Shown here: positions 1 through 64,000 of the stretch, piece by piece
Layout: the number at the start of each line of letters is the position of its first letter
Position numbering within the stretch: the stretch's first letter is position 1
Sequence record: MT446386.1
Reading direction: 5' to 3' (one strand)
DNA: 64,000 nt
Origin: Escherichia virus TH06
The notes under the pieces: generated by a model
What the model was told of the DNA's origin: nothing
What the model saw: only the letters and a program-made list of their open reading frames with translations
The model's database searches: none
Program-made: the position numbers and the translations under genes

Positions 1-1
1 T

Positions 2-175
2 AAGCTGACATTTGAATTCCATAACGTAACCAAGCATCATAGCTTACGAGTTCGTGCTGGTATGCGTGTTGGTCAGATGGTTATGTTTGAGCACTCTCAT
101 GCAGGGGAGCACTCCTATGCAGTGAAGGGTCGTTATAATAACTCTGAAGGTGTAGTTGCATCTAAAGGTGTGTAA
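2..175 (+). CDS. 3' end of a small protein gene (5'-partial); C-terminus (NNSEGVVASKGV) resembles the following tandem family, likely a 4th paralog
   Basis: Frame 2 is open from window edge to TAA at 173-175, immediately before ATG 176; shares NSEG motif with ORF 176-373. Confidence 0.3.
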   Translation, partial: KLTFEFHNVTKHHSLRVRAGMRVGQMVMFEHSHAGEHSYAVKGRYNNSEGVVASKGV

Positions 176-373
176 ATGAAAAAGTGGATTGTTCGTGTAC
201 ATGATAACACGACTGGAGAGTTAGTAGCTGTAGATTTTGTTAAGACTCGAGAGCACGCACGTAGGGTCAAAAATCAATACAAATCTACTTTTAGACTTAA
301 TAAGGTTACACTAGGAAAAGCTATCGTGAATAGTGAAGGTGCTTTTTGTGTTAACAGTAAGGTTTATTATTAA
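176..373 (+). CDS. small protein, tandem paralog family A (65 aa)
   Basis: Track ORF; stop overlaps next ATG (TAATG); shares TR..AR..K and C-terminal SKVYY-type motif with next two ORFs. Confidence 0.55.
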   Translation: MKKWIVRVHDNTTGELVAVDFVKTREHARRVKNQYKSTFRLNKVTLGKAIVNSEGAFCVNSKVYY

Positions 374-582
374 TGAGACCGATCACTATGAGACAATTTT
401 GGTTAGCAAAGATTAAGTGGGCATCAGGTGGTATGACTATGACTGCACTACCCACTCGTCAACAGGCTCGAGATTTTAAAAAGTCTATGTTCAATGTAGA
501 CTTAACTAAGAGCATCAGTATTCATAAGGCCAAGGAGTATTCTTCTGGTCGTGTTTATATCAGCGGAAAGGTACATTACTAA
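373..582 (+). CDS. small protein, tandem paralog family A (69 aa)
   Basis: Track ORF; translationally coupled; TRQQARDFKK and C-terminal GKVHY. Confidence 0.55.
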   Translation: MRPITMRQFWLAKIKWASGGMTMTALPTRQQARDFKKSMFNVDLTKSISIHKAKEYSSGRVYISGKVHY

Positions 583-791
583 TGAAAAAGATGTGGGCTA
601 TTCATGTTGTTTGGGATCTTGAGCAACACATGAGAAAAGATAACATCAAATTGTTTGACACTCGCAAAGAGGCTCGTATTGCTAAGAAACAGTTGAAGAC
701 TCTGGGCACAATAGTAAAAAGCGCTGACATACATCGCTGGTATGAAGACCCTAACACTGGTTCTTTTATGTCTAAAGTAATTTACTACTGA
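582..791 (+). CDS. small protein, tandem paralog family A (69 aa)
   Basis: Track ORF; TRKEARIAKK and C-terminal SKVIYY. Confidence 0.55.
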   Translation: MKKMWAIHVVWDLEQHMRKDNIKLFDTRKEARIAKKQLKTLGTIVKSADIHRWYEDPNTGSFMSKVIYY

Positions 792-815
792 TTGGTAGTA
801 GATATGATAACTCTC

Positions 816-824
816 AAATGTATA
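816..824 (+). promoter_or_regulatory. AAATGTATA element, 8/9 match to the TAATGTATA element seen upstream of other genes in this window
   Basis: Located about 40 nt upstream of ATG 864. Confidence 0.2.
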
Positions 825-863
825 TAGAGTACAATAAGAATTTGTATTTTACAGGAGAGAGTT

Positions 864-1193
864 ATGTTAGATTTGAGTAAAGTGGCCCCGCCCACTGAAG
901 AGATTACAAAATCCAAGGTGATGCAACAGTTTTATCATCGTGATATGCTTGGTCGCTTTATCAAGAATCGTGATGTTGTTGCTTGGTCTATTGGTAATCA
1001 GGGATATCTGTTGAAGGTTCTTCAGGTTACAGGCTCAACTGCTAAGCGAGTTAAGGTGTATGACCCTGAAATGGGGCGTTCTAAGTCAGTAGACCCACAG
1101 AACTGCATCGTAATTACCCAGCAGGTAATGGATAATATTGCACGTAACGTTGCTAACTCAGTTGAACTTGATGGAGAAAACCCAAATGCATAA
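864..1193 (+). CDS. hypothetical protein (109 aa)
   Basis: Track ORF with upstream GGAGAG. Confidence 0.5.
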   Translation: MLDLSKVAPPTEEITKSKVMQQFYHRDMLGRFIKNRDVVAWSIGNQGYLLKVLQVTGSTAKRVKVYDPEMGRSKSVDPQNCIVITQQVMDNIARNVANSVELDGENPNA

Positions 1194-1749
1194 GAATGTT
1201 TTTGATTTACCTGAGATTGGTCGTGACAGTTATAGTATGTTAGACCGGTCTGAGCTTTCAATCTCTCGCCTTGAAACAATGCAAGGCATGATTAGTGCAA
1301 ACAGCCTAGAACACATCCTGAGCTGCTTACAAGCTAACATGGAACTATTGCATATCAAAGCTAAAAACTACCACTGGAACGTCTCTGGTGCAGGATTTCA
1401 GGGTGTTCATGGTATGTTTGATGAGCTGGAAGATTACGCACGACAGGTAGGAGATCGTATTGCTGAACGTATGCGTTACCACTGCGTTAAAGTGGATGCT
1501 ACAGCAGCTAATTATCTCTCCCATGCTTGGTTCTCAGAGGGTAATGCTGATCTAGACATGGACGGTATGCTCTCTGATATGTGCATGACCTTGATGTGTA
1601 TTATTGAGAAGATGGATGAGTTTGATGGTGATTTAGCCACCTACCCTGTCGATCAGAGTATGCTTCAAGAAATTAATGAAGGTCTTGGCAAGTATTGCTA
1701 CTTCGTCAAGAGCAACATGTCCCATTCAAGTGGTGATGTGTCTTACTAA
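1186..1749 (+). CDS. Dps/ferritin-like protein
   Basis: Motifs HWNVSGAGFQGVHGMFDELEDYARQVGDRIAERM resemble the Dps ferroxidase region; start moved to ATG 1186 (GGAG 9 nt upstream), overlapping upstream stop. Confidence 0.6.
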   Translation: MHKNVFDLPEIGRDSYSMLDRSELSISRLETMQGMISANSLEHILSCLQANMELLHIKAKNYHWNVSGAGFQGVHGMFDELEDYARQVGDRIAERMRYHCVKVDATAANYLSHAWFSEGNADLDMDGMLSDMCMTLMCIIEKMDEFDGDLATYPVDQSMLQEINEGLGKYCYFVKSNMSHSSGDVSY

Positions 1750-1809
1750 AACCTCCGCCCTGTCTCCTAACCCGAGGTGGGGAGAACTTATTTATAAGGA
1801 TATAGATAT

Positions 1810-1989
1810 ATGTTATCAGCAATCGTATGGGGTATTTGGGCTATCTTTATTGGTGGTGGTATTTATTGGGCTTCTGGTAAGCTTATTGAAGAAACTCCTG
1901 ATAAGAAAGGTGAGATTCAAACAGCATCAACTATCATGGTTATCGTAGCTGTTGTTATCCCGTTCCTGCTTCACCTCTTGACTGCATAA
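1810..1989 (+). CDS. small membrane protein, two predicted TM helices (59 aa)
   Basis: ATG 1810 after AAGGA; protein MLSAIVWGIWAIFIGGGIYW...IMVIVAVVIPFLLHLL; below the track length cut-off. Confidence 0.45.
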   Translation: MLSAIVWGIWAIFIGGGIYWASGKLIEETPDKKGEIQTASTIMVIVAVVIPFLLHLLTA

Positions 1990-1997
1990 GGATTTAC

Positions 1998-2273
1998 ATG
2001 TCTAAAGTAATTAAGTTTTATAGTGATCAGTGTGCTCCATGTAAAGCAATGGCTCCTACCTTTGAGAAGGTTGTTAAGGAGTTTGATGTAGAAGTGGAAG
2101 AGATTAACATCCTTGAAGGTGATGGTCGTGAACAAGCTGTTAAGTATGGTGTACGAAGCATCCCTGCTTTTGTTGTGCCTGACCGTAACAGTGGTGCACA
2201 CTACAGCCTCTCCGGTATGCAGACTGAAGCAAACCTGAAAGCATTTTTGGATACAGCTTTAGGTGTTAACTGA
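1998..2273 (+). CDS. thioredoxin-fold protein (CxxC)
   Basis: CAPC active-site-like motif and IPAFVV cis-Pro-like motif; 91 aa. Confidence 0.55.
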   Translation: MSKVIKFYSDQCAPCKAMAPTFEKVVKEFDVEVEEINILEGDGREQAVKYGVRSIPAFVVPDRNSGAHYSLSGMQTEANLKAFLDTALGVN

Positions 2274-2742
2274 TAAGATAAAAGAAGACCTAGCATATGA
2301 CCCTGATACTGGAATCTTTAGATGGAAGAATACTAAAGGTCGGAGAGTATCAGGGAACATTGCTGGGTGTGTCTCAACATTAGGTTACAGGTACATCTAT
2401 TGTGAAGGGAAATCTTACAGAGCATGTCGATTAGCTTGGTTTTTCTCTTATGGAAAGATGCCTGAGTTTGAGATTGATCACATCAACCAGATTAAACTGG
2501 ATGACTCTCTTAAAAACCTAAGAGATGTTGACCCATCTACAAACTGTCATAACAGAAAACAATACAATAGAGCCGGAAAAGCTGGAAAACTCCCAATGGG
2601 TGTTTACATTAGAGAGACGGCTAGTGGTACAAAATTCAGAGCTATCATCGGAGTTAACGGAAAGACTAAGCATTTAGGAACTTTCCACACTCCAGAGGAA
2701 GCAGAGATTGCTTATAACAAGGAGAAGTTGAAGTATGAATGA
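2263..2742 (+). CDS. HNH homing endonuclease with AP2-like DNA-binding domain
   Basis: EIDHINQIK...NLRDV...NCHNR HNH motif and C-terminal GVY..ETASGTKFRA...G.FHTPEEA; GTG start per track. Confidence 0.65.
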   Translation: MLTDKIKEDLAYDPDTGIFRWKNTKGRRVSGNIAGCVSTLGYRYIYCEGKSYRACRLAWFFSYGKMPEFEIDHINQIKLDDSLKNLRDVDPSTNCHNRKQYNRAGKAGKLPMGVYIRETASGTKFRAIIGVNGKTKHLGTFHTPEEAEIAYNKEKLKYE

Positions 2743-3391
2743 ACAATTACAAGCAACATTGATTGAAGCTATGGGCAGTGATAAAACCGTTGTTAATGCT
2801 GCAAGAGTTTCTTTTGGTGTTGTACGAGAGGGTGATTTGAATGATCGTGATACTCGGCTGATTAACTTCTTGGCTAGAGAGAAACACTGCACTCCGTTCC
2901 GTCATCCACAAGTGTCCTTTCGTTGTAAGGCTCCAATTGCAATCGCTCGTCAACTACAGAAGCATCAGGTTGGATTCTCGTGGAACGAAATGTCCCGGCG
3001 GTATAAAGATGGAGCAGTTGAAGTCTTCATCCCTAAAGAGATTTTTGCGAGACCTTCGGACCTCCATGCAGGTTCAGGGATTCAACTCATCGACGGAGAG
3101 CGAGCTGAAGCATTAATGCTGATTAACGATGCATATGAAGCTTCTCTAGCAGCATATGACAAGTTGATTGAATTTATTGCACCAGAGCAAGCTCGATTTG
3201 TTCTTCCTCAGGGGATGATCACTGAGTGGGTGTGGACTGGTTCTTTGTATGGCTGGTTTGAGTTGTGCCGTCAGCGACTCTCCTCTCACGCTCAATATGA
3301 AGTTCGAGTGTTTGCTAAATCTCTAGATGAAGAGATGGCTAAACTCTACCCAATCTCGTGGGCAGCTCTGAAGAAAACTTTGGAGAGTTAA
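2735..3391 (+). CDS. thyX: flavin-dependent thymidylate synthase (ThyX)-like protein, divergent motif
   Basis: HCTPFRH and KHQVGFSWNEMSRRY resemble the ThyX HxSPFEH / RHR...S.RY signature, with substitutions. Confidence 0.55.
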   Translation: MNEQLQATLIEAMGSDKTVVNAARVSFGVVREGDLNDRDTRLINFLAREKHCTPFRHPQVSFRCKAPIAIARQLQKHQVGFSWNEMSRRYKDGAVEVFIPKEIFARPSDLHAGSGIQLIDGERAEALMLINDAYEASLAAYDKLIEFIAPEQARFVLPQGMITEWVWTGSLYGWFELCRQRLSSHAQYEVRVFAKSLDEEMAKLYPISWAALKKTLES

Positions 3392-3392
3392 A

Positions 3393-3641
3393 ATGGCTAG
3401 TAAAAGTATTTGGATTCTGAGTCGTGTTGAAGAGACAGACAGAGGGGAGTACACAGAAGTGCTTTGCTCTTTCATTACATACCCCACAAAACAACAGCTT
3501 GAAGATGCTGGAGTAGAAATAAATCTTTCTCAATCTCTTTTTGATAAAAAGGTTTCCAAGTCAACAGCCCCATTCTTTGGTTATTACTACACACTTGATA
3601 GTTTGGAGCTACTGATGAATGATTCTTGTTTGGAGAATTAA
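3393..3641 (+). CDS. hypothetical protein (82 aa)
   Basis: Track ORF. Confidence 0.45.
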   Translation: MASKSIWILSRVEETDRGEYTEVLCSFITYPTKQQLEDAGVEINLSQSLFDKKVSKSTAPFFGYYYTLDSLELLMNDSCLEN

Positions 3642-3775
3642 TGTTGGAAGAAGATGACGATGTGTTCTGCACCAAGTGTGGGATGACAGTTGATGATGCA
3701 TATGACCCAAGTGTAGAAATTTGTCCATGTTGCGGAGTATGTGAATATTGCTGTTCCCACAACTCAGAGGATTAG
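3641..3775 (+). CDS. small Cys-rich protein (44 aa), zinc-ribbon-like
   Basis: ATG overlaps upstream stop (TAATG); CTKCG...CPCCGVCEYCC. Confidence 0.35.
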   Translation: MLEEDDDVFCTKCGMTVDDAYDPSVEICPCCGVCEYCCSHNSED

Positions 3776-3787
3776 CAGGAATTCCTT

Positions 3788-4021
3788 ATGAAGATAAAAC
3801 ATATTACAGATATTCAGGAGGCATTTAGAATGCTTCCTCGAAGAGAGAAAGATAAGATTAAGAAGCTTATTCAAGTCTATGGTCATACATCTGAAGGTGA
3901 TGTAGATTATATGCCTGCCACTTTTAGAGAATGCGGAATTGCTCGTAATTTCACATTTGATCGTAAAGTGTTTCAGCAATTCGTTGACCACTGGAGAAAA
4001 GATGGAAAAGAAAGTCTGTAG
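3788..4021 (+). CDS. hypothetical protein (77 aa)
   Basis: Track ORF. Confidence 0.4.
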   Translation: MKIKHITDIQEAFRMLPRREKDKIKKLIQVYGHTSEGDVDYMPATFRECGIARNFTFDRKVFQQFVDHWRKDGKESL

Positions 4022-4187
4022 CTTCTGTAAGAAAGAGAAGACTGTCGCCAACTTTAAACCTAATCCTGTAACCGGTTTGACTCATGTCATGTGTCACTCT
4101 TGCAGGATATACCTTGAAACAAAGCACACCATTAACAGGTTGCACTATTATCACCCAACAACATTCAAATTTAAGGTTGTGAAATGA
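4002..4187 (+). CDS. small zinc-ribbon-like protein (61 aa)
   Basis: Internal ATG 4002 after GGAG; CSFC...CHSC; track ORF 3939 N-terminus overlaps previous gene. Confidence 0.4.
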   Translation: MEKKVCSFCKKEKTVANFKPNPVTGLTHVMCHSCRIYLETKHTINRLHYYHPTTFKFKVVK

Positions 4188-4513
4188 TTGACAGTAATAC
4201 ATTTAGGACTTCAAATGGAAGTGAGATAAGTCCCGCTGAAGTAATAAATCGGCACAGAAGGCAATTGATCATCCATTCCTATTTGTATTACTGGTTGGAT
4301 GACCCTATCTGGTCTGATGATAAATGGCAACAAGTTGCTAATGATCTAGTGGAGCTGCAAGCTCTGTATCCAGAGCCTACCGGAGTCTTTGACGCTGAGT
4401 TCAAAGATTGGGATGGTTCTACAGGAATGCATCTCCCACACAACGAGGCTGTTGCTTGTATGGCGACAGCTGTTTACAGGATTCATAAAGACATGAACCA
4501 TGAAGTGCTCTAG
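4184..4513 (+). CDS. hypothetical protein (109 aa)
   Basis: Track ORF, start overlaps upstream stop. Confidence 0.5.
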   Translation: MIDSNTFRTSNGSEISPAEVINRHRRQLIIHSYLYYWLDDPIWSDDKWQQVANDLVELQALYPEPTGVFDAEFKDWDGSTGMHLPHNEAVACMATAVYRIHKDMNHEVL

Positions 4514-4685
4514 ATGTGAAGGAACAAACCTTCATTTAAGTAACAAGGTTATCAGAGAGCTTGCCAAAGGCTCTCCAACCAAAGGGAAGAACAAACGATT
4601 TACTAACGTCAGGGTTTATACAGCAATCTGCAAAGACTGCTTAACTACTGAGTGTCATTACGAAGAAATTGGAGAGCGTAAATGA
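4500..4685 (+). CDS. small zinc-ribbon-like protein (61 aa)
   Basis: CSRC...CKDC pairs. Confidence 0.45.
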   Translation: MKCSRCEGTNLHLSNKVIRELAKGSPTKGKNKRFTNVRVYTAICKDCLTTECHYEEIGERK

Positions 4686-5419
4686 GTCGTCGTCAATCAC
4701 GGAAAGAATCACGGAAAGACCTTCGTCGGGAAGCACTTGTTACTCGTAAAGGTAAGAGAGAGTATGAAGAGGTGGTTTTAGCAAAGCCTGTAGTTCCTCA
4801 GAACCAGTTTCAGTCTGAGCTACTTAATGCTATCAAGACTAAACAAGTTGTGTTCACAGACGCTCCTGCGGGCTGTGGTAAGACCTTTGTAATCACTTCC
4901 ACGGTTATTGATGCACTGAAGAGTGGTAAGATTCAGAAGATCATCTTGAGTCGACCTTCAGTTGGCATGGGTAACTCTCTTGGGTTACTTCCGGGAGGGA
5001 TGCGTGAGAAGTTTGAACCATACCTTATGCCTATTATTGATGTTATTACTCAGCGATATGGTAAGGGGTTCTATGAATGCCAAATCGGAAATGGTAATAT
5101 TGAATTTGTACCTCTGGAATATCTCCGTGGTCGTTCCTTCAATGATGCCATTGTTATCGTGGATGAGTTCCAGAACACCACTAAAGAGGAAGCCTTCTCC
5201 ATCATGACTCGATTGGGAGAAACCTCTCAGCTGTTCTGCATGGGTGATACAAACCAGCATGATATGCGTGGTCGTGAGAGTGGCCTCACTTGGGCTACTA
5301 ACTTTATTGATGAACACGATCTGTATGAGTTTGCTGAGATTGTAGACGGTGAATCGGATGATATTGTTCGTTCTGGTTTCTGTAAGGCGATTGTTAAAGC
5401 AATGGAAAAGAAAGCTTAA
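4682..5419 (+). CDS. phoH: PhoH-like ATPase
   Basis: Walker A DAPAGCGKTF, LSRPSVGMGNSLGLLPG, IVDEFQN, MGDTNQHD match the PhoH family. Confidence 0.8.
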   Translation: MSRRQSRKESRKDLRREALVTRKGKREYEEVVLAKPVVPQNQFQSELLNAIKTKQVVFTDAPAGCGKTFVITSTVIDALKSGKIQKIILSRPSVGMGNSLGLLPGGMREKFEPYLMPIIDVITQRYGKGFYECQIGNGNIEFVPLEYLRGRSFNDAIVIVDEFQNTTKEEAFSIMTRLGETSQLFCMGDTNQHDMRGRESGLTWATNFIDEHDLYEFAEIVDGESDDIVRSGFCKAIVKAMEKKA

Positions 5420-5430
5420 ACAGTAACTTA

Positions 5431-5439
5431 TAATGTATA
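5431..5439 (+). promoter_or_regulatory. TAATGTATA element, candidate promoter for the phage-encoded sigma factor
   Basis: Exact 9-mer 37 nt upstream of ATG 5476; same 9-mer recurs upstream of three other genes. Confidence 0.4.
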
Positions 5440-5475
5440 CTCCTTAGTGTACACTGATATATTAAGGAGTTTTAA

Positions 5476-5793
5476 ATGGCAGATCATGTAGGAAAGAGAG
5501 ATTATGCACAAGAAAGACGTACCGCAATTGCCCGTGGTGAGACAGGCGTTGGGAGCAAGAGCGGAGATGCTCAGCGCCACCGTGCACGTCGCATCGTTGA
5601 AAAGCGCGATGGAAAAGCTGCTGTCAGAGGTAAAGACGTTGGACACAAACGAGCTGTCAAGTCTGGAGGCTCTAATGCGTCAAGCAACTTACGTGTTGAA
5701 TCAGTCAGCTCAAACCGTTCAAACGGCGGCAAAAGTGGTGATCGAGCTGGAAAAGCAGCTGGAGCACGCAAAGGAGCTTTAAGCTCATCGTAA
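5476..5793 (+). CDS. basic G/K/R/S-rich protein (105 aa); alternative overlapping frame 5504-5782 also open
   Basis: Strong RBS TAAGGAG 8 nt upstream; own upstream element and downstream terminator; locally GC-rich. Confidence 0.4.
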   Translation: MADHVGKRDYAQERRTAIARGETGVGSKSGDAQRHRARRIVEKRDGKAAVRGKDVGHKRAVKSGGSNASSNLRVESVSSNRSNGGKSGDRAGKAAGARKGALSSS

Positions 5794-5797
5794 TATG

Positions 5798-5826
5798 AGG
5801 CCACCCAAATGGGTGGCCTTTTCTTT
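5798..5826 (+). terminator. rho-independent terminator
   Basis: GGCCACCC-AAAT-GGGTGGCC stem-loop followed by TTTTCTTTT. Confidence 0.65.
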
Positions 5827-5861
5827 TATATAAACCAAATTAAACTTCTTAGGTAATAAAT

Positions 5862-6116
5862 ATGTCTATTGTAAAAATCGTAAATATCATTGATGTAACT
5901 CGTACCGGTAAAACTATTAGTTGGAAATTCACCAATAAGCATAGAGGTTCAGAGAACATCATTCGTTCTATGATTCAACAAAACCCAAATACAGCTCGCA
6001 CTAACGTACTCCTTCGCGGAGCTGATGGAAAATTTATCTCTTATAAGAATAAGAACGTAGAAAAATCTTTCCGTGTTGCAGTAGAAAATCTCATCCCATT
6101 CCCTAAAGGAGTTTAA
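5862..6116 (+). CDS. small protein, paralog family B (84 aa)
   Basis: Shares ...LLRGADGKFISYKNKN...PFPKG with the next ORF. Confidence 0.5.
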   Translation: MSIVKIVNIIDVTRTGKTISWKFTNKHRGSENIIRSMIQQNPNTARTNVLLRGADGKFISYKNKNVEKSFRVAVENLIPFPKGV

Positions 6117-6117
6117 T

Positions 6118-6402
6118 ATGAATAAGTTAGCTATGGTTCAGATTCGGGACACATACCCTAACCGCCCGGAGCAGAAACCGCGTACTTGGTCTTATCTGTT
6201 GGCTGAAAGTAAGACTATTGACAAATACGCTGTAGGAATTGATACTATCCCAACCAGTATCACTTTGCTTCCTCACAAAACAGCCAGAACCCATGTGATG
6301 TTACGTGACAGCAAAGGTAAGTTTATCTCTTACCGTGATTCACGAATCAGTAATGAGATTAAAGCTGCTGTAGGATTTTTAATGACATTCCCAAAAGGTT
6401 GA
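6118..6402 (+). CDS. small protein, paralog family B (94 aa)
   Basis: ...MLRDSKGKFISYRDSR...TFPKG. Confidence 0.5.
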   Translation: MNKLAMVQIRDTYPNRPEQKPRTWSYLLAESKTIDKYAVGIDTIPTSITLLPHKTARTHVMLRDSKGKFISYRDSRISNEIKAAVGFLMTFPKG

Positions 6403-6405
6403 GTG

Positions 6406-6564
6406 ATGAAAGAATACATTTACGTAGGACAGCGCTGGTTCGGTGATGAATGGGAAGGTGGATACAGCGTTGTGAAAGCTTTTAAGTCGGAAGAAGATGC
6501 CAAGTCATGGGTCTTAAAAGACGATGTTGGCGAGAGAACTTACATTGAAGTAGAGGTGGAGTAG
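6406..6564 (+). CDS. small hypothetical protein (52 aa)
   Basis: ATG 6406 directly after upstream stop; fills a gap; weak RBS. Confidence 0.3.
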   Translation: MKEYIYVGQRWFGDEWEGGYSVVKAFKSEEDAKSWVLKDDVGERTYIEVEVE

Positions 6565-6565
6565 G

Positions 6566-6979
6566 ATGCCATTACCAACTAGACATCAAAACCGTTTCTT
6601 AGTTCTCAAGTGGGATGATATCGAAATGAATCTCACTGAGCACGAACTAGATTTGTTCCATGAATTATTATCAGAGATTCGCTCTGGTATTCCTGAACGT
6701 CAGTATGTGGTTATCAGTGATAAGCACCCTCAAGAGTTTGAAGAAGCTTGGGGCATGAAGCTGGCCTACATCCAGAGAGCTATTAGAGAAAGAGAAGAAG
6801 TCACTAACCAAAGGGTTGTGGCTCATTTAGTACGAGAGCAGCCTCGTGAGATTAGGTCTTCTTATTCTCCATCTACTTGGGCACAAACAAATGCAGCAAT
6901 GAGAACGTATGCTGTTGATTCCACATCATTGGATGTAGTAGAAGATAACCAAGCATTTACAGATTTACTTTACCAATAA
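6566..6979 (+). CDS. hypothetical protein (137 aa)
   Basis: Track ORF. Confidence 0.5.
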   Translation: MPLPTRHQNRFLVLKWDDIEMNLTEHELDLFHELLSEIRSGIPERQYVVISDKHPQEFEEAWGMKLAYIQRAIREREEVTNQRVVAHLVREQPREIRSSYSPSTWAQTNAAMRTYAVDSTSLDVVEDNQAFTDLLYQ

Positions 6980-6995
6980 TTTAAAGGAGTATAAA

Positions 6996-8840
6996 GTGAG
7001 CAACCCGGACGCTCTTCCATTTTTGACAGAGATGACTGTCGCTGATATAATCTCTAAGCAAGCAAAGCACGGAGTGAGTTTCAACCGAAGAAATGCTCGG
7101 TGGTATGTTCACCTCCTTAAAGAGATTATTGTTAATATTGACAGAGAGCTGATTCCTCTCTTACCTAAGATGAGATTAGATGGCTCTACTTACATGAAGC
7201 CGTTTAAGAAGTCTGGAGCTTTACAGAAGTGGCCTCAAGCCTATTGTGATAGGGTTGGGCTGAAGAGAGAAGATATTGGTGGAGCTTTTACCTGTGTCGA
7301 ATACGTAGACTTTGACCCATCGAAAGATGCACGAGTTAAAGAAGCTCTTATGGATGAGGGCTTTCTTCCTCCAGAGTTTAACGTATCTAAGAAGCCTTGG
7401 AATACTTTCGAAATTAAGAAAGATATGAGAAAGTATGGAACATACCAAGCATGGTATACTGCTTGGATGCGAGGCAATGCTAAGCAGAAGCAGACAGCCG
7501 AGATGGTTGACGCTGATATTAAGAAGTTCTTAGAAAAGCATTTCAGGTTTAAGACTAAGAATTACATGAAGGCTTACGTATTTGGTTTGGGGTTGAACCC
7601 TAATCGCCGTAATCCTGTAACGTTTGATGAGATTAAGAAAGCACTAGCCACATCAAACAAGTGGCCTACAGCTCCTACAAACCTCGAGGAGACTCTTGAA
7701 GAAGGGTTAGGGGGTGAGCTAGGGAGTGTCGGAAGTTTGCTTAAGAGACGCGTTGTAGCGGCTCACAGGCTAGGTCTTATCAGTGGACTCATAGCAAAGG
7801 AACGCGAAGATGGTAAACTTTCGGCAGAAGCTAACAGCTGCGCTACGCCGACTTTTCGATTCAAACATCGTATCGTGGTTAATATTCCCTCCCGTGGTCT
7901 GTTTGGTCACGAGTGTCGCAGTTTGTTTGAGTCTGACTATAACTCAGACAGTGATCACTCTCGTCCTTTCGTTATTACTAACGTTGTTCCTGATGGTTGT
8001 TATATACGAAAAGGTACTAACGTAATTTACGAGAAAGGTAAGCCGGGGAAGAAAGACAAACCTGTAGGCGCTTACAAATATTATATACCCGCTGGTAAAG
8101 AAGTATTCTTAGGGTATGATGGTTCTGGACTTGAACTTCGTATGCTCGCTCACTACCTCATTAAAGAGTGTAGGGATATGCTTGCTGAGGCAATTGAAGA
8201 GAACAACCCAGCTAAGAAAGCTCTGGCAGAACGTGGTTTAGCTTCTGCTATTATATATCGTGATATTCTCCTTGAAGGTGATATCCACTCCCACAACCAG
8301 AAACTTGCTGGTCTTCCTACTCGTGACAACGCTAAAACGTTTATCTATGCATTCAACTACGGTGCTGGCGATGCTAAGCTTGGTTCAATTGTAGGTGGTG
8401 GGGCTGATGAAGGTTCAGTGATGCGAGCACGTTTCTTAGCAGAGAACCCATGTATTGCAATCCTCATTGATCGTATGACAGAGAAAGCTGCTCAAGGATA
8501 CTTGATTGGAGTTGATGGTCGTAAGATTACAATGAGACGGGATGCCACTGGTAAGGTTATGGTTCATAAAGCCCTTAACACACTCCTGCAATGTGCTGGT
8601 GCTGTTGTTATGAAATATGCTATGATGTTCCTTAACAAGTGGATTGAGAAAGATAAGGTTCGTTGTGCTAAGGTAATTGATATGCACGATGAAGGTCAAT
8701 TCTCAGTAAACCGTAATGATGTACAGAAACTCAAAGAACACACTGAGCTTTGTGTTAAGAAAGCTGGCGAGTATCTGAACATGGAATGTCCTCTGGCATC
8801 TGATTGTCAGATTGGACTTAACTGGATGCATACACACTAA
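6996..8840 (+). CDS. family A DNA polymerase (polymerase domain)
   Basis: Motif A YDGSGLELRMLAH, motif B RDNAKTFIYAFNYGAG, motif C VIDMHDEGQ; GTG start after AGGAG; no obvious 3'-5' exonuclease motifs. Confidence 0.85.
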   Translation: MSNPDALPFLTEMTVADIISKQAKHGVSFNRRNARWYVHLLKEIIVNIDRELIPLLPKMRLDGSTYMKPFKKSGALQKWPQAYCDRVGLKREDIGGAFTCVEYVDFDPSKDARVKEALMDEGFLPPEFNVSKKPWNTFEIKKDMRKYGTYQAWYTAWMRGNAKQKQTAEMVDADIKKFLEKHFRFKTKNYMKAYVFGLGLNPNRRNPVTFDEIKKALATSNKWPTAPTNLEETLEEGLGGELGSVGSLLKRRVVAAHRLGLISGLIAKEREDGKLSAEANSCATPTFRFKHRIVVNIPSRGLFGHECRSLFESDYNSDSDHSRPFVITNVVPDGCYIRKGTNVIYEKGKPGKKDKPVGAYKYYIPAGKEVFLGYDGSGLELRMLAHYLIKECRDMLAEAIEENNPAKKALAERGLASAIIYRDILLEGDIHSHNQKLAGLPTRDNAKTFIYAFNYGAGDAKLGSIVGGGADEGSVMRARFLAENPCIAILIDRMTEKAAQGYLIGVDGRKITMRRDATGKVMVHKALNTLLQCAGAVVMKYAMMFLNKWIEKDKVRCAKVIDMHDEGQFSVNRNDVQKLKEHTELCVKKAGEYLNMECPLASDCQIGLNWMHTH

Positions 8841-8845
8841 GGTGA

Positions 8846-9214
8846 GTGATGAAAGAAACCAATATCATCTACAGAACATTGAGATGTTTAGCTAAAGAGA
8901 GGGGGATGGAGGATTTCCTCCTCCAATATTATGAAATAACTAAGACTGGAATTTATCCAAAATGGTTTAGTGAAGATCACGGATTATGCTTCAACTTTCG
9001 CTGTTATAAGAGGTATTACTATTTCACAAAGCATTTAGATATTGACGACATGAAGAATATGTTTAACCAAGATAAATTCTCGGACCATACATACCCTTTT
9101 GGCTGTGACCAATATTTCAGAGATAGGGATAACAGATCACACCACAAGAACCAAAAAAGAATTACTTGGATTAAAGATACACTGAAAACTCTATATAATA
9201 TTGAGGTTGAGTGA
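8846..9214 (+). CDS. hypothetical protein (122 aa)
   Basis: Track ORF. Confidence 0.5.
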   Translation: MMKETNIIYRTLRCLAKERGMEDFLLQYYEITKTGIYPKWFSEDHGLCFNFRCYKRYYYFTKHLDIDDMKNMFNQDKFSDHTYPFGCDQYFRDRDNRSHHKNQKRITWIKDTLKTLYNIEVE

Positions 9215-9405
9215 TGAGTGTTCGTGGTTATTATGAATCTTGGGCCGTCTTCAGCGGTGGCTCCACTCTCGTAGCATTAAATGGTCAACTGTGTATCTTT
9301 GAGACAGAGAACTTAGCAATAACCAAAGCAGCAGAGCTAGTTCGAAAGTTTCCAAACAAGACATTCACAGTTAAAAGGATAGAAGTACCTGCATTGGTAG
9401 AGTGA
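9211..9405 (+). CDS. hypothetical protein (64 aa)
   Basis: Track ORF, start overlaps upstream stop. Confidence 0.45.
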   Translation: MMSVRGYYESWAVFSGGSTLVALNGQLCIFETENLAITKAAELVRKFPNKTFTVKRIEVPALVE

Positions 9406-9588
9406 ATAAATAAGACGAATGAACTATTCTTATTGATTGGTTCGTAACAAGGAGATTGAAGTGGAAGAGATGCCATCGGATTGGTGTTATCGTCAGAGCG
9501 CCATCTGTAATGAACAAGGTCGTCCTGATGAGGCTGAGTTCTATCTAGAGCTAGCCGAACTGTGGAAAGAACGAGAGGAGAAAGAGTG

Positions 9589-9756
9589 ATGGAAGGTATT
9601 TACCGTAAACCGCCTCCAAAATATAACATCCTTTATACTGATGCAACAGGTGAGTTTAGAAGTGTGTTAGTCTACACGGATGAAGAACGAAACCAAATGG
9701 TTGCTGCTATTGAAGCCAATGGTGGTACAATCATGCGAATTTATAACATAACATAA
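9589..9756 (+). CDS. hypothetical protein (55 aa)
   Basis: Internal ATG 9589 of track ORF 9562, preceded by GGAG. Confidence 0.4.
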   Translation: MEGIYRKPPPKYNILYTDATGEFRSVLVYTDEERNQMVAAIEANGGTIMRIYNIT

Positions 9757-9765
9757 GGAATATCA

Positions 9766-9942
9766 ATGACTGCTTCTGAATTAAAAGAAACCCTATCCAC
9801 TGAAGAAGGTAAAGCTTTCTTCTTATCTCAAGTACACTCTATGGGTAAAGATGCCCTTCGCCAAGCAGTCGTTGAGCTTACTGGTGTAGTGATTGACTTG
9901 AGTATTGAAAATGAAACACTTGAAGCTAAAGTGAACAGTTAA
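9766..9942 (+). CDS. hypothetical protein (58 aa)
   Basis: ATG 9766 after AAGGAA; followed by terminator. Confidence 0.4.
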   Translation: MTASELKETLSTEEGKAFFLSQVHSMGKDALRQAVVELTGVVIDLSIENETLEAKVNS

Positions 9943-9948
9943 ATAAGA

Positions 9949-9972
9949 AGCTGCCTTCGGGCGGCTTTTCTT
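9949..9972 (+). terminator. rho-independent terminator
   Basis: GCTGCC-TTCG-GGCGGC stem-loop followed by TTTTCTTGT. Confidence 0.5.
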
Positions 9973-9988
9973 GTCTAAAGGATTTGAC

Positions 9989-10381
9989 ATGAATATTGGT
10001 TTAGATTACGATGACACTTACACCTCAGATAAAAAGCTGTGGCGCTCTGTGGTGGCATTAATGCAAGAAAAGGGCTATGATGTACGCTTTGTAACTTATC
10101 GCTTTGCAGAGCCTAATGGGTACGATAATCACGACATTAAGATTGATGCAGAGTGTTTGCAGATTCCTATCATCTTTTGTAATGGTGTGCAGAAGGATGA
10201 GGTCTGTCGACAGCTAGGTTTCTTCGTAGATATCTGGATTGACGACTTCCCTGTTGGAATCCCCAAAAAGGACCACCTAGACGGTATGCTGAAGGGCGTA
10301 AGACTTAATGACCTTAGGGCAGCACCTCCTGTAGAAATAGCCGCTCCTGTGTACTCTGAAGAGCCTTTGGTGATTCGATGA
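9989..10381 (+). CDS. HAD-like phosphatase (possible nucleotidase)
   Basis: N-terminal IGLDYDDTYT fits HAD motif I (DxDxT); start moved to ATG 9989 downstream of the terminator. Confidence 0.45.
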   Translation: MNIGLDYDDTYTSDKKLWRSVVALMQEKGYDVRFVTYRFAEPNGYDNHDIKIDAECLQIPIIFCNGVQKDEVCRQLGFFVDIWIDDFPVGIPKKDHLDGMLKGVRLNDLRAAPPVEIAAPVYSEEPLVIR

Positions 10382-10554
10382 AGAAGATAATTCTTTGGGC
10401 TTTAGGTATAGCTCTATTCCTGTATCTGATTGATATCGGAGGAGATGCCAGTAGAGAAGACTGTGAAGTGAGATTGTCTCAAGAATTTAAGTCAGAGACA
10501 AAGTGGATTAACGGTCGATGCTATGTAAAAGATTGGGGAAGAACTTCTCGATGA
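10378..10554 (+). CDS. small protein with N-terminal TM/signal segment (58 aa)
   Basis: ATG overlaps upstream stop; MKKIILWALGIALFLYLIDIGG. Confidence 0.4.
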   Translation: MKKIILWALGIALFLYLIDIGGDASREDCEVRLSQEFKSETKWINGRCYVKDWGRTSR

Positions 10555-10712
10555 AAAAGTATAGTGTATGGTTTAACGAAGTAGAAGAAGGTTTTGATGA
10601 AGTTGGAGGATGGGTGAATATCCTAAACACTGACGACATAGAAGAGGCCGAGAAGTGCGCCCTAAACTACAACTCTGGGTATTATGAAAGAAATTGGGAA
10701 TATGAGGAATAA
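10551..10712 (+). CDS. hypothetical protein (53 aa)
   Basis: Internal ATG of track ORF 10518, overlapping upstream stop (ATGA). Confidence 0.4.
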   Translation: MKKYSVWFNEVEEGFDEVGGWVNILNTDDIEEAEKCALNYNSGYYERNWEYEE

Positions 10713-10714
10713 GA

Positions 10715-10936
10715 ATGATTTGGGTTCACACTTATAGAATTGGGAAGAAAGGGCTTACTACTATTCACACATCTGAAGACAGTGCTAAAGCATCTCAGGC
10801 TGTACTGAAAGGAAAGATCACACCTTATGTAGTCGCTGAAGAAAAGAAGAGTCCTCCAGTTTTGGAATACTTAGGAACAGGTAAAGCTTATACAGCACTG
10901 GATGTTATTAACAACAAACAAGGAGATGTGGCATAA
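10715..10936 (+). CDS. hypothetical protein (73 aa)
   Basis: Track ORF. Confidence 0.45.
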   Translation: MIWVHTYRIGKKGLTTIHTSEDSAKASQAVLKGKITPYVVAEEKKSPPVLEYLGTGKAYTALDVINNKQGDVA

Positions 10937-10938
10937 AA

Positions 10939-11154
10939 ATGGAATACATTGATAAATACTCAAGTGAAGACTCAACCAACGCTGAAGTTTTGTTCGTACT
11001 AAAAACAGACTGCCTCGAACATGGTCAGCTCATTAACTTTATGGAGTTGGCAAAACTTAAAGAAGAGATTGATCAACTATACAGCGATGAGCAATCCAGA
11101 TTACTTTCCCTGTCCCTGCTAGGTGACTTAACTTGTGATGGATGTACTATCTAA
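10939..11154 (+). CDS. hypothetical protein (71 aa)
   Basis: Track ORF. Confidence 0.45.
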   Translation: MEYIDKYSSEDSTNAEVLFVLKTDCLEHGQLINFMELAKLKEEIDQLYSDEQSRLLSLSLLGDLTCDGCTI

Positions 11155-11163
11155 GAGGTCTTT

Positions 11164-11667
11164 ATGGCTGAAGTTTATTTTGCAGGGGATGGTCACTTAG
11201 GCCATCGCAACATCTGTAGTTTTCGTAAGCAATTTAAAACCATCGAAGAACACGACAAAGCAATCCTAGCTGCATTTGATCATGTAACTAAGCGTGATAA
11301 AATCTTCTTTACCGGTGATTGGGTGTTTGAAAAGTATGCCCTTGATATCATCGCTGAAGTAAGAGGAGAGAAGCATCTAGTCTTAGGAAACCATGACAGG
11401 TTAGAACTTCTCCCTGATATGATGAAAGTCTTCCGTAGAATCTCTGGTGATTATAAATATAAAGAGTTTTGGGTAACTCATATTCCTATTCACACTGATG
11501 AGATGAGATGGAAGTTTAATATTTATGCTCATACCCATAACCACGTAATTGATGATTGGAGATATTTCTGTACATCAATGGAGCAAATTAACTATAAAGC
11601 TGTTTCTCTGCAAGAGATTAGGAAGGTCTTTGATGAAAGAAGAAAAGAACAAGATCTCGTTATTTAA
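11164..11667 (+). CDS. calcineurin-like metallophosphoesterase
   Basis: GDGHLGH, GDW, GNHD and HTHNH motifs. Confidence 0.65.
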   Translation: MAEVYFAGDGHLGHRNICSFRKQFKTIEEHDKAILAAFDHVTKRDKIFFTGDWVFEKYALDIIAEVRGEKHLVLGNHDRLELLPDMMKVFRRISGDYKYKEFWVTHIPIHTDEMRWKFNIYAHTHNHVIDDWRYFCTSMEQINYKAVSLQEIRKVFDERRKEQDLVI

Positions 11668-11912
11668 AGAACCTGTAGTACATAAAGACTCTATCAGAGA
11701 TCAATATAATGAGATGTTAAAGAAACAAGCTGATTCTAATCTTCGTTATCAGAGGATAGTAGAAAAATCTAACTTTAAAGGTTTACTTGAATGGTAACTT
11801 ATATCCTTTACTTTTTAGCTTTCTTAGGAATAATCTTTTTATCTATTCTTATTGAATTTGGTTTAAGTAAGTTAGTTAATTATTTAGGTAATAAGTAATT
11901 AATATTCTTTTA

Positions 11913-11976
11913 AATAGAGAATCAAAGTCCCTAGGAGTCCCTACAACCTAAATCAAGGATTCCTTAATTCTCTATT
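11913..11976. promoter_or_regulatory. 10-bp perfect inverted repeat (AATAGAGAAT / ATTCTCTATT) flanking a 44-nt segment with internal AGTCCCTA direct repeat
   Basis: Read directly; lies in a 410-bp intergenic region rich in further hairpins and an AT-rich tract. Confidence 0.35.
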
Positions 11977-12145
11977 TTTATCTCGCAGGTGGCTCCTGCC
12001 CTTCGGTACTTGCAAGGGATTCTGTGAATTGCCCAATATACAAGCCTGCAATAACTTTATCAGCTATACAATATATACATTACTAGTGTGATATATCTAC
12101 TACCAAAGATACTTATATTATATAGTACTCTTATCGGTATAAGCG

Positions 12146-12154
12146 TAATGTATA
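12146..12154 (+). promoter_or_regulatory. TAATGTATA element, candidate phage-sigma promoter
   Basis: Exact 9-mer about 60 nt upstream of ATG 12214. Confidence 0.4.
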
Positions 12155-12213
12155 CTATACATAACCGCTCAAAGAGAGCAACAATCTTTCAAATTAAATA
12201 AGGAAATTAAAAT

Positions 12214-12960
12214 ATGTCTATGATTCCAACTATCGCAACCGCTTCCCGTAAATCCAACTACGATGTAATCCCTGATGGTGAGTACGAAGCACGTATCGTT
12301 CGTGTAGTAGGTTTGGGTGTTCACAATCGTGACCCTTGGATTGACCCGAAGACCAAAGCAGTGACTCCTAAGAATCCGGCTTTCCGTATGGATTTAGCTT
12401 TCGAGCTGATTGGTGTTGATGCTACTGGTAAAGATTCCGATGGTAAGGCATTAGAACCACGTCCAGCTTGCCAGTTCAAGAGCTATGATGTAAACCCACG
12501 AGCTAAGAACTCTGGTATTCTTGATCTTTGCAAGATGATTGACCCAAGTATTCAAGCACTGAAAGGTGATCTATCTTGGTTCAAGGATGTTCTGTTAGGT
12601 CAGCCTGTTAACATTCTGGTTAACTCTTACACTAACAAAGCTGGTGAAGTTAAAAACTCCATCAAGACCATTTCTCCAATCCCAACCAAATATCGTGCAG
12701 CAGTTGGTGAAGCTCGTAGTCCTCTGGTATTCTTCGAACCGTATGCTGAAACCGATGAGAACGTAGCATCCTATCAACTGATGTTCCCGTTCCAGCGCAA
12801 CCTGCTTACTCAAGCTAATGACGCTAAGAACATGCCTCTGGCTGGTCGTGAAATTACTCGTGCTTCTGAAACAGAACAGAAAGAAGCTACTCCTTCAATC
12901 CCTACGATTGATAAAGAGCCTGCTTCTACTTACGAAGACGACAACGATAGCCCATTCTAA
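12214..12960 (+). CDS. putative single-stranded DNA-binding protein
   Basis: Acidic C-terminal tail ending DDNDSPF resembles SSB C-termini; own element upstream and terminator downstream. Confidence 0.4.
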   Translation: MSMIPTIATASRKSNYDVIPDGEYEARIVRVVGLGVHNRDPWIDPKTKAVTPKNPAFRMDLAFELIGVDATGKDSDGKALEPRPACQFKSYDVNPRAKNSGILDLCKMIDPSIQALKGDLSWFKDVLLGQPVNILVNSYTNKAGEVKNSIKTISPIPTKYRAAVGEARSPLVFFEPYAETDENVASYQLMFPFQRNLLTQANDAKNMPLAGREITRASETEQKEATPSIPTIDKEPASTYEDDNDSPF

Positions 12961-12981
12961 TAACTCTCCTTGTTATAGCTT

Positions 12982-13005
12982 AGCCACCTCCGGGTGGCTT
13001 TTTTC
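12982..13005 (+). terminator. rho-independent terminator
   Basis: AGCCACC-TCCG-GGTGGCT followed by TTTTTT. Confidence 0.65.
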
Positions 13006-13017
13006 GTTGGAGACAAC

Positions 13018-13368
13018 ATGCAAAACACATTAAGTGATAACTTAGGGTTTATCGTTTTCTCAGCTCTTGTATTCTTTGGTGGTATGAAGTTTAACGAATA
13101 TCAAACAGACAGCAGTAATCTGGACAAAGAGAAGCACCAGCAAGAGTTAGAGATTGAAAGAAGTAGAGCAGCTGATGAAGTTGCTCAGAGAGTTCTTACC
13201 GGTTTATCTAACTGGAAGAAGAACACGGAAACCGTTTATAAAGAGATGCATTATGAGAAAACTAAACCAGTTTTTTATAATGTCTGCGCTAGTGATGAGT
13301 ATGTCAGCTTGTTCAACGAGCGACAACAGCAGGCAATCAATGCCCTTACCAACAAACCTAAAAGCTGA
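13018..13368 (+). CDS. membrane-anchored coiled-coil protein, i-spanin (Rz)-like architecture
   Basis: Start at ATG 13018 after GGAGA; N-terminal TM LGFIVFSALVFFGGM then charged helical region with late Cys. Confidence 0.4.
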   Translation: MQNTLSDNLGFIVFSALVFFGGMKFNEYQTDSSNLDKEKHQQELEIERSRAADEVAQRVLTGLSNWKKNTETVYKEMHYEKTKPVFYNVCASDEYVSLFNERQQQAINALTNKPKS

Positions 13369-13512
13369 ATGTAGGGTTGACCTACCTCTTTTAGAAAGTG
13401 CTCAAGGAAAAGCACTAGCCACTACGTTGGAGTGGTATCAGGACCAGTACACAGAATGTGCTGCTAATCACAATGGATTGTTAGAAGCTCTGAAAGAGCG
13501 TGGAATAGAATA

Positions 13513-13513
<1 letters not shown>
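13253..13513 (+). CDS. putative lipoprotein in +1 frame overlapping the 3' part of the previous gene, o-spanin (Rz1)-like
   Basis: MRKLNQFFIMSALVMSMSAC lipobox-like signal, Pro-containing mature part with Cys; overlapped arrangement. Confidence 0.3.
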
Positions 13514-15005
<1,492 letters not shown>

Positions 15006-15009
<4 letters not shown>

Positions 15010-15899
15010 ATGAAGAGGTAAAAGCTTTAAAGAAAGCTCTTGCAATTAAAATCAAACATTTAAATTTCGTCAGAGATGAGTTGGAGGAGCTATCCAACTT
15101 ATCAGGATATGAGTTACAGAATGAGCTTGTAGAGTTTCAAATCAATATTGATGGCGGTAAATACGTAGAAACAACTAGAGCGATTTTACCTAAAGTTACT
15201 GGTAACAAAACTTCTCCAATAGACTACTCACATGACCACACGGAGCAATTAGAAATGGAATCTCAAGGCAATCCAGCACTGACCAATATGGTGGGAGATT
15301 CCCATTATAAGCCTTTAGTAGTAATTCTTAATGGGCCTCCGGGTTGTGGTAAAGATACGATAGCCAATGCTTGGGTTAATGCCCATTCATACCATCACAA
15401 TTATTCAACCAAATCCTTCAAGGAGCCAATGTACAAGGTAGCTGCTGCTGCACTAGGCATACCTCTAGAAAACTTTCTAGCACGCTATGAAGACCGTGAA
15501 TGGAAAGAAAAACCTAGACCAGAATGGGGAGGGAAGTCTGTAAGAGATTTGATGATTTCTACAAGTGAAGACTTCTTAAAACCTATGTTTGGCAATAATC
15601 ATATGGGGACTCTTGCTGTAAAGAGCATCAAACAAGAAGGGCTAGGTCAGGATGATATTGTCGTGTTTACTGACGGAGGTTTTGATGCAGAGGTACGAGA
15701 ACTAGAAAAGAATTTCCATGTCCAAGTTGTCCAAGTTCTTAGAGATGGTTGCTCTTTTGAGGGAGATTCTCGCTCATATATTGAAGGTGAGCAGAGAAAA
15801 ACATATCTACTGTATAATGACTCAACTGTTGAATCAGCAGTGTTAGATCTAGATTGGATTATTGATCAAGCTCGGGATGATATTTATGGAAGAAGTTAA
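15006..15899 (+). CDS. P-loop kinase, deoxynucleoside monophosphate kinase-like
   Basis: Walker A NGPPGCGKDT, later RDLM and FTDGG segments reminiscent of T4 gp1-type dNMP kinases; ATG 15006 overlaps upstream stop. Confidence 0.5.
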
Positions 15900-16704
15900 G
15901 CTCCCTGAAGTTGCTCTAGTGGATGCTGACGTTCTTCGATATGAAGTGGGTGCTCTTACTCAGGAGCATCCTTTTCTTGACACAGGACGTGTTCCAGTTG
16001 ATTACAATTTCATGATTGAACGACTTCAGTACAAGATTGATACGATCATATCTCGCTCAGGTTGCAGTAAGGTTGTATTCTACTTCAGCGAAGGTGGTAA
16101 CTTCCGTTTCGATGTTGCTAAGCAACAAGACTACAAGGCAAACAGACCTCCCGGAGAAAGACCTTTTCATTGGCAAAACGTTGGTGATTACATTAAAGCC
16201 AAGTACGAATACATTGAGGTCTTTGGGAGAGAAGCTGATGATGCACTAGCTGAAAGGCAACGTAGGGATAAGAATACTATCATCTGTACCAGAGACAAGG
16301 ATTTGTTGATAACTCCCGGATGGCATTATCGCTGGGCTTGTGGAGAAAGGCAGAAAGAAGTCCCTCCTCACTATGTATCTGATTTAGTCTCATGGCAAAA
16401 CTTCTTCTATCAAATGTTGATTGGAGACGGTACGGATAATATTTCCGGATGTGGGGAACGTGAAGAAGTCATGTGGGGTGGTAAGCTTCAGCTTCGACGT
16501 CAAGGAGTAGGGAAGAAGGCAGCAGCTAAATTACTAGCTGGTGTTACAGATAAGTGGACCATGTATCATATAGTACGAATGGAATATTATAAGAAGTTCG
16601 ATACTGAAGATGAAGAGAAGATGCTTGAGAATGCGCGGCTGCTCTTTGTTGGTCAGACTCCTGAAGACCTGTTCGACTGGACATGGTTAGATAAATCTTG
16701 GTAA
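15886..16704 (+). CDS. 5'-3' exonuclease (FEN / RNase H-like flap endonuclease)
   Basis: KANR, EADD, TRDKDLL and GDGTDNISG motifs; start at internal ATG 15886. Confidence 0.7.
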   Translation: MEEVKLPEVALVDADVLRYEVGALTQEHPFLDTGRVPVDYNFMIERLQYKIDTIISRSGCSKVVFYFSEGGNFRFDVAKQQDYKANRPPGERPFHWQNVGDYIKAKYEYIEVFGREADDALAERQRRDKNTIICTRDKDLLITPGWHYRWACGERQKEVPPHYVSDLVSWQNFFYQMLIGDGTDNISGCGEREEVMWGGKLQLRRQGVGKKAAAKLLAGVTDKWTMYHIVRMEYYKKFDTEDEEKMLENARLLFVGQTPEDLFDWTWLDKSW

Positions 16705-16717
16705 TAAGGATATTATA

Positions 16718-16897
16718 ATGGGTAAATTTGATTATCGTTCATATGATGAAAACTACTCCAACCGTGAATCTCGTAAAGACCAAAAGATTAAACATCAACT
16801 GTTTGATCAGAGAACTGGTCGTATTCCTCGTGAGGGTAAGGTGAGCCATCGTGTAAACAAACGAGTTTGGGAAGAAGCTGATTATGGCGAAGTCTGA
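16718..16897 (+). CDS. small hypothetical protein (59 aa)
   Basis: ATG 16718 after AAGGA; fills gap before next gene. Confidence 0.35.
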   Translation: MGKFDYRSYDENYSNRESRKDQKIKHQLFDQRTGRIPREGKVSHRVNKRVWEEADYGEV

Positions 16898-17285
16898 GAA
16901 GACTCGCTGTAGTGGAATGTGGACTGAAGCTCGTTACAACTCTTTCATCAAGTCAGGGATTCGTTCTCTGACTAGAAAGTGGAAGCCCATGTTCGATGCA
17001 CTAGCAGACGCCAAGACAGAGCAGAAGATTAATCCAAAGACAGGTAGACTGGCAATGCACTTTAAGTGTGCCATGTGTGGTTCTGACCACCCTGTAAAGG
17101 ATATGGCTATTGACCACATAGAACCTATAGTTCCTCTTGACCACGAAGCAACTTGGGATGAGATCATCTCTCGTGCTCTGTGTGAGAAAGAAGGTTTTCA
17201 GGTTCTGTGTAAAGACCCTTGTCATAAGATTAAAACAAAAGAAGAGAATGATGCAAGAAAACAATTCAAAAAAGGAAATGAGTGA
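16884..17285 (+). CDS. HNH nuclease
   Basis: CAMCG...DMAIDHIEPI...CKDPCHKIK fits the HNH zinc-finger nuclease motif. Confidence 0.6.
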   Translation: MAKSEKTRCSGMWTEARYNSFIKSGIRSLTRKWKPMFDALADAKTEQKINPKTGRLAMHFKCAMCGSDHPVKDMAIDHIEPIVPLDHEATWDEIISRALCEKEGFQVLCKDPCHKIKTKEENDARKQFKKGNE

Positions 17286-17505
17286 TGATCAAAAATCTAC
17301 GCAACAAGTGCTTCGCTTTCGCTATCGCAATTGGAGAGGCGAGGTTTCTGACCGGTCCGTTATTCCACTCCGAACCTCCGTTGCTAGCTCCCGTTTTCAT
17401 AACGGTGGCAAACCTTGTTGGATTATGACAGCAATAGATGTAGAGAAAGATGAGATTCGAGAATTCAAACTCTCTGACATTATTCAGTATTATGATTTAA
17501 TCTAG
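17278..17505 (+). CDS. hypothetical protein (75 aa)
   Basis: Internal ATG 17278 of track ORF 17137, overlapping upstream stop. Confidence 0.4.
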   Translation: MSDDQKSTQQVLRFRYRNWRGEVSDRSVIPLRTSVASSRFHNGGKPCWIMTAIDVEKDEIREFKLSDIIQYYDLI

Positions 17506-17513
17506 GAACTGAC

Positions 17514-17675
17514 ATGATCACACAAGCAGATAAAAATAAACTCTTCGACTTAATCCATGACCTACTAGAAGCTCAGAGCTTTATTGACAATGCCGATACT
17601 TGGGAGATGGAAGCAGCTGGAAAAGCTTTTGATGAAAGTGAAGAGAAACTTACTAATTTTATAAACACAATCTAG
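17514..17675 (+). CDS. small acidic hypothetical protein (53 aa)
   Basis: ATG 17514 after AGGA; no stops to 17675. Confidence 0.35.
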   Translation: MITQADKNKLFDLIHDLLEAQSFIDNADTWEMEAAGKAFDESEEKLTNFINTI

Positions 17676-17832
17676 GGGGAGTTATATGAATGAAGAAGTT
17701 GTTATTCTTGGAAGTAAATCAGATTGGTTCTACGGAGGCATCTCAGGATGCTTTGAAGATGAACATCCAGACTTCTGAAGAGAATTGGGATGTATGACGA
17801 ATTTGATGGTTTTTAAAACTTAGAAACAAATA

Positions 17833-17869
17833 AAGCCCTCTTGGATTTCTCCTTGAGGGCTTTTCTTTT
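17833..17869. terminator. bidirectional terminator at the convergence of plus-strand and minus-strand gene blocks
   Basis: AAGCCCTC...GAGGGCTT inverted repeat with T-run on plus strand and A-run upstream. Confidence 0.5.
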
Positions 17870-17870
17870 A

Positions 17871-20800
17871 TCACTCCTTAGGTCGAACTCTTACACGGAG
17901 TCTCGATTGACGCTTACTGCGTTCAAGCTTCTCTGACAATGAGCCACGTTTAATCTTCGGCTTCCCTTCGTCATTAAACTTCTCCAAGAACTGCAAGTAC
18001 TCAGTACGATTGGTTGTCTTGTAAGAAGGAATCTTAATATCAGGGTTCTCTTCAATTACACGTCTCATCTTCGCTACATCATCCCTACCAAGCAACTTAC
18101 TCTTAGCCTGTTCAGCTGTAGAACCAAAGATTTTCTCCAGTGCTCTGGATTTGTTACCACCTGCGGAAGAAGCACCAAGTTTAGCAATGGCAGAGTAATC
18201 ATCAGCACTAAACCAAGCTACTGGATTATCACCATACTTCTTCTTGTTTTCAGCAGCAGTCTGCAATGCACGTACAAAGCGACGGTTGTTACCAGCCTTA
18301 TCTGCACCATGAACCCTGTCTAAAACTTCAGCCACACTAACCAACTCATCCAAGCTTTTCCCACTCAAGAAAGCTTTCTCTACTTTATCAGCAAAGACCT
18401 CTTCCTGTTGTTTAATGCTTTCCAAGATATCAGAATTTGCTTGAGATCTTTCATCATCAGGCAGAGCAGAACGAATCTTCTCCATCTCCAACTCTTCCTC
18501 TTGCAGTTTCTTAATATCAGAGTCAACCTTCTGAGCCTCCTCAATAGCCTTCCTGGTATCCGCATCCAAGTTATCAAGCTTACCTTCAGTATCTCCAGTA
18601 ACCTTAACAATCTCTTTCTCGATAGGGGTCATTGATTCATACTTCTTAGCAAACTTCTCAACATCAGCTTCGATACGAGAACGAGCATTCTGATGTTCAG
18701 TAGGAGTCATAGGCTTCTCAAGAAGTGCATAACGGTTATCCATATAGGAACCAGCAAATGCTTCAGCATCCTCTCTAGATATGCCCTTATCTTCCATAGT
18801 ACGCATCAGGCGGCGATGAATGTCATCACGTTGACGTTGTACTGCCATAAGGTCATTCTCACGCTCTTGGGCCGCTTTAAGCTCTTCACTGCGCTTAACT
18901 CTCTTGTCCACATCAAACTTACGGTTCATTTCTTCCGCTTGCTCATACATCTTGTTCCACTTGGCCTGACGAGCATCTTCCTCTGCATCAGTTAAACGAC
19001 GCTGACGATCAAGGTAATCTGACTCGGCGTTGTGGATACGTTCAATGTAACTACGGAACTTCTCTGGAGGAACTGGAGAGTTCTTGTCATGGTGAGCAGC
19101 CAACTGTTTCAATGTACGAGATTCCTGAGCCTCACGAACAGGTTTAGGTAAACCTTCCATCATCTTCTCAATCTCACTCTTCTGAGCTGCAATAGCCTCT
19201 AGAGTTTTACGTTCATTCTCAACAGCAGCCTTAGCATCTGAACGAGCCTGAGCCTTTTTCCTGAGGGTAGCAAGACGTTCTTCACGAGCCTGTAAGTGCT
19301 TAGCAGCAGCTTCGTACTGAGAGTTCTTGTTAGCTTTGTTGAAGGCATTCACTTCTCTGTTGTAGGTGTTAATAAACCCATCCCAAATATCCTTCATCTG
19401 ACCGACTTCCAAAGCCTCTTCCCTACCAGCCTTCTCTGAAGATTTAAACTTCCCATCTACAAAGTCATTCATCAGCTTACGCATAGCATCTTTCTGAGCA
19501 GGACGTAAAGGTTCTGAATCAATCAAAGCATCAATCTCAGACTGAAGCTCTTTCTTCTGGTCAACCAGTTTAGGAGCATCTTTCTTATCGAAAGCTTTGT
19601 TCTCTTCTAGAGCTTGTTGGTACAGTCTATCAAACTCATCCTCACGCTGCTTCTGATACAACCTTTCAGCACGACGTTTCAGACTATCCAAGTTAGTTAC
19701 GTTCCCACCTAAACCTTTCTCTTCAGCACGTAATGCCTTAGTGGCAATGTCTTCTGGCAGACCACGTTCTTTAACCCATTCAGCAAAATTAGTTCGTACA
19801 GTGTTGTTCTTAGCAGTAGCAATACCTTGCTGAGAGGCCAGCTGGTTACGAGCCATTTCTTCATGACGTTCAGTATTGATAGCATTATCTTCCTGACGAA
19901 TACGACGCATCAGTTCCTTAGGATCGCCTTTATAAGCCAAGAAGTTTTCAGCAGTAGCTTTAGCTTTAGCAGCCTTAGAGTACAGAGAACGAGCAAAGCG
20001 TTCTGCACGATCTTTAGTAGCCTGACGAGCAGCACTAGACATAGCAGCTAAACGTTCTACACCACTTGCCGGTTTAACGTCCTGTACAGCTTCCTTAGGA
20101 GCTTTAGGAGCACGAGCAGGTAATGGCTCAGCTTTGACTGTTGGTTCCTCTACGGTTGGTTCTGGAGCCTGTGCGGCCTCTTCTTGAGCACGTTGCTGTT
20201 CCATTGCACGACGCTCCTCTAGAGGGTTACGAGCAGGGAGAGGTTCAGCCTGTGGAGCTTGTTCGACCGGAGCTTCTTGAGCTGCTGCTGCCTCTTCTTC
20301 AGCGCGACGCTGTTCAGCCTGACGGATAGCGCGTCTTTGCGCAACTAAATCACGAGCTGTGAGAGGGGTTTCTTGAGGAGTAGAAGAAGGAAGATTTTCT
20401 TCCGTCACAGTACTAGAAGAAGGCTCCCGAACCGGTTCGGTTTCCACGTCATTTTGCGTCTTAAATTTAATGTCATCAACAACTGGTTCTTCTTCCATCT
20501 TAGCACGAGCTTCATCAGCAGTAGATTTAGCACGAGCAACTTCCAAATCACCACGAGCCAGAGAGCGGATAGCTTCACTATTAGACTCTTGTTGCTTAAC
20601 ACGTTGAGAACGGGCACGCTGAGAAGAGAAGCGATTCAGAGCATATTTAGCAGCACCGAGAGTGTTCATCACCAGACTAGGAGAAGAAGCCTCACGGAAT
20701 CCATCATCAGTCAAGGAAGTCCAACCACGATCTTGGTTGCTCATGAATTTAGCTGTATTGTTCAGAGTGTAAGCATCTTGAATAGGATTAAAACCTTCAG

Positions 20801-22292
20801 GCATACCTTTCAGTTTCTTCAACCCACCGATAGCTTTCTTCATCTCTGGAGAAACATTATCAGCCATCTTCTGTAGTTCAGTAGCTTTCTCTACAAAGTT
20901 ATTAAAATCTTCACCTTCACGAGCTTTGAATCGATTTGCTTCATTGTAGAAAGTCTTGTAAGCATCAATGAAATCACGGTCAGCTTGTGTACGATTCTTA
21001 ATATCAATCGGACTACCAGTAAAATCACCAGAAGCTCGGAGAGAAGTTAATTCACGGTCTAGGTTATCTAGAACATCTGTAAGAGCTTTCGTGTTGTCTT
21101 TGGTGTAGTCAGCCATTGCATCCTTCATAGCAACAGCCTGCTTCTGGTTGTGCTCATTATCAGCAAATGCTTTACCACGAGTCTTAGCAGGAGAAGCTAA
21201 AGGATTAAGGCCCGGAATGTTGGAATGTTCTTTCTGAACAGAAGCAGCTTTCTCAGCACGAACTTGGTCAGTATTAAGAATACGCTGAGCAGCAGGAGAA
21301 TCTACAGCAACAGCATCTGTAATACGGAATCCATTCTCATCCAGAAGGTTAAGAGCAGAAGCAGCGTTAGCAGTTTCAGCTTTAGAGTAAGCTTCTTTCA
21401 GTTCATCAATATTCTTAGCACTACGAATTAGTTCATCATCAGCAGCAATATCAGTCTTCGCATACTCTGGAGTATTCTTGAAGACAGCAGAATCCGGACG
21501 GCTAATCAAACCATGAACCCCACCAACTGCACCACCGAATGCAGCACCCATAGCACCTTCTTCGATAGCACCTTCTAATACATTGGCAAAGGTTGTGTCA
21601 TCTCCGTGCTTATTCTGAGCTTCAGCAGCACCCACAAGAGCACCACCTTTAGCACCAGCCACTGCGTTACTAGCAACGTTCTGACCAATACGTCCAAGTG
21701 TGGACTCAGCTGTACCGACAGCACCTGGAAGGATTCTCTGAGCCGCATAGTTAGCACCACCAACTAAGGCTGCATCTAGAATAGACTTATCTTCTCCCTC
21801 TTCAGGGGTTTGGTCTGCATATGCACGACCTGTCTCACGACCTGCGATGATAGCAGCAGCAGCCAATGGGTTAGCAACTGTCAAACCGATATCACCAGCA
21901 ACGCCAGCATACTGACCGACAGTTTTACCAATCCCATCCTCAATCTTATCCATACGTTCTTTCAGAAGGTTCTGAGAGTTCTCTTGGATACGCTTACCAT
22001 AACTAGTTTGTGCTCCAGCTAGATTCTCACCAATCTCAACTAAACCACCAATACCTTTAGCAGCACTAGCTGCAATATTTGCACCACCAGATTGAAGAGC
22101 ATTTGACACACCTTGAGCAAACTCACCTATAGCACCACGTTCTTCTTGTTGTGGTTGTGCTACTGGTTGTTCCTCAGGAATAGAGCCACCTGCTGCCTTA
22201 TATTGTTCTCTCATTTGAGCTTGTTGCTCCGGAGAGGCATTCAGATACGCAGGAGCTTTGGAAGCTTCTTCCCACGGTTTAATGTTAGCCAT
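17871..22292 (-). CDS. large virion protein (1473 aa), coiled-coil and Ala/Glu-rich; internal virion/ejection protein or tape-measure-like
   Basis: Start moved to MANIKPW (ATG at 22292) 6 nt after GGAGACG; last gene of the late block. Confidence 0.5.
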   Translation of the reverse strand: MANIKPWEEASKAPAYLNASPEQQAQMREQYKAAGGSIPEEQPVAQPQQEERGAIGEFAQGVSNALQSGGANIAASAAKGIGGLVEIGENLAGAQTSYGKRIQENSQNLLKERMDKIEDGIGKTVGQYAGVAGDIGLTVANPLAAAAIIAGRETGRAYADQTPEEGEDKSILDAALVGGANYAAQRILPGAVGTAESTLGRIGQNVASNAVAGAKGGALVGAAEAQNKHGDDTTFANVLEGAIEEGAMGAAFGGAVGGVHGLISRPDSAVFKNTPEYAKTDIAADDELIRSAKNIDELKEAYSKAETANAASALNLLDENGFRITDAVAVDSPAAQRILNTDQVRAEKAASVQKEHSNIPGLNPLASPAKTRGKAFADNEHNQKQAVAMKDAMADYTKDNTKALTDVLDNLDRELTSLRASGDFTGSPIDIKNRTQADRDFIDAYKTFYNEANRFKAREGEDFNNFVEKATELQKMADNVSPEMKKAIGGLKKLKGMPEGFNPIQDAYTLNNTAKFMSNQDRGWTSLTDDGFREASSPSLVMNTLGAAKYALNRFSSQRARSQRVKQQESNSEAIRSLARGDLEVARAKSTADEARAKMEEEPVVDDIKFKTQNDVETEPVREPSSSTVTEENLPSSTPQETPLTARDLVAQRRAIRQAEQRRAEEEAAAAQEAPVEQAPQAEPLPARNPLEERRAMEQQRAQEEAAQAPEPTVEEPTVKAEPLPARAPKAPKEAVQDVKPASGVERLAAMSSAARQATKDRAERFARSLYSKAAKAKATAENFLAYKGDPKELMRRIRQEDNAINTERHEEMARNQLASQQGIATAKNNTVRTNFAEWVKERGLPEDIATKALRAEEKGLGGNVTNLDSLKRRAERLYQKQREDEFDRLYQQALEENKAFDKKDAPKLVDQKKELQSEIDALIDSEPLRPAQKDAMRKLMNDFVDGKFKSSEKAGREEALEVGQMKDIWDGFINTYNREVNAFNKANKNSQYEAAAKHLQAREERLATLRKKAQARSDAKAAVENERKTLEAIAAQKSEIEKMMEGLPKPVREAQESRTLKQLAAHHDKNSPVPPEKFRSYIERIHNAESDYLDRQRRLTDAEEDARQAKWNKMYEQAEEMNRKFDVDKRVKRSEELKAAQERENDLMAVQRQRDDIHRRLMRTMEDKGISREDAEAFAGSYMDNRYALLEKPMTPTEHQNARSRIEADVEKFAKKYESMTPIEKEIVKVTGDTEGKLDNLDADTRKAIEEAQKVDSDIKKLQEEELEMEKIRSALPDDERSQANSDILESIKQQEEVFADKVEKAFLSGKSLDELVSVAEVLDRVHGADKAGNNRRFVRALQTAAENKKKYGDNPVAWFSADDYSAIAKLGASSAGGNKSRALEKIFGSTAEQAKSKLLGRDDVAKMRRVIEENPDIKIPSYKTTNRTEYLQFLEKFNDEGKPKIKRGSLSEKLERSKRQSRLRVRVRPKE

Positions 22293-22330
22293 AACGTCTC
22301 CTTTTATAAATAAAAATGTCCTACCCCCTA

Positions 22331-22339
22331 TATACATTA
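22331..22339 (-). promoter_or_regulatory. TAATGTATA element (minus strand)
   Basis: Plus-strand TATACATTA, about 39 nt upstream of start codon at 22292. Confidence 0.4.
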
Positions 22340-22359
22340 TAGAAGGCAGGACTTAGGTC

Positions 22360-24009
22360 TTATTGAGTAAACCAGCTAGTGTCTTCGACAGCTGATAAAG
22401 CACCATTAAGCTTAGGATTGGTTGCTGCACCACCAACTGCTTCTTCTGCTTGTTCAGAGAAAACACCTAGAGGGTCATAGAAACCACCAGAAGGGATTGC
22501 ACGGTTAACCAATGCAGTAGCTCTCTTCTTATCCATACCAGAACCGATGTAAGCTTCAATCGTAGCTCTCTTAGCATCAGCAACACCTTTCATTGCAGAG
22601 GTGTGACCAACGTTAGCTTGCTTACGAGCATAAGCAAGAGCAGAGTCAGTAGGACGCCATCCAGATTTCAGTGCAAACTTGTTGCCAACACGAACGAAGA
22701 TTGATGGGTCTTCTGCAAAGTGCCCTAAGTCTTCTTCGGTAAGAGAACGAGTAGCACCGATTTCAGCCCTTGCGGAGTTCATGATAGCCTGCATGTAAGC
22801 AGAACGAGCTGTCTGATAGTCTTTATCCTTAACAGCCTTATCAGCCAAATCCAAGTCTTTGTTAGACTGGTTAAACAGGCCACCTTTCTCTGCCCACTGC
22901 TTAGCAACCGTACCTTCAGCTGTGTTCTGAGCAAGACGAACTTCTTTCGGGTTAAAGTTAAAACTCTGAGCAGCTTGCTCAGCACGTTCAGCCTTAACCT
23001 TATCACGATAACCAATCAACTCTTTCTGACGTTCAAAGTTCATGTTAGCCCTTTCTTCAGCGGCACGACGAGTTTCATCAGCACGCTCACGCATAGTTTG
23101 CTCTTGAATCTGTTGACGTCTATCCCATTCAGCATTTTGTCGTTCTTCACGAGCAGCATACAGTGCTTCTTTCTGAGCAGGGTCTACAGCTCTCATCTTC
23201 AGTAGAGATGGGTCTCCGTTAGCAATAGCAGCTGCGATCGAGTCTTGAGAGAAGCCTTGTTCAATCAGAGCATCACGGTTAGCTTCAAGTTGCTTCTTAG
23301 TCTCATCTTGATTAGCCATTCCCTGACCAATCTGGAAAGCTTCAATAGGAGACTTACCTGACATAATGGAAAGACCTACACCCATCAAACCTGTGTAGAA
23401 ACTAGAGTTCTGATAGAATGGTTCTTTCTGTAGTTTGTTCCAAGCTTCCGAAGGGTCTTTAGCTTTCGCAACTTGCAAGATATCGTTGTTAACACGTTCC
23501 TGATCTTTAGCACGAGTAGCAGCAGTCATTCCATCACCAGCGTCTTGTCCTTGAGCAAGAGTATTAATCACACCTTGTGCCTGTTCAACCTGAGAAGGAG
23601 TAAACTCCATAGGACCAGCTTCTAACGGTTTAGTAGGAGGTGTTACCGGAAGAGGTTCTGATTCTGGAGGAATAGAAGAAGGAGAAAGTCCAGCAGCTTG
23701 CATGGTTTCTTGATTCTCAAACTCAGGAAGAGTTACATCCTGTTGTGCTTGAGGTTGTACATCATTTGGGATATCAGAAGGAAGACCATTACTCTGAACA
23801 GGATTCAACATATTCTGATAATCTACTGAAGTTTGACCTACAAGAGAGGAAAGCCCAGCAGGTATAGCAGGACGTTGATACATAGAAATATCTGCTGTCT
23901 GAGTTGGTCTAGCCATATAAGGAGAGGCCGAAGCCGCTCCCGGATTAACACCATAGAAAGTATTTCTCGGGTCACGACTTCTGACCTGAGCGTAAGTTGT
24001 CTGTTGCAT
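22360..24009 (-). CDS. virion structural protein (549 aa)
   Basis: Track ORF in late block with RBS GGAGATAAAT. Confidence 0.45.
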   Translation of the reverse strand: MQQTTYAQVRSRDPRNTFYGVNPGAASASPYMARPTQTADISMYQRPAIPAGLSSLVGQTSVDYQNMLNPVQSNGLPSDIPNDVQPQAQQDVTLPEFENQETMQAAGLSPSSIPPESEPLPVTPPTKPLEAGPMEFTPSQVEQAQGVINTLAQGQDAGDGMTAATRAKDQERVNNDILQVAKAKDPSEAWNKLQKEPFYQNSSFYTGLMGVGLSIMSGKSPIEAFQIGQGMANQDETKKQLEANRDALIEQGFSQDSIAAAIANGDPSLLKMRAVDPAQKEALYAAREERQNAEWDRRQQIQEQTMRERADETRRAAEERANMNFERQKELIGYRDKVKAERAEQAAQSFNFNPKEVRLAQNTAEGTVAKQWAEKGGLFNQSNKDLDLADKAVKDKDYQTARSAYMQAIMNSARAEIGATRSLTEEDLGHFAEDPSIFVRVGNKFALKSGWRPTDSALAYARKQANVGHTSAMKGVADAKRATIEAYIGSGMDKKRATALVNRAIPSGGFYDPLGVFSEQAEEAVGGAATNPKLNGALSAVEDTSWFTQ

Positions 24010-24022
24010 ATTTATCTCCTAA

Positions 24023-24991
24023 TTAAGTACTAGCCAACCCACCGATTACACCCCCAGCTAATGCACCCCAAGGCCCAAAGGAAGAGCCAGCTGCTGCACC
24101 ACTCATAGCTCCACCAAGGAAACCACCTTTGCCACCAGATGTTTTAGTAGTTGTAGTTTGTCCGAGAGCACCGTTAAGTACACCTGCTGCACCGAGTTGG
24201 TTATTGATATCTTGCCATCCCCAATTAGCTGCGTTCTGAGCATTCTGGTAGGCATTATCATATTCATTCTGTTGTTGCTGTTGTTGCTGCAACCCTGCAT
24301 TCCATTGATTCATTATTTGCTGTTGAGACAAATTAGCACCCTGCTGACCTAGGTTAGAAAGGTTAGAACCAATATTAGAAAGACCAGAGAGAGCAGCTGC
24401 CTGATTCTGTCGATTACCAGAGAGGATGCTTTCAGCTTGGCTAATAGCCGAGTTATAGGCACTATTGGTAATATCTGTTGCTTGGCCTTGCATCTGATTC
24501 AGAGCATCACCTTGGGCAAAAGATTTAGCCATACGAGCACCTGAACCTTGTTGACCAGCAAACTGTTGAGCTAACTGAGGAAGAGCATTACGTGCCAAGT
24601 TCTGTTGAACCTGTTCATTATTAGCTGTAATGGCTGCTTGCACAGCGTCATCATCATACAGTTGACCAGCGAGAGCACCAATCTGTTCTCCAGTAATCCC
24701 ACCTTGTCCAGAGAGGCTCTGATAGCCTTTATAGGCATTATCTAGATAACCCAAGCCTTGACCTGCTGCATCCATGTATTGCTGTGAGAGAGTGCCCAAA
24801 GCGCCAGATTGTGCTAGGTTGTTAAGTGCCTCTGTCTGATTATTATTAAACCCTACATTATCTCGATAAACATAATCCCCTGAACTAGTATTACCGATCT
24901 GCTGGTTAAGCTGGTCAATATACTGTTGAATGTATTCAGGGCGAATCATTTGGGAAGTAGTTTTACTACCCCCGCCTCCGAAAAGTCCCAT
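24023..24991 (-). CDS. Q/N/G-rich low-complexity virion protein (322 aa)
   Basis: Compositionally similar to the next ORF; RBS AGGAG. Confidence 0.45.
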   Translation of the reverse strand: MGLFGGGGSKTTSQMIRPEYIQQYIDQLNQQIGNTSSGDYVYRDNVGFNNNQTEALNNLAQSGALGTLSQQYMDAAGQGLGYLDNAYKGYQSLSGQGGITGEQIGALAGQLYDDDAVQAAITANNEQVQQNLARNALPQLAQQFAGQQGSGARMAKSFAQGDALNQMQGQATDITNSAYNSAISQAESILSGNRQNQAAALSGLSNIGSNLSNLGQQGANLSQQQIMNQWNAGLQQQQQQQNEYDNAYQNAQNAANWGWQDINNQLGAAGVLNGALGQTTTTKTSGGKGGFLGGAMSGAAAGSSFGPWGALAGGVIGGLAST

Positions 24992-25003
24992 ATCAAATCT
25001 CCT

Positions 25004-26056
25004 TTAGTTTGCTCCAAATGCCCCTAAGACACCACCTAAGATATTACTACCTGCTGTGGATAACCAGTTAGACTGACCTCTCTGTTGAGAAAGATTAGAA
25101 CCTCCAATCATAGGTCCAGCCATTCCAGATTGCCCACCTGAGTTGTTATAGGAACTCCAAGCATTCTGAGTCTGTTGATTAGGAGAGAAAGCACCCATAC
25201 GACCTGCAATACCTAAACCAGTGATACCAGCACCTAGGAGCTGTTGTCCAGTATTAACACCCGGAGCAGCATTCTTAATTGTATACCCAGCCATTGGGCT
25301 TACACTATTTAATACATTAAGTTGGTTGTTAAGCTGATTCCACCCATACTGCTGAGAGCCAATAGCGTTCTGCCAATTAATATCAGCTTGAGCTTGGGCT
25401 TGTTGCTGTTGTAGATTACCAGCCATGAGTTGATTCTGGATAGCTTGTTGAGTTGCCTGAACACCTTGAGCACCTAGGTTGAGATTCTGTCCAGCCAATC
25501 CTGACTGAGCACCAAGTAAACCTCTCTGGAAGTTTTGGTCTTGTTGAAGAGCACTGATTCCCATATTCTTGCCACTGATAGTACGAGCTAAGTTTGTATT
25601 AGCACTGTTCAGAGCAGCACCTTGAGCAGCAGCTCTACGGAGAGAGCCTGAATCAGAACCATTTCCGAGGGATACATTGGAAGCTGCCTTACTAGTCGCT
25701 TGAGCAAGAGCTGAGTTATTCAATCCTTTACTAAAGTTATTAACACCATCAGCAGTTAGACCACCACCATTGACAATATTCTGATACTGCTGTGCAAGAG
25801 AGTTTAATTGGTCCAACCCTTGCTGTGTACGAGGCGTGTACATATCAGCCAATTGCTTCTGAGTAGTAGAAGCTGCTAAGTTGTTCAGAGCACCCTGTTG
25901 GTTGCCATTAAACCCAGCCAGTTGTTGGGAGATGAATCCCGGATCGTTGTTCTGCATATTCTGAGCATTAGCAACAATCTGCTTCAGCAGGGCATCAACC
26001 TGAGAGGAAGGGGCCACTGTGGTTTTGCTAGAAGCTGATTTTCCAAATAAAGACAT
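25004..26056 (-). CDS. Q/N/G-rich low-complexity virion protein (350 aa)
   Basis: Paralog-like to ORF 24023-24991. Confidence 0.45.
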   Translation of the reverse strand: MSLFGKSASSKTTVAPSSQVDALLKQIVANAQNMQNNDPGFISQQLAGFNGNQQGALNNLAASTTQKQLADMYTPRTQQGLDQLNSLAQQYQNIVNGGGLTADGVNNFSKGLNNSALAQATSKAASNVSLGNGSDSGSLRRAAAQGAALNSANTNLARTISGKNMGISALQQDQNFQRGLLGAQSGLAGQNLNLGAQGVQATQQAIQNQLMAGNLQQQQAQAQADINWQNAIGSQQYGWNQLNNQLNVLNSVSPMAGYTIKNAAPGVNTGQQLLGAGITGLGIAGRMGAFSPNQQTQNAWSSYNNSGGQSGMAGPMIGGSNLSQQRGQSNWLSTAGSNILGGVLGAFGAN

Positions 26057-26075
26057 AAGTCCTCCTTAAAGATTA

Positions 26076-26858
26076 TTACTTTACACCAATGCTAGCCAGA
26101 CGTCTGAGCACTGCTTGTGTTTGTGGACTGTACTGAGAACCTGCTGCATGTGGTGCACTTGCCCTCTGAACTGTTTGAGAAGTGGGAGGTTTACCAGCAA
26201 GCATAGCAGCTACCCCTAATACTGCATTACCAAAGTTCTGTTGAGGTTTCTGATTTTCGCCTTCCTGCACTTCATCAGAGTAAAACTCTACTGGATTTCC
26301 ACCTAAAGCACCTGTCTTAGAAGCAGCAATCTCTGCCTGAGTTGGAGCTTGTGCGGCCTTCTCTCTATCTAACAAGTCAGGACTAAACTGATTGACTGGT
26401 TGAACAGCTTGCAAAGCTCCAACAGGGTTAGCAATCTGAGAAGCTGCATCACCATAGAAAGGAAGAAAGTGTTTGTTGTTCATTGAGTCAAGGGCTTGAG
26501 GTGTAAATCCCTTTTTACCAGCGAACATTTGCTTAGCACCACCGATACCTTCTGAGTAACCAACCATTGCTTTCTTAACATCACCATTAAAAGCCTTTAA
26601 GTTATCTCTAATATAACGAGCACCCATATCAATATTCTTTGCTGGGTCAAGTCTGTCTTCTAGTTTGTAACCGTAATCTTTAGCCAACCCTTTACTAATC
26701 TGCATTAAACCTACAGGACCAGTTCCAGAAGCCACTGTAGGACGACCACTAGACTCTCTTTGGATTACAGCATGAATCAAAGCAGCAGGAATCCCATACT
26801 TCTTTGAAGCCTGTTGAACCATTGGGTCTAGTTCTTCAATACCCATTCTAATTGACAT
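26076..26858 (-). CDS. lytic transglycosylase (SLT domain), virion-associated
   Basis: QRESSGRP...ASGTGPVGLMQIS matches the SLT catalytic region (E-S...GLMQ). Confidence 0.65.
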   Translation of the reverse strand: MSIRMGIEELDPMVQQASKKYGIPAALIHAVIQRESSGRPTVASGTGPVGLMQISKGLAKDYGYKLEDRLDPAKNIDMGARYIRDNLKAFNGDVKKAMVGYSEGIGGAKQMFAGKKGFTPQALDSMNNKHFLPFYGDAASQIANPVGALQAVQPVNQFSPDLLDREKAAQAPTQAEIAASKTGALGGNPVEFYSDEVQEGENQKPQQNFGNAVLGVAAMLAGKPPTSQTVQRASAPHAAGSQYSPQTQAVLRRLASIGVK

Positions 26859-26867
26859 AATAACTCC

Positions 26868-27902
26868 TTATTGTATACTCCTGAATATTTTCCTAGCATC
26901 TAATATCGGAATGCTTAATCCGAGAGCACCACCCCCTCCTAAATCGTATTGGTCACTCCAAGAGTAAATCATCCTACCGAAACCTGTGCTGAAAGAAGAG
27001 CCATTCATCATGTGAGATCTTGTGTGTTGAAAATACCAACCACTAGTCCTGCCTCTTATTGCTCCGGCTCCGTAAGATAGTGGTATCATTGGATAGGCCA
27101 GAGATGTGTTACCACCACTCATAGGCATAAATCCCTCAACACTAAAAGGGGTTCTATATGTAGAAAATACACACTGATACCCATTTGGAGAAAAGATATT
27201 TAAACCTCCATTATGAGTCGGTACTCCAGAACCATCACAGAAGACGGCAATTCTAACACCGCCAATGGATCCTGTTTGGTTTGTGTTACCATTATCATGA
27301 GACCTGTTCTGGTACACATAAACAACCCTATTGGATGGATTGTATAGAAGCCCTGCTCCTCCGTTACTCCAATTTGCGTAGACAGTTGCTCGGCTCATAT
27401 CAAAACCACCAATATCTGGTATTTGAAGAGAACCATTTATGTCACCTTCCCAAGCCCAAATACATTGACCAACAACTCCAGAATCAGAGATTGAGAAATA
27501 GTCAGCAGAGTTGGAGAATGTGATTCCATAGTTCCTATTAGCTCTAGGCCATATTTGATACACATTAAAAGCCATATCAAATATCCAACCGTTTACGTTA
27601 TAGTCCATAGTAACTCTGAAGGTTGAGTTATTAATAACAGATATGTCAGTTATCCAATATACATCAGATGTTAAATTGGGAGGTATGTATCTCTCCCAAA
27701 CAACAGACCCTGTTGGAACTATAACTATCTGACCACTACCATCCCAACCACTTATAGGCAAGTCACAGGTATTTCCACTAAAAGAGAAATTCCCACTGAC
27801 CCTATTTCTGAGTTGAGGGAATGTGCTACCACTATCAATATAAATATCAGCAGGGGCCGCTGGACCCGGACCAACCGGGCGTGTCCATATTCCATATGCC
27901 AT
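26868..27902 (-). CDS. virion structural protein (344 aa)
   Basis: Track ORF in late block. Confidence 0.4.
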   Translation of the reverse strand: MAYGIWTRPVGPGPAAPADIYIDSGSTFPQLRNRVSGNFSFSGNTCDLPISGWDGSGQIVIVPTGSVVWERYIPPNLTSDVYWITDISVINNSTFRVTMDYNVNGWIFDMAFNVYQIWPRANRNYGITFSNSADYFSISDSGVVGQCIWAWEGDINGSLQIPDIGGFDMSRATVYANWSNGGAGLLYNPSNRVVYVYQNRSHDNGNTNQTGSIGGVRIAVFCDGSGVPTHNGGLNIFSPNGYQCVFSTYRTPFSVEGFMPMSGGNTSLAYPMIPLSYGAGAIRGRTSGWYFQHTRSHMMNGSSFSTGFGRMIYSWSDQYDLGGGGALGLSIPILDARKIFRSIQ

Positions 27903-27903
27903 G

Positions 27904-28872
27904 TTACCAACTCCCTATTCTTATGCGAAGAGTTCCACTCCCATCATAAAAATCTATTCTATTACCATTCATCCACAACTGAGAACCACCTGTACCACCC
28001 ATAACAAAATCACCACCAACAGTAAGTCTCCAGTTAGAACCCCACATAGAGCCAGCAGTAATCTTATCCGCTGACAAGTTCTGAATCTGAGCATTGGAGA
28101 TGGATACGTTATCGATCTGTGCCCATTGGATTCTAGCGTTAGCAATCTGAGCTGTTGTGATATTGACATTCTTTATATCAGCAAATTCCATCCTAGCTCG
28201 CCCACCCTCAAACACGAAGGGAGTATTCCCAGAGCTACCATCACCAACAATAAATTTGTTAGCTGTTACTTGGAATTGACTGTTTGTACCATTATTAGTT
28301 AACTTGACCCCAGCATATCTTCCGTTGACTGTAGAGTTAATACCCCACGTAGCTTCATACTCAGAGAGTTTCATATACTGAGAAAGGCTTCCGTTGATAT
28401 TTTGTAGTTCTGTCTGAACAAGAGCAATCTCTTGACCTTGATCGTTAACAATACCTTCTACTGTCTGAATTTTAGTTGTGTTACCTTCGATGCTGGTCTT
28501 AAAACCAGATACAGTGCTTTCTAGCTTCACAGGGGGTTGAACAGAATTATCCCAAATGTCCTCAGTGGACAGGTTCCCCATCTGGGTTTGGATATCTGCA
28601 ATAGCTGTTTCTATCTCTGTAGTAATTCTATTCTCAAGCTCATCAAATTGTAGATTCATTGCATTAAGAGCTTTAATACGAACATCAATCTCTTCGTGAA
28701 TTTCATCTATAGCTTGGAACATTTGGTTAGTAGCTGTGCTAACTTTTTGTAATTCATCATACACGGCTACGTTATATGTTTCTGTGTCCTGTACATTATT
28801 GAGAAACCCAACGTTGTACGGGAGTGTGGTGTTATTGCGACCAGTGTTCTTACGAAAACCACCTGCACCCAT
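27904..28872 (-). CDS. tail fiber-like protein (322 aa)
   Basis: Start moved to MGAGGFRK after GGAGG; N-terminal coiled coil and C-terminal repetitive N/I/Q-rich region. Confidence 0.4.
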   Translation of the reverse strand: MGAGGFRKNTGRNNTTLPYNVGFLNNVQDTETYNVAVYDELQKVSTATNQMFQAIDEIHEEIDVRIKALNAMNLQFDELENRITTEIETAIADIQTQMGNLSTEDIWDNSVQPPVKLESTVSGFKTSIEGNTTKIQTVEGIVNDQGQEIALVQTELQNINGSLSQYMKLSEYEATWGINSTVNGRYAGVKLTNNGTNSQFQVTANKFIVGDGSSGNTPFVFEGGRARMEFADIKNVNITTAQIANARIQWAQIDNVSISNAQIQNLSADKITAGSMWGSNWRLTVGGDFVMGGTGGSQLWMNGNRIDFYDGSGTLRIRIGSW

Positions 28873-28882
28873 AAGTTCCTCC

Positions 28883-28910
28883 AAAACAATAAAAGGGGCA
28901 CGAAGCCCCT
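28883..28910 (-). terminator. intra-operon hairpin with T-run (attenuator-like)
   Basis: AGGGGC-loop-GCCCCT followed by TTTTATTGTTTTG on minus strand. Confidence 0.4.
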
Positions 28911-28915
28911 TGTTG

Positions 28916-31900
28916 TTATCTCCGCCCGCCAACAGCAAACTCTATCGTTAAACCATTGATAGCAGCATTACTGTTAACATCATTATCTATAACATTATAG
29001 AAAAGGTATGGATGGTTCAGCCTCACAGAGACATGCCTGTCAACACCAATTGTATAAGTCTTCGATGTGTGTGGGTGTCCGTATTCATTTGAGAATTGAC
29101 TACCACCAGCTTCAAATATGTAAGTACCTGAACCGGTTGTCTGAGGCCGGAACCTGTTAATATGCTTCTGATTCCACTCATTAGTCACATTATCAAAATC
29201 TATACCAGTCCTCTCCAACCTCATTTCCAGAGGCTTCTCTATAACAACATCATTTAGCCTGTCATAGAAATAATCAAGAGCACCTACATCCACTTGATAG
29301 AATCCCTTCAAGAATGAACCTACTATCGTAACCCTCTGTCTAAAGTTTGTTGCATCCTTTCTCCAAACGAGTTCTTTAATAGATGGGTCATCCCAAGTGA
29401 TTTCTTGGAAGTCAGACCAGATTGGACCTCTTTCTAAAACAGGAGGATCAACCAGACCAATACACTGAGCATATGGTATAGTACGGAAAGACCAAGTATC
29501 AAACTCGTAGTTCCATACAGCAGCTTTAGTACAAGCGAAGCTTTCTTTTGGCTCCCCCGGTCCTACATAGAGAACCCAAACTTCTTTCTTATCCTGATGC
29601 AAGTGCACTCGAGTTGCTAGAGGGTTAACCAGACACACCTCGTTAATCAGCATATTCTTGACACGGTTAGATGCAATTGACTTCTTGGTTGCACCATTAT
29701 GCAAGATTACATCATTCTGAGTAACTACGAAATGACTACCTTCTACTTCAACCACGCACTCAGGAGCAAGGATACCAGAGTCGTTAAAGAGCTTCTTGAA
29801 CATTAGAGGTTGGTACGTGTTATTAGTCGGAGAACCAATATACGTTTCAAACTCTGTATAAACGAACAAGTAATCTTTAAGAGGTAGGATATCAATCAAG
29901 CTACCATTAGAATCTGCTAGATCAATATAACCAGCATACCCATTCTCTAGAGCCTGAGTCTGACCTACGATGTTAGAAGCTAAGTCCGAAGACACAACTC
30001 GATCATAGGCAAAGTCATCCCACAGTGTAGGAGCCTTGTTCTCATTGGCAAAGTTAGACCAACGAAGACGAAGCGGATAGTTAGTGGTAACACCAGAAGC
30101 ATTAGCTTCTCTCATATTCAGAGCAAAAAGACGGTTGTTAAAAGATCTCACTCTCTCACATTTCCAGTTAAACTTCTTGACTGAAGGGTTTCCATCATTA
30201 TCCACAACTGTTTGCTCACCCCATCCCGGAAGATCTACAAAGTATTCTGATTCGAATTCTTTTACCTGAGGAGTTTCATAGTGAGTTGTAGCAACTGCAC
30301 AGTTAGAGATAACAGCATGATACCAAGGATAGTCATCAAAAGCATCGTAATCTTTTTGAGTCATCTGACTAACAGTACAAGTTACGTTAATCTCTCCTTT
30401 ACGAAGAGCAACCAGTTTGATAGATTTACCAGTAACTGAGGTTGTAGAAACATAACCAGTCTTATCAACAGACCACTGATAGGAGTACTCACCTTCCGGA
30501 GAAGCTGTGGCTGTAACAACAATCTCTTCACCAACATCAAGAGAAGCGCTGACAATATCTAAGGTGACAGATGACAAAGGAGTTGCGAGTAAAGAAGCTC
30601 TTGCAAAACCTTCAATGTCATTCACGTTAGAGTAGTCGTAGAAGTTGTTACCTTCATACATCCCTGACGTATCAATACCGGATGTAGGCTCAGCAAAATA
30701 AACCGTCTCTTCACTTTCAGGAGGAGTTACTACTTCTTCCTCTTGAGTTTCTACTGACTCTGACACAGGAGCGGCAAATGCCATAGCACTTGTTCTCATT
30801 GTCCTTCCAGCTAAATCCACACGTACAATACAGACAGCAACTCTGTTACCTTCTTCAGTGGTAGCTGTAATCTCAGTAAAACCAGCAAGTAGAGCGTTGA
30901 TCGTCCCTTGTGTACTAGTCCCTGATACTGTTGCAATATTTGGATTAGAAGAGGTCCAAGTAATATTTTGATTAGGGGCGTTAGCAGGAGAAAGGGTAGC
31001 AGTTAAGATGTACTGAGAACCTCTACTCACAGTAACATCTGACTGGCTTAAAGAGATACTATCAATCTGAGGGATAGAAACAATCTCACAAGAAGCAGTC
31101 TTAGTCCCGTTATCAGCAGTGATTGTTACATTACCTTCTCCATTCGCTGTAATGACAGCAGTTAAAGAGTTGGCGTTAGGGGTTACGGATACAATAGAAG
31201 CGTTACTGCTGGACCAAGTTACAGGAGTCTTGCCAGTAACAGCCGTGAGAGTAGTAGTCCCTCCCTTACGAATTGTAACAGTATCTTGACTCAAGAAGAT
31301 GCCTGAATCACCATCTATGATATTAACAGCAATCTGAGCCACTACGGATTCATTGGCAGTAGAGATAGTTACTACAAGATTACCCTCTTTCTCAAAAGAT
31401 GTTAGAGTAGCAAGTTTAGAGTCACTAGGGTCTACTGTAATACTTCCATAAGATGAGTTACTAACCTCCCAAACAAGATCAGTATTGTTGGCATCAGCAG
31501 GAAGAAGAGAAACCTCTAGATTCTTGGTCTGATTGAAGTTCATTGAGATGGTTGATTCTTTAGGAACAATCTGAGAAACAACCGGATAAATCTTAATTGA
31601 GGCAGAAGCCTTTTTAGTGACTGTAGCAACCTTACGGCTAATATCAGTCAAGCTTTCATCTGTCAGTTTATATAACTTCTTATCCGTACCTACAACAAGA
31701 AAGCTATTACCTGCGCTATAATAATCGAAAGGCATAGAAATGAAAGACAGAGGGGTTAAATCCTTATCTTCATCTACATAAGAAAGAGGGGCATTGCCCC
31801 CCGTCTTAAATACTCTCTGCTCAACAAACCGAGCATTTATAGCATTAGTGAAAGCATTAGGAGCTAAGTCTGTCGGAGCCTGATCAGCGATAACGCCTAC

Positions 31901-31933
31901 AGCACCTAATGACTTTATTGGATACAGCGCCAT
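28916..31933 (-). CDS. large tail/virion protein with Ig-like (BIG2-type) repeats (1005 aa)
   Basis: Repeated T/S/V-rich Ig-like segments in N-terminal third. Confidence 0.45.
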   Translation of the reverse strand: MALYPIKSLGAVGVIADQAPTDLAPNAFTNAINARFVEQRVFKTGGNAPLSYVDEDKDLTPLSFISMPFDYYSAGNSFLVVGTDKKLYKLTDESLTDISRKVATVTKKASASIKIYPVVSQIVPKESTISMNFNQTKNLEVSLLPADANNTDLVWEVSNSSYGSITVDPSDSKLATLTSFEKEGNLVVTISTANESVVAQIAVNIIDGDSGIFLSQDTVTIRKGGTTTLTAVTGKTPVTWSSSNASIVSVTPNANSLTAVITANGEGNVTITADNGTKTASCEIVSIPQIDSISLSQSDVTVSRGSQYILTATLSPANAPNQNITWTSSNPNIATVSGTSTQGTINALLAGFTEITATTEEGNRVAVCIVRVDLAGRTMRTSAMAFAAPVSESVETQEEEVVTPPESEETVYFAEPTSGIDTSGMYEGNNFYDYSNVNDIEGFARASLLATPLSSVTLDIVSASLDVGEEIVVTATASPEGEYSYQWSVDKTGYVSTTSVTGKSIKLVALRKGEINVTCTVSQMTQKDYDAFDDYPWYHAVISNCAVATTHYETPQVKEFESEYFVDLPGWGEQTVVDNDGNPSVKKFNWKCERVRSFNNRLFALNMREANASGVTTNYPLRLRWSNFANENKAPTLWDDFAYDRVVSSDLASNIVGQTQALENGYAGYIDLADSNGSLIDILPLKDYLFVYTEFETYIGSPTNNTYQPLMFKKLFNDSGILAPECVVEVEGSHFVVTQNDVILHNGATKKSIASNRVKNMLINEVCLVNPLATRVHLHQDKKEVWVLYVGPGEPKESFACTKAAVWNYEFDTWSFRTIPYAQCIGLVDPPVLERGPIWSDFQEITWDDPSIKELVWRKDATNFRQRVTIVGSFLKGFYQVDVGALDYFYDRLNDVVIEKPLEMRLERTGIDFDNVTNEWNQKHINRFRPQTTGSGTYIFEAGGSQFSNEYGHPHTSKTYTIGVDRHVSVRLNHPYLFYNVIDNDVNSNAAINGLTIEFAVGGRR

Positions 31934-31942
31934 AATTCCTCC

Positions 31943-32746
31943 TTAGCTAATACGTCTCCAAATGTGAGCTGCTCTGAATGGTGGCAAAGTGTTAATAGGT
32001 TGACGAGAGATATCATCACGACCAAGACTTACACTACCAGAGATTGTATGAGTATGCGTGTCGTTATCAGTTCTCTGACTGTAACCACCACCCGGACTAT
32101 ACCAGTTTGGTGAGCTGTTATGACCACTAGCATCTCCACGACCAAATACCATATTGTGACTGTGGGTGTTACTGGATAAGGAGAAGCTGGAGCCATTAAC
32201 TGTCATCAAAGGTACGTTCTCTGTTCGAATGGTATTGAAGACACGACCACCAGTACCACCTGCTTGGAACTCAACTCTCTGAGCATTAGGGACAGAGCCA
32301 TCAGGGTTTACTACACCAGTACCCATAATGACACCAGTCACTTTAGCCCAAGAACCAAACCCTAAGGAGATAGAATCACCGGGGTTAATATCTTCTTCAG
32401 TGATGTAGTAAGAGCCAATTCGATAGAGCTTATTCTCCATCCAGTTCTTCATGAACGCTTCCATCTGACCTTTAGTGACAACGTCCTTGTCACCAGTTCC
32501 CGGAGTAACGTTCTTGATCATAAGACCACCAACATCCATTGCATCACCAGTAAACTTGAGCTTCTCTGACATAATCTTAAAGGTGTCAGAATCAATATCA
32601 ACTGGCTCTGTGACATTGGGGAATGTGTTCTGTAGTGTTTGTTTAATGAGGCGGATTTGAGCCGCCCCTTCGTAGATGTAATCCCTGTCTCTAGGATAGA
32701 GTGGGTTTAAATCGGTAATAACTACCGCATTAGTTTCGATAGCCAA
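31943..32746 (-). CDS. tail-associated structural protein (267 aa)
   Basis: Track ORF in tail region. Confidence 0.4.
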   Translation of the reverse strand: MAIETNAVVITDLNPLYPRDRDYIYEGAAQIRLIKQTLQNTFPNVTEPVDIDSDTFKIMSEKLKFTGDAMDVGGLMIKNVTPGTGDKDVVTKGQMEAFMKNWMENKLYRIGSYYITEEDINPGDSISLGFGSWAKVTGVIMGTGVVNPDGSVPNAQRVEFQAGGTGGRVFNTIRTENVPLMTVNGSSFSLSSNTHSHNMVFGRGDASGHNSSPNWYSPGGGYSQRTDNDTHTHTISGSVSLGRDDISRQPINTLPPFRAAHIWRRIS

Positions 32747-32758
32747 AAGGCACCTCCA

Positions 32759-33250
32759 TTAATATTTACCTTCGGTGTAAAGATTAGCTTCTGCAACTCT
32801 TCTATTATGAAGACCCTGACTTCTCTGCTTCTCTCCCTTGACCGTTATTTTATCCCAACGAAGAAATTCGGAATAAACATCCCCCTTAACATCTCCATTG
32901 ATTACTTTCCTTAACTTAGATGTGCTCAAAGCACCACTGCCAACGTTGAAGTTGAAAGAAGTGAGTGCATCAAACTCATGAACTAGTAAAGGAACCTTTA
33001 TGTTCTTCTGAGTAGCACGAACAGAGTCTTGTGTGTCTCTATCTAGCAGAGCTAGACAATCCTCTATAGAATACGTTAATCCTTGTCTAACCGGATAACC
33101 ATTCATATCGCGCGTAGCCCCTACACATATAGTCCAGATACCTGCGGAATCTTTATAAGCCTTGGTTCTCATACCCTCATGCTTCATGATGAATTCCATT
33201 CCAGCTGGGCTTAAGTTTAGTTGTACAGGTGGCAATGCGGCGTTATCCAT
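32759..33250 (-). CDS. endolysin, phage lysozyme (GH24-like)
   Basis: HEGMRTKAYKDSAGIWTICVG and FNFNVGSGALSTS resemble the T4/lambda-type lysozyme signature. Confidence 0.7.
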   Translation of the reverse strand: MDNAALPPVQLNLSPAGMEFIMKHEGMRTKAYKDSAGIWTICVGATRDMNGYPVRQGLTYSIEDCLALLDRDTQDSVRATQKNIKVPLLVHEFDALTSFNFNVGSGALSTSKLRKVINGDVKGDVYSEFLRWDKITVKGEKQRSQGLHNRRVAEANLYTEGKY

Positions 33251-33279
33251 TTCTAACCTCCTTTTGTGGTCCCTTTAAA

Positions 33280-33498
33280 TTAAGGTAGTATCTTTCTCAG
33301 AGCGTTAGATTCAGCATCAGGACAAATAACAACTAGATTATTTTGAATGGTTCGCTGCTTACATTGAGAACTAAGTTTCTCTACTGGAGCAGGTGCTGTA
33401 ACTAATGGATGAACTGCGCTTACAGGGATTGCAGTAGATACCACGACTCCTGCACCTAAACAAACTAAACCATATACAGCTTGTTTCATCATTTTCAT
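33280..33498 (-). CDS. small secreted protein (72 aa) adjacent to endolysin
   Basis: N-terminal signal peptide-like MKMMKQAVYGLVCLGAGVVVSTAIPVSA, Pro-rich mature part with 2 Cys. Confidence 0.4.
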   Translation of the reverse strand: MKMMKQAVYGLVCLGAGVVVSTAIPVSAVHPLVTAPAPVEKLSSQCKQRTIQNNLVVICPDAESNALRKILP

Positions 33499-33590
33499 TT
33501 GAGTGTCTCCTATAAATTAACCTCTTGGGATATATTAGTTTCATTACTTACTAAGGGTACTTACTACTAAAGCCCCCGAAGGGGCTTATC

Positions 33591-35759
33591 TTACTTCTCT
33601 GCTAACTTAGCTTCTAGAACTTCAATACGTTTCAACAGGTCTTGAACAACTTGCATGGTGTCGAGGAGCATTGGAGCTGAGTCTAGCTCTTTCTGTTCTT
33701 GTTCTACACCGTCGTTGTCATGGAACTTACGAGTCTTAACATAAAGAGGTTCTACCTTTTCTGCTTGCTGTGCGATAATACCACGACGAGTTCTTCCTTG
33801 TTCGTCATTGTTGTACACGAATGATTTGAAGTCCAAACCTTTAATCGCACGAATTGCTTCATCAGGCGAGAGATCTTGAATGTTGTGTTTCAACCTTTCA
33901 TCTGACACAGGATTCATAGCAAGAGTATAAGTTCCGGTTGAACTTGGCTGCCAAGTGTAGTAGTAAATCTCGTTCCTGTTTGGTCGGAGAGTTAAACGAC
34001 AACCATATTTGTTGTCTTCATCTCCCGAAACATGCCAACAGGAATCAGCAAAAGATCCAGCATCATTGTGAATCATCCCTACATGGGTAGTAGTTTTGTA
34101 TCCACCTTGGGATGCTTGGGAAGCACTCAGTATAGAGTTAAAAGAGTAGTTAGCACCAACCCCTTGGTTGTCTATAGAAAACGTCCCTCTGCGACTTCCT
34201 GTTTCACTCCAAGACATCAATGTTCTAGACCGAGCAACATATCTATCAGAGTTCAGGGTTCCAGAATCGTCAAAAGCTAATTGCTTGGTAACTCCTTTGG
34301 TTTTATTATAAACATTGATAATCCCATAATAAGCTCCGTCGATATAAGCATCAGTTTGGAGCGTAGTAGAGGCTTCTACTTCTGAACCTATTTTATATTC
34401 AGAAACAACTGAACCGCTAGTTACCCTAGTTCCACCAGCAGGACGGTTTGCATCACTGTTAATAACTGACCAAGAGGTGTTAGCAGCAGTAAAACCACCA
34501 TGCGCACGAATAGTCCAAACACCTACAAAGTTACGGGTCAGAATCTCCTCAGTGGAGCGACCATAAATAGGACTGGAACGCGATGCGTCAAAGTTTGTGG
34601 ATATGTATTTACCTCCAGTCCCCACTGGAGCCACATCGTCTGTAGAGGTGATTGATTGAATTGCCCCGTCAGTCGCCACCTGCCCAGGAGCGGAGGCTAG
34701 TGTTACCATTGTGTGAGGGGACGCATATGTGATGTTCGGTGCAGCAGAATCAAACACTTGACCGTTTGCAGCAGAATTACCACCATCACCACGGCCATAT
34801 AAAGCTCTCAGTGACCCCTCTTGGATGCCATTTCGGTCAGGAACACGGAAAGTTGTTGTACCGTTTCCGGTAGAATACCTACCCCTCTGATAGATATTAG
34901 ACAACCAAAGAGAGTCTTCAATTGGGGATAGCAGTTGTGCATAAGCCCATAAATCTGGGTAGTCAGCACGATTCAAAAGCTGCCCATCCGACACAACCTC
35001 AAAAGCTGGGATGAAAGCTCGACTATCACGTAAGTGGAAATCACCAATACCAAAGTTAGAAATACCACTCATGGTAGGACCACCAGAACCACCACCACTA
35101 TTTCGGAGCTGTCTCAGTGTAACCGCATCATAATCTCCAACTGCATCAGGAACAGTAACGGGTTGAGTGAAGGTTACCTTCTGGGTAAGTTGTTTGATAT
35201 CAGAGTTAATCCCTGTACGAGTAACACCAATAGTCCGACCTTTGGAATCTTTGACATAAGAACCAATTGCAGCAAAAGGCAAATCCTCAATCTCTGGACG
35301 ATACCGTTTAGAATAGACCGGATATTTAGTTTCTACTCCAGAGTCGTTCTGGTCTACTACTTGAAGACGACCAGCAGAATGAATCTCTACACCTTGAACT
35401 GAAGAGGCATAGCTACCAATCTTGATTGAGTTATCGGGAGTAACCTTCATCATATCCACAGACTCTACACCATTAGCACCAGTAGATCGGAAAGGTGTAT
35501 CATTCACAACCCAAGGGTCTGCTCTGAATAAAGCACCAGACATAAGAGGTTGAATTGAATCTAACACGTAGTCCTTAGATGCACCTTCTGTTTTAGTTTG
35601 GTATGTAGCAGCTGCATCGGTTTTCTGTAAGTACTTATCAGTCAGATTCACAGCCCCTGCCTGACCATCTACTGTAGAAACACCAACAACTGCCGCATCT
35701 CTGGTCACAACTACGTGGGGCATCATTATGCCAGATTTGGGCATTAATTCTCTAGACAT
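33591..35759 (-). CDS. tail fiber/spike protein with C-terminal intramolecular chaperone (peptidase S74-like) domain
   Basis: C-terminal SDERLKHNIQDL...GIIAQQAEKVEP motif typical of autoproteolytic chaperone domains. Confidence 0.65.
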   Translation of the reverse strand: MSRELMPKSGIMMPHVVVTRDAAVVGVSTVDGQAGAVNLTDKYLQKTDAAATYQTKTEGASKDYVLDSIQPLMSGALFRADPWVVNDTPFRSTGANGVESVDMMKVTPDNSIKIGSYASSVQGVEIHSAGRLQVVDQNDSGVETKYPVYSKRYRPEIEDLPFAAIGSYVKDSKGRTIGVTRTGINSDIKQLTQKVTFTQPVTVPDAVGDYDAVTLRQLRNSGGGSGGPTMSGISNFGIGDFHLRDSRAFIPAFEVVSDGQLLNRADYPDLWAYAQLLSPIEDSLWLSNIYQRGRYSTGNGTTTFRVPDRNGIQEGSLRALYGRGDGGNSAANGQVFDSAAPNITYASPHTMVTLASAPGQVATDGAIQSITSTDDVAPVGTGGKYISTNFDASRSSPIYGRSTEEILTRNFVGVWTIRAHGGFTAANTSWSVINSDANRPAGGTRVTSGSVVSEYKIGSEVEASTTLQTDAYIDGAYYGIINVYNKTKGVTKQLAFDDSGTLNSDRYVARSRTLMSWSETGSRRGTFSIDNQGVGANYSFNSILSASQASQGGYKTTTHVGMIHNDAGSFADSCWHVSGDEDNKYGCRLTLRPNRNEIYYYTWQPSSTGTYTLAMNPVSDERLKHNIQDLSPDEAIRAIKGLDFKSFVYNNDEQGRTRRGIIAQQAEKVEPLYVKTRKFHDNDGVEQEQKELDSAPMLLDTMQVVQDLLKRIEVLEAKLAEK

Positions 35760-35799
35760 TTATTTCTCCTTAAAGCTCCCCGAAGGGAGCATTATTGTT

Positions 35800-38580
35800 T
35801 CATTTAGAAGGCATCTCAACACGAAGGTCAATCCATCTTCCAGAAGGGATATCAATTGGTTCACCATCCACCACACCTTCTATTACATTACTTGCAAAAG
35901 AAGGAACTCCCTCGTGAGTTCGATGGTAAGTTTTCAGAGTAATATCACCTTCTTCATCAACTTCATAATCAACCCAAAGAAGAGGTAATCCGTTAGAGTT
36001 CTGAGGAATAGAAAAACCACCGTCATTACCACCCCAAGAGGCATCTGAGTTAAACCCTAAGACTCCTGAGATTTTATAGACACCAACATCTAATCTTTCG
36101 GTTGTCACTCCTTGGGCTTGGTCATTAGCTTCAGAAGACCCGTCAGATTTTAGTTTGACTATAGGGGATGCAATTTTAACAAAACCATTAACATCTACAG
36201 TGGTGTTCAAGTCCCGTACTAAGAAATCTCTCCAGTTAGTAATCAAAGCTGGGTCATTGGTTCTTTGACGATACCGAGGAGCTTGGTTGGTAATAGTAGA
36301 GAAACCAATCTGAGACCAGTTACCACCGCGACCTCCTTCTGATATAGTCATAATCTCTGCATAAGAATAAGGCGCTCCATTACCTCCGGGGAAAGGGGAA
36401 ACGTCTTGACTATAGAACCCAATACCTGTTGGTAAATCTTCACTGCCATAAAAAGTTGATTGACCATACTGACAATGCATGGCTCCTAATTTTTCAGAAC
36501 CTTCAGCTGGTGTTTTCCCTCCAGTACCACCACTTATTACTGGCAAGGCTATTCTAGAAGAATCAGAGTTATTGAAATACCCCCAATCTGCATCTGTAAT
36601 AAAGAAGGTATGTTCTCCAGAACCATCCAGCAGTTTTGTGTCTGTTGAACTTTGAACAAGCTTATCCACCTTCAGATTGACACGAGCAGCAGCCTCAGAG
36701 GTCGCTCCTGTACCACCTTGTCCTACCCCTAAAGCTCTCCATGCTGAGTCAGCAGAACTATAAGCCCCCCAAGAGGTGTCTGAAATTGTTAAATATGAAG
36801 ATTTACTAGGAGCCATAACTATGGTTTCATTGCTAGGCTGTAAAAATCTCTCCAAATTTAAGCTAATTCGAGCATCGTTTAATGTGGTTGCTCCCGTACC
36901 ACCTGATTCTATAGCAAAAGGTACAACTTCTTCCGTCCCTGCATTAATAGAAGCAACAAGTCCCGAGTTATCCACTTTGAAAGCATACTCCCCGTTAGGA
37001 GATCTATAACTGTTATAAGATTGAGGATCAGCCTGATCATTACATAAAACCCCCTGGACCAACGCCGACCTACGAAGCGAGCCAATATCGGTAACACCTG
37101 TACCACCCTGAGCAACAGAAAGAGGGGTAGTCAATCCACTAAGGGATGTGATATCAGAGTTAGCGCCTGAAGATGCTGCCCCAACATTAGCAGCTGTGAG
37201 GACTACATTACCATTAGCGTCATCAGGGGCTTTTCCGTTTACGGTTACAATGTAAGGAATCTGAGATTGAACACGACCTTTGTAATTAGCATCTTTATCT
37301 GAATCAGGAGACCTGATAGCCTCACCACCAGTCCAGTCAGGAAGTCGGATACTTATAAAGTTAGTAGAATCTGCATCAGTTATACCATCAGCCAGCTTAC
37401 CCCAAGAGAAATATTGACGAGCACCAGATTGCCATTCAGTTTCAGAAACAACAGGAAGTTGTCCACTGACAAGAGATGGACCTAAGTCTGAAGCAGATTC
37501 TTTAGATACTAGACGACCGTCAGCTGGAAGAACACCCGGATAGGAGATATTCTTCGTTGGGTCATAAGGGAACATCACCATCTCACCAAGATACAGAGAA
37601 GGGTTTCCTGTTGGAATAGTAATGTCAATGTTACCACTGGAATCTGGAGAACGGGAGTTAACAGTAAGGATCCTACCTTCAGTTTTAACAGGAGTTAATG
37701 TTTTGTTAGCAGCAACAGTGTAGAACTCATACTTAGTAGCTTCCCAGACTAAGACTTTCTCACCAACTTGACGATACTGAGCGTCAGCATCAGCTTCTGC
37801 TTTTGATTGGTATGTCTTGGTAGTTTTGTCAAACTTGTCGTTAATCTCTTGACGGCTATACTGAGCAACGTTCAGAACATTCCCTAAACCTACCGTCTCT
37901 TTGTTGATTGTTAAGGCAACCTCTCCATCAAGAGCTGGACCACCGTTAATAGAAACAGAACGAACAGACGGGATTAAGTTGGCAATGTTCTCTAGAGTAG
38001 TCTTGTGGACAGTATTATCATCTTTGTCAACATAGAAACCCAAGTCACCTAACTCTGGAACACCGGTAGGTGCTGTATCCAAATCCTTAACAGAACCATC
38101 CTTTCCGGGATCACCTTCTGGGATACCTAGAGAGATTACACCAGTGTTCGGATTAAAAGAGCCAGTAGCCGGAGTTCCCGGAGGAAGTGTGGTTACATCA
38201 ACGGACATTCCTAACAGAACGTCAAGCTGGTTCTGGACTTCAATAAGTTTCTGATTAATTAGAGCTACAGCATTATTCGCATCTGATACCGCTGCGTTAG
38301 TTTGAGCAATCAAACTCATCAGACGAGCATCTTGATCTTTAAAGTCCTGCTTAAGATCTTCGATATCCTGCTTCATCAGAACACCTTGCTGATACAAACG
38401 TTCTACTTCAGCGATCAGGTCATCAATTGTACCAAACTTAGACTCTGCTAACAGTGCCCAATATTTGGAGTCAGCTGCATATTCTGCGGCTTGCTTATAA
38501 GCTCCAATAGAGCCTTCAGTAGCACCAAACTGCCCAACGTTATTCACTGCATCAGGTGCTTGGTTATTATAAACGATCAT
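35800..38580 (-). CDS. tail fiber protein with phage tail-fiber repeats
   Basis: Four copies of a GGTGxT...AR.NL-type repeat (QGGTGATSEAAARVNL, ESGGTGATTLNDARISL and others). Confidence 0.65.
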   Translation of the reverse strand: MIVYNNQAPDAVNNVGQFGATEGSIGAYKQAAEYAADSKYWALLAESKFGTIDDLIAEVERLYQQGVLMKQDIEDLKQDFKDQDARLMSLIAQTNAAVSDANNAVALINQKLIEVQNQLDVLLGMSVDVTTLPPGTPATGSFNPNTGVISLGIPEGDPGKDGSVKDLDTAPTGVPELGDLGFYVDKDDNTVHKTTLENIANLIPSVRSVSINGGPALDGEVALTINKETVGLGNVLNVAQYSRQEINDKFDKTTKTYQSKAEADADAQYRQVGEKVLVWEATKYEFYTVAANKTLTPVKTEGRILTVNSRSPDSSGNIDITIPTGNPSLYLGEMVMFPYDPTKNISYPGVLPADGRLVSKESASDLGPSLVSGQLPVVSETEWQSGARQYFSWGKLADGITDADSTNFISIRLPDWTGGEAIRSPDSDKDANYKGRVQSQIPYIVTVNGKAPDDANGNVVLTAANVGAASSGANSDITSLSGLTTPLSVAQGGTGVTDIGSLRRSALVQGVLCNDQADPQSYNSYRSPNGEYAFKVDNSGLVASINAGTEEVVPFAIESGGTGATTLNDARISLNLERFLQPSNETIVMAPSKSSYLTISDTSWGAYSSADSAWRALGVGQGGTGATSEAAARVNLKVDKLVQSSTDTKLLDGSGEHTFFITDADWGYFNNSDSSRIALPVISGGTGGKTPAEGSEKLGAMHCQYGQSTFYGSEDLPTGIGFYSQDVSPFPGGNGAPYSYAEIMTISEGGRGGNWSQIGFSTITNQAPRYRQRTNDPALITNWRDFLVRDLNTTVDVNGFVKIASPIVKLKSDGSSEANDQAQGVTTERLDVGVYKISGVLGFNSDASWGGNDGGFSIPQNSNGLPLLWVDYEVDEEGDITLKTYHRTHEGVPSFASNVIEGVVDGEPIDIPSGRWIDLRVEMPSK

Positions 38581-38589
38581 ATTATCTCC

Positions 38590-39339
38590 TTATACACGAG
38601 AAGTACGAATACCATAAATATCAGGCAAGCTGCTCTGAAGTCGAGTCATGTTATTCGGAATTGCGATAGGTGAACCTGAGTACTCTTGTTTCTTATTCTG
38701 TTCTACCATTTCATCAAGGATAGCTTTTCCTAATGCTGACCATTTCTGAACACCATTATCATCTTGAACAAAGAGACAAGCATGACGTAGGGTGAAGTAC
38801 AGAAGAAGTTCTGGTGCTATAGTAAGAATAGTACTAGTATCTGTATCTTCATGGAATTCCGGTGGGTCTGCATAATAGCTAAGAATCACTGAGTTTTCTG
38901 CTGGAATCAAAGGGCTTCCATCATCAGGGTAGTACGGAGTATCTGCTTCGATGCTAGGGTAGAAAATGAAACGACTACCGAAACGAGCAAAGTTGACAGG
39001 TTGGTTATTCCAGTGAGATGGGTTAATTGTTCCATGCTGTCTACGATAGCTAATCTCTTCAGGAGAGGTTACTTGGAAGATTGTGCCATCTTTGGCTCTC
39101 ATCATCCATTGAGCTTCTAAGTAATCAGGAGGAATGTAAGCTACTCCATCTTTAATATCTAAATACACTTCTTTTTCCAGAGGAGGAATACGTAAGTTAC
39201 GATAAATCTCTTTCTCTGCAAAGTTAATAAAGTTTGGAATTTGATTAACAAATTCGTCATCGTCCCTATCTGCCCAGAGGGCCACGGCCTTCTTTAGCCA
39301 CCCATAGGTATTGATGGGGTATTGAACGTCAGGCAACAT
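38590..39339 (-). CDS. virion protein, possible head-tail adaptor (249 aa)
   Basis: Start moved to internal ATG after GGAAGGAGG; position between capsid and fiber genes. Confidence 0.35.
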   Translation of the reverse strand: MLPDVQYPINTYGWLKKAVALWADRDDDEFVNQIPNFINFAEKEIYRNLRIPPLEKEVYLDIKDGVAYIPPDYLEAQWMMRAKDGTIFQVTSPEEISYRRQHGTINPSHWNNQPVNFARFGSRFIFYPSIEADTPYYPDDGSPLIPAENSVILSYYADPPEFHEDTDTSTILTIAPELLLYFTLRHACLFVQDDNGVQKWSALGKAILDEMVEQNKKQEYSGSPIAIPNNMTRLQSSLPDIYGIRTSRV

Positions 39340-39841
39340 AGGATACCTCCTTCCAGTTTGTGCCATTGATTATCAGGCTTATTGTACTTGAAGAGACTCC
39401 AAACTTCCTAGCTAAAGCTCTAGCTCCGAACTGTCTGTCCCTCGGTTTATAGTTCTCTAAACAGAAAAGAACTTGTTCTTTAGTAAGCTTGGAATTAGGG
39501 TTATCCTCAAGATTCCTTGGTGTTGAGAGTTTTGTTTCATAAGCATGTACACAGTTTTCTTGTTGAGTACACCACTCTAGATTCTCAATCCTGTTGTCAT
39601 CTTTTATTCCATTCTTATGGTTGACATAGTCCTTCCCTTCTACTTTAGGAAGAAAGAGTTCAGCTATGACCCTGTGCTCTAGGTATGATTTCTTCTTGAA
39701 GGTTAGTACACGATATCCCTTATTATTAATACATCCAGCACGTTGCCTTTTCTGTTTATTGAATATATTACTCATAGACCAGAAAAGATGCCCTGTATTT
39801 GGGTTATATGTAAAAGCTCCTCTGAAATCTGGCATTGCCAT
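39329..39841 (-). CDS. HNH homing endonuclease
   Basis: HRVIAELFLP...VNHKNGIKDDNRIENLEWCTQQEN HNH motif; free-standing inside structural block. Confidence 0.6.
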   Translation of the reverse strand: MAMPDFRGAFTYNPNTGHLFWSMSNIFNKQKRQRAGCINNKGYRVLTFKKKSYLEHRVIAELFLPKVEGKDYVNHKNGIKDDNRIENLEWCTQQENCVHAYETKLSTPRNLEDNPNSKLTKEQVLFCLENYKPRDRQFGARALARKFGVSSSTISLIINGTNWKEVSYVA

Positions 39842-39874
39842 AGGTTGTCCTCCTTGTTATATGTAGACAAAGAA

Positions 39875-39883
39875 TATACATTA
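39875..39883 (-). promoter_or_regulatory. TAATGTATA element (minus strand)
   Basis: Plus-strand TATACATTA, 34 nt upstream of the HNH start. Confidence 0.4.
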
Positions 39884-39910
39884 CACACTGGCTTGTATAG
39901 GTCTTAAAAC

Positions 39911-39935
39911 GAAAAAACCCCGCCCGAAGGCAGGG
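39911..39935 (-). terminator. rho-independent terminator (minus strand)
   Basis: Minus strand CCCTGCC-TTCG-GGCGGGG followed by TTTTTTC. Confidence 0.6.
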
Positions 39936-39942
39936 TCTAGTT

Positions 39943-40455
39943 TTAAGCAGGTGTTACACCAGTAAAAGTGCATGTTGCATTGATGGATGGGTCAGCTGTC
40001 AAACTTGCTTGAACAGTAACTTCGCCACTTGCAGCAGCATCTAAGGTTAACGCACCAGCGGCGCTTACTGTACCAGCTTCTGTAGGGGTTACAACAAACG
40101 TGTAATCCGCAGCAGTAGAATTAGTTACAGTAAACATGGTAGTGAAGTTAGTGGAAGAACCACCAGTTTTACCCGTAATTGGACCCTTAGCTACAATAGT
40201 AGGAGCAGGAGCAACAATTTCAGAAATGGTTGCTGTACCAGAAACACCTTCTAAAGTTGCAGTAATGGATACATCAGTGGATTGAGACGCACTCGGAGCA
40301 GTATACAAACCAGACTGAGTGATAGAACCACCTCCTGTCACTGACCAAGTAAAGCCAGTTGTTTCGGTAGAACCATCACTTTTCTCCGCGCTTGCAGTGA
40401 ACTGCCGAGTAGCCCCTGTCTCTAGACTTGCTAAAGACGCAGGGCTAACAGTCAC
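39943..40455 (-). CDS. Ig-like domain protein, possible capsid decoration
   Basis: T/S/G-rich beta-rich sequence directly downstream of major capsid gene; GTG start. Confidence 0.45.
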   Translation of the reverse strand: MTVSPASLASLETGATRQFTASAEKSDGSTETTGFTWSVTGGGSITQSGLYTAPSASQSTDVSITATLEGVSGTATISEIVAPAPTIVAKGPITGKTGGSSTNFTTMFTVTNSTAADYTFVVTPTEAGTVSAAGALTLDAAASGEVTVQASLTADPSINATCTFTGVTPA

Positions 40456-40466
40456 ACTGTCTACTG

Positions 40467-41525
40467 TTACGCCGCCACCTTTCCCGCGGCAGTGAACAGA
40501 ACGCCGGAAGCGTACGGGTTGCGGTGACGCAGACCAACTTCCATTTCAATCATCCACTTCTCGTAAGAACCGTCTTTAGCCAGTTCAGTGCGTTTCGGAG
40601 CACGCAGAACCATCTGAGTCCAGTCAGCGCTACGGAAGAAGTAAACTGCATCGGTAGGCATCCAACGGTTAACGATGATTTTGTAGCTCTGGCCCAGCGG
40701 GTCAGTGATGCTGTTAACTTCGTAGATGAACTGCTTGGTGTTCTCAAAGATACGCTTACGTGAACCCTGAGTATTTTCTTGCAGACCAGCGAAGATCTTA
40801 GCATGAGCCGGGTTAATCATGATGATATCTGCTTCAGAACCAGCGGTATACAGTTGCAGAGTCATATCAAAGATATCAGCTTCGTCAAAACCAATGTTAG
40901 TGGTCGGGTTAGAAGCATTCTGTGCAACTTTAACAGTTACTGCACCAGTATCCGGGTCAGCAGGACCATTCTTGGTCTTGTCAACAACGCCACCAGCAAG
41001 ACCACCGTGAGCACACAGGAACTGGAATGCACCAGTCTTACGAGCTGCATGAGTGTCGTTCAGACCAACAGTTGCAGGATCAGTTGCAGAGTTAGTCAGG
41101 TACTGATCAGCCAGAACGTCGGTACGAGCCTGACCGGACAGAAGGATTTTCTCGAGGTCACGCTTGATCTCTTTACCTTTCTTCTCCAGCTGATACATCA
41201 GTTCACGACCACGACCGTAGTTAGCGGTGGTGTTAGCAGTATCAGAAACACGAACAACCTTACGCAGAATCTGAGTAACGTTAGATTTGATAACAGTCGG
41301 TTTCATTTCGCCGTCTTCAGCACGAGAGCCTTCGACGTGTGCGTTATTACCGTCAACGCTTGCCAGTGCATCGGTCTGCCAGCTAAAGATAGTCTGGTTG
41401 ATAGACTCTTTACCGGTCATAGATACGAACGGGGTATCCTGAGGGGACAGAACAGAAATCCAGTTAGCAAAAGAAAGTTTTTTACCATTCTGGTCATACG
41501 ATACAAATAAAGTTGGATTAGCCAT
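40467..41525 (-). CDS. major capsid protein
   Basis: 352 aa ORF directly after acidic scaffold gene in the canonical terminase-portal-scaffold-capsid order. Confidence 0.65.
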   Translation of the reverse strand: MANPTLFVSYDQNGKKLSFANWISVLSPQDTPFVSMTGKESINQTIFSWQTDALASVDGNNAHVEGSRAEDGEMKPTVIKSNVTQILRKVVRVSDTANTTANYGRGRELMYQLEKKGKEIKRDLEKILLSGQARTDVLADQYLTNSATDPATVGLNDTHAARKTGAFQFLCAHGGLAGGVVDKTKNGPADPDTGAVTVKVAQNASNPTTNIGFDEADIFDMTLQLYTAGSEADIIMINPAHAKIFAGLQENTQGSRKRIFENTKQFIYEVNSITDPLGQSYKIIVNRWMPTDAVYFFRSADWTQMVLRAPKRTELAKDGSYEKWMIEMEVGLRHRNPYASGVLFTAAGKVAA

Positions 41526-41566
41526 GTTATGTTAGCTCCTATACTATTAATAATTTAATTTGTCGA

Positions 41567-42643
41567 TTAATCTACGAGGAATTTGAATGCGTCTTCGTGA
41601 CTAACGCGACCCTCTGCGAATGCCTTGGCAACCTTAGCGTTGTCGGGCTTATTGGAAGTGCGAGACTTTGCAGCATCAGACTTCACAACCTTGCGTGGAG
41701 CACCGGGACGTTTAATCTTAGCCATCACCTGTTGCTTACCTTTATCAAATTGGTATGCTTTATGGAGAGCTAGGAAAATAGACGGACGGTTTTCCTTCAA
41801 TACTTCTTCTTCAGTAGCACCTAAGTCAATTGCGTATTGCATTAAGTTTTGATATAAGTTTTCATCCCAATTTGGAATCTCGCGTTTCAGAATATTAACA
41901 CATTCAATACTCTTGGCTTGGAAAGCTTCCTGCTCTTTAGCTGCTGCTTCCTGCTTAATACGGACCTGAGCCTGTTCAAGCTGTTGACGGCGAGCTGTGT
42001 ACTTCTCTAGGAAACGTTTGTTTTCAACATATGCTTGAGGATCTTCTACTGCAAGCTTGTCCCAATCAAAACCGTTATAATCTTCAATTACTCGGTCTGC
42101 TTCTAAAGACGCTAGTTCTAATACATCCTTCAAACCTACTACACGTTCCTCGAATGCTTCCATATGACGCTGAAGAGTTGATTCTCGTTCTGTCATATCA
42201 GCACCAGTAAGATAGCCATTAGAAAGTTCTTCAATAGTCATCTCACGTCCATCAGGAAGGGTGATAACGGTTTCGTAGTCTACATCAAAGACTTCACCTT
42301 CACCGTCAGCAGAATCATCTTCATACTCTGCATCGCTTGAATCTTCTTCCTCTTGTTCTTCTGCTTCAGAGGATTCGTCTTCATCTTCTTCGACTTCGCC
42401 TTCCTCTTCACGATCTTCCCAACCATCTTCATCTTCGAACTTAAGCTCATCGCTTTCACCGAGAAGGTCGGTATCAAAGTCGAAATCGTCACCGTCTTTT
42501 TCCGGGAACTCATCGTCAATGTCCACTTCTGGTTCTTGTTCAGATTCTAATCGACCGAGTTCTTCTTTGAAAGAACCTTTCAGGTCATCCAGTTGGAGGA
42601 AAGATTTAAAATCGTTCGGGTCAATATAATTATCTTGTGGCAT
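41567..42643 (-). CDS. scaffolding protein
   Basis: Highly acidic N-terminal region, helical; position between portal and capsid. Confidence 0.5.
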   Translation of the reverse strand: MPQDNYIDPNDFKSFLQLDDLKGSFKEELGRLESEQEPEVDIDDEFPEKDGDDFDFDTDLLGESDELKFEDEDGWEDREEEGEVEEDEDESSEAEEQEEEDSSDAEYEDDSADGEGEVFDVDYETVITLPDGREMTIEELSNGYLTGADMTERESTLQRHMEAFEERVVGLKDVLELASLEADRVIEDYNGFDWDKLAVEDPQAYVENKRFLEKYTARRQQLEQAQVRIKQEAAAKEQEAFQAKSIECVNILKREIPNWDENLYQNLMQYAIDLGATEEEVLKENRPSIFLALHKAYQFDKGKQQVMAKIKRPGAPRKVVKSDAAKSRTSNKPDNAKVAKAFAEGRVSHEDAFKFLVD

Positions 42644-42879
42644 TATGAAACATCTCCTGCACTATTGATAGCAGCTTTTATGACCTCTTTTAAGCTACCA
42701 ACCATTTTATACTTTTGATAACAATCTTCGCGTTTCTTATTCTCATGAGGTTCTGTTTGAACTATCTCTGTCATGAGTCTTTCTTTCAATGCCTCTAATG
42801 CTGCGTCAAGACTGCCGTTAAGGTTGAGAGCCGCCAAAGCGGCGGCGTGCTCTTTATTAAATTGATGTCTAATGTTCAT
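42643..42879 (-). CDS. hypothetical protein (78 aa)
   Basis: Track ORF between portal and scaffold. Confidence 0.4.
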   Translation of the reverse strand: MNIRHQFNKEHAAALAALNLNGSLDAALEALKERLMTEIVQTEPHENKKREDCYQKYKMVGSLKEVIKAAINSAGDVS

Positions 42880-42888
42880 TCGACGTCC

Positions 42889-45132
42889 TTAGTTTTTACT
42901 TCCAAGACGTTTGCCTGGAATCCGTGAATCTTTGAGAGAAGCTTGTTGCTCTTTCTTAGTTACATTAGCTTCTTTCTTTTGGAGTTCCAAAGTTTTATCC
43001 TGAACACGAGCTTGCTGAACAATCTTCTCTTGGTCTACCTGATGAGACATAACCATCTGCAATTCTTTCAGTACAGATTCATACTGACGGACCTGCTGTT
43101 GCATAAGAGCTAACTTGTGCTTAGCTTGTTCCAGAGTAGCATTGTTGTCTTCTTTACGGTTTTCCAGAGTCATTGCATCTGCTGCATTTTCTTGCTTGAA
43201 TTGCAACTCTTCCTGACGTAGACTTAATTCATCCGCAGCTTTCTGCTGTTCGAATGTAGTACGTTCACGTTGGTCGAATGCATCAGCAATCATCTTCTGA
43301 GAAGAAGCCTGTACGTTCTCAACCTGTGCTTTAGTCATCTCGAGCTGGAGGATTTCCATCGGAGAAGGTTCTGGAGGTTGATACTGTTCCAGAGGCAGAA
43401 GGTATTTATGTGTGTCCTTAATGCCCATCAACTCAAAGATCTGTGCAGTCATGTAACGATCTTGCTCCAAACCAAAGAGAGGCGCTAACTGTGCATCTGC
43501 TGCAATCAGCTGTTTCAAGCTAATCAGTTTCTGTGCACGTTCTGCTTTCTCATTAGGAGAGATAGCTACAACAACTTGAAGATTGTGACGAGCTGGCAGT
43601 TGTTTTGGATTTACCTGAATCATACCACGAGGGGTTTGTACCTCGATAGGAACTTCACCATTTTCTCTGATAAGGTTGTAAATACCACGCATCAATTCAA
43701 CCATACCGTTGTGAGCAATGTTACGACATACCATACGGAGGCGGTTCTGTGCAGCATTCATCATCAAGCCTACGGTTGCATAAGCGTTATCATTCTTAAA
43801 CACATCAGGGTTGATACCCATGCCTAGTTTGGTTACACCGGTACGTGTCTCTTTAAGCTCCTCAGACATGCCTAGAAGGCCGTCAATACCTTGAGGTAGG
43901 TTATGGTATGGGAACAGGTCAATAGCGTCCTGACGTTCCATTTCAACCACTCCACCGGGACGGTTATCAAGCAGAGAGCGACGGTCGTATGCACCAACAA
44001 GAGCTTTGTATCGACCATAGTTAGCATTGTTGACGTTATCAATATAACCACGAACTAACGCGGTACGTAAATCTTGAATATCTTTCGTAATGTCATAGAC
44101 CGATTGACCATAGAAGGAACCCGGAATCGGATACGGACAGAAGGTTACAAACGGAATGTGAGTTACTTCTTCAGTGTGAAGGATATGCTCACCAGCTTGA
44201 ATAACCTGATAGAGTTTAGACTCTTTATTCTTATCTAGAACACCAGTACGAATATAGTGCTCATAAACCCAAACCATAGAAGCGATATCTTCGGTATCTG
44301 TACCAATATCAGCATCAATATCCTGACGCCAGTCAGTACGAGACCAAGCAACTGTAGATTGAGTGGTATCCATCGTGTCTGTCCAGTCGTTGAATGCTTC
44401 AATCTCATCTTTAGGGAAGCCCATAGCAACCAGATCTTCTTTAGAGCGACGTACACGATGACAGAAATATTGTGCATCTGCGAAAGAGGTAGCATGTTCA
44501 TCAACAAAGATTTGCTCTGAAGGAACATATTCAACTTTCACACGTTTAACAGTTTGTTCGTAAGTAACTTTAACATCTACTGTACCATCTTCATTTTCTT
44601 CAGTGAAGATTTCCAGATTCTTGAGTCCACCAGCTTCTAATCCCTGAACATATGCAGCCAATGCTTCCGGTGGTACACCTTCAGCCTCTTCAGTTTGAGT
44701 AGAAGTTTGCTCATCCCAATAATACTTGATAAAAGAGTTACGAGTAACTAGACATTCTTGTGCAGCAGAAGAGATAATATTGTATCCCGGATTATCACGC
44801 AGAAGAATTTGGTTAACTAATTTAGTTGCTACATCAGCAGCATCAGAATCCTGTTGGTTGTCAGCTACGAAAGTAACTGCTTCATCACCAGAACAGAATA
44901 CGTTAATAATATCTTGCAATGTACCGTTAACAGATTCCCAAACAGTACGATCTACCCAACTAGAGCTGCCAGCAGTTACTGGTGCAGGTAAGTTACCATA
45001 GAAATATTCCCAAGCTTCACGAGCATAGCCCTTAACAGCCATGTCCACGTAACCTTGAGCGTAATTAAAACGACGTTGAAGGTCAACACGTAACTCGTCC
45101 AACACCTCTTCACTATATTTTTGCTTAGCCAT
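42889..45132 (-). CDS. portal protein
   Basis: 747 aa ORF immediately downstream of large terminase; C-terminal coiled-coil region. Confidence 0.6.
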   Translation of the reverse strand: MAKQKYSEEVLDELRVDLQRRFNYAQGYVDMAVKGYAREAWEYFYGNLPAPVTAGSSSWVDRTVWESVNGTLQDIINVFCSGDEAVTFVADNQQDSDAADVATKLVNQILLRDNPGYNIISSAAQECLVTRNSFIKYYWDEQTSTQTEEAEGVPPEALAAYVQGLEAGGLKNLEIFTEENEDGTVDVKVTYEQTVKRVKVEYVPSEQIFVDEHATSFADAQYFCHRVRRSKEDLVAMGFPKDEIEAFNDWTDTMDTTQSTVAWSRTDWRQDIDADIGTDTEDIASMVWVYEHYIRTGVLDKNKESKLYQVIQAGEHILHTEEVTHIPFVTFCPYPIPGSFYGQSVYDITKDIQDLRTALVRGYIDNVNNANYGRYKALVGAYDRRSLLDNRPGGVVEMERQDAIDLFPYHNLPQGIDGLLGMSEELKETRTGVTKLGMGINPDVFKNDNAYATVGLMMNAAQNRLRMVCRNIAHNGMVELMRGIYNLIRENGEVPIEVQTPRGMIQVNPKQLPARHNLQVVVAISPNEKAERAQKLISLKQLIAADAQLAPLFGLEQDRYMTAQIFELMGIKDTHKYLLPLEQYQPPEPSPMEILQLEMTKAQVENVQASSQKMIADAFDQRERTTFEQQKAADELSLRQEELQFKQENAADAMTLENRKEDNNATLEQAKHKLALMQQQVRQYESVLKELQMVMSHQVDQEKIVQQARVQDKTLELQKKEANVTKKEQQASLKDSRIPGKRLGSKN

Positions 45133-45160
45133 CTATTCTCTCCCTCGGTTGATAGCTTAA

Positions 45161-45186
45161 ATAAAAGAAGGGAGGACAAACCTCCC
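45161..45186 (-). terminator. intra-operon hairpin with T-run between terminase and portal
   Basis: GGGAGG-ACAAA-CCTCCC hairpin, TTCTTTTAT on minus strand. Confidence 0.35.
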
Positions 45187-45193
45187 CCTTACT

Positions 45194-46735
45194 TTAGTAA
45201 CTCTGATTCCATCTGCTTACGTTTGCCTCATACAGAGAAGCACTTCCGTAGCTAACGTCATGCTTAGAGCGACCACGATGTGTAACAGAGCACGCTGAAT
45301 AGCGCATTGCATCCATTAAGTCATCATGTTCTTTAATAATCTTACCAACCTTACGGTGATATCTAGCTTTCTCTTCGAATAGCTTAGCATTAGCGGCTGT
45401 GTTAAAGATTTTAAAGCGTCCACTCATCATTCTTTCTCGGATATCTGTGATTCCCGGTTCTACAAAGAAGTTCTTTTTACCATCCATTCCAATTTTGTTG
45501 TAGAAGGTCTCACTCTGTACGTTAACTCCTGCATTCTTATAGAATTGAGCAACAGATGAGCCACTACCTTTCTCAATATTGTCCGCATCGTGCGGTAGGA
45601 TGACAGGAATCCACTGACCACGACCATTAATAGCTGGAGCATGATACACTGGAGTAAAGCCACCTTCTTTATATGAGTCGTAAACATAGATAGTATCCGT
45701 GTTTGCATCGTAAGCTGTCCAAACAGCAGCAGTTGGGTGATCAATACCAATATCAATTGCACAGACACGTTTCCACGTATCAGGAATTTCGAATGGTTCA
45801 CATTTAATTGTGTCATCCGATACATCATAAATCAAACCACTTCCTAACAATGGCATACCTTTCGAACGCATCTCTAACTGCCACGCTGGAATACCTTCAG
45901 TCATATCTTTTATATCTTGGTCAGTGATATGTCCACCTAGGTCTGCATGAGCATCCCACCAAGAAGCGTTCTGGAAATATAGAGAACCTGTGTTCTCATC
46001 CCCTTCACCTTTCATAAATTTATCTACCAGTTCAGTTAAACCGTTCTCTGGTGTAGCTGTAATTGTAACTAGACCTTTAGTTGTGAGTGTACGTGTGACG
46101 CACTGTGCGAATATAGCCATAGACTCGTATGGATCTTCTTCGTCTAACCAAATGTAGTCAACTGTTGCACCCATCAATGTGTGTTCACCCTGTTGGGTTG
46201 AACGGAATTCTAATGTACTTAAACCGTCAAACTCCCCTCTCTCATTTTGATGTTTGATTTGTACGATTTGAAGTTTGTTACCATCTCGTTCTATCGTGTC
46301 AATGACGATAGCATCACGAGGAATGACACCTGTCCCCAATAAGTTTGTATCCTTTCCGATAGGTGTACCAAACAATTCCTTTTGCAATACTTTCCTTGTG
46401 GAATCCCCTGTAATACCAACTGCCCATGCTAAGATAGGTCTTTTAAATTTATATCCTGTCCACCAAGTTGGGTAGCGACCTGTGACATGACAAGCAAACT
46501 CGTATGCCTCGCTATAAGATTTACCAACACGGTTCGCTGCACACAAGAATCTAAAGCGATGCTTCAATCCTGCTGCATAAAATTTCTTTTGGAAGTCATA
46601 CGCCTTGAAAGACAAAATCTTATTATACTTCCTCCATTGGTCACGCTCTTTCAACATATTCAATAGTGCTTTCTTTTCCTCTACACTAAGATTGTTACCA
46701 GTTAGAGCTTCATAAATTTGTTTATCTAATGACAT
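45194..46735 (-). CDS. terminase large subunit
   Basis: P-loop ANRVGKSYSEAYEF near N-terminus, 513 aa, position upstream of portal. Confidence 0.75.
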   Translation of the reverse strand: MSLDKQIYEALTGNNLSVEEKKALLNMLKERDQWRKYNKILSFKAYDFQKKFYAAGLKHRFRFLCAANRVGKSYSEAYEFACHVTGRYPTWWTGYKFKRPILAWAVGITGDSTRKVLQKELFGTPIGKDTNLLGTGVIPRDAIVIDTIERDGNKLQIVQIKHQNERGEFDGLSTLEFRSTQQGEHTLMGATVDYIWLDEEDPYESMAIFAQCVTRTLTTKGLVTITATPENGLTELVDKFMKGEGDENTGSLYFQNASWWDAHADLGGHITDQDIKDMTEGIPAWQLEMRSKGMPLLGSGLIYDVSDDTIKCEPFEIPDTWKRVCAIDIGIDHPTAAVWTAYDANTDTIYVYDSYKEGGFTPVYHAPAINGRGQWIPVILPHDADNIEKGSGSSVAQFYKNAGVNVQSETFYNKIGMDGKKNFFVEPGITDIRERMMSGRFKIFNTAANAKLFEEKARYHRKVGKIIKEHDDLMDAMRYSACSVTHRGRSKHDVSYGSASLYEANVSRWNQSY

Positions 46736-46804
46736 ACTTCCTCCAATTTAAAAATAGAAAAGGGAAAGTCCCTTCGTCAAAGAACCTCCCCTTCTTTCCT
46801 TTAC

Positions 46805-47278
46805 TTAACTCTCGTCCGCTTCCTCCCCCTTTTCAGCGTCCTCAGAGTTGTCTTCTTCTGGAGGCATAACGTCGATACCAAGTGCTCCAGTCAAGAAGTC
46901 CTTGATTTGTGCATTCAATGATTCTTCGTTGATTACATTCTCTTCCTCAATCTTAACTTCAACAGAGGCCGCCTTAGGATATACCAGATCTGCAACTTTT
47001 GATGCAGCCTTGAATCTAAGATCAGGTGGAATATTAGGATCTTCGTAAATTTGAATTAACACTTCATCAGGAGACAAATGACTTGCAGCAACACGGTCCA
47101 ACATTAATTGTGTCAGTTTACCTCTACTACCTCTGGGTCGTCCGAATTTATTTCCCTTTTGAAACTTCCCATTGCTTGGATTCATACCACGGCCTTCAAG
47201 TTCTTCCGTTACTCCGGGTAATCTTCCTGTAATCTCAGCTACCTGTGCAGGCGTGAGTTCTCCGTTTTCTCCAAACAT
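46805..47278 (-). CDS. terminase small subunit (putative)
   Basis: 157 aa, basic GNKFGRPRGSRG DNA-binding-like segment, strong RBS GAAGGAG, directly upstream of large terminase. Confidence 0.5.
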   Translation of the reverse strand: MFGENGELTPAQVAEITGRLPGVTEELEGRGMNPSNGKFQKGNKFGRPRGSRGKLTQLMLDRVAASHLSPDEVLIQIYEDPNIPPDLRFKAASKVADLVYPKAASVEVKIEEENVINEESLNAQIKDFLTGALGIDVMPPEEDNSEDAEKGEEADES

Positions 47279-47304
47279 TTTATACTCCTTCTACATTATC
47301 AACA

Positions 47305-47329
47305 ACACAAAAAGCCTCCCAACGGAGGC
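47305..47329 (-). terminator. rho-independent terminator (minus strand)
   Basis: Minus strand GCCTCC-GTTG-GGAGGC followed by TTTTTGTGTTG. Confidence 0.6.
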
Positions 47330-47334
47330 AAATA

Positions 47335-47967
47335 TTACTTACAATCACCAACGGACAGGTTAAACATCTTACCTAGAGCAATCGTCTCACCTTCCCACGG
47401 AAGTTCTGCACCCTTCTCTTCCTCTAAAAGAATAGAGCCGTCGACCAAAAATTTTTCGTAGTCTCGCAGTGCGTCGTCTACTAGCTCACTCTTGTGAATC
47501 CATGTAATTGTTTCTGTACCATCCTCTTCGATTCTAACATCACGATGCCATTCATCTTTGGAGGTAATATAATCATGGAGCATTTCGTATTCAGCTTCTT
47601 CAATCATCTCAATCATTGCACGAGCATAGTCAGGGAGGTGATCATGTTTAGTAGATTCGTATTCAACTACTTCCAGAGTAGAAGGCTTAGCCCGTGCAAC
47701 TTCTTCAAGTACTTTTGAGCGATCTTTGTAGTAGTTCTCATATTTATCACCAATAGTACCGACTTGAAGTCCACGGTATTGTTCTACTAAACTCATCATA
47801 TCTTTCTTCTCCGTAATAGTTGGTTTAAGAATACTTCCACTATATAAATCTTGTACAGCCAATCCTGAAACATTTCCCATAGTTTCTAAATGCTGTAAGC
47901 TACAACCAGATCGACATAGCTGTGAATTGTAATCGTTAAGGTCCATCGCTTGGATTAAATTATTCAT
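47335..47967 (-). CDS. hypothetical protein (210 aa)
   Basis: Start moved to MNNLIQ after GGGAG. Confidence 0.45.
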   Translation of the reverse strand: MNNLIQAMDLNDYNSQLCRSGCSLQHLETMGNVSGLAVQDLYSGSILKPTITEKKDMMSLVEQYRGLQVGTIGDKYENYYKDRSKVLEEVARAKPSTLEVVEYESTKHDHLPDYARAMIEMIEEAEYEMLHDYITSKDEWHRDVRIEEDGTETITWIHKSELVDDALRDYEKFLVDGSILLEEEKGAELPWEGETIALGKMFNLSVGDCK

Positions 47968-48214
47968 TTGTATCTCCCTTGCTGTAATCTTTGTATGTTT
48001 CTTTTCTGTAAGTGCGGAATGCTCTGAAGAAGAGCCAACCAAAACTACTTACATCAATTGTAATATCGAAATCTGTTTCATCATCTAAATCAACAAGACG
48101 GCCTAAGCAAGTAGCTTCCATCCCTTCTTCAGAGTCACTGTTGACCACGAAAGCGTATGTCTCCGTTCTGAACCGAGGCACCATCTCTGATAAAAAGTCT
48201 AGTACTAAATTCAT
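47960..48214 (-). CDS. hypothetical acidic protein (84 aa), first gene of the minus-strand block
   Basis: Track ORF with RBS GGAGAAG. Confidence 0.4.
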   Translation of the reverse strand: MNLVLDFLSEMVPRFRTETYAFVVNSDSEEGMEATCLGRLVDLDDETDFDITIDVSSFGWLFFRAFRTYRKETYKDYSKGDTNE

Positions 48215-48237
48215 AATTCTTCTCCTCTGAATAAGAG

Positions 48238-48455
48238 TATAAAGGGCACATCATAAGACCTACCCGTAAAGGCCACCTCACATTAACACCCGTGAGAATA
48301 CCTGTATTCATTTTCGTAGTCTTCTTCAGAGAAGCTACCGTATTCATCTTCTGTCATACATCCCTCTGATAAAGTTAAGACATAAAGGGGACGTCATCTT
48401 TGATGACTACTTCACATTAAGGCACCCCCATAAAGGCCATGTCACGTTAAGGCCT
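48238..48455. repeat. iteron-like imperfect direct repeats (ATAAAGGsCAC...TCACrTTAA units, at least 4 copies)
   Basis: Read directly: copies near 48238-48285 and 48381-48452. Confidence 0.4.
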
Positions 48456-48535
48456 ATCCATCCATGTGCTGTGTTTAAGCTTACCACATTTACTACATCT
48501 CCAAGTGGACTTATAAAGGGTGTGAACTCTTTCAT

Positions 48536-49219
48536 CCCCGTAAGCTTTGCGTATCCGATAGTACTCATGATCACATTTGAATTGCTTAATGATTAACTTA
48601 ATTTTCCACATAAGTTCTCTTTCAACCTTATATATAAGAGTTTAAAATTCTGATTTGACTGAGTAGGGCTAGCCGCTTCCCGCGCGTTTCCTAAAAGGGG
48701 GGAGTCCTCATTTAAAAAAGGGTTATTGGCAATGCCTTTACCTTCCTTTTCAACGTTCCACTTTTCCCCGTGCCTACTCCCCGTTATTCTTTCCCCGTGT
48801 ATACCATCCTATTCATTAGCTACCCGTTTATTTAGTACCCCTTTAAAGAGTGAGAGAAAGGCTATACTCTGATAACGGTCTGTTAAGGCGTGATAATAAC
48901 AGGTCTAATAATACCCCTAGTTACTACCCCATTCCCCCATAGTTACGTTGATAATAGTTTCAATAGTAATGATTATGAGTGCAATAATGATATATGTATT
49001 AATTAAGTGGATGATTGTGTTTCTTTTATTCTTTTCTTTTTCAGCGTGCCTTTGTGAGCGTAGCGAACGTCTTTGATGTTTGAGTTATACAATTATTTAA
49101 GTGGTATATTATTACCGCACTATCTTGCTATGTTTCCCCGTGGTCTGTTCTGCGGTTGTGTGTTCCCCGTTTGCCCTGGTCTGTTGGTCTGCTACCCGTA
49201 GCACCAGCGTAACACCCGT
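48536..49219. repeat. region enriched for the pentamer CCCGT (about 11 copies in under 1 kb, mostly as TCCCCGT) plus GGTCTGTT direct repeats and an AT-rich tract
   Basis: Counted by eye; strongly over-represented. Confidence 0.4.
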
Positions 49220-49336
49220 AGGATTAGTGTTATAAAGTAACAATAGCTAGTAAGCTGATTCTCTGAGTATGGAAAGTTTAGTAAATTAAATTCCTTTAGT
49301 TTTCAGTGAGTTATAAGAAAGTTAGAAAATAAATGG

Positions 49337-49364
49337 TTGACAGGTTTTTCCTTTATTATATAGT
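49337..49364 (+). promoter_or_regulatory. sigma70-type promoter P0 (TTGACA, 16 nt spacer, TATAGT)
   Basis: Consensus -35 and near-consensus -10 about 45 nt upstream of gene 49409. Confidence 0.5.
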
Positions 49365-49408
49365 TGCGATTGTAATTTGTAGTTTTCATCAACCATAAGG
49401 AATATCAA

Positions 49409-50281
49409 ATGTCTAAAGTAGCAATTAACCACTTGAACAAAGCAAACGAAAGTCTTTCCTCTTTAGGCTTAACTGTTGGTAGTCCTGATGCGTGGATGGA
49501 AAACGAAAGCGCACGTAAAGGATTCAAAAACTCTGTAATGCTGGCTTGCTTGATCATTAATTCTACTGCGAACGCTTTACAGTGTGAAGATGAAAGCACG
49601 TTCAAAGAGAACGGTTTTACCGATATGCAGGACGCTATCAATTGTTACATTCAAGCGAATTTGGATAGCTGGAATCAGAAAGATTGGCCTGAGTCATGCC
49701 GTGATGTGAAAGCTGAATTATCCCGCTTGTCTGTCATGGTTGAAGCATGGAACAAGAAAAACAAGAAACAGCCAATCAAGCCTACTGTTGCAAGTAAGAT
49801 TATGAAGTCTGTTAATCTGGCAAGTTATGCACTGGTTGCAGCTATCGGTGTTAGTGCACTGGTCACATCTCTTTCTGATAAGGCTATCGCTAGTCCTGCT
49901 CCTGCAACTGATGCGGCTAGTGTCTTCTCTAGTTCCATCAATAAGGGTTGGATGATTTGCAACGGTGCGGATAGTGACAGCAATAATATCGTGCTAAAGA
50001 TGAAATTTAGCAACGTAACAAATGATGGCGTTCTCTTTCAATCTAAAACGTTAGATAATCAGCCTAACAGTGATCTAGTTCTCAAGCGTACTGATAACGA
50101 TGCGGATATGGTGACATTTGGCACTGTACAACGTTACGAAGACGTTAAAGCTGTAACCAACCTAGTGAGCTATGGCCCGATCAATGAGTCGATGATTGCT
50201 ACAACTGTTTACAATAACGCTGATAACGCTGTTTATACCGTTCACGTTAATTTAGCCAACTGTATTAAGGCTAGTAAGTAA
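49409..50281 (+). CDS. early protein (290 aa), internal hydrophobic segment
   Basis: Track ORF, first gene downstream of P0. Confidence 0.5.
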   Translation: MSKVAINHLNKANESLSSLGLTVGSPDAWMENESARKGFKNSVMLACLIINSTANALQCEDESTFKENGFTDMQDAINCYIQANLDSWNQKDWPESCRDVKAELSRLSVMVEAWNKKNKKQPIKPTVASKIMKSVNLASYALVAAIGVSALVTSLSDKAIASPAPATDAASVFSSSINKGWMICNGADSDSNNIVLKMKFSNVTNDGVLFQSKTLDNQPNSDLVLKRTDNDADMVTFGTVQRYEDVKAVTNLVSYGPINESMIATTVYNNADNAVYTVHVNLANCIKASK

Positions 50282-50306
50282 ATAACCTATTTTCAGGAGT
50301 GTAAAA

Positions 50307-50570
50307 ATGGCTATCAAAGAAGTTAGATTATCTAATGGCTATTCTGTTTTTGTTGGCGATACCGCTATCACGTTTAATCTGCGTCATGGTCAGTTAACGT
50401 TGCCTGTTGTTACTTTCTGCGTTATGGATTTTAAACAGGCTAAAAATTGGCTATCTGCTATCGGCGTTGAAATTAACCGTGATGATTTTCGTTCTATATA
50501 TTTTGACGGTGGCTTGTCACTGGCTAACCTGCTCAATCATGGCCTTGTTGGAGGTGGCACTAATGGGTAA
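50307..50570 (+). CDS. hypothetical protein (87 aa)
   Basis: Track ORF. Confidence 0.45.
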   Translation: MAIKEVRLSNGYSVFVGDTAITFNLRHGQLTLPVVTFCVMDFKQAKNWLSAIGVEINRDDFRSIYFDGGLSLANLLNHGLVGGGTNG

Positions 50571-50817
50571 TGAAACAATCGCACTGATTGACACGCACAA
50601 TTACGGTGGCGTTACGCTCTCCTTTGATGAGTCAATCGACTACACTTATTTGTCCTTTCTAACTAAGGGTGAAATAAAAACTATTAGCTTTCCTGCGGTC
50701 TATTTAGTACAGGATTATCTCACTATTGGGAAGTATTTAGCCCAACGCGGGATTCTTCTGTCGCTGGAAGAAGTGGAACAGGTTAGCGTAGCATTTTTTG
50801 GCGAGGATAGCAACTAG
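50563..50817 (+). CDS. hypothetical protein (84 aa)
   Basis: Internal ATG 50563 of track ORF 50407, after GGAGGTGG, overlapping upstream stop. Confidence 0.4.
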   Translation: MGNETIALIDTHNYGGVTLSFDESIDYTYLSFLTKGEIKTISFPAVYLVQDYLTIGKYLAQRGILLSLEEVEQVSVAFFGEDSN

Positions 50818-50921
50818 TGATTCATGATTATTTTTGGCGTTGCTTGTTCGTTGTTACAGTGGCGTTATTCGTCGCTGATATGCTTTATTCTTATATTCTC
50901 TAACTATAGGTGATTATTATC

Positions 50922-51287
50922 ATGGGTATTATCAAATTTGTAGTAAAAGTATTCGTGGGCTTCTTCCTTGTCGTTCTCCTGCTGGGTGTGCTCCTATCGG
51001 CTATGGGTAGCGTTAAGGCTGCAACATTCTCCCCTGCTACGGTTGACGGCTTGCAATGTACTTATCTTGTAGAAAACTATGAAACCGGTAAAAAGTCACC
51101 TAAAGTTATTATTTTGCATGTAAATGATTTCGATCATGTGCAATCATATGATAAAACTGTTCAACTGGTAAATGAAACAACCGGTAAACAAGTCATGATT
51201 GATCACTTGATGCGCTCATCGTTAACGCTCTTTGATGAGTCCATGAATGAAATTGAATCCGGTAACGGTCAATGTGTAAATCCATAG
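50922..51287 (+). CDS. membrane-anchored protein (121 aa)
   Basis: N-terminal TM GIIKFVVKVFVGFFLVVLLLGVLL. Confidence 0.45.
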   Translation: MGIIKFVVKVFVGFFLVVLLLGVLLSAMGSVKAATFSPATVDGLQCTYLVENYETGKKSPKVIILHVNDFDHVQSYDKTVQLVNETTGKQVMIDHLMRSSLTLFDESMNEIESGNGQCVNP

Positions 51288-51363
51288 GGTTACTATTTCT
51301 GCTTTATTGTGCCGTGGTCATGCCTATGGTCATAATTTATCTGATACTTTAAAACCTTCCTAT

Positions 51364-51388
51364 AAGCCTCGCTATGAGGCTTTTTTCA
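51364..51388 (+). terminator. rho-independent terminator
   Basis: AAGCCTC-GCTAT-GAGGCTT followed by TTTTTT. Confidence 0.65.
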
Positions 51389-51591
51389 TTTCTAGGGTGA
51401 TTGTATGGCTTACTCCCTTTTAGCTCGCTACAGTGCGTTTCAGGCCGCTTATTATTGCTTTACAAGCCGTTTTCTATGATGTATCACGCGCCCCCGCTCT
51501 TTTACCTCCTGATTTCTTCCGGTGTCCTACCGACAATAAAATAAATTCCTTTATAAAACAGTGAGATGAAAAATAATTTGAAAAAAGGGTA

Positions 51592-51619
51592 TTGACATGA
51601 TTTTCCTTTATAGTAATAT
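51592..51619 (+). promoter_or_regulatory. sigma70-type promoter P1 (TTGACA, 16 nt, TAATAT)
   Basis: Consensus -35, A-rich upstream tract; homologous to P0 over about 60 bp. Confidence 0.5.
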
Positions 51620-51748
51620 GAATCCCGTAGTAAGCAGTAAGTAACAACAAGTAGTAAAAACTCCTCGATAGGTGATTAGCATCACGGTAAAAGGCTTCAA
51701 CGGGGAGCGGTAGGAATACCGACAGTAAGACGCACAATGAAGGTGCTA

Positions 51749-51762
51749 CGCTCTTTAAAAAT
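51749..51762 (+). repeat. conserved box CGCTCTTTAAAAAT, copy 1
   Basis: Exact 14-mer present 3 times plus one near-copy within 700 bp. Confidence 0.4.
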
Positions 51763-51797
51763 CAGGCTAGAAAGTGAAAATATTCTTAAAAAGAGTA

Positions 51798-51826
51798 TTG
51801 ACACCAGAAAAAGCCTGATACATAAT
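51798..51826 (+). promoter_or_regulatory. sigma70-type promoter P2 (TTGACA, 17 nt, CATAAT)
   Basis: Followed by GAGCACTCA, shared with P4. Confidence 0.5.
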
Positions 51827-51858
51827 GAGCACTCATTCAGCGATGAATCAAAACATCC

Positions 51859-51872
51859 CGCTCTTTAAAAAT
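51859..51872 (+). repeat. conserved box CGCTCTTTAAAAAT, copy 2
   Basis: Exact 14-mer. Confidence 0.4.
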
Positions 51873-52127
51873 ATGATTTGTCTTACAGGTGGCGGTAACG
51901 TCATTACTATAAGGCGCTTAGTTGATCGCTAGAATTGATTCCTGATTCATACGTGAATAGGCGGACGAAGAGCAACAAAATAAGCCTCATTTGTTCGATA
52001 CTTTCAAATGGTCGATGCTTGAAAGCGCACTAGATTCCTAAAAGACAAATCAGACTTATCATCTTGCCCTTTCGCAAAGATTCAAGCGAGATAAGGGAAC
52101 GGAATAAAAGAAGATGATAAAAAGAGT

Positions 52128-52155
52128 TTGACAAGCTAACACGATGTGTTAAGCT
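52128..52155 (+). promoter_or_regulatory. possible sigma70-type promoter P3 (TTGACA with weak -10)
   Basis: Consensus -35 after AAAAAGAGT, but -10 poor; box copy 3 lies 36 nt downstream. Confidence 0.3.
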
Positions 52156-52168
52156 GTAAATGCTCCAC

Positions 52169-52182
52169 CGCTCTTTAAAAAT
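52169..52182 (+). repeat. conserved box CGCTCTTTAAAAAT, copy 3
   Basis: Exact 14-mer. Confidence 0.4.
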
Positions 52183-52285
52183 ATGAATCATAAGTTTAAG
52201 CCTCACCGCTTAATCCTCAATCAAATAAAGCTGATTGATATATCCTCCCAATAGCGGGAACGACGAAAAAAGATTAAAAAAGTGG

Positions 52286-52314
52286 TTGACAGCGAAAACA
52301 ACATGATTCATAAT
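52286..52314 (+). promoter_or_regulatory. sigma70-type promoter P4 (TTGACA, 17 nt, CATAAT)
   Basis: Followed by GAGCACTCA as in P2. Confidence 0.5.
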
Positions 52315-52404
52315 GAGCACTCACTAAGCAAATCACCGCTTCAGTGAAAAGCGCAACAACGGCTAACAGTTGCATAGCGTGAGAAAGCACGCTGATAGGT
52401 TTAC

Positions 52405-52418
52405 CGCTCTTTAATAAT
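52405..52418 (+). repeat. conserved box variant CGCTCTTTAATAAT, copy 4
   Basis: 13/14 match. Confidence 0.35.
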
Positions 52419-53086
52419 TTAAACATTCTCCTATATCGGTTGAATATGCTTGATGATAATAACCATCGGAAAGCATACCAGATAAAACGGTGTAAGATTC
52501 TCTAAACTATCAGAGAAAACAATCTTACAATCCCTTGCTGGAAACGTCACCACTGATAAACGGATTCATTGAGTGTACGCAAAGACTTAAGCTAATCGCC
52601 CACGGTTAAGGGTAGCGGCGGTCATCGCTAACAAGGCGCTACAGTGAAAGAAGTTAATCAGGGTAGGCAAGCCCGAAGAATTAACGCTCAATTGAGAGCG
52701 GCGGGGAGTGGTTAAAAAGTGGCAAATTGCTATTTAACAATAAGGTTTAGTGTGAACGTTTACGATGTGAATGATTTGAGGCCACTATCGATGGCGTACA
52801 TAGTCAGTTTATGTAGTAAACTTGCCGAAAGATATAAAACGTCAGAACATTAGACGGTCAATGACTCTTTCACAATAGCATCCCGTTGTGGGCGATGGCT
52901 AGTGATTGAGAGTTGATACAAAAGGATAGGCGAGAGCGAAAGCAAAGTAGACGATATTGCCGACGGTTACAATAAACGTAACTAATTAGAGTCGGACGCA
53001 CTGCCTTATTGTGATGATTGATCATCGCTATCAGGTCGGCTTCGTTTATAGCGACTAATTAAAGATACCAGATGAAACATCACGGA

Positions 53087-53134
53087 TAAGGGGGCGGCAA
53101 GGTTAACTCCTGATAAGACCGCCCCGCTTATCAA
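53087..53134. promoter_or_regulatory. long imperfect palindrome GATAAGGGGGCGG...CCGCCCCGCTTATC with GATAAG repeats
   Basis: Read directly; about 100 nt upstream of gene 53236. Confidence 0.3.
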
Positions 53135-53235
53135 TAATTACTTAACAATGAGTGGTTATTGATAAGTTAATAGTGACTTAAACAAGCTCATAGAGAGCGG
53201 GGCAATAGCGCCCTTACAATTGAAAGGTGAATATC

Positions 53236-54135
53236 ATGGCTAAAGTTTTTACTCTGGTTAACGAATCTGGTTTTAATGCACTGGCTAACAACATTCGTAG
53301 CAATAACGCGGCGATCAAACAAGATGTCTCTAACTTCCTGTTAGGGCACTTACAGCACTTCCGCAGTAACGGTAAAAAGCTGGACGTATTGCAGACGGCG
53401 GTTGACTTCTTGTTAACTGAACGTTTTCGTGATATGGATGTGATTGCCACTGCAATTACTTTCTTAACTCCTATCAAGTTTAACACTGATGCGGCAAATG
53501 GTCGTAAAAAGTGGATTAATCTGGAAGGTGAGGCGAAAGCTAAAGAAGACGCGAAAGAAGCGCAAATTAAAACCAAAATGGAACAAAACCGCGCTCGCTG
53601 GTCAAACGCTTTCGAAAACTTTGCTTTAGGCCGTGAAATTGAAGTCGATAACCCTAACTTTTACAAGGGTTGCAATGACAATGTGGCGGCACACCTGCAA
53701 ATCCCGGCGAAAAACAAGGAAGACTTTAACCAAGATATTTACGCTTTGGTTGAACGCTTGAATGCAATCCGTATTGAAGCCAAATTACTGGCTGATGAGC
53801 GCAACGGTGCAACTAGTGATAACACTATCGCCCTGAGTGAAGAAGTAGGAAAGGTTAAGAAATCTTTTGATTCACTCATCAAGAAAGTCACGGCCTCAAC
53901 GGTAGCGATCTCTGATAACTACCTGATGAACGCATCAAGCAAGGAATTAGAATCACTCGATTCATACGCTGATGAAATGGAAAAGACTGTTGCAGCTATG
54001 CAGGAGAAGTTAGAAAGTCTGCGCGGTCGTATCTCTTCAACGGTTGCTACCCGTACCGAACAAGCTGCGAAAGCAGAAGAGGAAGAAGTATTGCGTAAAG
54101 CGGCTGAAATTATGGCGGCACGTCAAGCGGCATAA
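53236..54135 (+). CDS. hypothetical helical protein (299 aa)
   Basis: Start moved to ATG 53236 after GAAAGGTG; preceded by about 0.9 kb without ORFs. Confidence 0.5.
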   Translation: MAKVFTLVNESGFNALANNIRSNNAAIKQDVSNFLLGHLQHFRSNGKKLDVLQTAVDFLLTERFRDMDVIATAITFLTPIKFNTDAANGRKKWINLEGEAKAKEDAKEAQIKTKMEQNRARWSNAFENFALGREIEVDNPNFYKGCNDNVAAHLQIPAKNKEDFNQDIYALVERLNAIRIEAKLLADERNGATSDNTIALSEEVGKVKKSFDSLIKKVTASTVAISDNYLMNASSKELESLDSYADEMEKTVAAMQEKLESLRGRISSTVATRTEQAAKAEEEEVLRKAAEIMAARQAA

Positions 54136-54240
54136 GTAAGACAGTTTAAATAAACATAAGGTGCTATCTTAACGGGTAGCGCCTTTTCTTTTATCAGTGC
54201 ATTGATTCAGTGCATTAATCAAAGAATTTAATCAAAGGTG

Positions 54241-54465
54241 ATGATCATGTTAATTACGCATACCACGATTTATAGGAATCTTGTCAACGGTCAACATTAC
54301 CGCCTATCTAAAAAGTATGGCGTTGAATGTAAATGTGTTATTACCGGTGAATGGTATCCGTCACCAATGAAGATTGAAACGTTGGAACGTGAAGCGATCA
54401 GCTATATTATCACGCAAGAAACAACGTTAGGCCGTATCTTAAGAAAGTTGGGATTGAGAAAATGA
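54241..54465 (+). CDS. hypothetical protein (74 aa)
   Basis: Track ORF, first ATG. Confidence 0.4.
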   Translation: MIMLITHTTIYRNLVNGQHYRLSKKYGVECKCVITGEWYPSPMKIETLEREAISYIITQETTLGRILRKLGLRK

Positions 54466-54686
54466 TATTCAGTAGCAATTTTGGCAAGTGTCCTATTTGT
54501 GAGAAACATCGCAGCACGGGAAACCATCGCAAATGTAGTAAGATATTACAGCGCCAACGTGATAACAACCATTGGGATACTGTACACGCTAATCAGCGTA
54601 AAGAAGAAGTTAAAGAAATGGCTGTTAAAGCATCCTTTGCCCAATCCACCCGTATTGAACACATCCAAAGGTATCAAGCATTATGA
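54462..54686 (+). CDS. small Cys/His-containing basic protein (74 aa)
   Basis: CPICEKH...HRKC. Confidence 0.4.
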   Translation: MIFSSNFGKCPICEKHRSTGNHRKCSKILQRQRDNNHWDTVHANQRKEEVKEMAVKASFAQSTRIEHIQRYQAL

Positions 54687-54892
54687 TCACTAATATTTCA
54701 GAGTTTAAGAAAGCGCCTTCTCGTCTGTTAGGTCGTCGTGTTGTGTATCTTTATAGCAATAAAGGTAAAGCTACAACTGGACGAATTACAACAGTAAGTA
54801 GTGTTACTAAAGGTTTGCTCAAGTTATGTGTAGATATGGACGATGGTACAATCCTGCTACGCAGTTGGAAGTCGTTTAGTTTACTTGATTAA
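54683..54892 (+). CDS. hypothetical protein (69 aa)
   Basis: Track ORF, overlapping upstream stop. Confidence 0.4.
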   Translation: MITNISEFKKAPSRLLGRRVVYLYSNKGKATTGRITTVSSVTKGLLKLCVDMDDGTILLRSWKSFSLLD

Positions 54893-54961
54893 GTTGTTTG
54901 TTCAAGCCTATCACCTTGATGGGCTTGCCCGATATAACTTATCACTAAAAGGAATAAGATT

Positions 54962-55405
54962 GTGGCTAAATCAAAAATCAGCATGAAGGGCGGGCGTTGT
55001 TTTGCTATCTCTGAACTGGAGAAAGAGAAGCCAAAGGCAACCAATCACGTCAGCAAGCGTAGTTTAAAACGTCGTGCTGCAAAGGCTGAGGCTGAATCTC
55101 ATGTTCCTTCTAGTATACCTAAGCGCGTAGGCCATCGCGTTCATCGTGCTGATGCGTTATTGTTAGCTGATCATAAACGATCTTTGTTACAGAGCGGGGG
55201 CGCTAAAACAGAAGAAGAGAAGAAGTTAGAAATCTTCTGTAATGGTCGCACCCGTGGTAAACAGAAGTTTAAGGGTAGCACGAAAGACCCGCAGGCTTTC
55301 CCTAAGACAAGCCAATGCGCACCTGATGTTTTCTACGCAGACAGTAAACATAAATGGGGCGTTGAGAAATACATTGACCCCATCAAAGAGGCAAGGGTTA
55401 AGTAG
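54962..55405 (+). CDS. basic hypothetical protein (147 aa)
   Basis: GTG start after AAGGAA; K/R-rich. Confidence 0.45.
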   Translation: MAKSKISMKGGRCFAISELEKEKPKATNHVSKRSLKRRAAKAEAESHVPSSIPKRVGHRVHRADALLLADHKRSLLQSGGAKTEEEKKLEIFCNGRTRGKQKFKGSTKDPQAFPKTSQCAPDVFYADSKHKWGVEKYIDPIKEARVK

Positions 55406-55422
55406 TAGGAATATAGCCCCTC

Positions 55423-55439
55423 TTTTAGTACTATGACGC
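55423..55439 (+). repeat. conserved 17-nt motif TTTTAGTACTATGACGC, copy 1
   Basis: Identical 17-mer also at 62143-62159; contains palindrome TAGTACTA; followed by a hairpin. Confidence 0.4.
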
Positions 55440-55484
55440 TCTTTCTGTAGCGTCGTGCCCTCTCCCCATTTGAAGATTCCGCAT

Positions 55485-55507
55485 AGCCGCCTTTGAGCGG
55501 CTTTTTG
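55485..55507 (+). terminator. rho-independent terminator
   Basis: AGCCGC-CTTTGA-GCGGCT followed by TTTTT. Confidence 0.55.
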
Positions 55508-55569
55508 CGTTGCTGTAAGTGCATTTGCGAGTGTATTTATAGCAACGGTCATGTGTTGCTTTCAGGTTT

Positions 55570-55596
55570 GCCCCGGCTACGGCTGGGGCTTTTTTA
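55570..55596 (+). terminator. rho-independent terminator
   Basis: GCCCCGGC-TACG-GCTGGGGC followed by TTTTTT. Confidence 0.65.
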
Positions 55597-55644
55597 TGCC
55601 CGTAAAACAGGAGGTATCAAGTTCTGATAACAACGGCCCAGCTA

Positions 55645-56034
55645 ATGTTGACATTGACTATTTATTATGAGGCAGGGAATCAGCCAACCGCATGTAAGGC
55701 TTTAGTTGCGGATACCGTAATAAATAGAATGGCACAACGAAAACTGACCGCTGAACAGGTGATAAGACAAAAGAACCAGTTTGAGTGGATTCCGGTACTA
55801 TTAAAACAGGAGAAACCTTATAAACGTTATGTAAAGCTGATTCGTGATAAAAATCCGATGACTAAGCAAGCCATTGGAGAAAGCGAGCGGCTAGCTAAAC
55901 GTGCCCTTAAGAAGAATTATGTTCCGCTTTATAGTGGGACTTACTTTCAGAGTAAGAGCGAAGGGGTGCCAAAATGGTATGCCAATCCTATGTATTGTGG
56001 TGATTTAGTGTTCGATAATAGCTCTAGGGAATAA
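55645..56034 (+). CDS. cell wall hydrolase, SleB-like (Hydrolase_2-type) domain protein
   Basis: LTLTIYYEAGNQPTACKALVADTVINRMAQ...QKNQFEW resembles the SleB-family N-terminal signature. Confidence 0.5.
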   Translation: MLTLTIYYEAGNQPTACKALVADTVINRMAQRKLTAEQVIRQKNQFEWIPVLLKQEKPYKRYVKLIRDKNPMTKQAIGESERLAKRALKKNYVPLYSGTYFQSKSEGVPKWYANPMYCGDLVFDNSSRE

Positions 56035-56233
56035 TCTCTAGTGCCAGATTTAACAAACTAAATTCCTTTATAAACCAACCACTTAGTAAATTTATTGAAA
56101 AAGATGGTAGTATTCTGGGACTATGGGTAATGCTCTGTATATAGACCCTTTGAAAATTTCTTAGAAAATAAGTTTACTAAATATAACTTACTTAAATAAT
56201 ATTACTTTTAATCTCTGATAAAGGGTAAATAAT

Positions 56234-56530
56234 ATGACTTTAGAGGTATATAAATTCCTTTTTGTAAGCTGTTTAACTATCAGCGTTATAGGGTTTATTG
56301 TTCTCAGAAACAAAGCAGCAAGCTGGGAGAGAATGTATAAATCTCTAGTCCGAGTGGATGAGATGTATAATGAGAAAGTTAAAGTAACACTTAATGATCT
56401 TATTATGCAAGTTGAAGACAGAAATAAGCGTCTTCAGAACCTCAACCATGAAGTATTACGACTTGCTCGTGCTAATGAAGACTTGCGAGTAGCTATTGCT
56501 AAGCAGCAGGAGATTAACAGTGAAAGTTAA
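56234..56530 (+). CDS. membrane-anchored coiled-coil protein (98 aa)
   Basis: N-terminal TM FLFVSCLTISVIGFIVL then heptad-like region. Confidence 0.45.
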   Translation: MTLEVYKFLFVSCLTISVIGFIVLRNKAASWERMYKSLVRVDEMYNEKVKVTLNDLIMQVEDRNKRLQNLNHEVLRLARANEDLRVAIAKQQEINSES

Positions 56531-56756
56531 TATTAAATCTGATCGTACAATGCTTCGATTAAATAACATGAAGCCGGGGGTTCTGTTTGAGCGTAAAGAA
56601 TCCCTTTACATCAGAACCGACACATTGTACGCAGACAATTATGTCAACTGTGTTGATGTGGTAACTGGAAAGCTCATGCCTTTTAAACGGGATGAAGTTT
56701 GCCAAGTACGCAGTGATCTCCATATAACCAACATAGAGGCTAAAGATGAAGATTAA
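56520..56756 (+). CDS. small protein, paralog family C member 1
   Basis: GTG 56520 after AGGAG gives MKVNIK N-terminus like other members; shares G.VF...Y...V.L.TG pattern. Confidence 0.45.
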   Translation: MKVNIKSDRTMLRLNNMKPGVLFERKESLYIRTDTLYADNYVNCVDVVTGKLMPFKRDEVCQVRSDLHITNIEAKDED

Positions 56757-57003
56757 TCTTGAAGTAAATGAACCGTCTTTGTGTGTTGGTGATCTCAAAC
56801 TTGGGGATGTATTCCAAATCAGGGAAACACGAGCAGATTTCTACATGGTTGTTCAGCTATTTACCTCACAGATTGAAGAGACCAAGCCTTCTGATGGGGG
56901 TTGTGTCGTCCTTAGTCTGACAAATAAGCAAGTCCTTAAACTTAGCTCGAAAAGCAAGGTTGTTCTTCTTCATGATGTTGTTATTACTAACAAGGGCAAG
57001 TAG
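56746..57003 (+). CDS. small protein, paralog family C member 2
   Basis: MKINLE..., LKLGDVFQ...FYMVV. Confidence 0.5.
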   Translation: MKINLEVNEPSLCVGDLKLGDVFQIRETRADFYMVVQLFTSQIEETKPSDGGCVVLSLTNKQVLKLSSKSKVVLLHDVVITNKGK

Positions 57004-57222
57004 ATGGAAATTAAAGTAGTTGATTATCCTAAATATGCAAATGCAGAAGATGTTAAAGGTGGTGATGTTTTCTCTTACGACAGACGTTTCTGGCTGATGT
57101 TAGAAGATAAAACTCCCGATGGTTTATGTAAGGCCGCCAATCTGAACAGCGGTTCTGTTGAAGTCTTCGGTCTATCAACCACTGTTATGCCACGCCCTGA
57201 TCTGTGTTTATCCCAAAAGTAA
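57004..57222 (+). CDS. small protein, paralog family C member 3
   Basis: MEIKVV..., VKGGDVFS. Confidence 0.5.
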   Translation: MEIKVVDYPKYANAEDVKGGDVFSYDRRFWLMLEDKTPDGLCKAANLNSGSVEVFGLSTTVMPRPDLCLSQK

Positions 57223-57230
57223 CATCGACT

Positions 57231-57333
57231 TATAGCCCTTGTGTTTATCAGAGGGCTATGTGAGGGTGTTCCTCATTAACTTATTAATTCAGGCATATGC
57301 CACACCGCTAGGGAGAGCTTGCTCGAACATCCG
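57231..57333 (+). repeat. conserved intergenic element, copy A (hairpin ATAGCCC/GGGCTAT, then GCTAGGGAGAG and CTCGAACATCCG)
   Basis: Paralogous to 62693-62804; both follow a gene stop. Confidence 0.45.
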
Positions 57334-57580
57334 GTGTTAGACTAAAACCTGTTCAATTTCGGTAGACTTTCCACTACGTAGGGGTACGTATTGGTTTGGG
57401 ATTCAGGAGATCTCCTAGGGGTAGGAGGTCTTCACCAGTTGGGATAAGAGATAGCTCTAGAACCTGAACTCTTAGGCAGAGAGGGTCGGCAATGAGTACG
57501 CGGTCAGAATTAGCCTCCTGACTAGGGCTATCCCTTATATCAACTGGCAATAATGCCTCCACTAATAAAGAGAGAACGTT

Positions 57581-57721
57581 ATGAAGAAGTCAACCAAGCG
57601 TATGAACCGTCCTGAGCGTATGGATGCAGTAGCAAATGGTGCACTGAAGATCGAGTCTGCCATGCTGCGTCTGATGGGTAACATCCGTAAGCGTCAAGGT
57701 GGTTGGGTTTACAATAACTGA
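57581..57721 (+). CDS. small basic protein (46 aa)
   Basis: ATG 57581, no stops to 57721, followed by terminator; weak RBS. Confidence 0.35.
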   Translation: MKKSTKRMNRPERMDAVANGALKIESAMLRLMGNIRKRQGGWVYNN

Positions 57722-57730
57722 TTTAATAAA

Positions 57731-57764
57731 AGGCTGCCTAGAAATAGGTGGCCTTTGTTGTTTT
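57731..57764 (+). terminator. rho-independent terminator
   Basis: AGGCTGCC...GGTGGCCT hairpin (with G-U pairs) followed by TTGTTGTTTT. Confidence 0.5.
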
Positions 57765-57887
57765 AATTAAGGGTCAACTCTTACTTAAACTAACAACGGG
57801 TGTATGGTATTGACAGGCATCGGCACGGAACTTGTTACCAACAAGGTTGGCGAATCAAGACCTCTGTGAAGCTCCGAAGAAATCAAG

Positions 57888-57914
57888 GCAGGTTCGACTC
57901 CTGCTCCCCGACCA
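57888..57914 (+). other. tRNA-like 3' fragment (perfect T-arm GCAGG-TTCGACT-CCTGC plus acceptor-like tail), no complete cloverleaf found
   Basis: GGTTCGACTCC T-loop consensus; no matching 5' acceptor strand upstream. Confidence 0.25.
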
Positions 57915-57934
57915 AATCAGCAAGAGGTGCTTAT

Positions 57935-58288
57935 ATGAGAAGCATGGTTAAAGATTGGGTAACTAAATCAGGTCTTCGTGCTGTGATTATGCACATGAAC
58001 GACTCCCACTTTTGTGGATATGTAGAGCTACCAGACAGCTTAAAACATAAAAACTTCACCGGATATAACGGGAATGAAGAAGTTTGTTATGTAAGTGTTC
58101 ATGGTGGTGTCACATGGCAAGATACCCTTGAAGAGATGGATGGTTTAGATACAATCGGATTTGATTGTGCCCATGCAGGTGATAAGACACGGTTCAACCC
58201 TAACGGGGTTCCAAGAACAGAAACGTTCTGCATCAACGAATGCGAACAAATGGCTGAACAACTAAGAGATCTCGAATCAAATGTCTAA
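57935..58288 (+). CDS. hypothetical protein (117 aa)
   Basis: Internal ATG 57935 of track ORF 57800 after AGAGGTG; track N-terminus overlaps the tRNA-like element. Confidence 0.45.
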   Translation: MRSMVKDWVTKSGLRAVIMHMNDSHFCGYVELPDSLKHKNFTGYNGNEEVCYVSVHGGVTWQDTLEEMDGLDTIGFDCAHAGDKTRFNPNGVPRTETFCINECEQMAEQLRDLESNV

Positions 58289-58457
58289 GCAAACAATCAA
58301 ACATACGCAAGCTGGTTACTCTTATATCAACTCTCCTTGTTGTGGTGCTCGTGTGAATCTGGTTAAGGAAGAGGTTCGTATCGTTCAGCGTGGCGCTACT
58401 GTTGTCCGTTCATGCTGTGTCTGTGGTAATGACATTTTTATCAAAGGTAAAGTATGA
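58281..58457 (+). CDS. small Cys-rich zinc-ribbon-like protein (58 aa)
   Basis: ATG 58281 overlaps upstream stop; SPCCG...SCCVCG. Confidence 0.4.
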   Translation: MSKQTIKHTQAGYSYINSPCCGARVNLVKEEVRIVQRGATVVRSCCVCGNDIFIKGKV

Positions 58458-58705
58458 AAAACTTCCAAGCTGCACCAATCACGAAAGTTATTTCAGTTGA
58501 TGATGTGATGATGACTGTTCCTCTGAACACTCGTTACATTGCAATTGACAAGATGGGTTATGTATGGGCTTGGAAGATTAAGCCTAGCTATAACGCACTG
58601 TTCGACGAGTTTGTTTGTACTGGTACGTATAGCCCTACGTTCTTGGGTTTGTTTGGAGAGTTCGAAGGTCAGTATAAAATCATCACTCTCCCTGCTTGTG
58701 CTTGA
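58454..58705 (+). CDS. hypothetical protein (83 aa)
   Basis: Track ORF. Confidence 0.45.
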   Translation: MKNFQAAPITKVISVDDVMMTVPLNTRYIAIDKMGYVWAWKIKPSYNALFDEFVCTGTYSPTFLGLFGEFEGQYKIITLPACA

Positions 58706-58712
58706 GGTTAGT

Positions 58713-58877
58713 ATGTTCAAGTGGTTTAAACGTCTATTCCATCTGCACGATTGGGTAATTCTCGAGAAGTATACACTAAAGATCACTGATGATTATGGTG
58801 GTACGAAACATAAAGGTTTACGTTATATCATGCAGTGCAAAACATGTGGTTGTATCACCAAGCGGGATATGATCTAA
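58713..58877 (+). CDS. small protein (54 aa) with C-terminal CxxC
   Basis: Internal ATG 58713 of track ORF 58539 after GAGGT. Confidence 0.4.
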   Translation: MFKWFKRLFHLHDWVILEKYTLKITDDYGGTKHKGLRYIMQCKTCGCITKRDMI

Positions 58878-58885
58878 ATAATTCT

Positions 58886-58961
58886 GCGCTCTTAGCTCAA
58901 TGGATAGAGCAGTAGCCTTCTAAGCTATTGGTTACAGGTTCGAGTCCTGTAGGGCGCACCA
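58886..58961 (+). tRNA. tRNA-Arg (anticodon UCU)
   Basis: 76-nt cloverleaf: acceptor GCGCTCT/AGGGCGC, D-arm GCTC/GAGC, anticodon stem GTAGC/GCTAT with loop CTTCTAA, T-arm ACAGG-TTCGAGT-CCTGT, encoded CCA. Confidence 0.8.
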
Positions 58962-59055
58962 CATTTAGGGCTAGTATGGGTGCGGCACCAGAGTTAGTGT
59001 ATCCCTGTTGAGGCAAGTGCTTTTATAACAGTGGGAATTACTTTCTTAGTGAGCT

Positions 59056-59082
59056 TCTGGTTCGATTCCAGATAGTCCACCA
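59056..59082 (+). other. tRNA-like 3' fragment (T-arm TCTGG-TTCGATT-CCAGA plus acceptor-like tail)
   Basis: GGTTCGATTCC T-loop consensus directly downstream of tRNA-Arg; no complete cloverleaf found in the preceding 115 nt. Confidence 0.25.
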
Positions 59083-59101
59083 AATCTAATAGGAGGTAAT
59101 T

Positions 59102-59401
59102 ATGAGTTGGGGTGGTGTAATATCCTTAATCTGTATCTTCCTTGTCTGTGTGGCCCTTACAGGCTGCGTACAGAGCCGCCCTGATGGGTGGTGTGCAGTA
59201 GCAGTGGATGGTATTTGTGTATCTCGCTGGCATTCAGGAAACAAGATTCCTAGTGGTGAGATTGATATGCGCTACAACGGGGCAACCTGCTCTAATGCTA
59301 ACCCTTCTATCAACGAAGAGAAGTCTACGCCAGACAATGTTGTGATCGATACAGCGTTGTGGTGTGGCGGTTCTGTAACAACAACCGGTAAGGAGTGGTA
59401 A
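59102..59401 (+). CDS. Cys-rich lipoprotein (99 aa)
   Basis: Signal peptide with lipobox LTGC (MSWGGVISLICIFLVCVALTGC); strong RBS AGGAGG. Confidence 0.55.
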   Translation: MSWGGVISLICIFLVCVALTGCVQSRPDGWCAVAVDGICVSRWHSGNKIPSGEIDMRYNGATCSNANPSINEEKSTPDNVVIDTALWCGGSVTTTGKEW

Positions 59402-59402
59402 T

Positions 59403-59564
59403 GTGACTATTGAAGAACTCATTAGAACTCTTGAAAACTTATCTGTTACTTGTGGTCCAGATGCTATCGTCTACATCGAAGAACCTTCAGGGAATGAATA
59501 CCCTGTGAAAGAGGTTCTTGAGTACTCAGTAGGAGATCTTTCATCAGTAACCCTAAGACATTGA
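59403..59564 (+). CDS. small hypothetical protein (53 aa)
   Basis: GTG start after AAGGAG; fills gap. Confidence 0.3.
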   Translation: MTIEELIRTLENLSVTCGPDAIVYIEEPSGNEYPVKEVLEYSVGDLSSVTLRH

Positions 59565-59571
59565 GGTGTAT

Positions 59572-59820
59572 ATGACAGCTCATTATTGGAATACAAAGAA
59601 GCTTCTTGAAGAGATGGCTGGGGGTAGTAAGTTCCAGTTAAACTCCATGCTTCGAATGGATGCCCGCTCTTTACGTTTCCAAGTAAAGATTGGTAACTTC
59701 AGTGATGGACTTTATTATACCTTGAAAGAAAGGATTAAGAAGACTCACTTCATCATATATGGACTCAAACCGAGAACATATGTTAACTACATGTATTGGG
59801 ATACATGCTACGATAATTGA
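59572..59820 (+). CDS. hypothetical protein (82 aa)
   Basis: ATG 59572 after GAGGTG. Confidence 0.45.
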   Translation: MTAHYWNTKKLLEEMAGGSKFQLNSMLRMDARSLRFQVKIGNFSDGLYYTLKERIKKTHFIIYGLKPRTYVNYMYWDTCYDN

Positions 59821-59827
59821 GGTTATT

Positions 59828-60049
59828 ATGTTATTTGAAGCTAAGCAAACATTACCAGTAGTTCCTTTGTCTACACTTCTTAGTGGGAGTGCTTTTAGAC
59901 ATGATAATGGTTTTTGGATTAAGGGCGACCAAGAGGTTGGAGGGTATATTACCTGCATCAACATCTGCAACGGCGTTGTTGACGGATTTCGTCCAGCCGC
60001 TGAAGTCACTCCTCAATCCAACGCAAAGGTTGTAGGTTTAGTTTACTAA
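59828..60049 (+). CDS. hypothetical protein (73 aa)
   Basis: Internal ATG 59828 of track ORF 59759 after GAGG. Confidence 0.4.
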   Translation: MLFEAKQTLPVVPLSTLLSGSAFRHDNGFWIKGDQEVGGYITCINICNGVVDGFRPAAEVTPQSNAKVVGLVY

Positions 60050-60058
60050 GGAGCCTGT

Positions 60059-60232
60059 ATGAGTTGTTTTGGTGGCGGTGAAGTAGATGACGATGATGAC
60101 ATGGAATCCAACGGTACATGCCCTGATTGTGGGTGTGAGACATTTGATGGGGTGTCAGTATATCCTGCCTGTAGTTACTCACCAGTGATCTGTAAAACAT
60201 GTGGAGATCAGCCTTGTGATCAATCTTGTTAA
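60059..60232 (+). CDS. small Cys-rich acidic protein (57 aa)
   Basis: ATG after TAAGGAG; CPDCGC...CKTCGDQPCDQSC. Confidence 0.4.
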   Translation: MSCFGGGEVDDDDDMESNGTCPDCGCETFDGVSVYPACSYSPVICKTCGDQPCDQSC

Positions 60233-60241
60233 GAGAATCTT

Positions 60242-60373
60242 ATGACTGAAGAATTTTTAGAGTGGTTTAGTGACACCTTCAAAGAATACCTATTCACTCC
60301 AGAAAGTTTAGAAGAGTTGAAAACCTACACTTGGTTGGCTTGGAGAGATAGCCGACGAAAAATGAATAAGTAA
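60242..60373 (+). CDS. small hypothetical protein (43 aa)
   Basis: ATG 60242, open to TAA 60371-60373; weak RBS. Confidence 0.3.
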   Translation: MTEEFLEWFSDTFKEYLFTPESLEELKTYTWLAWRDSRRKMNK

Positions 60374-60384
60374 GAGACGATTAA

Positions 60385-60642
60385 ATGGGTTTACTTGATA
60401 TTTTTATCTCAGTTTACTTTATTGGAGTATTCCTCTCTGTTTTAGTGCTGAAACTGCTATACAAGAAAGGTCTACTAAAAGGGGTCATTACAACAGAGTC
60501 TACCAGCTCTGAACCTGATGAGATGATGGTTGTGCTCTTAATTGTGTTGTGGCCTATCTCAATACTGGCAGGAGTTTTTTATCCAATAGGTTTGCTTCTG
60601 TTTAAAGCATATGACGCAGTTATGCATTTTATCTTTAAGTAA
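60385..60642 (+). CDS. small membrane protein with two TM helices (holin-like topology)
   Basis: Two hydrophobic segments separated by a charged loop. Confidence 0.45.
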   Translation: MGLLDIFISVYFIGVFLSVLVLKLLYKKGLLKGVITTESTSSEPDEMMVVLLIVLWPISILAGVFYPIGLLLFKAYDAVMHFIFK

Positions 60643-60932
60643 TATCGTGAAGGATTCTTACGAGAGTCCTTTGAGATAGGACTTCAGATCTCCTATCAAA
60701 CTAACATTCATGTAACTAGCCCATAAGGGCGTTACCCTTTAATAACCCAGCCCACTAAGGGGGCGGGAGTTTAGTGCTGGATTGGCTTTACGCTTATTCC
60801 TACAAAGGCAACCGATTGTTAGATCTTACATGCAATATTAACTAATAGGATAAGGGAGGATTCGTCCCCTCCCCCTATTTTATTGAATCTTTATCTAAGC
60901 AAGTCTTACATAAATATTTAATTGGAGGATGT

Positions 60933-61244
60933 ATGAAAGCTCGAAGAACTATATGGACTCCGATGCAGATTGAAAATCTTCGGAGACTAATCAAAGAGTA
61001 CTCGGTTCAAGAAGTTGCTCAGATTATGAATGTAACGGAGAATGCAGTTAACACAGCTTGTACTAAATTCGGAATATCAAGAGCTTCAGTCCGAGTTAAA
61101 TGGTCTGAAGAAGAAGATCAGTTCCTTATCCGTAATGCTGGGTTCATGCCTATTCAGAGAATGGCTGACATGCTCGGTAGAAGTTATGCTGCTGTACAGA
61201 ACAGGGCATGTATGCACCTTAATATTAGCCTCAAACTTAAATAG
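60933..61244 (+). CDS. DNA-binding protein with two tandem HTH-like repeats
   Basis: Internal repeat W...E.L...I.E-S.QEVAQIMNVTENAV / W.EEED.FL......P.QRMADMLGRSYAAV. Confidence 0.4.
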   Translation: MKARRTIWTPMQIENLRRLIKEYSVQEVAQIMNVTENAVNTACTKFGISRASVRVKWSEEEDQFLIRNAGFMPIQRMADMLGRSYAAVQNRACMHLNISLKLK

Positions 61245-61252
61245 GAATCAAT

Positions 61253-61501
61253 ATGAAGATTACTCACAAGAAAGAAGAAGTGTCCACGGTTGATATCAAC
61301 TCTCTTCCTAGTGGAGCAGTATTTAAATTCCCTGAGAGTTCTACTCTCTATGTCAAAGGGTCTGTGTCTGAAAGTCCTAATGTAACCGTTAACTCCGATC
61401 GAGCAATCACTCTTCGTCTATCTGATGGTAACGTAACAGCCCCTTCTATCTGGTGCCGAGTTGTCCCTGTATCGGCAGAACTTTTGGTGGATAATACATA
61501 A
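61253..61501 (+). CDS. small protein, paralog family C member 4
   Basis: MKITHKK..., LPSGAVFKF. Confidence 0.5.
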   Translation: MKITHKKEEVSTVDINSLPSGAVFKFPESSTLYVKGSVSESPNVTVNSDRAITLRLSDGNVTAPSIWCRVVPVSAELLVDNT

Positions 61502-61746
61502 TGAAAATCATCCCAAAGAAAAAGGATAATACGGTACGATTGGAAACAATCATTCCCGGAAACCCTTTCGTGGTTCAGAACGGAAGTGCCTCTCCTCAGT
61601 ATTACATGAGGGTTGAAAATGCTTCTGGTAACATTCGTATAGCCAGTGGTTGGGTTCCTGTGGTAAACCTTTCCACAGGTGTGTTATCTGTTAAAGGTCT
61701 TGATGATCAGGTAGAAATGATTCGTATGTCAGTGGTTCAGGAGTAG
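61501..61746 (+). CDS. small protein, paralog family C member 5
   Basis: MKIIPKK..., translationally coupled (TAATG). Confidence 0.5.
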   Translation: MKIIPKKKDNTVRLETIIPGNPFVVQNGSASPQYYMRVENASGNIRIASGWVPVVNLSTGVLSVKGLDDQVEMIRMSVVQE

Positions 61747-61751
61747 TGCAT

Positions 61752-62000
61752 ATGAGCATTATTAACATTAAAGTTAAAGACAAAGAGGAAAAAATCCTCC
61801 GCGTCAGAGATCTAAATATGTCAGATGTGTTCACTCTCCAAGAGTGCCAAAATCAAAAGGTTTATATGATGACAGCTAAAAGCAGGGGTTGTCAACCTGC
61901 TGGAGCTGTTAACCTAGGCACTGGAGAACTACGTGTCATCTCTGGTGATATGGTTGTTGGTGAGAAGTTTATTAAGGCTGAAATCATCTTAACTTCGTAG
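61752..62000 (+). CDS. small protein, paralog family C member 6
   Basis: ATG 61752 after CAGGAG; MSDVFTL...VNLGTGELRV. Confidence 0.5.
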   Translation: MSIINIKVKDKEEKILRVRDLNMSDVFTLQECQNQKVYMMTAKSRGCQPAGAVNLGTGELRVISGDMVVGEKFIKAEIILTS

Positions 62001-62142
62001 GAAAACAAATGAGACGTAAAGCATATTCTTATGACGATATGATTAACCAGAAAGGCTTCGGTCAACGACAGCCTGACGGTTCAATTATCTGGTTCGTAAA
62101 CGGACAGAAAAAGGTAGCTAAATAGGCTCTCTTCTCTCCTCC

Positions 62143-62159
62143 TTTTAGTACTATGACGC
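62143..62159 (+). repeat. conserved 17-nt motif TTTTAGTACTATGACGC, copy 2
   Basis: Identical to 55423-55439; followed by hairpin TGCGTAG...CTACGCA. Confidence 0.4.
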
Positions 62160-62231
62160 CTCTCTGTGGGCGGCCCAATTTGCGTAGGGAATTCCCTCTA
62201 CGCAGCCATAACTTTTTAAGGAATTTCCCCT

Positions 62232-62465
62232 ATGTCTAAAGTAAGCGCAATTGATGCAATCCGTCAACCATTCCAGTTCCAATCTAAATCAACCCAAACC
62301 TTCAGTGAGCCTAAGCAAATTCGCTTGGGCGGCACAGAGAAGACTGTGTTTGATCTGGCTAAAAACAAGAGCGTTACTGTAGTTGATGGTGGCACTCTGG
62401 TTAACGTTTCCCATCGCATCCGCACTGGCAAAACTGCCAAAGATCGTGCTAAGAAAGGCGAGTAA
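62232..62465 (+). CDS. hypothetical protein (77 aa)
   Basis: Track ORF. Confidence 0.45.
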   Translation: MSKVSAIDAIRQPFQFQSKSTQTFSEPKQIRLGGTEKTVFDLAKNKSVTVVDGGTLVNVSHRIRTGKTAKDRAKKGE

Positions 62466-62680
62466 TGATAACACTTGTGTCGATCGTTTACAGAATACAC
62501 TACCGTCTAGACAAAGGTAAAACCTATAAGTGCAAGAGTAAGACAGGCAATAGATGCTCTGTAGAAAACAACTCTGGTCAATGGGTGGATGTACCTTGTT
62601 GTTGGTTCAGGAAAGACTTGACTAACAAAGAAATTGACGAAATCCTTAGTGATGGTTTTGTAAAATCAAGTGATTTTTAG
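62465..62680 (+). CDS. hypothetical protein (71 aa)
   Basis: Track ORF, coupled (TAATG). Confidence 0.45.
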   Translation: MITLVSIVYRIHYRLDKGKTYKCKSKTGNRCSVENNSGQWVDVPCCWFRKDLTNKEIDEILSDGFVKSSDF

Positions 62681-62692
62681 TTGTAGTAACGC

Positions 62693-62804
62693 CTATAGCC
62701 TTCTTCGGAGGGCTATGTGAGTTATTCTGACTCAACTAACCTAATCTTGATATATTTCCCGTATGGGGCCGATGCTAGGGAGAGGAACATTCCTCGAACA
62801 TCCG
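62693..62804 (+). repeat. conserved intergenic element, copy B (hairpin ATAGCC/GGCTAT, then GCTAGGGAGAG and CTCGAACATCCG)
   Basis: Paralogous to 57231-57333. Confidence 0.45.
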
Positions 62805-62915
62805 TCGGATAGATATTTTAAGAGCAGGTTATCCACAGATATTGGGTAATATCTTTTTGTGTTTAAAGCTTGACTCTTTTCGGAGAGTCCTTTTTTAAAT
62901 TCAACGAGAGGAAAT

Positions 62916-63068
62916 ATGTCTAAATTAGATTTAAAACTGCTAGCAGCAGCGGTAGTGATTTGTGCACTAGCACTGGTAACGCAGAGAACATCTGGATTTA
63001 TTCAGTGTTTCTTTTCTGGGCAATCCACTTATCAGTGGGTTATTGACGAGTGTAAACAACAGGAGTAA
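62916..63068 (+). CDS. small membrane protein (50 aa)
   Basis: ATG after GAGAGGAAAT; N-terminal TM LLAAAVVICALALV. Confidence 0.35.
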   Translation: MSKLDLKLLAAAVVICALALVTQRTSGFIQCFFSGQSTYQWVIDECKQQE

Positions 63069-63070
63069 GT

Positions 63071-63433
63071 ATGAATACACGTCCCATCAAGGGCAACGTT
63101 AATATTGAAACTCTGAACAAGGTTGCATCAAACCTCGGTGGAATGTCCAACGATGAGCTTGAGCAAGAACTTGCTTGGATTGCAAATGGTATCAAAGTTG
63201 CTAAAGGTAAGATTGCTCGTGAGCAAAGCAACATGAAAGCTCACAAGTATGTCATCCGTCATGCAAACATGTTACCAGAACGGGTTGTACATCTTGCCCG
63301 TAAAAGCTACGCAGACGCAAAGAAAGCTCTGGAAGAAGCTACTTTCCAGAAGCATCAATTTATGAACAACTATCGAAACTTCCGAGATATTCTTTATATT
63401 CGTAAATCGATTGAGTTGATTAAAAACCAATAG
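63071..63433 (+). CDS. hypothetical protein (120 aa)
   Basis: Track ORF. Confidence 0.45.
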   Translation: MNTRPIKGNVNIETLNKVASNLGGMSNDELEQELAWIANGIKVAKGKIAREQSNMKAHKYVIRHANMLPERVVHLARKSYADAKKALEEATFQKHQFMNNYRNFRDILYIRKSIELIKNQ

Positions 63434-63444
63434 AGGTTGGTATA

Positions 63445-64000
63445 ATGTTTCCAGTAACATTAGAAGATACTGAAGGTAATGTTTTAACGGTCAACCCCCC
63501 TTGTTATGGGTTCCTTCAACTTCGCAACTATAATGGCGGCGTTGATGAAAACGACGATGAAGATGATGACTACTTCGACCCTAACATGTATGAGGCAACT
63601 CATGGATGGAATATGCACGTTCGAGTGTGGCATGAAGAAGCCAACGTTCGTAGTGCTGACGGTGAAGAGTTCTTGTTAAGCCGAGAGATGGATATGTGTA
63701 AAATCAAGCATATCTGGAACTCCGGAACTCACATGAAGATGTTAGGTTTTAGACGTTGGCGTGATGAAAAACCTGTATCCGCAGCTTTAGGTTGGGGTGC
63801 TATTGATTACGAAGGCGAGCTTAAAAACAACATTGAACGTTGGAATGACAAAAACCCTGAACATCGAACCACACCTCGTGCTGTACTGGAAGCTATGGAA
63901 GCATTTGTGGACAAAGATCGTCCCTCCTGTTTACGCTGGCACGAAAAAGGTTTTATGGGGGTAGCAACTGAGAACATCCCTGCTGATCGCTGTCTGTTCT
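63445..64000 (+). CDS. hypothetical protein, 3'-partial (runs off the window end)
   Basis: ATG 63445 after AGAGG; frame open to position 64000. Confidence 0.45.
   Translation, partial: MFPVTLEDTEGNVLTVNPPCYGFLQLRNYNGGVDENDDEDDDYFDPNMYEATHGWNMHVRVWHEEANVRSADGEEFLLSREMDMCKIKHIWNSGTHMKMLGFRRWRDEKPVSAALGWGAIDYEGELKNNIERWNDKNPEHRTTPRAVLEAMEAFVDKDRPSCLRWHEKGFMGVATENIPADRCLF

What the first reader, a model, noticed from the sequence alone, without database searches (positions are those of the whole stretch)
2..791. Tandem array of at least three (probably four) small paralogous genes at the window start
ORFs 176-373, 373-582 and 582-791 are 65-69 aa, overlap stop-to-start, and share a TR..AR..K segment and a C-terminal (S/G)KV(Y/H/I)Y. 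The partial ORF ending at 175 shares the NSEG segment. Tandem duplication with divergence suggests selection for variants.
Basis: seen in the sequence. Interest (0 to 1): 0.45.

Follow-up and report, generated by a model that had tools for sequence, protein, structure and literature searches.

The report
Three small paralogous early phage genes
The start of this phiEco32-like coliphage window holds three (not four) linked copies of a small, very basic protein family of unknown function; the copies are old duplicates, and their number (1 to 5) and sequences vary far more between related phages than the neighbouring genes do.

Summary
ORFs 176-373, 373-582 and 582-791 are phiEco32 gp71, gp70 and gp69. 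All three match PHROG 4939 (unknown function) end to end. Profiles of their orthologue groups align full length (hhalign E 9e-17, 4e-10, 2e-9). AlphaFold gives gp69 and gp71 the same beta-beta-alpha-beta-beta fold (pLDDT 87 and 91). The partial ORF 2-175 is the 3' end of the phage dCTP deaminase gene, not a paralog.

The duplications are ancient: the paralogs are 20-28% identical and each has orthologues across genera. The genes are under purifying selection (dN/dS 0.11-0.40). The array sits in a fixed slot between two highly conserved genes, yet its members fall to 25-50% identity, assort independently between phages, and number one to five.

Each internal gene ends with Lys/Glu-Val codons (AAGGT/GAGGT) that form the ribosome-binding site of the next gene, and stop and start overlap (TAATG).

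No Pfam, NCBIfam, PDB or literature match was found, so function is unknown. My best inference is non-enzymatic, basic (pI about 10) early binding proteins used in host takeover or counter-defence. Interest is moderate to low.

The parts
2..175 (+). 3' end of the phage dCTP deaminase gene (phiEco32 gp72 homologue). It is not a family member. Its last codons, TCT AAA GGT GTG, carry the Shine-Dalgarno sequence AAAGGTG (164-170) for gp71. Stop 173-175 abuts ATG 176.
   Evidence: PHROG 1663 dCTP deaminase at E 1.8e-17. Annotated dCTP deaminase CDS of 534 nt ends at this point in ShigP1 and phiEco32. It scores 0.2 bits against the family HMM.
176..373 (+). Paralog 1, gp71 type: 65 aa, pI 10.1. Its C-terminal codons AGT AAG GTT hold AAGGT (359-363), the ribosome-binding site of the next gene.
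   Evidence: PHROG 4939 at E 1.2e-27, full length. AlphaFold model pLDDT 91.1 with beta-beta-alpha-beta-beta order. dN/dS 0.20. Present in 64 phage records.
373..582 (+). Paralog 2, gp70 type: 69 aa, pI 10.6. The ATG overlaps the gp71 stop (TAATG, 371-375). A second in-frame ATG at 388 would give the 64-aa form seen in some relatives. AAGGT at 568-572 serves gp69.
   Evidence: PHROG 4939 at E 1.8e-27. hhalign against the gp69 group E 8.7e-17. dN/dS 0.11. Present in all 98 related phage records. 64-aa homologues start MKKFW.
582..791 (+). Paralog 3, gp69 type: 69 aa, pI 9.8, the last array member. The ATG overlaps the gp70 stop (TAATG, 580-584). Its Lys-Val is AAA GTA, with no Shine-Dalgarno sequence and no coupled downstream gene.
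   Evidence: PHROG 4939 at E 1.7e-28. AlphaFold model pLDDT 87.2. dN/dS 0.40 overall and 0.8 in residues 51-66. Present in 94 phage records at 42-100% identity.
781..863 (+). Spacer after the array, holding promoter-like sites that start the middle genes. The sigma-70-like hexamers are TTTACT (781-786) and TATGAT (803-808). The phage-sigma (gp36) motif AATGTATA is at 817-824. This marks the array as the end of the early transcription unit.
   Evidence: Consensus scan. Motif search. The phiEco32 middle/late promoter consensus is tAATGTAtA (PMC8948821). The SU10 paper places a promoter upstream of CDS68 and calls CDS 69-125 early and 25-68 middle (PMC4281155).
864..1193 (+). gp68 homologue (109 aa, unknown function). 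It is the highly conserved downstream boundary of the array slot and is not a family member.
   Evidence: 91-100% identical across relatives whose array members fall to 25-50%. dN/dS 0.04. PHROG 10984, no Pfam match.

Best explanation
Shown:
- The window opens with the end of the dCTP deaminase gene. Three translationally coupled, anciently duplicated genes follow (phiEco32 gp71, gp70, gp69).
- They belong to one family of 64-80-residue, strongly basic proteins (pI about 10) with a beta-beta-alpha-beta-beta fold.
- The family signature is W ... T-R-x-x-A-R-x-x-K(K) ... K-V-[Y/H]-Y at the very C-terminus.
- The family is confined to phiEco32-like prolate podophages.
- In Gordonclarkvirinae it fills a fixed slot between two highly conserved genes, at the end of the early transcription unit.
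- The slot holds one to five members in a conserved order, and its members diverge and reassort far faster than the flanking genes.

Inferred:
- The proteins are too small, and too variable outside one helix, to be enzymes. I take them to be binding proteins made early in roughly equal amounts.
- The invariant basic ridge on the helix (R28, R32, K35, K36 in gp69 numbering) would contact a common negatively charged partner, either nucleic acid or an acidic protein surface.
- The variable beta-hairpin face would give each paralog its own specificity.
- Early expression, variation in copy number, mosaic alleles and a raised substitution rate together fit host takeover or counter-defence better than core metabolism.
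For: Paralogy and fold:
- PHROG 4939 hits for all three.
- hhalign E 8.7e-17, 3.8e-10 and 2.3e-9.
- AlphaFold pLDDT 87 and 91 with the same topology.
- BFVD models of family members in other phages match at TM 0.64-0.86.

Coding and selection:
- dN/dS 0.11-0.40, against 0.04 for gp68.
- 0.8 in the gp69 hairpin, against 0.14-0.20 in strand 1 and the helix.

Divergence hotspot and mosaicism:
- Compared with phiEco32, dCTP deaminase is 86-99% and gp68 is 91-100% identical, while array members are 25-97% identical and vary independently of one another.

Copy number of 1 to 5 with conserved order.

Coupled translation:
- 25 of 27 internal junctions carry AAGGT/GAGGT before a T(A/G)ATG overlap, against 5 of 23 last or solo members (Fisher p = 3e-7).

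Conserved residues and charge:
- pI 9.8-10.6.

Early class: SU10 paper PMC4281155.

Family restriction:
- Only 32 representatives among 1.84 billion proteins.
- None in 185,579 bacterial genomes by pattern scan.
Against: - No paper mentions these genes.
- dN/dS never clearly exceeds 1, so positive selection is not shown. Fast evolution could simply reflect weak constraint.
- Exposure of the basic ridge is inferred from helical periodicity, because no coordinates were available. The invariant Arg and Lys could instead be structural, for example salt bridges to the C-terminal carboxylate.
- The gp70 type is universal and well conserved within Kuravirus, which looks more like a core function than an arms-race gene.
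- The proteins were not detected in the SU10 proteome. That is weak evidence, since small Lys/Arg-rich proteins give few usable tryptic peptides.
Confidence: 0.45

Rival explanations
1. They are small nucleic-acid-binding proteins that act on the phage's own DNA or RNA. They might coat or organise replicating DNA, or shield it from restriction. The paralogs would work together, perhaps as a hetero-oligomer made in equal amounts by coupled translation.
For: - pI about 10 and net charge +6 to +10.
- The only invariant side chains outside the core are Arg and Lys on one helix face.
- The genes sit in the replication and nucleotide-metabolism module, next to a Dps-like DNA-binding protein.
- The BASEL study notes that Gordonclarkvirinae resist restriction-modification systems without any known modification or inhibitor (PMC11990801).
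- Stop-start coupling suggests matched stoichiometry.
Against: - A protein with one conserved ligand would not be expected to diverge to 25% identity between phages whose DNA enzymes are about 90% identical.
- Arrays of one to five members argue against a fixed hetero-oligomer.
Confidence: 0.25
2. They are accessory subunits or regulators of the phage pyrimidine pathway (dCTP deaminase, thioredoxin, ThyX). They would tune or tether these enzymes.
For: - The array always follows dCTP deaminase directly and is translationally coupled to it.
- Extra dispersed copies lie between thioredoxin and ThyX in KBNP1711, NJ01, ECBP2 and several metagenomic relatives.
- The single copy in Salmonella phage PKM.Hi.22.6 lies immediately upstream of ThyX, and a two-domain fusion in Aeromonas phage APT65 lies close to ThyX.
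Against: - The partner enzymes are highly conserved while the small proteins are not. Variable copy number and allele shuffling are unusual for enzyme subunits.
- Gene adjacency in a co-linear phage module is weak evidence of interaction.
Confidence: 0.12
3. One reading: four copies produced by recent tandem duplication and kept because variants are selected.
For: There are three real paralogs in tandem. Copy number varies among relatives.
Against: - The fourth 'copy' is the dCTP deaminase tail.
- The paralogs are 20-28% identical, each with separate orthologue groups across genera, so the duplications predate the subfamily.
- Net selection is purifying.
Confidence: 0.03

Closest known systems
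PHROG 4939 (phage protein family, function unknown)
   Same: All three window proteins, and all 23 distant types tested, match this profile over its full length (E 1e-27 to 1e-13). The window genes are members.
   Different: The PHROG entry carries no function, and nothing there or in the papers searched describes the tandem array, its variable size or its coupling signal.
phiEco32 gp71, gp70, gp69 (phi32_71 to phi32_69), annotated hypothetical proteins
   Same: Same position, same lengths and near-identical sequences. By the phiEco32 column, the near-identical ShigP1 proteins are 91%, 87% and 99% identical to gp71, gp70 and gp69; the window gp69 is 98.6% identical to phiEco32 gp69. Synteny is dCTP deaminase, gp71, gp70, gp69, gp68, Dps-like protein.
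   Different: None of substance. Elsewhere in the window an HNH endonuclease gene (2263-2742) is inserted that phiEco32 lacks.
Small phage-encoded inhibitor proteins with alpha/beta sandwich folds (T4 Dmd antitoxin, AcrIIC3, phi29-type p56 Ung inhibitor)
   Different: No sequence similarity, and the fold scores are at background level for a 69-residue query. p56 is an acidic DNA mimic, whereas these proteins are strongly basic. No inhibitory activity has been shown for this family. It may work like these proteins, but it is not a member of any of those families.
Variable accessory-gene slots between conserved phage genes (for example anti-defence gene clusters)
   Same: A fixed slot bounded by conserved genes, variable gene number, mosaic alleles and early expression.
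   Different: Such slots usually collect unrelated genes. This slot is filled mainly by members of a single family in a conserved order, with an occasional unrelated small ORF (ECBP2, EcoN5, Paul). There is no adjacent HTH regulator.

Membership tests
PHROG 4939 | Significant full-length match to the family profile | tested here: met
   E 1.2e-27, 1.8e-27 and 1.7e-28, covering profile positions 1-67 of 67.
PHROG 4939 | Shared fold among members | tested here: met
   gp69 and gp71 models both show beta-beta-alpha-beta-beta (pLDDT 87 and 91). BFVD models of members from five other phages match at TM 0.64-0.86.
PHROG 4939 | Sequence signature W ... T-R-x-x-A-R-x-x-K ... V-x-Y at the C-terminus (defined here from 54 + 23 sequences) | tested here: met
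   All three window proteins carry it.
dCTP deaminase (for ORF 2-175) | Match to a dCTP deaminase profile, and orthology to an annotated full-length gene | tested here: met
   PHROG 1663 at E 1.8e-17. Pfam DCD scores 20.6 bits, below the 27-bit cut-off, because only the last 57 residues lie in the window. Full-length relatives carry PF22769.
Fourth paralog (ORF 2-175 as a family member) | Match to the family profile | tested here: not met
   0.2 bits against the family HMM with filters off. Not listed in the whole-window scan.
Anti-defence / anti-CRISPR-type inhibitor | Homology to a known inhibitor family | tested here: not met
Anti-defence / anti-CRISPR-type inhibitor | Demonstrated inhibition of a host defence or host enzyme | not testable with these tools
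   Needs genetics or biochemistry.
Nucleic-acid-binding small proteins (RRM-like, dsRBD-like, chromatin-type) | Significant fold or sequence match to a known nucleic-acid-binding domain | tested here: inconclusive

The most novel reading that the evidence does not exclude
The array is a modular counter-defence cassette. Each paralog would use the same basic scaffold to neutralise a different host nuclease or immunity protein, or the paralogs would jointly coat phage DNA. This would account for the unexplained resistance of Gordonclarkvirinae to restriction-modification and most other tested defence systems. The conserved junction (AAGGT-N9-TAATGAAA) would allow units to be gained, lost and swapped by recombination without breaking expression.
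Probability: 0.12. Interest if true: 0.7.

Novelty: new member of a known kind. Interest (0 to 1): 0.33.

Why it matters
These genes are already deposited as hypothetical proteins and already grouped in one PHROG, so the paralogy itself is not a discovery.

New here:
- The family occupies a fixed slot, bounded by two near-invariant genes, that holds one to five members in a conserved order.
- The slot is a local hotspot of divergence and allele shuffling.
- The family's conserved C-terminal Lys/Glu-Val doubles as the ribosome-binding site of the next unit. The synonymous choice AAG versus AAA depends on whether another unit follows.

Kuravirus-type phages are used in therapy cocktails, and the BASEL study reports them as unusually resistant to host restriction with no known reason. 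A fast-evolving early gene family beside the dCTP deaminase and nucleotidyltransferase locus is therefore a reasonable candidate for knock-out tests. Without a function, it remains an ordinary lineage-specific small-protein family.

Tried and rejected
- **Pfam.** All 54 members were scanned at E up to 10 and the window proteins separately. Only noise appeared (DUF5893, LEA_3a). A resemblance to DUF2188- or YegP-type small domains, recalled from memory, got no support.
- **NCBIfam.** Nothing.
- **PDB sequence profile search at E up to 10.** Nothing.
- **Fold searches.**
  - Foldseek PDB best E 0.1.
  - BFVD returned only family members and uncharacterised proteins of related phages.
  - The AlphaFold database library was unavailable.
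- **Exhaustive HMM search of 1.84 billion representatives.** 32 hits. 30 are 64-79-aa proteins; the two others are long proteins matched over only about 30 residues, which I take as spurious and did not examine further.
- **Bacterial genomes.** No copy found.
- **RNA elements.** Rfam found nothing in 1-1200, and no terminator-like site lies in 1-2000.
- **Literature.** Searches for phiEco32, the locus tags, the PHROG number and Kuravirus anti-defence found no statement about gp69-71.

Full report
**What the window is.** The first 3 kb match phiEco32-like coliphages (Gordonclarkvirinae, genus Kuravirus). The best hit is Shigella phage ShigP1, at 97% identity over 100% of the query. In ShigP1 and phiEco32 the matching region is annotated, in this order:
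- nucleotidyltransferase
- dCTP deaminase (534 nt)
- three small hypothetical genes of 198, 210 and 210 nt
- a 330-nt hypothetical gene
- a Dps-like DNA-binding protein
- a small membrane protein
- thioredoxin
- ThyX

The window therefore begins inside the dCTP deaminase gene.

**Checking the observation.**
- The stop and start codons overlap by one base, as TAATG at 371-375 and 580-584. The deaminase stop (173-175) directly abuts the first ATG (176).
- The T-R-x-x-A-R-x-x-K segment and the C-terminal K-V-x-Y are present in all three.
- Profile evidence is decisive. Each protein matches PHROG 4939 over the whole profile at E about 1e-27.
- I split 112 database homologues into three clean orthologue groups of 43, 28 and 41 clusters. 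Alignments of representatives of each group (21, 19 and 15 sequences) align to each other end to end at hhalign E 8.7e-17, 3.8e-10 and 2.3e-9.
- An 18-nt DNA element encoding the TR..AR motif recurs with a period of 209 and 206 nt.

The fourth candidate fails. Residues from 2-175 are the dCTP deaminase C-terminus (PHROG 1663, E 1.8e-17). They score 0.2 bits against the family HMM with all filters off. A scan of every ORF in the 64-kb window finds exactly three members.

**Anatomy of the family.**
- AlphaFold models, built with family alignments, give gp69 pLDDT 87.2 and gp71 pLDDT 91.1. Both have the same order of elements: two long strands, a 12-14-residue helix, then two more strands.
- Predicted structures of members from five other phages in BFVD superpose at TM 0.64-0.86.
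- Across 54 close and 23 distant sequences, the invariant or near-invariant positions (gp69 numbering) are W5, T27, R28, A31, R32, K35, V67 and the terminal Y69.
- In the helix, positions 31, 34 and 38 are hydrophobic. Positions 28, 32, 35, 36 and 39 are basic. By helical periodicity this places a continuous Arg/Lys ridge beside, not within, the face that packs on the sheet. This is inference, because no coordinates were available.
- The proteins are strongly basic, with pI 9.8-10.6.

**Coupling signal.** In array-internal genes the conserved C-terminal Lys/Glu-Val is encoded as AAG-GTN or GAG-GTN. This gives AAGGT or GAGGT nine to ten bases before the next ATG, which overlaps the stop as T(A/G)ATG.
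- 25 of 27 distinct internal junctions have such a motif, against 5 of 23 last or solo members (Fisher p = 2.7e-7).
- The same gp70-type protein uses GGA AAG GTA when a gp69-type gene follows, and GGA AAA GTG when it is the last member (loci L025, L028).
- In the window, gp71 and gp70 carry AAGGT (359-363 and 568-572). The terminal gp69 has AAA GTA.
- The deaminase ends in TCT AAA GGT GTG (S-K-G-V), which is the ribosome-binding site for gp71.

**Distribution and dynamics.** The family is narrow.
- The word-indexed search found 112 clusters, all at E of 4e-15 or lower, all unnamed or 'hypothetical', many of them on contigs of about 76-79 kb.
- The exhaustive HMM search of 1.84 billion representatives found 32 hits. 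30 are 64-79-aa proteins; the other two are long proteins matched over about 30 residues, which I take as spurious and did not examine further.
- A pattern scan of 185,579 bacterial genomes found none.
- Among sequenced phages, the gp70 type is in 98 records, the gp69 type in 94 and the gp71 type in 64. About 95 records have a gp68 at 90% identity or more.

Array content at the slot after the deaminase varies, as scored with the family HMM on the locus ORFs:

| Members | Where |
|---|---|
| 1 | contigs of 68-69 kb (L025, L028); a single very divergent copy in more distant 82-90 kb contigs (E 0.003 in L036 and L037; not significant in L038 and L039) |
| 2 | Suseptimavirus ECBP2, SU7 and EK010; Kuravirus EcoN5 |
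| 3 | this window, phiEco32, ShigP1, Paul, EP335, KBNP1711, NJ01 |
| 4 | a metagenomic Kuravirus with a new type between gp70 and gp69 (L015) |
| 5 | an 87-kb contig (L018) |

- Clustering at 45% identity gives about 27 types, and the order of types along arrays is conserved.
- Some relatives carry an extra dispersed copy between thioredoxin and ThyX (KBNP1711, NJ01, ECBP2, L017, L028, L032). In this window that position holds an HNH endonuclease gene instead.
- Salmonella phage PKM.Hi.22.6 (Grimontviridae) has a single copy right before ThyX. Aeromonas phage APT65 has a two-domain fusion nearby.

The slot is a divergence hotspot.
- Against phiEco32, dCTP deaminase stays 86-99% identical and gp68 stays 91-100% identical.
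- gp71, gp70 and gp69 fall to 25-50% identity and vary independently. For example, EcoN5 gp70 is 97% but gp69 is 62%. KBNP1711 gp69 is 97% but gp70 is 54%.
- Among close relatives, dN/dS is 0.20 (gp71), 0.11 (gp70) and 0.40 (gp69), against 0.04 for gp68.
- Within gp69, dN/dS is 0.14-0.20 in strand 1 and the helix, and 0.8 in residues 51-66, the beta3-beta4 hairpin.

So these are real genes under purifying selection. Constraint is relaxed, or selection is diversifying, on one surface. Positive selection is not demonstrated.

**Expression context.**
- The 72-nt spacer after gp69 holds a sigma-70-like promoter (781-808).
- It also holds AATGTATA at 817-824, which is the core of the motif recognised by the phage sigma factor gp36 (PMC8948821).
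- The SU10 genome paper, following the phiEco32 transcription studies, assigns CDS 69-125 to the early class and 25-68 to the middle class. It places a promoter upstream of CDS68 and finds no terminator at the end of the early genes (PMC4281155).
- The array is therefore the last three genes of the early unit.
- SU10 proteomics detected gp65, gp67 and gp68 but not gp69-71. That is uninformative for such small Lys/Arg-rich proteins.

**What it does.** Nothing in Pfam, NCBIfam, PDB sequences or PDB folds gives a functional handle, and no paper I could search mentions these genes. The explanation therefore rests on anatomy and evolution.
- *Best explanation (confidence about 0.45).* These are non-enzymatic early binding proteins. 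A shared basic helix contacts a common anionic partner, and a variable hairpin surface gives paralog-specific targeting. They are used for host takeover or counter-defence. This fits the size, charge, early timing, copy-number variation, mosaic alleles and hairpin-focused divergence. The universal, well-conserved gp70 type and the absence of dN/dS above 1 count against it.
- *Rival 1 (0.25).* They bind nucleic acid on the phage's own DNA or RNA. This could relate to the unexplained restriction resistance of this subfamily (PMC11990801).
- *Rival 2 (0.12).* They are accessory partners of dCTP deaminase or ThyX, suggested by adjacency in three phage lineages. The mismatch in evolutionary rates argues against this.

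**Novelty and verdict.**
- The genes are known as hypothetical proteins and are already co-clustered in PHROG 4939.
- In the papers I could search, I found no description of the variable ordered array, the hotspot behaviour or the dual-use C-terminal motif.
- I rate it a new member of a known kind: a lineage-specific, fast-evolving family of small early phage proteins. Interest is about 0.33.
- The most novel reading not excluded is a modular counter-defence or DNA-shielding cassette that explains the subfamily's defence resistance. I give that a probability of about 0.12.

Noticed in passing
window 164-178, 359-375, 568-584: The family's conserved C-terminal Lys/Glu-Val codons double as the Shine-Dalgarno sequence (AAGGT/GAGGT) of the next gene. 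The synonymous Lys codon switches from AAG to AAA when no gene follows. 25 of 27 internal junctions carry the motif, against 5 of 23 terminal members (p = 3e-7).
   Followed up: yes
window 2263-2742: A GTG-start ORF with an HNH_3 domain (Pfam E 6.7e-7) sits between thioredoxin and ThyX and overlaps the thioredoxin stop. phiEco32 has nothing there. Several relatives instead carry a dispersed member of the small-protein family at that position. It is likely a homing endonuclease insertion.
   Followed up: partly
window 781-824: Two promoter-like sites lie in the spacer before gp68: a sigma-70-like site (TTTACT, 16 nt spacer, TATGAT) and the phage-sigma motif AATGTATA (817-824). This matches the published first middle promoter of phiEco32 and SU10. 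Six further AATGTATA sites lie at 5432, 12074, 12147, 22331, 39875 and 56332. The total of seven is not clearly above chance (2.7 expected; 4 of 100 shuffles reach 7).
   Followed up: partly
window 864-1193: gp68 (109 aa, no Pfam or NCBIfam match) is extremely conserved: 91-100% identity across the subfamily and dN/dS about 0.04. Homologues at 31-37% identity occur in Aeromonas, Proteus, Salmonella and Cronobacter prolate podophages. It was detected in the SU10 proteome. It is a conserved protein of unknown function that deserves study in its own right.
   Followed up: partly
L036-L038, about 2190-2410 (metagenomic relatives, 82-90 kb contigs): In distant relatives the slot after dCTP deaminase starts with a strongly acidic ORF of 65-74 aa, ending in D/E-rich sequence plus C-x-x-C. 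A very divergent family member follows it. The acidic ORF is unrelated to the family.
   Followed up: no
L023 2318-2707 (Aeromonas phage APT65): A 129-aa protein gives two matches to the family HMM, which looks like a tandem fusion of two family domains (E 2e-6). It lies one gene upstream of ThyX.
   Followed up: no
window 6403-6564: A 53-aa ORF (phiEco32 gp55 homologue, MMKEYIYVGQRW...FKSEEDAKSWV...) shows a vaguely similar strand-strand-helix pattern. It scores only E 5.5 against the family HMM, so it is not a member on this evidence.
   Followed up: no
locus L002 3319-4632 and relatives (just upstream of the window): The nucleotidyltransferase gene (gp73) before dCTP deaminase is also highly divergent between relatives, at 24-87% identity. 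This contrasts with the conserved deaminase next to it.
   Followed up: no

What the first reader, a model, noticed from the sequence alone, without database searches (positions are those of the whole stretch)
1186..1749. Phage-encoded Dps/ferritin-like protein
The product carries a Dps-like ferroxidase-region signature. Dps homologs are not typical phage cargo; here it sits with thioredoxin-like and ThyX-like genes, suggesting redox or iron management during infection, or DNA protection.
Basis: partly seen in the sequence, partly recalled or inferred. Interest (0 to 1): 0.45.

Follow-up and report, generated by a model that had tools for sequence, protein, structure and literature searches.

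The report
Kuravirus phage Dps mini-ferritin gene
The gene is a real, well-conserved phage copy of the bacterial iron-detoxifying protein Dps. It was already noted in the literature on this phage group (SU10/phiEco32-like coliphages), so it is a correct but ordinary finding whose role in infection is still untested.

Summary
Confirmed. Window 1186-1749 (+) is a 187-aa ORF in a Kuravirus (phiEco32/SU10-like) E. coli podophage. It passes Pfam Ferritin, matches only Dps proteins in the PDB, and models as the Dps four-helix bundle with the BC helix. All five inter-subunit ferroxidase ligands are kept (H63, H75, D79 / D90, E94 = E. coli Dps H51, H63, D67 / D78, E82), as are K60 and W64. These residues are invariant across the phage clade, and dN/dS is about 0.06-0.08.

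It is the second gene of a middle operon. A phage-sigma promoter motif lies at 816-826, and the start codon overlaps the upstream gene by 8 nt. The operon belongs to the replication and nucleotide-metabolism module (dCTP deaminase, thioredoxin, ThyX, PhoH, DNA polymerase).

It is not new. An identical protein is in GenBank. The SU10 paper (2014) called the orthologue a DPS-domain protein, a core gene of C3 phages, and detected it by mass spectrometry. The Privateer paper found its homologue in CsCl-purified virions.

The most likely role is a dodecameric cage that oxidises and stores iron, limiting Fenton damage during phage DNA synthesis. DNA binding is not predicted: the protein has pI 4.7 and no basic tail. 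Several records, including RefSeq, mislabel the gene "integrase". Low novelty, moderate-low interest.

The parts
1186..1749 (+). Dps-family mini-ferritin gene (187 aa, 21.2 kDa, pI 4.72). Predicted helices: A 41-65, B 71-98, BC 107-112, C 125-150, D 154-177. Clade-specific additions: an N-terminal extension (motif MH(K/N)NVFDLP, a variable linker, helix 18-37) and a C-terminal tail ending in Tyr.
   Evidence: 100% identical to proteins of phages ES17 and CHD5UKE1. dN/dS is 0.075 against SU10.
1372..1467 (+). Segment encoding the ferroxidase centre. Codons: H63 (1372-1374), W64 (1375-1377), H75 (1408-1410), D79 (1420-1422), D90 (1453-1455), E94 (1465-1467). K60 lies just upstream at 1363-1365.
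   Evidence: The codons were read directly. Equivalence to E. coli Dps K48/H51/W52/H63/D67/D78/E82 comes from the alignment, using the E. coli sequence verified against PDB 1f30. The residues are invariant in alignment A1.
1173..1176 (+). Shine-Dalgarno-like GGAG, 9 nt upstream of the ATG at 1186.
   Evidence: Sequence.
864..1193 (+). Upstream gene (SU10 CDS68-like, 109 aa), first gene of the middle operon. Its stop overlaps the Dps start by 8 nt. Predicted SH3-like five-stranded barrel plus a C-terminal helix; function unknown.
   Evidence: PHROG 10984 at 1.9e-64 and no Pfam hit. Homologues sit immediately upstream of Dps in Privateer and LAh_9 (31-37% identity). AF2 model pLDDT 78. Only weak KOW/PWWP/Tudor fold matches, E>=5e-3.
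816..826 (+). Phage-sigma (gp36-type) middle promoter motif AAATGTATATA, about 40 nt upstream of the ATG at 864.
   Evidence: One mismatch to tAATGTAtA, at the weakly conserved first base. Conserved in SU10 and EK010, and present as TAATGTATATA in a relative whose Dps is 53% identical. phiEco32 gene 68 has an experimentally mapped gp36-dependent promoter (PMC8948821).
781..808 (+). Sigma-70-like promoter candidate TTTACT-16-TATGAT in the same intergenic region.
   Evidence: Consensus scan gives 9/12 matches, which is not above the shuffled expectation. The SU10 paper describes a sigma-70 promoter upstream of CDS68.
1810..1989 (+). Downstream 59-aa predicted membrane protein (context).
   Evidence: PHROG 9296 at 3.6e-34. 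Hydrophobic sequence.
1998..2273 (+). Thioredoxin with a CAPC active site (context).
   Evidence: PF00085 at 2.2e-13. TIGR01068 at 4.6e-13, below its cut-off.
2735..3391 (+). Flavin-dependent thymidylate synthase ThyX (context).
   Evidence: PF02511 at 1.1e-43.

Best explanation
The ORF encodes a genuine, divergent Dps-family mini-ferritin that is a core middle gene of Kuravirus-type prolate podophages.

Shown here:
- The Dps fold.
- All five ligands of the inter-subunit di-iron ferroxidase centre, plus the conserved Lys and Trp.
- Strong purifying selection.
- Position as the second, translationally coupled gene behind a conserved phage-sigma promoter motif.
- A constant location in the replication and nucleotide-metabolism module.

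Shown by others: the SU10 orthologue is made during infection (mass spectrometry).

Inferred from established Dps biochemistry: twelve subunits form a hollow cage. Fe(II) enters, is oxidised at the dimer-interface sites (preferentially by H2O2) and is stored as a ferric core. This removes both Fenton reactants while the phage copies its DNA and remodels dNTP pools. Those pools are handled by ThyX (a flavoenzyme), thioredoxin and dCTP deaminase here, and by oxygen-sensitive class III ribonucleotide reductase in relatives.

The acidic protein has no basic tail, so direct DNA coating is not expected for this version. The phage supplies its own copy because host Dps is scarce in growing cells (background knowledge).
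For: Family identity. Ligands H63/H75/D79 and D90/E94, with K60 and W64, are aligned to verified E. coli Dps and are invariant. The model has helices A, B, BC, C and D. dN/dS is 0.075 overall, and 0.03 in the core against 0.19 in the N-terminus. The gene is present in 97 of about 98 related phage records. The promoter motif and its conservation are, with literature support. Protein was detected for SU10 CDS67 at 35.8% coverage with 6 peptides. The module context recurs in Privateer, SE131, LAh_9 and metagenomic relatives; Dps lies directly next to ThyX in SE131 and L008 and near NrdD in L006/L007/L010/L011, with the anaerobic RNR genes a few genes upstream of it in LAh_9. Acidic character and absence of a basic tail.
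Against: No biochemical or genetic test of any phage Dps was found in seven literature searches. Dodecamer formation, iron uptake and peroxide use are inferred, not shown. Pfam aligns only residues 55-108, and NCBIfam Dps equivalog scores are far below their cut-offs (34.9 against 114 bits), so the C-terminal half is strongly diverged. The clade-specific N-terminal motif and helix and the C-terminal tail are unexplained by a simple iron-cage role. One close relative of a Dps-bearing contig lacks the gene between ThyX and the ATP-cone gene (L009 against L008), so it can be dispensable. The link between ThyX/RNR chemistry and Dps rests on gene proximity only.
Confidence: 0.6

Rival explanations
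1. DNA-coating role. The protein binds phage DNA as E. coli Dps binds the nucleoid. It would compact or shield replicating or concatemeric DNA from host nucleases and restriction enzymes, with iron chemistry secondary.
For: Database labels read 'DNA-binding protein'. The non-Kuravirus homologues have short basic N-termini, net +2 to +3 (Privateer MARDMIRSRPSLRR, SE131 MLGARPKRP). The Privateer homologue co-purified with CsCl-banded, DNA-filled virions. The N-terminal extra helix 18-37 recalls the N-terminal helix needed for DNA binding in Lactococcus lactis Dps (my recollection, not tested here).
Against: The window protein has pI 4.72, with 29 acidic against 14 basic residues, and an N-terminal 40 aa of net charge -2. 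The 'DNA-binding' label is inherited from the family name and not from an assay. The invariant residues are the iron ligands, not basic surface residues.
Confidence: 0.15
2. Iron reservoir or iron hijack. The cage captures host iron either to supply phage or host iron-dependent enzymes needed for dNTP synthesis, such as the [4Fe-4S] activase of class III RNR in relatives, or to starve host processes.
For: The gene consistently co-locates with nucleotide-metabolism genes. These include NrdD, NrdG-type and ATP-cone genes in LAh_9, Privateer, SE131, L006-L008 and L010. The iron ligands are intact.
Against: The part of the Kuravirus genome in the window shows no RNR or other obvious iron enzyme in this module. 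Dps proteins are generally detoxifiers rather than delivery systems (background knowledge). The hypothesis cannot be separated from the main one by sequence alone.
Confidence: 0.1
3. Virion-associated cargo. The Dps cage, or its subunits, is packaged in or bound to the long prolate head, for example with the DNA, and is a structural or delivered component.
For: The Privateer Dps homologue was detected by MS in CsCl-purified virions alongside only about ten structural proteins. The gene is core to all C3-morphotype podophages. Clade-specific terminal peptides could be targeting signals. BFVD contains Dps-fold domains in proteins named 'Prohead protease' (unverified).
Against: The SU10 MS sample was only PEG-precipitated and also contained DNA polymerase, thioredoxin and PhoH. 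The SU10 cryo-EM and MS study lists capsid, portal, tail and ejection proteins gp20-24 and does not mention Dps. The gene lies in the middle module, not the late structural module. A roughly 9-nm cage could not pass the portal (background knowledge). Iron-loaded or DNA-bound Dps could co-band with phage in CsCl.
Confidence: 0.07
4. Integrase, as annotated in several GenBank and RefSeq records of the identical or near-identical protein.
For: The only support is the product name in the records.
Against: No integrase or recombinase domain was found in any of 18 family members; only PF00210 matched. The fold and all structural neighbours are Dps. The phage group is strictly lytic according to the cited literature.
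Confidence: 0.01

Closest known systems
SU10 CDS67 / phiEco32-group orthologues (Kuravirus 'DNA-binding protein with DPS domain'); PHROG 3636
   Same: Same gene. It is about 97-98% identical to SU10 (97% in the BFVD match; 3-4 differences seen in the printed N-terminal 30 residues) and 100% identical to ES17 and CHD5UKE1. Position, length and neighbours match. It has been described as a middle gene, conserved in all C3 phages and detected by MS (PMC4281155).
   Different: Nothing substantive. The window additionally carries an HNH endonuclease between thioredoxin and ThyX that SU10 lacks.
Dps homologues of other prolate podophages (Proteus phage Privateer QIN94861, Salmonella SE131, Cronobacter GAP52, Aeromonas LAh_9)
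   Same: 31-45% identity, all seven key residues conserved, and the same nucleotide-metabolism module. The gp68-like gene lies directly upstream in Privateer and LAh_9.
   Different: These proteins are shorter (146-156 aa), with short basic N-termini. They lack the roughly 40-aa Kuravirus N-terminal extension and the C-terminal tail. They are followed by an ATP-cone gene rather than the 59-aa membrane protein.
Bacterial Dps with solved structures: B. anthracis Dlp-2 (1jig), M. smegmatis Dps2 (2z90/4m35), B. subtilis MrgA (2chp), S. aureus Dps (2d5k)
   Same: These are the best sequence and fold matches: E 3e-9 to 1e-8, 22-27% identity, TM 0.82-0.91 and rmsd 1.1-2.4 A. They share the helix A-B-BC-C-D topology and ligand pattern.
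   Different: They are cellular proteins. The phage protein has extra termini, is unusually rich in Met and Cys (15 Met, 5 Cys), and has a C-terminal half too diverged for Pfam to align.
E. coli (host) Dps
   Same: Same fold (6b0d, TM 0.81, 21% identity) and identical ligand spacing H-12-H-4-D-11-D-4-E.
   Different: It is not a recent host capture. phmmer E is only about 0.1, the NCBIfam Dps equivalog scores 34.9 bits against a cut-off of 114, and E. coli Dps used as a tblastn query does not retrieve Kuravirus genes. The host protein has a Lys-rich DNA-binding N-terminus (net +3), whereas the phage protein's is -2.
Dps genes reported in other phages (Lactobacillus plantarum myophages; gut 'Gratiaviridae' and others; Streptomyces phages)
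   Same: Independent examples of Dps as phage cargo, placed near DNA-metabolism genes and proposed to limit oxidative damage (PMC6669764, PMC8008677).
   Different: They are separate lineages, at most about 28% identical where detectable, in unrelated phages and hosts. Like this one, none has been characterised experimentally.

Membership tests
Dps family (dodecameric mini-ferritins; Pfam PF00210 Ferritin-like, Dps branch) | Sequence match to the family model above the curated threshold | tested here: met
   PF00210 scores 31.1 bits against a gathering cut-off of 24.5. All 18 clade members match, best 3.4e-11. The clade profile retrieves 3308 representatives at E<=1e-3, and each of the eight sampled matched PF00210.
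Dps family (dodecameric mini-ferritins; Pfam PF00210 Ferritin-like, Dps branch) | Four-helix bundle with a short BC helix in the long B-C loop and no fifth C-terminal E helix | tested here: met
   The AF2 model (pLDDT 81) has helices 41-65, 71-98, 107-112, 125-150 and 154-177. The top 50 Foldseek PDB hits are all Dps or Dps-like proteins.
Dps family (dodecameric mini-ferritins; Pfam PF00210 Ferritin-like, Dps branch) | Inter-subunit ferroxidase ligands: His, His, Asp from one subunit and Asp, Glu from the two-fold partner (E. coli H51, H63, D67 / D78, E82), plus conserved K48 and W52 | tested here: met
   H63, H75, D79 / D90, E94 with K60 and W64, in an alignment to the verified E. coli Dps sequence. 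They are invariant in A1.
Dps family (dodecameric mini-ferritins; Pfam PF00210 Ferritin-like, Dps branch) | Assembly into a 12-mer cage with 23 symmetry | not testable with these tools
   Only monomer prediction is available. This needs SEC-MALS, EM or multimer modelling.
Dps family (dodecameric mini-ferritins; Pfam PF00210 Ferritin-like, Dps branch) | Fe(II) oxidation by H2O2 or O2 and storage of a ferric core | not testable with these tools
   This is a biochemical assay, and none was found in the literature for any phage Dps.
DNA-binding subclass of Dps (E. coli Dps-like) | Flexible Lys/Arg-rich N- or C-terminal tail giving non-specific DNA binding | tested here: not met
   The N-terminal 40 aa have net charge -2, the C-terminal tail SNMSHSSGDVSY has no basic residue, and the whole protein has pI 4.72. 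Many true Dps proteins also lack this feature, so it does not affect family membership.
Orthologue (equivalog) of enterobacterial Dps, NCBIfam NF006975 | Score above the equivalog cut-off (114 bits) | tested here: not met
   34.9 bits, covering residues 50-96 only.
24-mer ferritin / bacterioferritin | Intra-subunit di-iron site, fifth (E) helix, and best similarity to ferritins or Bfr | tested here: not met
   The ligand pattern and spacing are the Dps inter-subunit type. There is no E helix. No ferritin or Bfr appears among the top 50 structural hits or among the listed sequence hits, apart from a designed Dps-bacterioferritin fusion chain (5xgo) and an entry deposited as 'putative bacterioferritin' (3kwo).
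Phage integrase (tyrosine or serine recombinase), as labelled in several records | Recombinase catalytic domain | tested here: not met
   No such Pfam domain in the window protein or in any of 18 homologues. The RefSeq 'integrase' CDS is this same ORF.

The most novel reading that the evidence does not exclude
The Kuravirus Dps may be more than a free iron cage. Its clade-specific, conserved N-terminal peptide (MH(K/N)NVFDLP, a variable linker, then a helix) and its C-terminal tail ending in Tyr would be displayed twelve-fold on the cage surface. They could tether the cage to a phage structure such as replicating DNA, the T7-like polymerase/thioredoxin replisome, or the inside of the very long prolate head. 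In that case Dps would be a virion-associated or replisome-associated protector. This would explain why it is core to all C3-morphotype podophages and why it appeared in CsCl-purified Privateer virions. A capsid-enclosed ferritin-like protein would parallel encapsulins.
Probability: 0.1. Interest if true: 0.6.

Novelty: already known. Interest (0 to 1): 0.22.

Why it matters
As a discovery it adds little. The gene, its Dps domain and its conservation in this phage group have been published, and identical sequences are in GenBank.

Three practical points do matter.

(1) Several records, including RefSeq entries, label this protein 'integrase'. That label could wrongly flag these strictly lytic, therapy-candidate phages as temperate. 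The evidence here shows it is a Dps.

(2) The common label 'DNA-binding protein' is not supported by the sequence of the Kuravirus version. An iron and peroxide detoxifying cage is the better-supported description.

(3) No phage Dps has been tested experimentally. This one is abundant, promoter-proximal, under strong purifying selection, and sits in a genetically tractable E. coli phage. It is therefore a convenient model for asking why lytic phages carry their own mini-ferritin.

Tried and rejected
(1) Intrinsic terminator or attenuator in the 60-nt spacer after the gene (1750-1809). The RNA fold is no better than shuffles (z -0.52) and the scan found none. Rejected.

(2) The upstream gp68-like protein as an obligate Dps partner. 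It lies adjacent in Kuravirus, Privateer, LAh_9 and L006. It is separated from Dps in L008 and persists without a Dps in L009. Its model is an SH3-like barrel with only weak KOW/PWWP/Tudor matches. Left as unknown.

(3) The N-terminal FDLP-type motif as a docking peptide shared with other phage proteins. No other plausible ORF in the window carries it.

(4) Dps fused to prohead protease. This was suggested by BFVD protein names. The long Dps-containing proteins I could reach (P0133: Ferritin + DUF6321; P0096) lie on contigs too short for context and hit only unknown-function PHROGs. Unverified.

(5) P0032 is a 1156-aa 'hit' with 20 repeats of a degenerate ferroxidase segment. It looks like a tandem-repeat assembly artefact and was ignored.

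(6) Recent capture from the host. Rejected because similarity to E. coli Dps is marginal.

(7) Reverse-strand or alternative-frame ORFs under the gene are at most 85 aa, and the family searches pointed only to the Dps frame.

(8) Seven literature searches found no functional study of any phage Dps.

Full report
**What the window is.** The first 6 kb match 98 phage records by megablast, 68 of them at 90% identity or more. Nearly all are Escherichia or Shigella phages of the Kuravirus / Gordonclarkvirinae group (PGN6866, SU10, TH38, ShigP1 and others). These are lytic podophages with very long prolate (C3) heads. GC skew and the ORF map show a plus-strand block at 1 to about 17,300, then a minus-strand structural block, then another plus-strand block. 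The first block carries thioredoxin, an HNH endonuclease, ThyX, an NAD-ligase Ia domain, PhoH, a family-A DNA polymerase, a Macro-domain protein and a 5'-3' exonuclease. In SU10 it continues upstream into dCTP deaminase, an exonuclease and the primase-helicase. This is the 'middle' replication and nucleotide-metabolism module of the phiEco32 group.

**The observation.** The ORF exists exactly as stated, from ATG 1186 to TAA 1749, encoding 187 aa. The mechanical ORF begins at a TTG at 1138. However, GGAG sits 9 nt before the ATG at 1186, and SU10, EK010 and CHD5UKE1 all annotate the same start. The ATG overlaps the stop of the preceding 109-aa gene (864-1193) by 8 nt, which is the usual arrangement for translational coupling.

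**Family identity.**
- Pfam gives a single hit, Ferritin-like PF00210, at 31.1 bits. This is above the 24.5-bit gathering score but covers only residues 55-108.
- PHROG 3636 ('DNA binding protein') matches at 3e-55 over the whole core.
- A phmmer search of PDB sequences lists almost exclusively Dps and Dps-like proteins; the one exception among the 60 listed is a marginal NTF2-like hit at E 0.59. The best are M. smegmatis Dps2, B. subtilis MrgA and B. anthracis Dlp-2 at 3e-9 to 1e-8.
- An AlphaFold2 model built on 18 clade members (pLDDT 81, pTM 0.72) has helices 41-65, 71-98, 107-112, 125-150 and 154-177. This is the Dps A-B-BC-C-D topology. It also has a lower-confidence extra helix at 18-37 and disordered ends.
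- All top 50 Foldseek hits in the PDB are Dps or Dps-like proteins (TM 0.71-0.93 on the target; rmsd 1.1-2.4 A for the closest).
- A profile of the clade run against 1.84 billion representatives finds 7 proteins at 1e-30 or better, 188 at 1e-10 and 3308 at 1e-3. The phage proteins are therefore a small, divergent clade embedded in the large Dps family.
- NCBIfam Dps equivalogs are hit far below their cut-offs (34.9 against 114 bits). The protein is a Dps-family member but not an orthologue of the host protein.

**Metal ligands.** I verified my copy of the E. coli Dps sequence against PDB 1f30 and found it identical over 167 residues. I then aligned it with the window protein and three distant phage homologues. 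E. coli K48, H51, W52, H63, D67, D78 and E82 correspond to K60, H63, W64, H75, D79, D90 and E94, with identical spacing. All seven are also kept in Privateer, SE131 and LAh_9. In the 18-sequence clade alignment (down to 48% identity) these seven are among the invariant columns. The codons can be read directly at 1363-1467. Nei-Gojobori estimates give dN/dS of 0.075 against SU10 and about 0.06 against EK010. The helical core is at 0.03 and the N-terminal 40 residues at 0.19.

**Expression.** The 72-nt spacer before the upstream gene contains AAATGTATATA at 816-826. This matches the single-element promoter tAATGTAtA recognised by the phage sigma factor gp36. The motif is conserved in SU10 and EK010, and it appears as a perfect TAATGTATATA in a metagenomic relative whose Dps is only 53% identical. 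Published work maps a gp36-dependent promoter in front of phiEco32 gene 68 and places SU10 CDS25-68 in the middle class (PMC8948821, PMC4281155). Dps is thus the second gene of a middle transcription unit. [quoted passage not shown] That sample was only PEG-precipitated, so the result proves expression and not virion association. No terminator follows the gene.

**Context across relatives.** In Privateer, SE131, LAh_9 and metagenomic contigs the Dps gene always lies in the same module: primase-helicase, exonuclease, dCTP deaminase, thioredoxin, the gp68-like gene, Dps, ThyX, and an ATP-cone protein and/or class III ribonucleotide reductase. Dps is directly downstream of ThyX in SE131 and L008. 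The gp68-like gene is homologous across these phages (31-37% identity). It models as an SH3-like barrel plus a helix, with only weak KOW/PWWP/Tudor similarity. It is not always adjacent to Dps, and in L009 it persists where no Dps lies between ThyX and the ATP-cone gene. I therefore do not treat it as an obligate partner.

**How it most likely works.** From the anatomy and established Dps biochemistry, the protein should form a 12-subunit cage. H63/H75/D79 of one subunit and D90/E94 of its two-fold partner would bind two Fe(II) ions. These would be oxidised, preferentially by H2O2, and deposited as a ferric core. This would lower both Fenton reactants at the time the phage replicates its DNA and rewires dNTP synthesis. 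Fold, ligands, selection, timing and context are shown. Oligomer state, iron chemistry and physiological benefit are inferred.

Direct DNA binding is not predicted for this version. It has pI 4.72, 29 acidic against 14 basic residues, and an N-terminal tail of net charge -2, compared with +3 for E. coli Dps and +2 to +3 for the shorter Privateer, SE131 and LAh_9 proteins.

The rivals considered are a DNA-coating role, an iron reservoir, and virion cargo. They rest mainly on labels, gene proximity and the detection of the Privateer homologue in CsCl-purified virions. The SU10 cryo-EM and MS study of virions does not mention Dps and assigns gp20-24 as the ejection proteins.

**Unexplained features.**
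- The Kuravirus-type clade has a conserved N-terminal peptide (MH(K/N)NVFDLP), a variable linker, a helix with invariant R28, and a C-terminal tail that usually ends in Tyr. The shorter homologues lack all of these.
- The protein is unusually rich in Met (15) and Cys (5), including a conserved G-M-L-x-D-M-C-M-T-L stretch in helix C.
- The motif is not shared with other ORFs in the window.

**Comparison with what is known, and novelty.** The identical protein is already in GenBank (ES17, CHD5UKE1). The SU10 paper (2014) described CDS67 as a DNA-binding protein with a DPS domain, conserved in all five C3 phages then known. The Privateer paper (2021) annotated a 'DNA-binding Dps family protein' and noted homologues in Kuravirus. 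Dps genes have also been reported in Lactobacillus phages and in gut phages.

With this protein as a tblastn query, 138 of 50,697 phage records match. With E. coli Dps as the query, 131 largely different records match, mostly Streptomyces, Lactobacillus and Clostridium phages. Dps is therefore rare but recurrent phage cargo, acquired several times, and it is a core gene in this lineage. I found no experimental study of any phage Dps. I rate the finding correct, already known, and of modest interest.

**A useful by-product.** The same ORF is named 'integrase' in RefSeq NC_070989 and in a number of other records. No family member has any recombinase domain. This is an annotation error that matters for phages being considered for therapy.

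Noticed in passing
window 1186-1749; L005 601-1164 (NC_070989.1): The identical ORF is annotated 'integrase' in RefSeq NC_070989.1 and in other records (ES17, EC.W14-3, EcoN5, IMEP8, PE006, IME267 and others). Only a Ferritin/Dps domain is present. The label is a propagated mis-annotation that could wrongly suggest a temperate lifestyle.
   Followed up: yes
window 864-1193 (+): The conserved 109-aa protein upstream of Dps (SU10 CDS68-like, PHROG 10984) has homologues in Privateer, LAh_9, Aeromonas and Salmonella phages. It is predicted to be an SH3-like five-stranded barrel plus a C-terminal helix, with an invariant H-R-D...W...P-x-N...Q...N pattern. There are only weak KOW/PWWP/Tudor fold matches, and the function is unknown.
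   Followed up: partly
window 176-373, 373-582, 582-791 (+): Three back-to-back small ORFs (65-69 aa) share a weak common pattern (W4, T-R-x-x-A-R-x-x-K, C-terminal Y-Y/H-Y; 22-24% identity). They look like a diverged tandem triplication between dCTP deaminase and the middle promoter.
   Followed up: partly
window 2263-2742 (+): An HNH_3 homing-type endonuclease (PHROG 99, 3.5e-54) is wedged between thioredoxin and ThyX and overlaps both neighbours by a few bases. SU10 has the two genes adjacent with no insert, so this is a mobile insertion that varies among Kuraviruses.
   Followed up: partly
window 4184-4513 (+): The 109-aa product annotated 'DNA ligase' in related records is only the N-terminal Ia (NAD+-binding) domain of NAD-dependent ligases (PF22745, 6.8e-35). 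It has no adenylation or OB domains, so it cannot be a ligase on its own. It may modulate host LigA or NAD metabolism.
   Followed up: no
window 1186-1749 (residues 128-136 and throughout): The Dps is unusually rich in Met and Cys (15 Met, 5 Cys, against 4 and 0 in E. coli Dps). It has a clade-conserved GMLxDMCMTL stretch in helix C that the Privateer, SE131 and LAh_9 homologues lack.
   Followed up: no
L009 vs L008 (metagenomic relatives): Two closely related contigs differ by the presence (L008 5741-6187) or absence (L009) of the Dps gene between ThyX and the ATP-cone gene. The gene can therefore be lost or gained as a single cassette.
   Followed up: no
BFVD hits A0A6J7XDU5, A0A6J7WPK9, A0A6J7WIS1; P0133 (L013 61-1281): Dps-fold domains occur inside larger proteins of uncultured Caudovirales named 'Prohead protease', and fused to DUF6321 in P0133. 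If real, some phages may target a Dps domain into capsids. This could not be verified because the contigs are too short.
   Followed up: partly
window 5431-5439, 12146-12154 (+); 12074-12082, 22331-22339, 39875-39883 (-): Exact copies of the phage-sigma promoter element TAATGTATA sit at intergenic positions that fit the published middle and late promoters (after PhoH; a divergent pair near 12.1 kb; ahead of structural operons).
   Followed up: partly
window 13513-13953 (+): A Macro-domain protein (PF01661, 1.3e-10) lies in the middle module. It is a possible ADP-ribose-processing enzyme and may be relevant to counter-defence.
   Followed up: no
window 58886-58961 (+): A single tRNA-Arg (anticodon TCT) gene.
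   Followed up: no
P0032 (representative library hit): A 1156-aa predicted protein is made of about 20 tandem copies of a degenerate Dps ferroxidase segment. It is most likely an assembly or repeat artefact.
   Followed up: no

What the first reader, a model, noticed from the sequence alone, without database searches (positions are those of the whole stretch)
2735..3391. ThyX-like protein with substitutions in the expected signature
The ThyX-like segments are recognisable, but where I expect RHR the sequence has K-H-Q, and the HxSPFEH-like segment reads HCTPFRH. If my recollection of the signature is right, substrate or cofactor binding residues are altered, which could mean a diverged activity (for example a different pyrimidine modification) rather than canonical thymidylate synthesis.
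Basis: inference. Interest (0 to 1): 0.4.

Follow-up and report, generated by a model that had tools for sequence, protein, structure and literature searches.

The report
Ordinary phage ThyX, variant motif class
This gene is a normal-looking flavin-dependent thymidylate synthase (ThyX) of an E. coli Kuravirus phage. Its unusual K-H-Q and PFRH signature is shared by a large ThyX subfamily that includes housekeeping bacterial genes, so it is not a sign of new chemistry.

Summary
The 218-aa ORF at 2735-3391 (+) is a full-length ThyX, and it reads K76-H77-Q78 where T. maritima ThyX has R78-H79-R80, and HCTPFRH where T. maritima has HETPFEH.

The inference of a diverged activity is not supported.
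- All positions equivalent to dUMP-contacting and catalytic residues are kept (Q75, E86, S88, R90, Y91, E144, R147, R174, H53).
- The changes fall on flavin-phosphate ligands (R80, R165, E58). They co-vary as a block that defines a large "K-H-x / SRRY" ThyX class, with at least 600 matches in viral contigs.
- The same KHQ + PFRH signature occurs in chromosomal thyX genes of Holophagaceae and other phyla, flanked by conserved housekeeping genes. Among close Holophagaceae homologues the third motif residue switches between R (73), Q (46) and K (1).
- The phage gene is under strong purifying selection (dN/dS 0.06-0.16). It sits with dCTP deaminase, thioredoxin and a dNMP kinase in a genome of about 41% GC.

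It most likely makes dTMP. One caveat remains. No K-class ThyX turned up as assayed or solved in the searches I ran, and Kuraviruses are unexplainedly resistant to restriction, so a modified-base role is unlikely but not excluded.

The parts
2735..3391 (+). thyX coding sequence (218 aa plus stop), flavin-dependent thymidylate synthase
   Evidence: ORF. Pfam PF02511 E 1.1e-43. TIGR02170 127.9 bits against cutoff 87.9. PDB 6j61 1.6e-30 and T. maritima ThyX 1.1e-23. AF2 model pLDDT 90.8. Foldseek TM about 0.8 to TmThyX. 100% aa identity to Escherichia phage PGN6866.
2720..2724 (+). AGGAG Shine-Dalgarno-like sequence 10 nt upstream of the ATG
   Evidence: Read directly from the sequence.
2885..2905 (+). 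H51-C-T-P-F-R-H57, aligned to Tm H53-ETPFE-H59. H53 and T55 are kept, E58 is replaced by R.
   Evidence: R at this position in 119 of 121 aligned sequences (120 close homologues plus the query).
2960..2968 (+). K76-H77-Q78, in place of the RHR ThyX motif (Tm R78-H79-R80)
   Evidence: K and Q are invariant in all 121 aligned sequences.
2993..3004 (+). S87-R88-R89-Y90, aligned to Tm S88-G89-R90-Y91. The serine, arginine and lid tyrosine of the active site are kept, and G89 is replaced by R.
   Evidence: Roles of the residues from PMC6514825.
3194..3196 (+). R154, aligned to Tm R147 (dUMP phosphate ligand, role from memory)
   Evidence: invariant.
3242..3289 (+). S170...Y172...E176...R179-Q180-R181...H185. 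R181 aligns to Tm R174 and H185 to Tm H178, both kept. Tm N163, R165, N169, N172 and L173 are replaced by S, Y, E, R and Q.
2..172 (+). C-terminal 57 codons of a dCTP deaminase, cut by the window edge. It is the likely upstream supplier of deoxyuridine nucleotides.
   Evidence: tblastn with the Bas90 dCTP deaminase, 100% identity over residues 121-177. Annotation in relatives.
1998..2273 (+). thioredoxin, conserved neighbour of thyX in Kuravirus and Moazamivirus
   Evidence: Pfam PF00085 E 2.2e-13. Synteny.
15000..15899 (+). deoxynucleoside monophosphate kinase homologue, likely phosphorylating dTMP to dTDP
   Evidence: PHROG 139 E 6.3e-55. 96% identity to the Bas90 dNMP kinase. No Pfam hit.

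Best explanation
The ORF encodes a functional flavin-dependent thymidylate synthase (ThyX). I infer that it acts as a homotetramer. The bound flavin is reduced by NAD(P)H, takes the methylene group from CH2-H4folate on N5, and passes it to C5 of dUMP to give dTMP and H4folate. In the phage it belongs to a dTTP-supply module: dCTP deaminase gives dUTP/dUMP, ThyX gives dTMP, and the phage dNMP kinase gives dTDP. This module serves replication of a genome of about 41% GC in a host of about 51% GC (the host figure is from general knowledge). The K-H-Q and PFRH signature marks a distinct ThyX class. In this class the ligands for the flavin phosphates and ribityl have been rearranged: R80, R165 and E58 are lost, R78 becomes K, and R58, R89 and R172 are gained. 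The uracil, dUMP and folate side of the pocket is unchanged. The family assignment, residue conservation, class structure, cellular occurrence and selection are shown here. Catalysis, oligomeric state, flavin identity and the proposed re-wiring of flavin binding are inferred.
For: Family and fold. Invariant positions in 121 sequences are Tm-equivalent H53, R74, Q75, N85, E86, S88, R90, Y91, E144, R147 and R174. H79 and H178 are invariant in 120 of 121, and T55 is T or S in all. Their roles in dUMP binding and catalysis are described in PMC6514825 and PMC3498832.

Class-level trait: of the 150 best 50%-identity cluster representatives only 1 reads RHR, and most read K/R-H-x. There are at least 600 matches in viral contigs. 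Covariation: RHR goes with E58, R/H165 and G/Q89, while K-type goes with non-E58, non-R165, S163 and R89.

Cellular housekeeping use: 72 loci in cellular genomes and MAGs. 21 Holophagaceae/Acidobacteria loci carry transaldolase near thyX, most of them also with carboxyltransferase, DUF5916 and DUF192, and the flanking proteins have diverged to 37-100% identity. Other lineages place thyX next to dihydroorotate dehydrogenase, seryl-tRNA synthetase and similar genes. These bacterial genes carry KHQ together with HTSPFRH. Close homologues switch between KHR (73), KHQ (46) and KHK (1), and Geothrix edaphica has KHR at the same locus.

Selection: dN/dS is 0.06 against Bas90 and 0.16 against MLP3.

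Pathway context: dCTP deaminase, thioredoxin and dNMP kinase in the window. The same module is present in Salmonella phage SE131. GC is 0.39-0.46.
Against: I found no experimentally characterised or structurally solved K-class ThyX. The best PDB matches shown residue by residue (T. maritima, T. thermophilus) carry RHR, and the motifs of the other solved ThyX chains were not read. Literature searches found no functional test of a phage ThyX of this kind. Mutagenesis in M. tuberculosis ThyX found the ThyX motif necessary for activity (PMC2386288), so tolerance of K/Q here rests on comparative evidence only. I could not check whether the bacterial genomes with K-class thyX lack thyA. Gordonclarkvirinae are remarkably resistant to restriction-modification systems with no known modification pathway (PMC11990801). 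The window does not avoid EcoRI, EcoRV or EcoKI sites, so some unidentified protection exists.
Confidence: 0.85

Rival explanations
1. A neofunctionalised ThyX-like enzyme makes a modified pyrimidine nucleotide. One possibility is release of 5-hydroxymethyl-dUMP by hydration of the exocyclic-methylene intermediate. The product would then enter phage DNA and explain the restriction resistance of Gordonclarkvirinae.
For: Positions that bind cofactor and substrate in canonical ThyX are altered. Gordonclarkvirinae resist RM systems with no known modification pathway, and the BASEL authors suspect a covalent modification (PMC11990801). EcoRI, EcoRV, EcoKI and EcoP1 sites are present at roughly expected numbers in the window. 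From memory, 5-hmdUMP has been trapped as a derivative of a ThyX reaction intermediate, so the chemistry is conceivable.
Against: The same signature occurs in housekeeping chromosomal thyX of several bacterial phyla, with no partner modification genes nearby. R and Q alternate among close homologues. All dUMP and folate-side residues, including R174 and H53, are unchanged. The gene is accompanied by a dNMP kinase and dCTP deaminase, as in an ordinary dTTP pathway, and no hmdU-processing genes (kinase, transferases) are annotated near it in relatives. phiEco32 termini were mapped with restriction profiling, so at least some enzymes cut this DNA (PMC9965538).
Confidence: 0.05
2. It is still a thymidylate synthase, but with a materially different flavin site. 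It may bind FMN or hold FAD weakly, or use a different reductant. K-class ThyX would then be a mechanistically distinct subclass and might be insensitive to inhibitors designed against RHR-type enzymes.
For: The substitutions concentrate on residues that bind the AMP phosphate, FMN phosphate and ribityl of FAD. These are R80 and R165 (Mtb R97 and R190 in PMC6514825; the R190 = Tm R165 equivalence is inferred from spacing relative to R199 = R174). E58, N163 and N169 are FAD contacts from my memory of the T. maritima structure paper. The changes co-vary as a block. New arginines appear at positions 58, 89 and 172.
Against: H79 and T55, which also bind the flavin phosphate and ribityl, are kept, and K replaces R78 conservatively. 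The predicted fold superposes on FAD-bound TmThyX with TM about 0.8. No ligand modelling was possible. Position 58 is R, A, G, C or S across the class, so no single compensating residue is required.
Confidence: 0.25
3. It is a UMP (ribonucleotide) C5-methylase like PolB of polyoxin biosynthesis, or it acts on another nucleotide such as dCMP.
For: PolB (PDB 4p5a; identity of that entry is from memory) is a ThyX homologue and is detected at E 2e-17.
Against: The match to bona fide ThyX is much stronger (1.6e-30 and 1.1e-23). The protein scores above the curated thyX equivalog cutoff. R174, which reads the uracil, is invariant. The genomic context is DNA replication and dNTP supply.
Confidence: 0.02
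4. It is a decayed, non-functional ThyX remnant whose motif has eroded.
For: Two of the three residues of the classical ThyX motif are lost.
Against: dN/dS is 0.06-0.16. The ORF is full length and intact, and the model is confident. K76 and Q78 are themselves invariant across 121 sequences. The gene is conserved across Kuravirus and Moazamivirus.
Confidence: 0.01

Closest known systems
Thermotoga maritima ThyX (TM0449; PDB 1o26 and others) and Thermus thermophilus ThyX (6j61), the characterised canonical FDTS
   Same: Same Pfam and TIGRFAM family, with full-length alignment at 31-34% identity and predicted fold TM about 0.8. Identical residues at Tm H53, T55, H59, R74, Q75, H79, N85, E86, S88, R90, Y91, E144, R147, R174 and H178.
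   Different: R78->K, R80->Q, E58->R, G89->R, N163->S, R165->Y, N169->E, N172->R, L173->Q, and a one-residue insertion after the motif.
Chromosomal ThyX of Holophagaceae / Geothrix (for example G. edaphica P0342) and of Myxococcota, Spirochaetia, Chloroflexota, Poribacteria and Nitrospinota MAGs
   Same: Same K-H-Q/R motif class with the 8-residue spacer. Holophagaceae and Myxococcota also share PFRH (R58). Identity to the query is 37-47%.
   Different: These are cellular genes in conserved housekeeping neighbourhoods. Holophagaceae keep G89 (SGRY) and L173. They are no more characterised biochemically than the phage protein.
ThyX of other Gordonclarkvirinae (SU10, Bas90 SkaterBoy, MLP3) and of Salmonella phage SE131 (Moazamivirus)
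   Same: Orthologues at 62-100% aa identity with the same signature and the same neighbourhood of dCTP deaminase, thioredoxin, PhoH and Dps-like genes. They are annotated as thymidylate synthase ThyX.
   Different: In this window an HNH endonuclease gene is inserted just upstream. The identical ORF in record MT127620 (PGN6866) carries no annotation.
PBCV-1 ThyX (A674R; PDB 2cfa), the characterised viral ThyX, together with cyanophage and actinophage ThyX
   Same: Virus-encoded ThyX of the same family.
   Different: Much more distant (E 3.9e-08). The cyanophage and actinophage representatives sampled are RHR/E58-type. The motif of PBCV-1 itself was not read here.
PolB, the ThyX-like UMP C5-methylase of polyoxin biosynthesis (PDB 4p5a; identity of the entry from memory)
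   Same: ThyX fold and flavin/folate-dependent C5 methylation of a uracil nucleotide.
   Different: Weaker similarity (2e-17), a secondary-metabolism context, and a ribonucleotide substrate. The query shows no such context.

Membership tests
ThyX / FDTS (Pfam PF02511, NCBIfam TIGR02170) | Full-length match to the family profiles above the curated thresholds | tested here: met
   PF02511 149.7 bits against 24.8, profile positions 1-190 of 191. TIGR02170 equivalog 127.9 bits against 87.9.
ThyX / FDTS (Pfam PF02511, NCBIfam TIGR02170) | ThyX fold | tested here: met
   AF2 model with mean pLDDT 90.8 and pTM 0.85. All of the top 50 Foldseek PDB hits are ThyX, with TM 0.71-0.81 over about 209 columns.
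ThyX / FDTS (Pfam PF02511, NCBIfam TIGR02170) | Literal ThyX motif R-H-R-x7-S | tested here: not met
   The sequence reads K-H-Q-x8-S. The literal motif is also not kept in syntenic bacterial thyX genes (KHR, KHQ, KHK), nor in 149 of the 150 nearest cluster representatives by a pattern scan, about a third of which the pattern did not parse. It is therefore a feature of one class, not of the whole profile-defined family.
ThyX / FDTS (Pfam PF02511, NCBIfam TIGR02170) | dUMP-binding and catalytic residues (Tm Q75, E86, S88, R90, Y91, R147, R174, and a basic residue at 78) | tested here: met
   All are invariant in 121 sequences, and position 78 is K. Roles from PMC6514825 and PMC3498832.
ThyX / FDTS (Pfam PF02511, NCBIfam TIGR02170) | Folate-side histidine (Tm H53) and neighbouring S30 and N85 | tested here: met
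   H and N are invariant, and S30 is S or T. The role of H53 in folate stacking is from memory.
ThyX / FDTS (Pfam PF02511, NCBIfam TIGR02170) | Canonical ligands of the FAD phosphates and ribityl (Tm R78, H79, R80, T55, R165) | tested here: inconclusive
   H79 and T55 are kept, R78 becomes K, R80 becomes Q and R165 becomes Y. Whether the new R58, R89 or R172 take over cannot be decided without coordinates or a ligand-bound structure.
ThyX / FDTS (Pfam PF02511, NCBIfam TIGR02170) | Enzymatic dTMP synthesis from dUMP, CH2-H4folate and NAD(P)H, bound flavin, homotetramer, and thyA complementation | not testable with these tools
   Requires experiment. The protocol is available in PMC9931769.
PolB-type UMP C5-methylase | Closer similarity to PolB than to dUMP-specific ThyX, and a nucleoside-antibiotic gene cluster context | tested here: not met
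   4p5a scores E 2e-17 against 1.6e-30 for T. thermophilus ThyX. The context is phage replication and dNTP genes.
Phage pyrimidine hypermodification pathways (5-hmdU / 5-hmdC type) | A ThyA-family hydroxymethylase plus downstream kinase or transferase genes | tested here: not met
   The protein belongs to the ThyX family, not ThyA. No such partner genes are annotated around thyX in Bas90, MLP3 or SE131. The rest of the genome was not searched exhaustively.

The most novel reading that the evidence does not exclude
The K-H-Q / PFRH ThyX of Gordonclarkvirinae may not be, or not only be, a dTMP synthase. It could produce a non-canonical pyrimidine nucleotide, for example 5-hydroxymethyl-dUMP by water capture of the exocyclic-methylene intermediate. 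That product would end up in virion DNA and account for the unexplained restriction resistance of these phages. It would be the first ThyX-family enzyme in a DNA-modification pathway.
Probability: 0.04. Interest if true: 0.8.

Novelty: already known. Interest (0 to 1): 0.2.

Why it matters
For this window it matters little. The gene is the thymidylate synthase that GenBank records of related Kuraviruses already annotate, and it most likely just boosts dTTP supply for an AT-rich phage genome.

Two side points have some value. First, the textbook ThyX motif RHRx7S does not hold for a large class of ThyX. That class is abundant in viruses and serves as the chromosomal thyX in several bacterial phyla. 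In it, the flavin-phosphate ligands are replaced as a co-varying block. I found no structure or assay for this class, which matters for ThyX inhibitor design and for motif-based annotation. Second, a conserved, selected ThyX together with a dNMP kinase argues against the published speculation that Gordonclarkvirinae carry dU in place of dT. The restriction resistance of these phages therefore remains unexplained.

Tried and rejected
- A first regular expression for the motif found nothing because the spacer is 8 residues, not 7. It was replaced by alignment-based columns.
- I asked whether E58->R compensates for R80->Q as a charge swap. This is rejected as a strict rule, because KHQ sequences carry R, A, G, C or S at position 58. 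Only a class-level block covariation holds.
- I asked whether avoidance of restriction sites explains the RM resistance and so removes the need for a modification hypothesis. This is rejected for EcoRI (9 sites), EcoRV (27), EcoKI (9) and EcoP1 (108), although CCWGG, PstI and SacI sites are strongly depleted.
- A viral-contig scan with an RHR-type alignment, meant to enlarge the canonical sample, failed because no stretch was conserved enough. The RHR sample is therefore small: 8 phage proteins, 2 PDB proteins and 1 cluster representative.
- Two key papers are not held: Liu and Yang 2004 on "distinctive ThyX motifs" (PMC515151) and Ulmer et al. 2008 on the extended ThyX motif (PMC2258874). Their content is not used beyond the titles.
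- Literature searches for a functional test of a phage or phiEco32 ThyX, or for restriction digests of phiEco32-like DNA, found nothing usable.
- The 5-hydroxycytosine pathway paper (PMC13326640) involves a flavin-binding ThyA homologue, not ThyX, so it is not relevant.
Full report
**What is there**

The window comes from an Escherichia coli podophage of the genus Kuravirus (Gordonclarkvirinae). Bases 2000-6000 match 98 phage records, nearly all Escherichia or Shigella phages. The best is PGN6866 at 96.8% nucleotide identity. The ORF at 2735-3391 (+) encodes 218 aa and is 100% identical at the protein level to an unannotated ORF of PGN6866. It is 95-96% identical to ORFs annotated "thymidylate synthase ThyX" in other Kuraviruses.

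It matches Pfam Thy1 end to end (E 1.1e-43). It exceeds the curated threshold of the NCBIfam thyX equivalog (127.9 against 87.9 bits). It matches solved ThyX structures from T. thermophilus (1.6e-30) and T. maritima (1.1e-23). An AlphaFold2 model is confident (mean pLDDT 90.8) and superposes on T. maritima ThyX with TM about 0.8 over about 209 residues. All of the top 50 PDB hits are ThyX.

**Check of the observation**

Using T. maritima numbering, derived from the HMMER alignment:
- R78-H79-R80 is K76-H77-Q78 here (nt 2960-2968).
- H53-ETPFE-H59 is H51-CTPFR-H57 (nt 2885-2905).

Many positions are unchanged and invariant across the 120 closest homologues: H53, R74, Q75, N85, E86, S88, R90, Y91, E144, R147 and R174. 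H79 and H178 are invariant in 120 of 121, and T55 is T or S in all. According to PMC6514825 and PMC3498832, the serine, the arginine after it, the lid tyrosine, the late arginine (Mtb R199 = Tm R174) and the first arginine of RHR hold dUMP. The RHR residues, a serine/threonine (Tm T55) and a second arginine (Mtb R190, which by spacing is Tm R165) hold the FAD phosphates and ribityl. The changes therefore sit on the flavin-phosphate side of the pocket. The nucleotide side is intact.

**Is the signature peculiar to this phage?**

No.
- In the 120 closest database proteins (52-90% identity), K and Q are invariant and R58 is present in 119 of 121.
- In an exhaustive HMMER search of 1.84 billion cluster representatives, 6857 clusters match. 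Among the 150 best (38-62% identity to the query) a pattern scan found only one that reads RHR. The rest read K/R-H-x, with Q, T, K, V, M and other residues in third place and an 8-residue spacer.
- Twelve phage ThyX proteins sampled down the identity ranking split cleanly. RHR sequences (Streptomyces, Gordonia, Mycobacterium, Microbacterium, Acidovorax and Pseudomonas phages, and a cyanophage) have E58, R or H at 165, and G or Q at 89. K-type sequences (this phage, and Rheinheimera, Geobacillus, Bacillus and Streptomyces LilMartin phages) have R or G at 58, no R at 165, S at 163 and R at 89 (the larger set agrees).

The ThyX family thus contains at least two motif classes that differ by a co-varying block of flavin-side residues.

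**Is the K class used for ordinary thymidylate synthesis?**

This was the key test available to me. A scan of one genome per prokaryotic species with KHQ[VI]GxxW[NS]E found 72 loci.

About 21 are from Holophagaceae and other Acidobacteria, several on megabase contigs or closed chromosomes. All 21 carry transaldolase near thyX. Most also carry a carboxyltransferase on the same side and DUF5916 and DUF192 on the other. The flanking proteins have diverged to 37-100% identity, which indicates long vertical inheritance of a chromosomal gene.

Other lineages place K-class thyX next to dihydroorotate dehydrogenase (Spirochaetia), a 2-oxoacid dehydrogenase E2 subunit (Chloroflexota), an aminotransferase (Poribacteria), an HlyD-family secretion protein (Nitrospinota) or seryl-tRNA synthetase (Myxococcota). 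No phage genes were seen.

Among the 120 closest homologues of one Holophagaceae ThyX (at least 70% identity), 73 read KHR, 46 KHQ and 1 KHK, all with R58. The cultured species Geothrix edaphica has KHR at the same syntenic locus. The third motif position therefore alternates between R and Q among close homologues of a housekeeping gene. That is hard to reconcile with a change of chemistry.

**Selection and context in the phage**

Pairwise Nei-Gojobori dN/dS is 0.06 against Bas90 and 0.16 against MLP3.

The neighbourhood is a replication and nucleotide-supply module:
- the 3' end of a dCTP deaminase at 2-172
- a Dps/ferritin-like protein at 1138-1749
- thioredoxin at 1998-2273
- an HNH endonuclease at 2263-2742
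- thyX
- PhoH at 4682-5419
- a family A DNA polymerase at 6996-8840
- a dNMP kinase homologue at 15000-15899

The same module of dCTP deaminase, PhoH, thioredoxin, ThyX and Dps is present in the distantly related Salmonella phage SE131. The window is 39-46% GC. That is lower than E. coli (about 51%, general knowledge), so extra dTTP supply is a plausible selective reason for the gene.

**Mechanism proposed**

What follows is established ThyX chemistry applied by homology, not tested here. The enzyme is a homotetramer with active sites at subunit interfaces. NAD(P)H reduces the flavin. dUMP stacks on the isoalloxazine, held by S87, R89, Y90, R154, R181, Q73, E85 and K76. CH2-H4folate donates its methylene to flavin N5, which relays it to C5 of dUMP. 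Reduction gives dTMP and H4folate, so no dihydrofolate reductase is needed.

The class-specific block (K76, Q78, R56, R88, S170, Y172, R179, Q180) probably re-wires how the flavin phosphates and adenosine are held. This last step is inference. I had no coordinates and no ligand modelling.

**Rivals**

A modified-pyrimidine synthase is the interesting alternative. The BASEL authors report that Gordonclarkvirinae are remarkably resistant to restriction-modification systems without any known modification pathway, and they speculate about dU-DNA (PMC11990801). I also found that EcoRI, EcoRV, EcoKI and EcoP1 sites are not avoided in the window. However, the same ThyX signature in housekeeping bacterial genes, the unchanged uracil and folate side of the pocket, and the accompanying dNMP kinase make this unlikely (about 5%). 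A conserved, selected ThyX actually argues against dU-DNA.

A PolB-like UMP methylase (about 2%) and a decayed gene (about 1%) are contradicted. A thymidylate synthase with a materially different flavin-binding mode is compatible with the main explanation and is perhaps 25% likely.

**Comparison with the known, and novelty**

The protein is a member of the ThyX family by profile, fold and active-site residues. It fails only the literal RHRx7S motif, and that motif is not universal in the family.

The gene itself is already annotated in public Kuravirus genomes, so I rate it already known. What may be under-appreciated is that a large K-H-x / SRRY class of ThyX exists for which I found no structure or assay. 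The two best PDB matches shown residue by residue, T. maritima and T. thermophilus, carry RHR. I did not read the motifs of the other solved ThyX chains. A 2004 paper titled "...distinctive ThyX motifs" may already describe such variants, but it is not held.

**Limits**

- No enzymology was done.
- The roles of E58, N163 and N169 in FAD binding are from my memory of the T. maritima structure paper.
- The equivalence Mtb R190 = Tm R165 is inferred from spacing.
- Absence of thyA in the bacteria with K-class thyX was not tested.
- The RHR comparison set is small.

Noticed in passing
window 2263-2742 (+): An HNH endonuclease gene (Pfam HNH_3, E 6.7e-07) lies between thioredoxin and thyX and overlaps the thyX start by 8 nt. 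Bas90 has no gene there, with thioredoxin and thyX only 15 nt apart. This looks like a free-standing homing endonuclease insertion next to a thymidylate synthase gene.
   Followed up: partly
whole window (64 kb): CCWGG (Dcm/EcoRII site) occurs 6 times against about 72 expected from base composition. CTGCAG, GAGCTC, CCATGG and several other GC-rich palindromes are absent. EcoRI (9), EcoRV (27), EcoKI (9) and EcoP1 (108) sites are not avoided. The strong RM resistance reported for Gordonclarkvirinae (PMC11990801) is therefore not explained by site avoidance for the enzymes tested there.
   Followed up: partly
window 4184-4513 (+): A 109-aa protein consists only of the NAD+-binding Ia domain of NAD-dependent DNA ligase (Pfam Nlig-Ia, E 6.8e-35). 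Relatives annotate it as 'DNA ligase', but it lacks the adenylation, OB and other ligase domains. Its function is unclear.
   Followed up: no
window 3788-4021 (+): A 77-aa ORF matches PHROG 4452, labelled 'anti-restriction nuclease' (E 1.5e-31), two genes downstream of thyX. It is a candidate contributor to the RM resistance of these phages and was not examined further.
   Followed up: no
window 13513-13953 (+) and 1138-1749 (+): A macro-domain protein (Pfam Macro, E 1.3e-10; annotated 'phosphatase' in relatives) and a Dps/ferritin-like protein (Pfam Ferritin, E 2.9e-07; PHROG 3636) are encoded in the replication module. The Dps-like gene is also next to thyX in Salmonella phage SE131.
   Followed up: no
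L001 (Escherichia phage Bas90) 6548-13754, outside the window: Relatives carry a cluster upstream of the primase/helicase: COOH-NH2 ligase, amidoligase, a GlmS-like glutamine amidotransferase, a RimK-like ATP-grasp protein and a gamma-glutamyl cyclotransferase. SE131 also has the cyclotransferase next to its helicase. The product of this cluster is unknown. tblastn found no copy in this window.
   Followed up: partly
P0122, P0133, P0194, P0197, P0250, P0263: Several K-class ThyX cluster representatives are 350-640 aa long, and most match the query in two or three separate stretches. This suggests inteins or other insertions inside thyX, or fusions.
   Followed up: no
MT127620.1 (Escherichia phage PGN6866) 52275-52928: The ORF that is 100% identical to this ThyX has no annotated feature in the public record, which is an annotation gap.
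   Followed up: no
L088 (Geothrix edaphica BSDC01000002.1) 8001-8681, and P0271-P0390: Within Holophagaceae the chromosomal thyX alternates between KHR...SEFNE and KHQ...CSWNE versions of the motif segment at the same locus (73, 46 and 1 for KHR, KHQ and KHK). It is a natural experiment on the tolerance of the third motif residue.
   Followed up: yes
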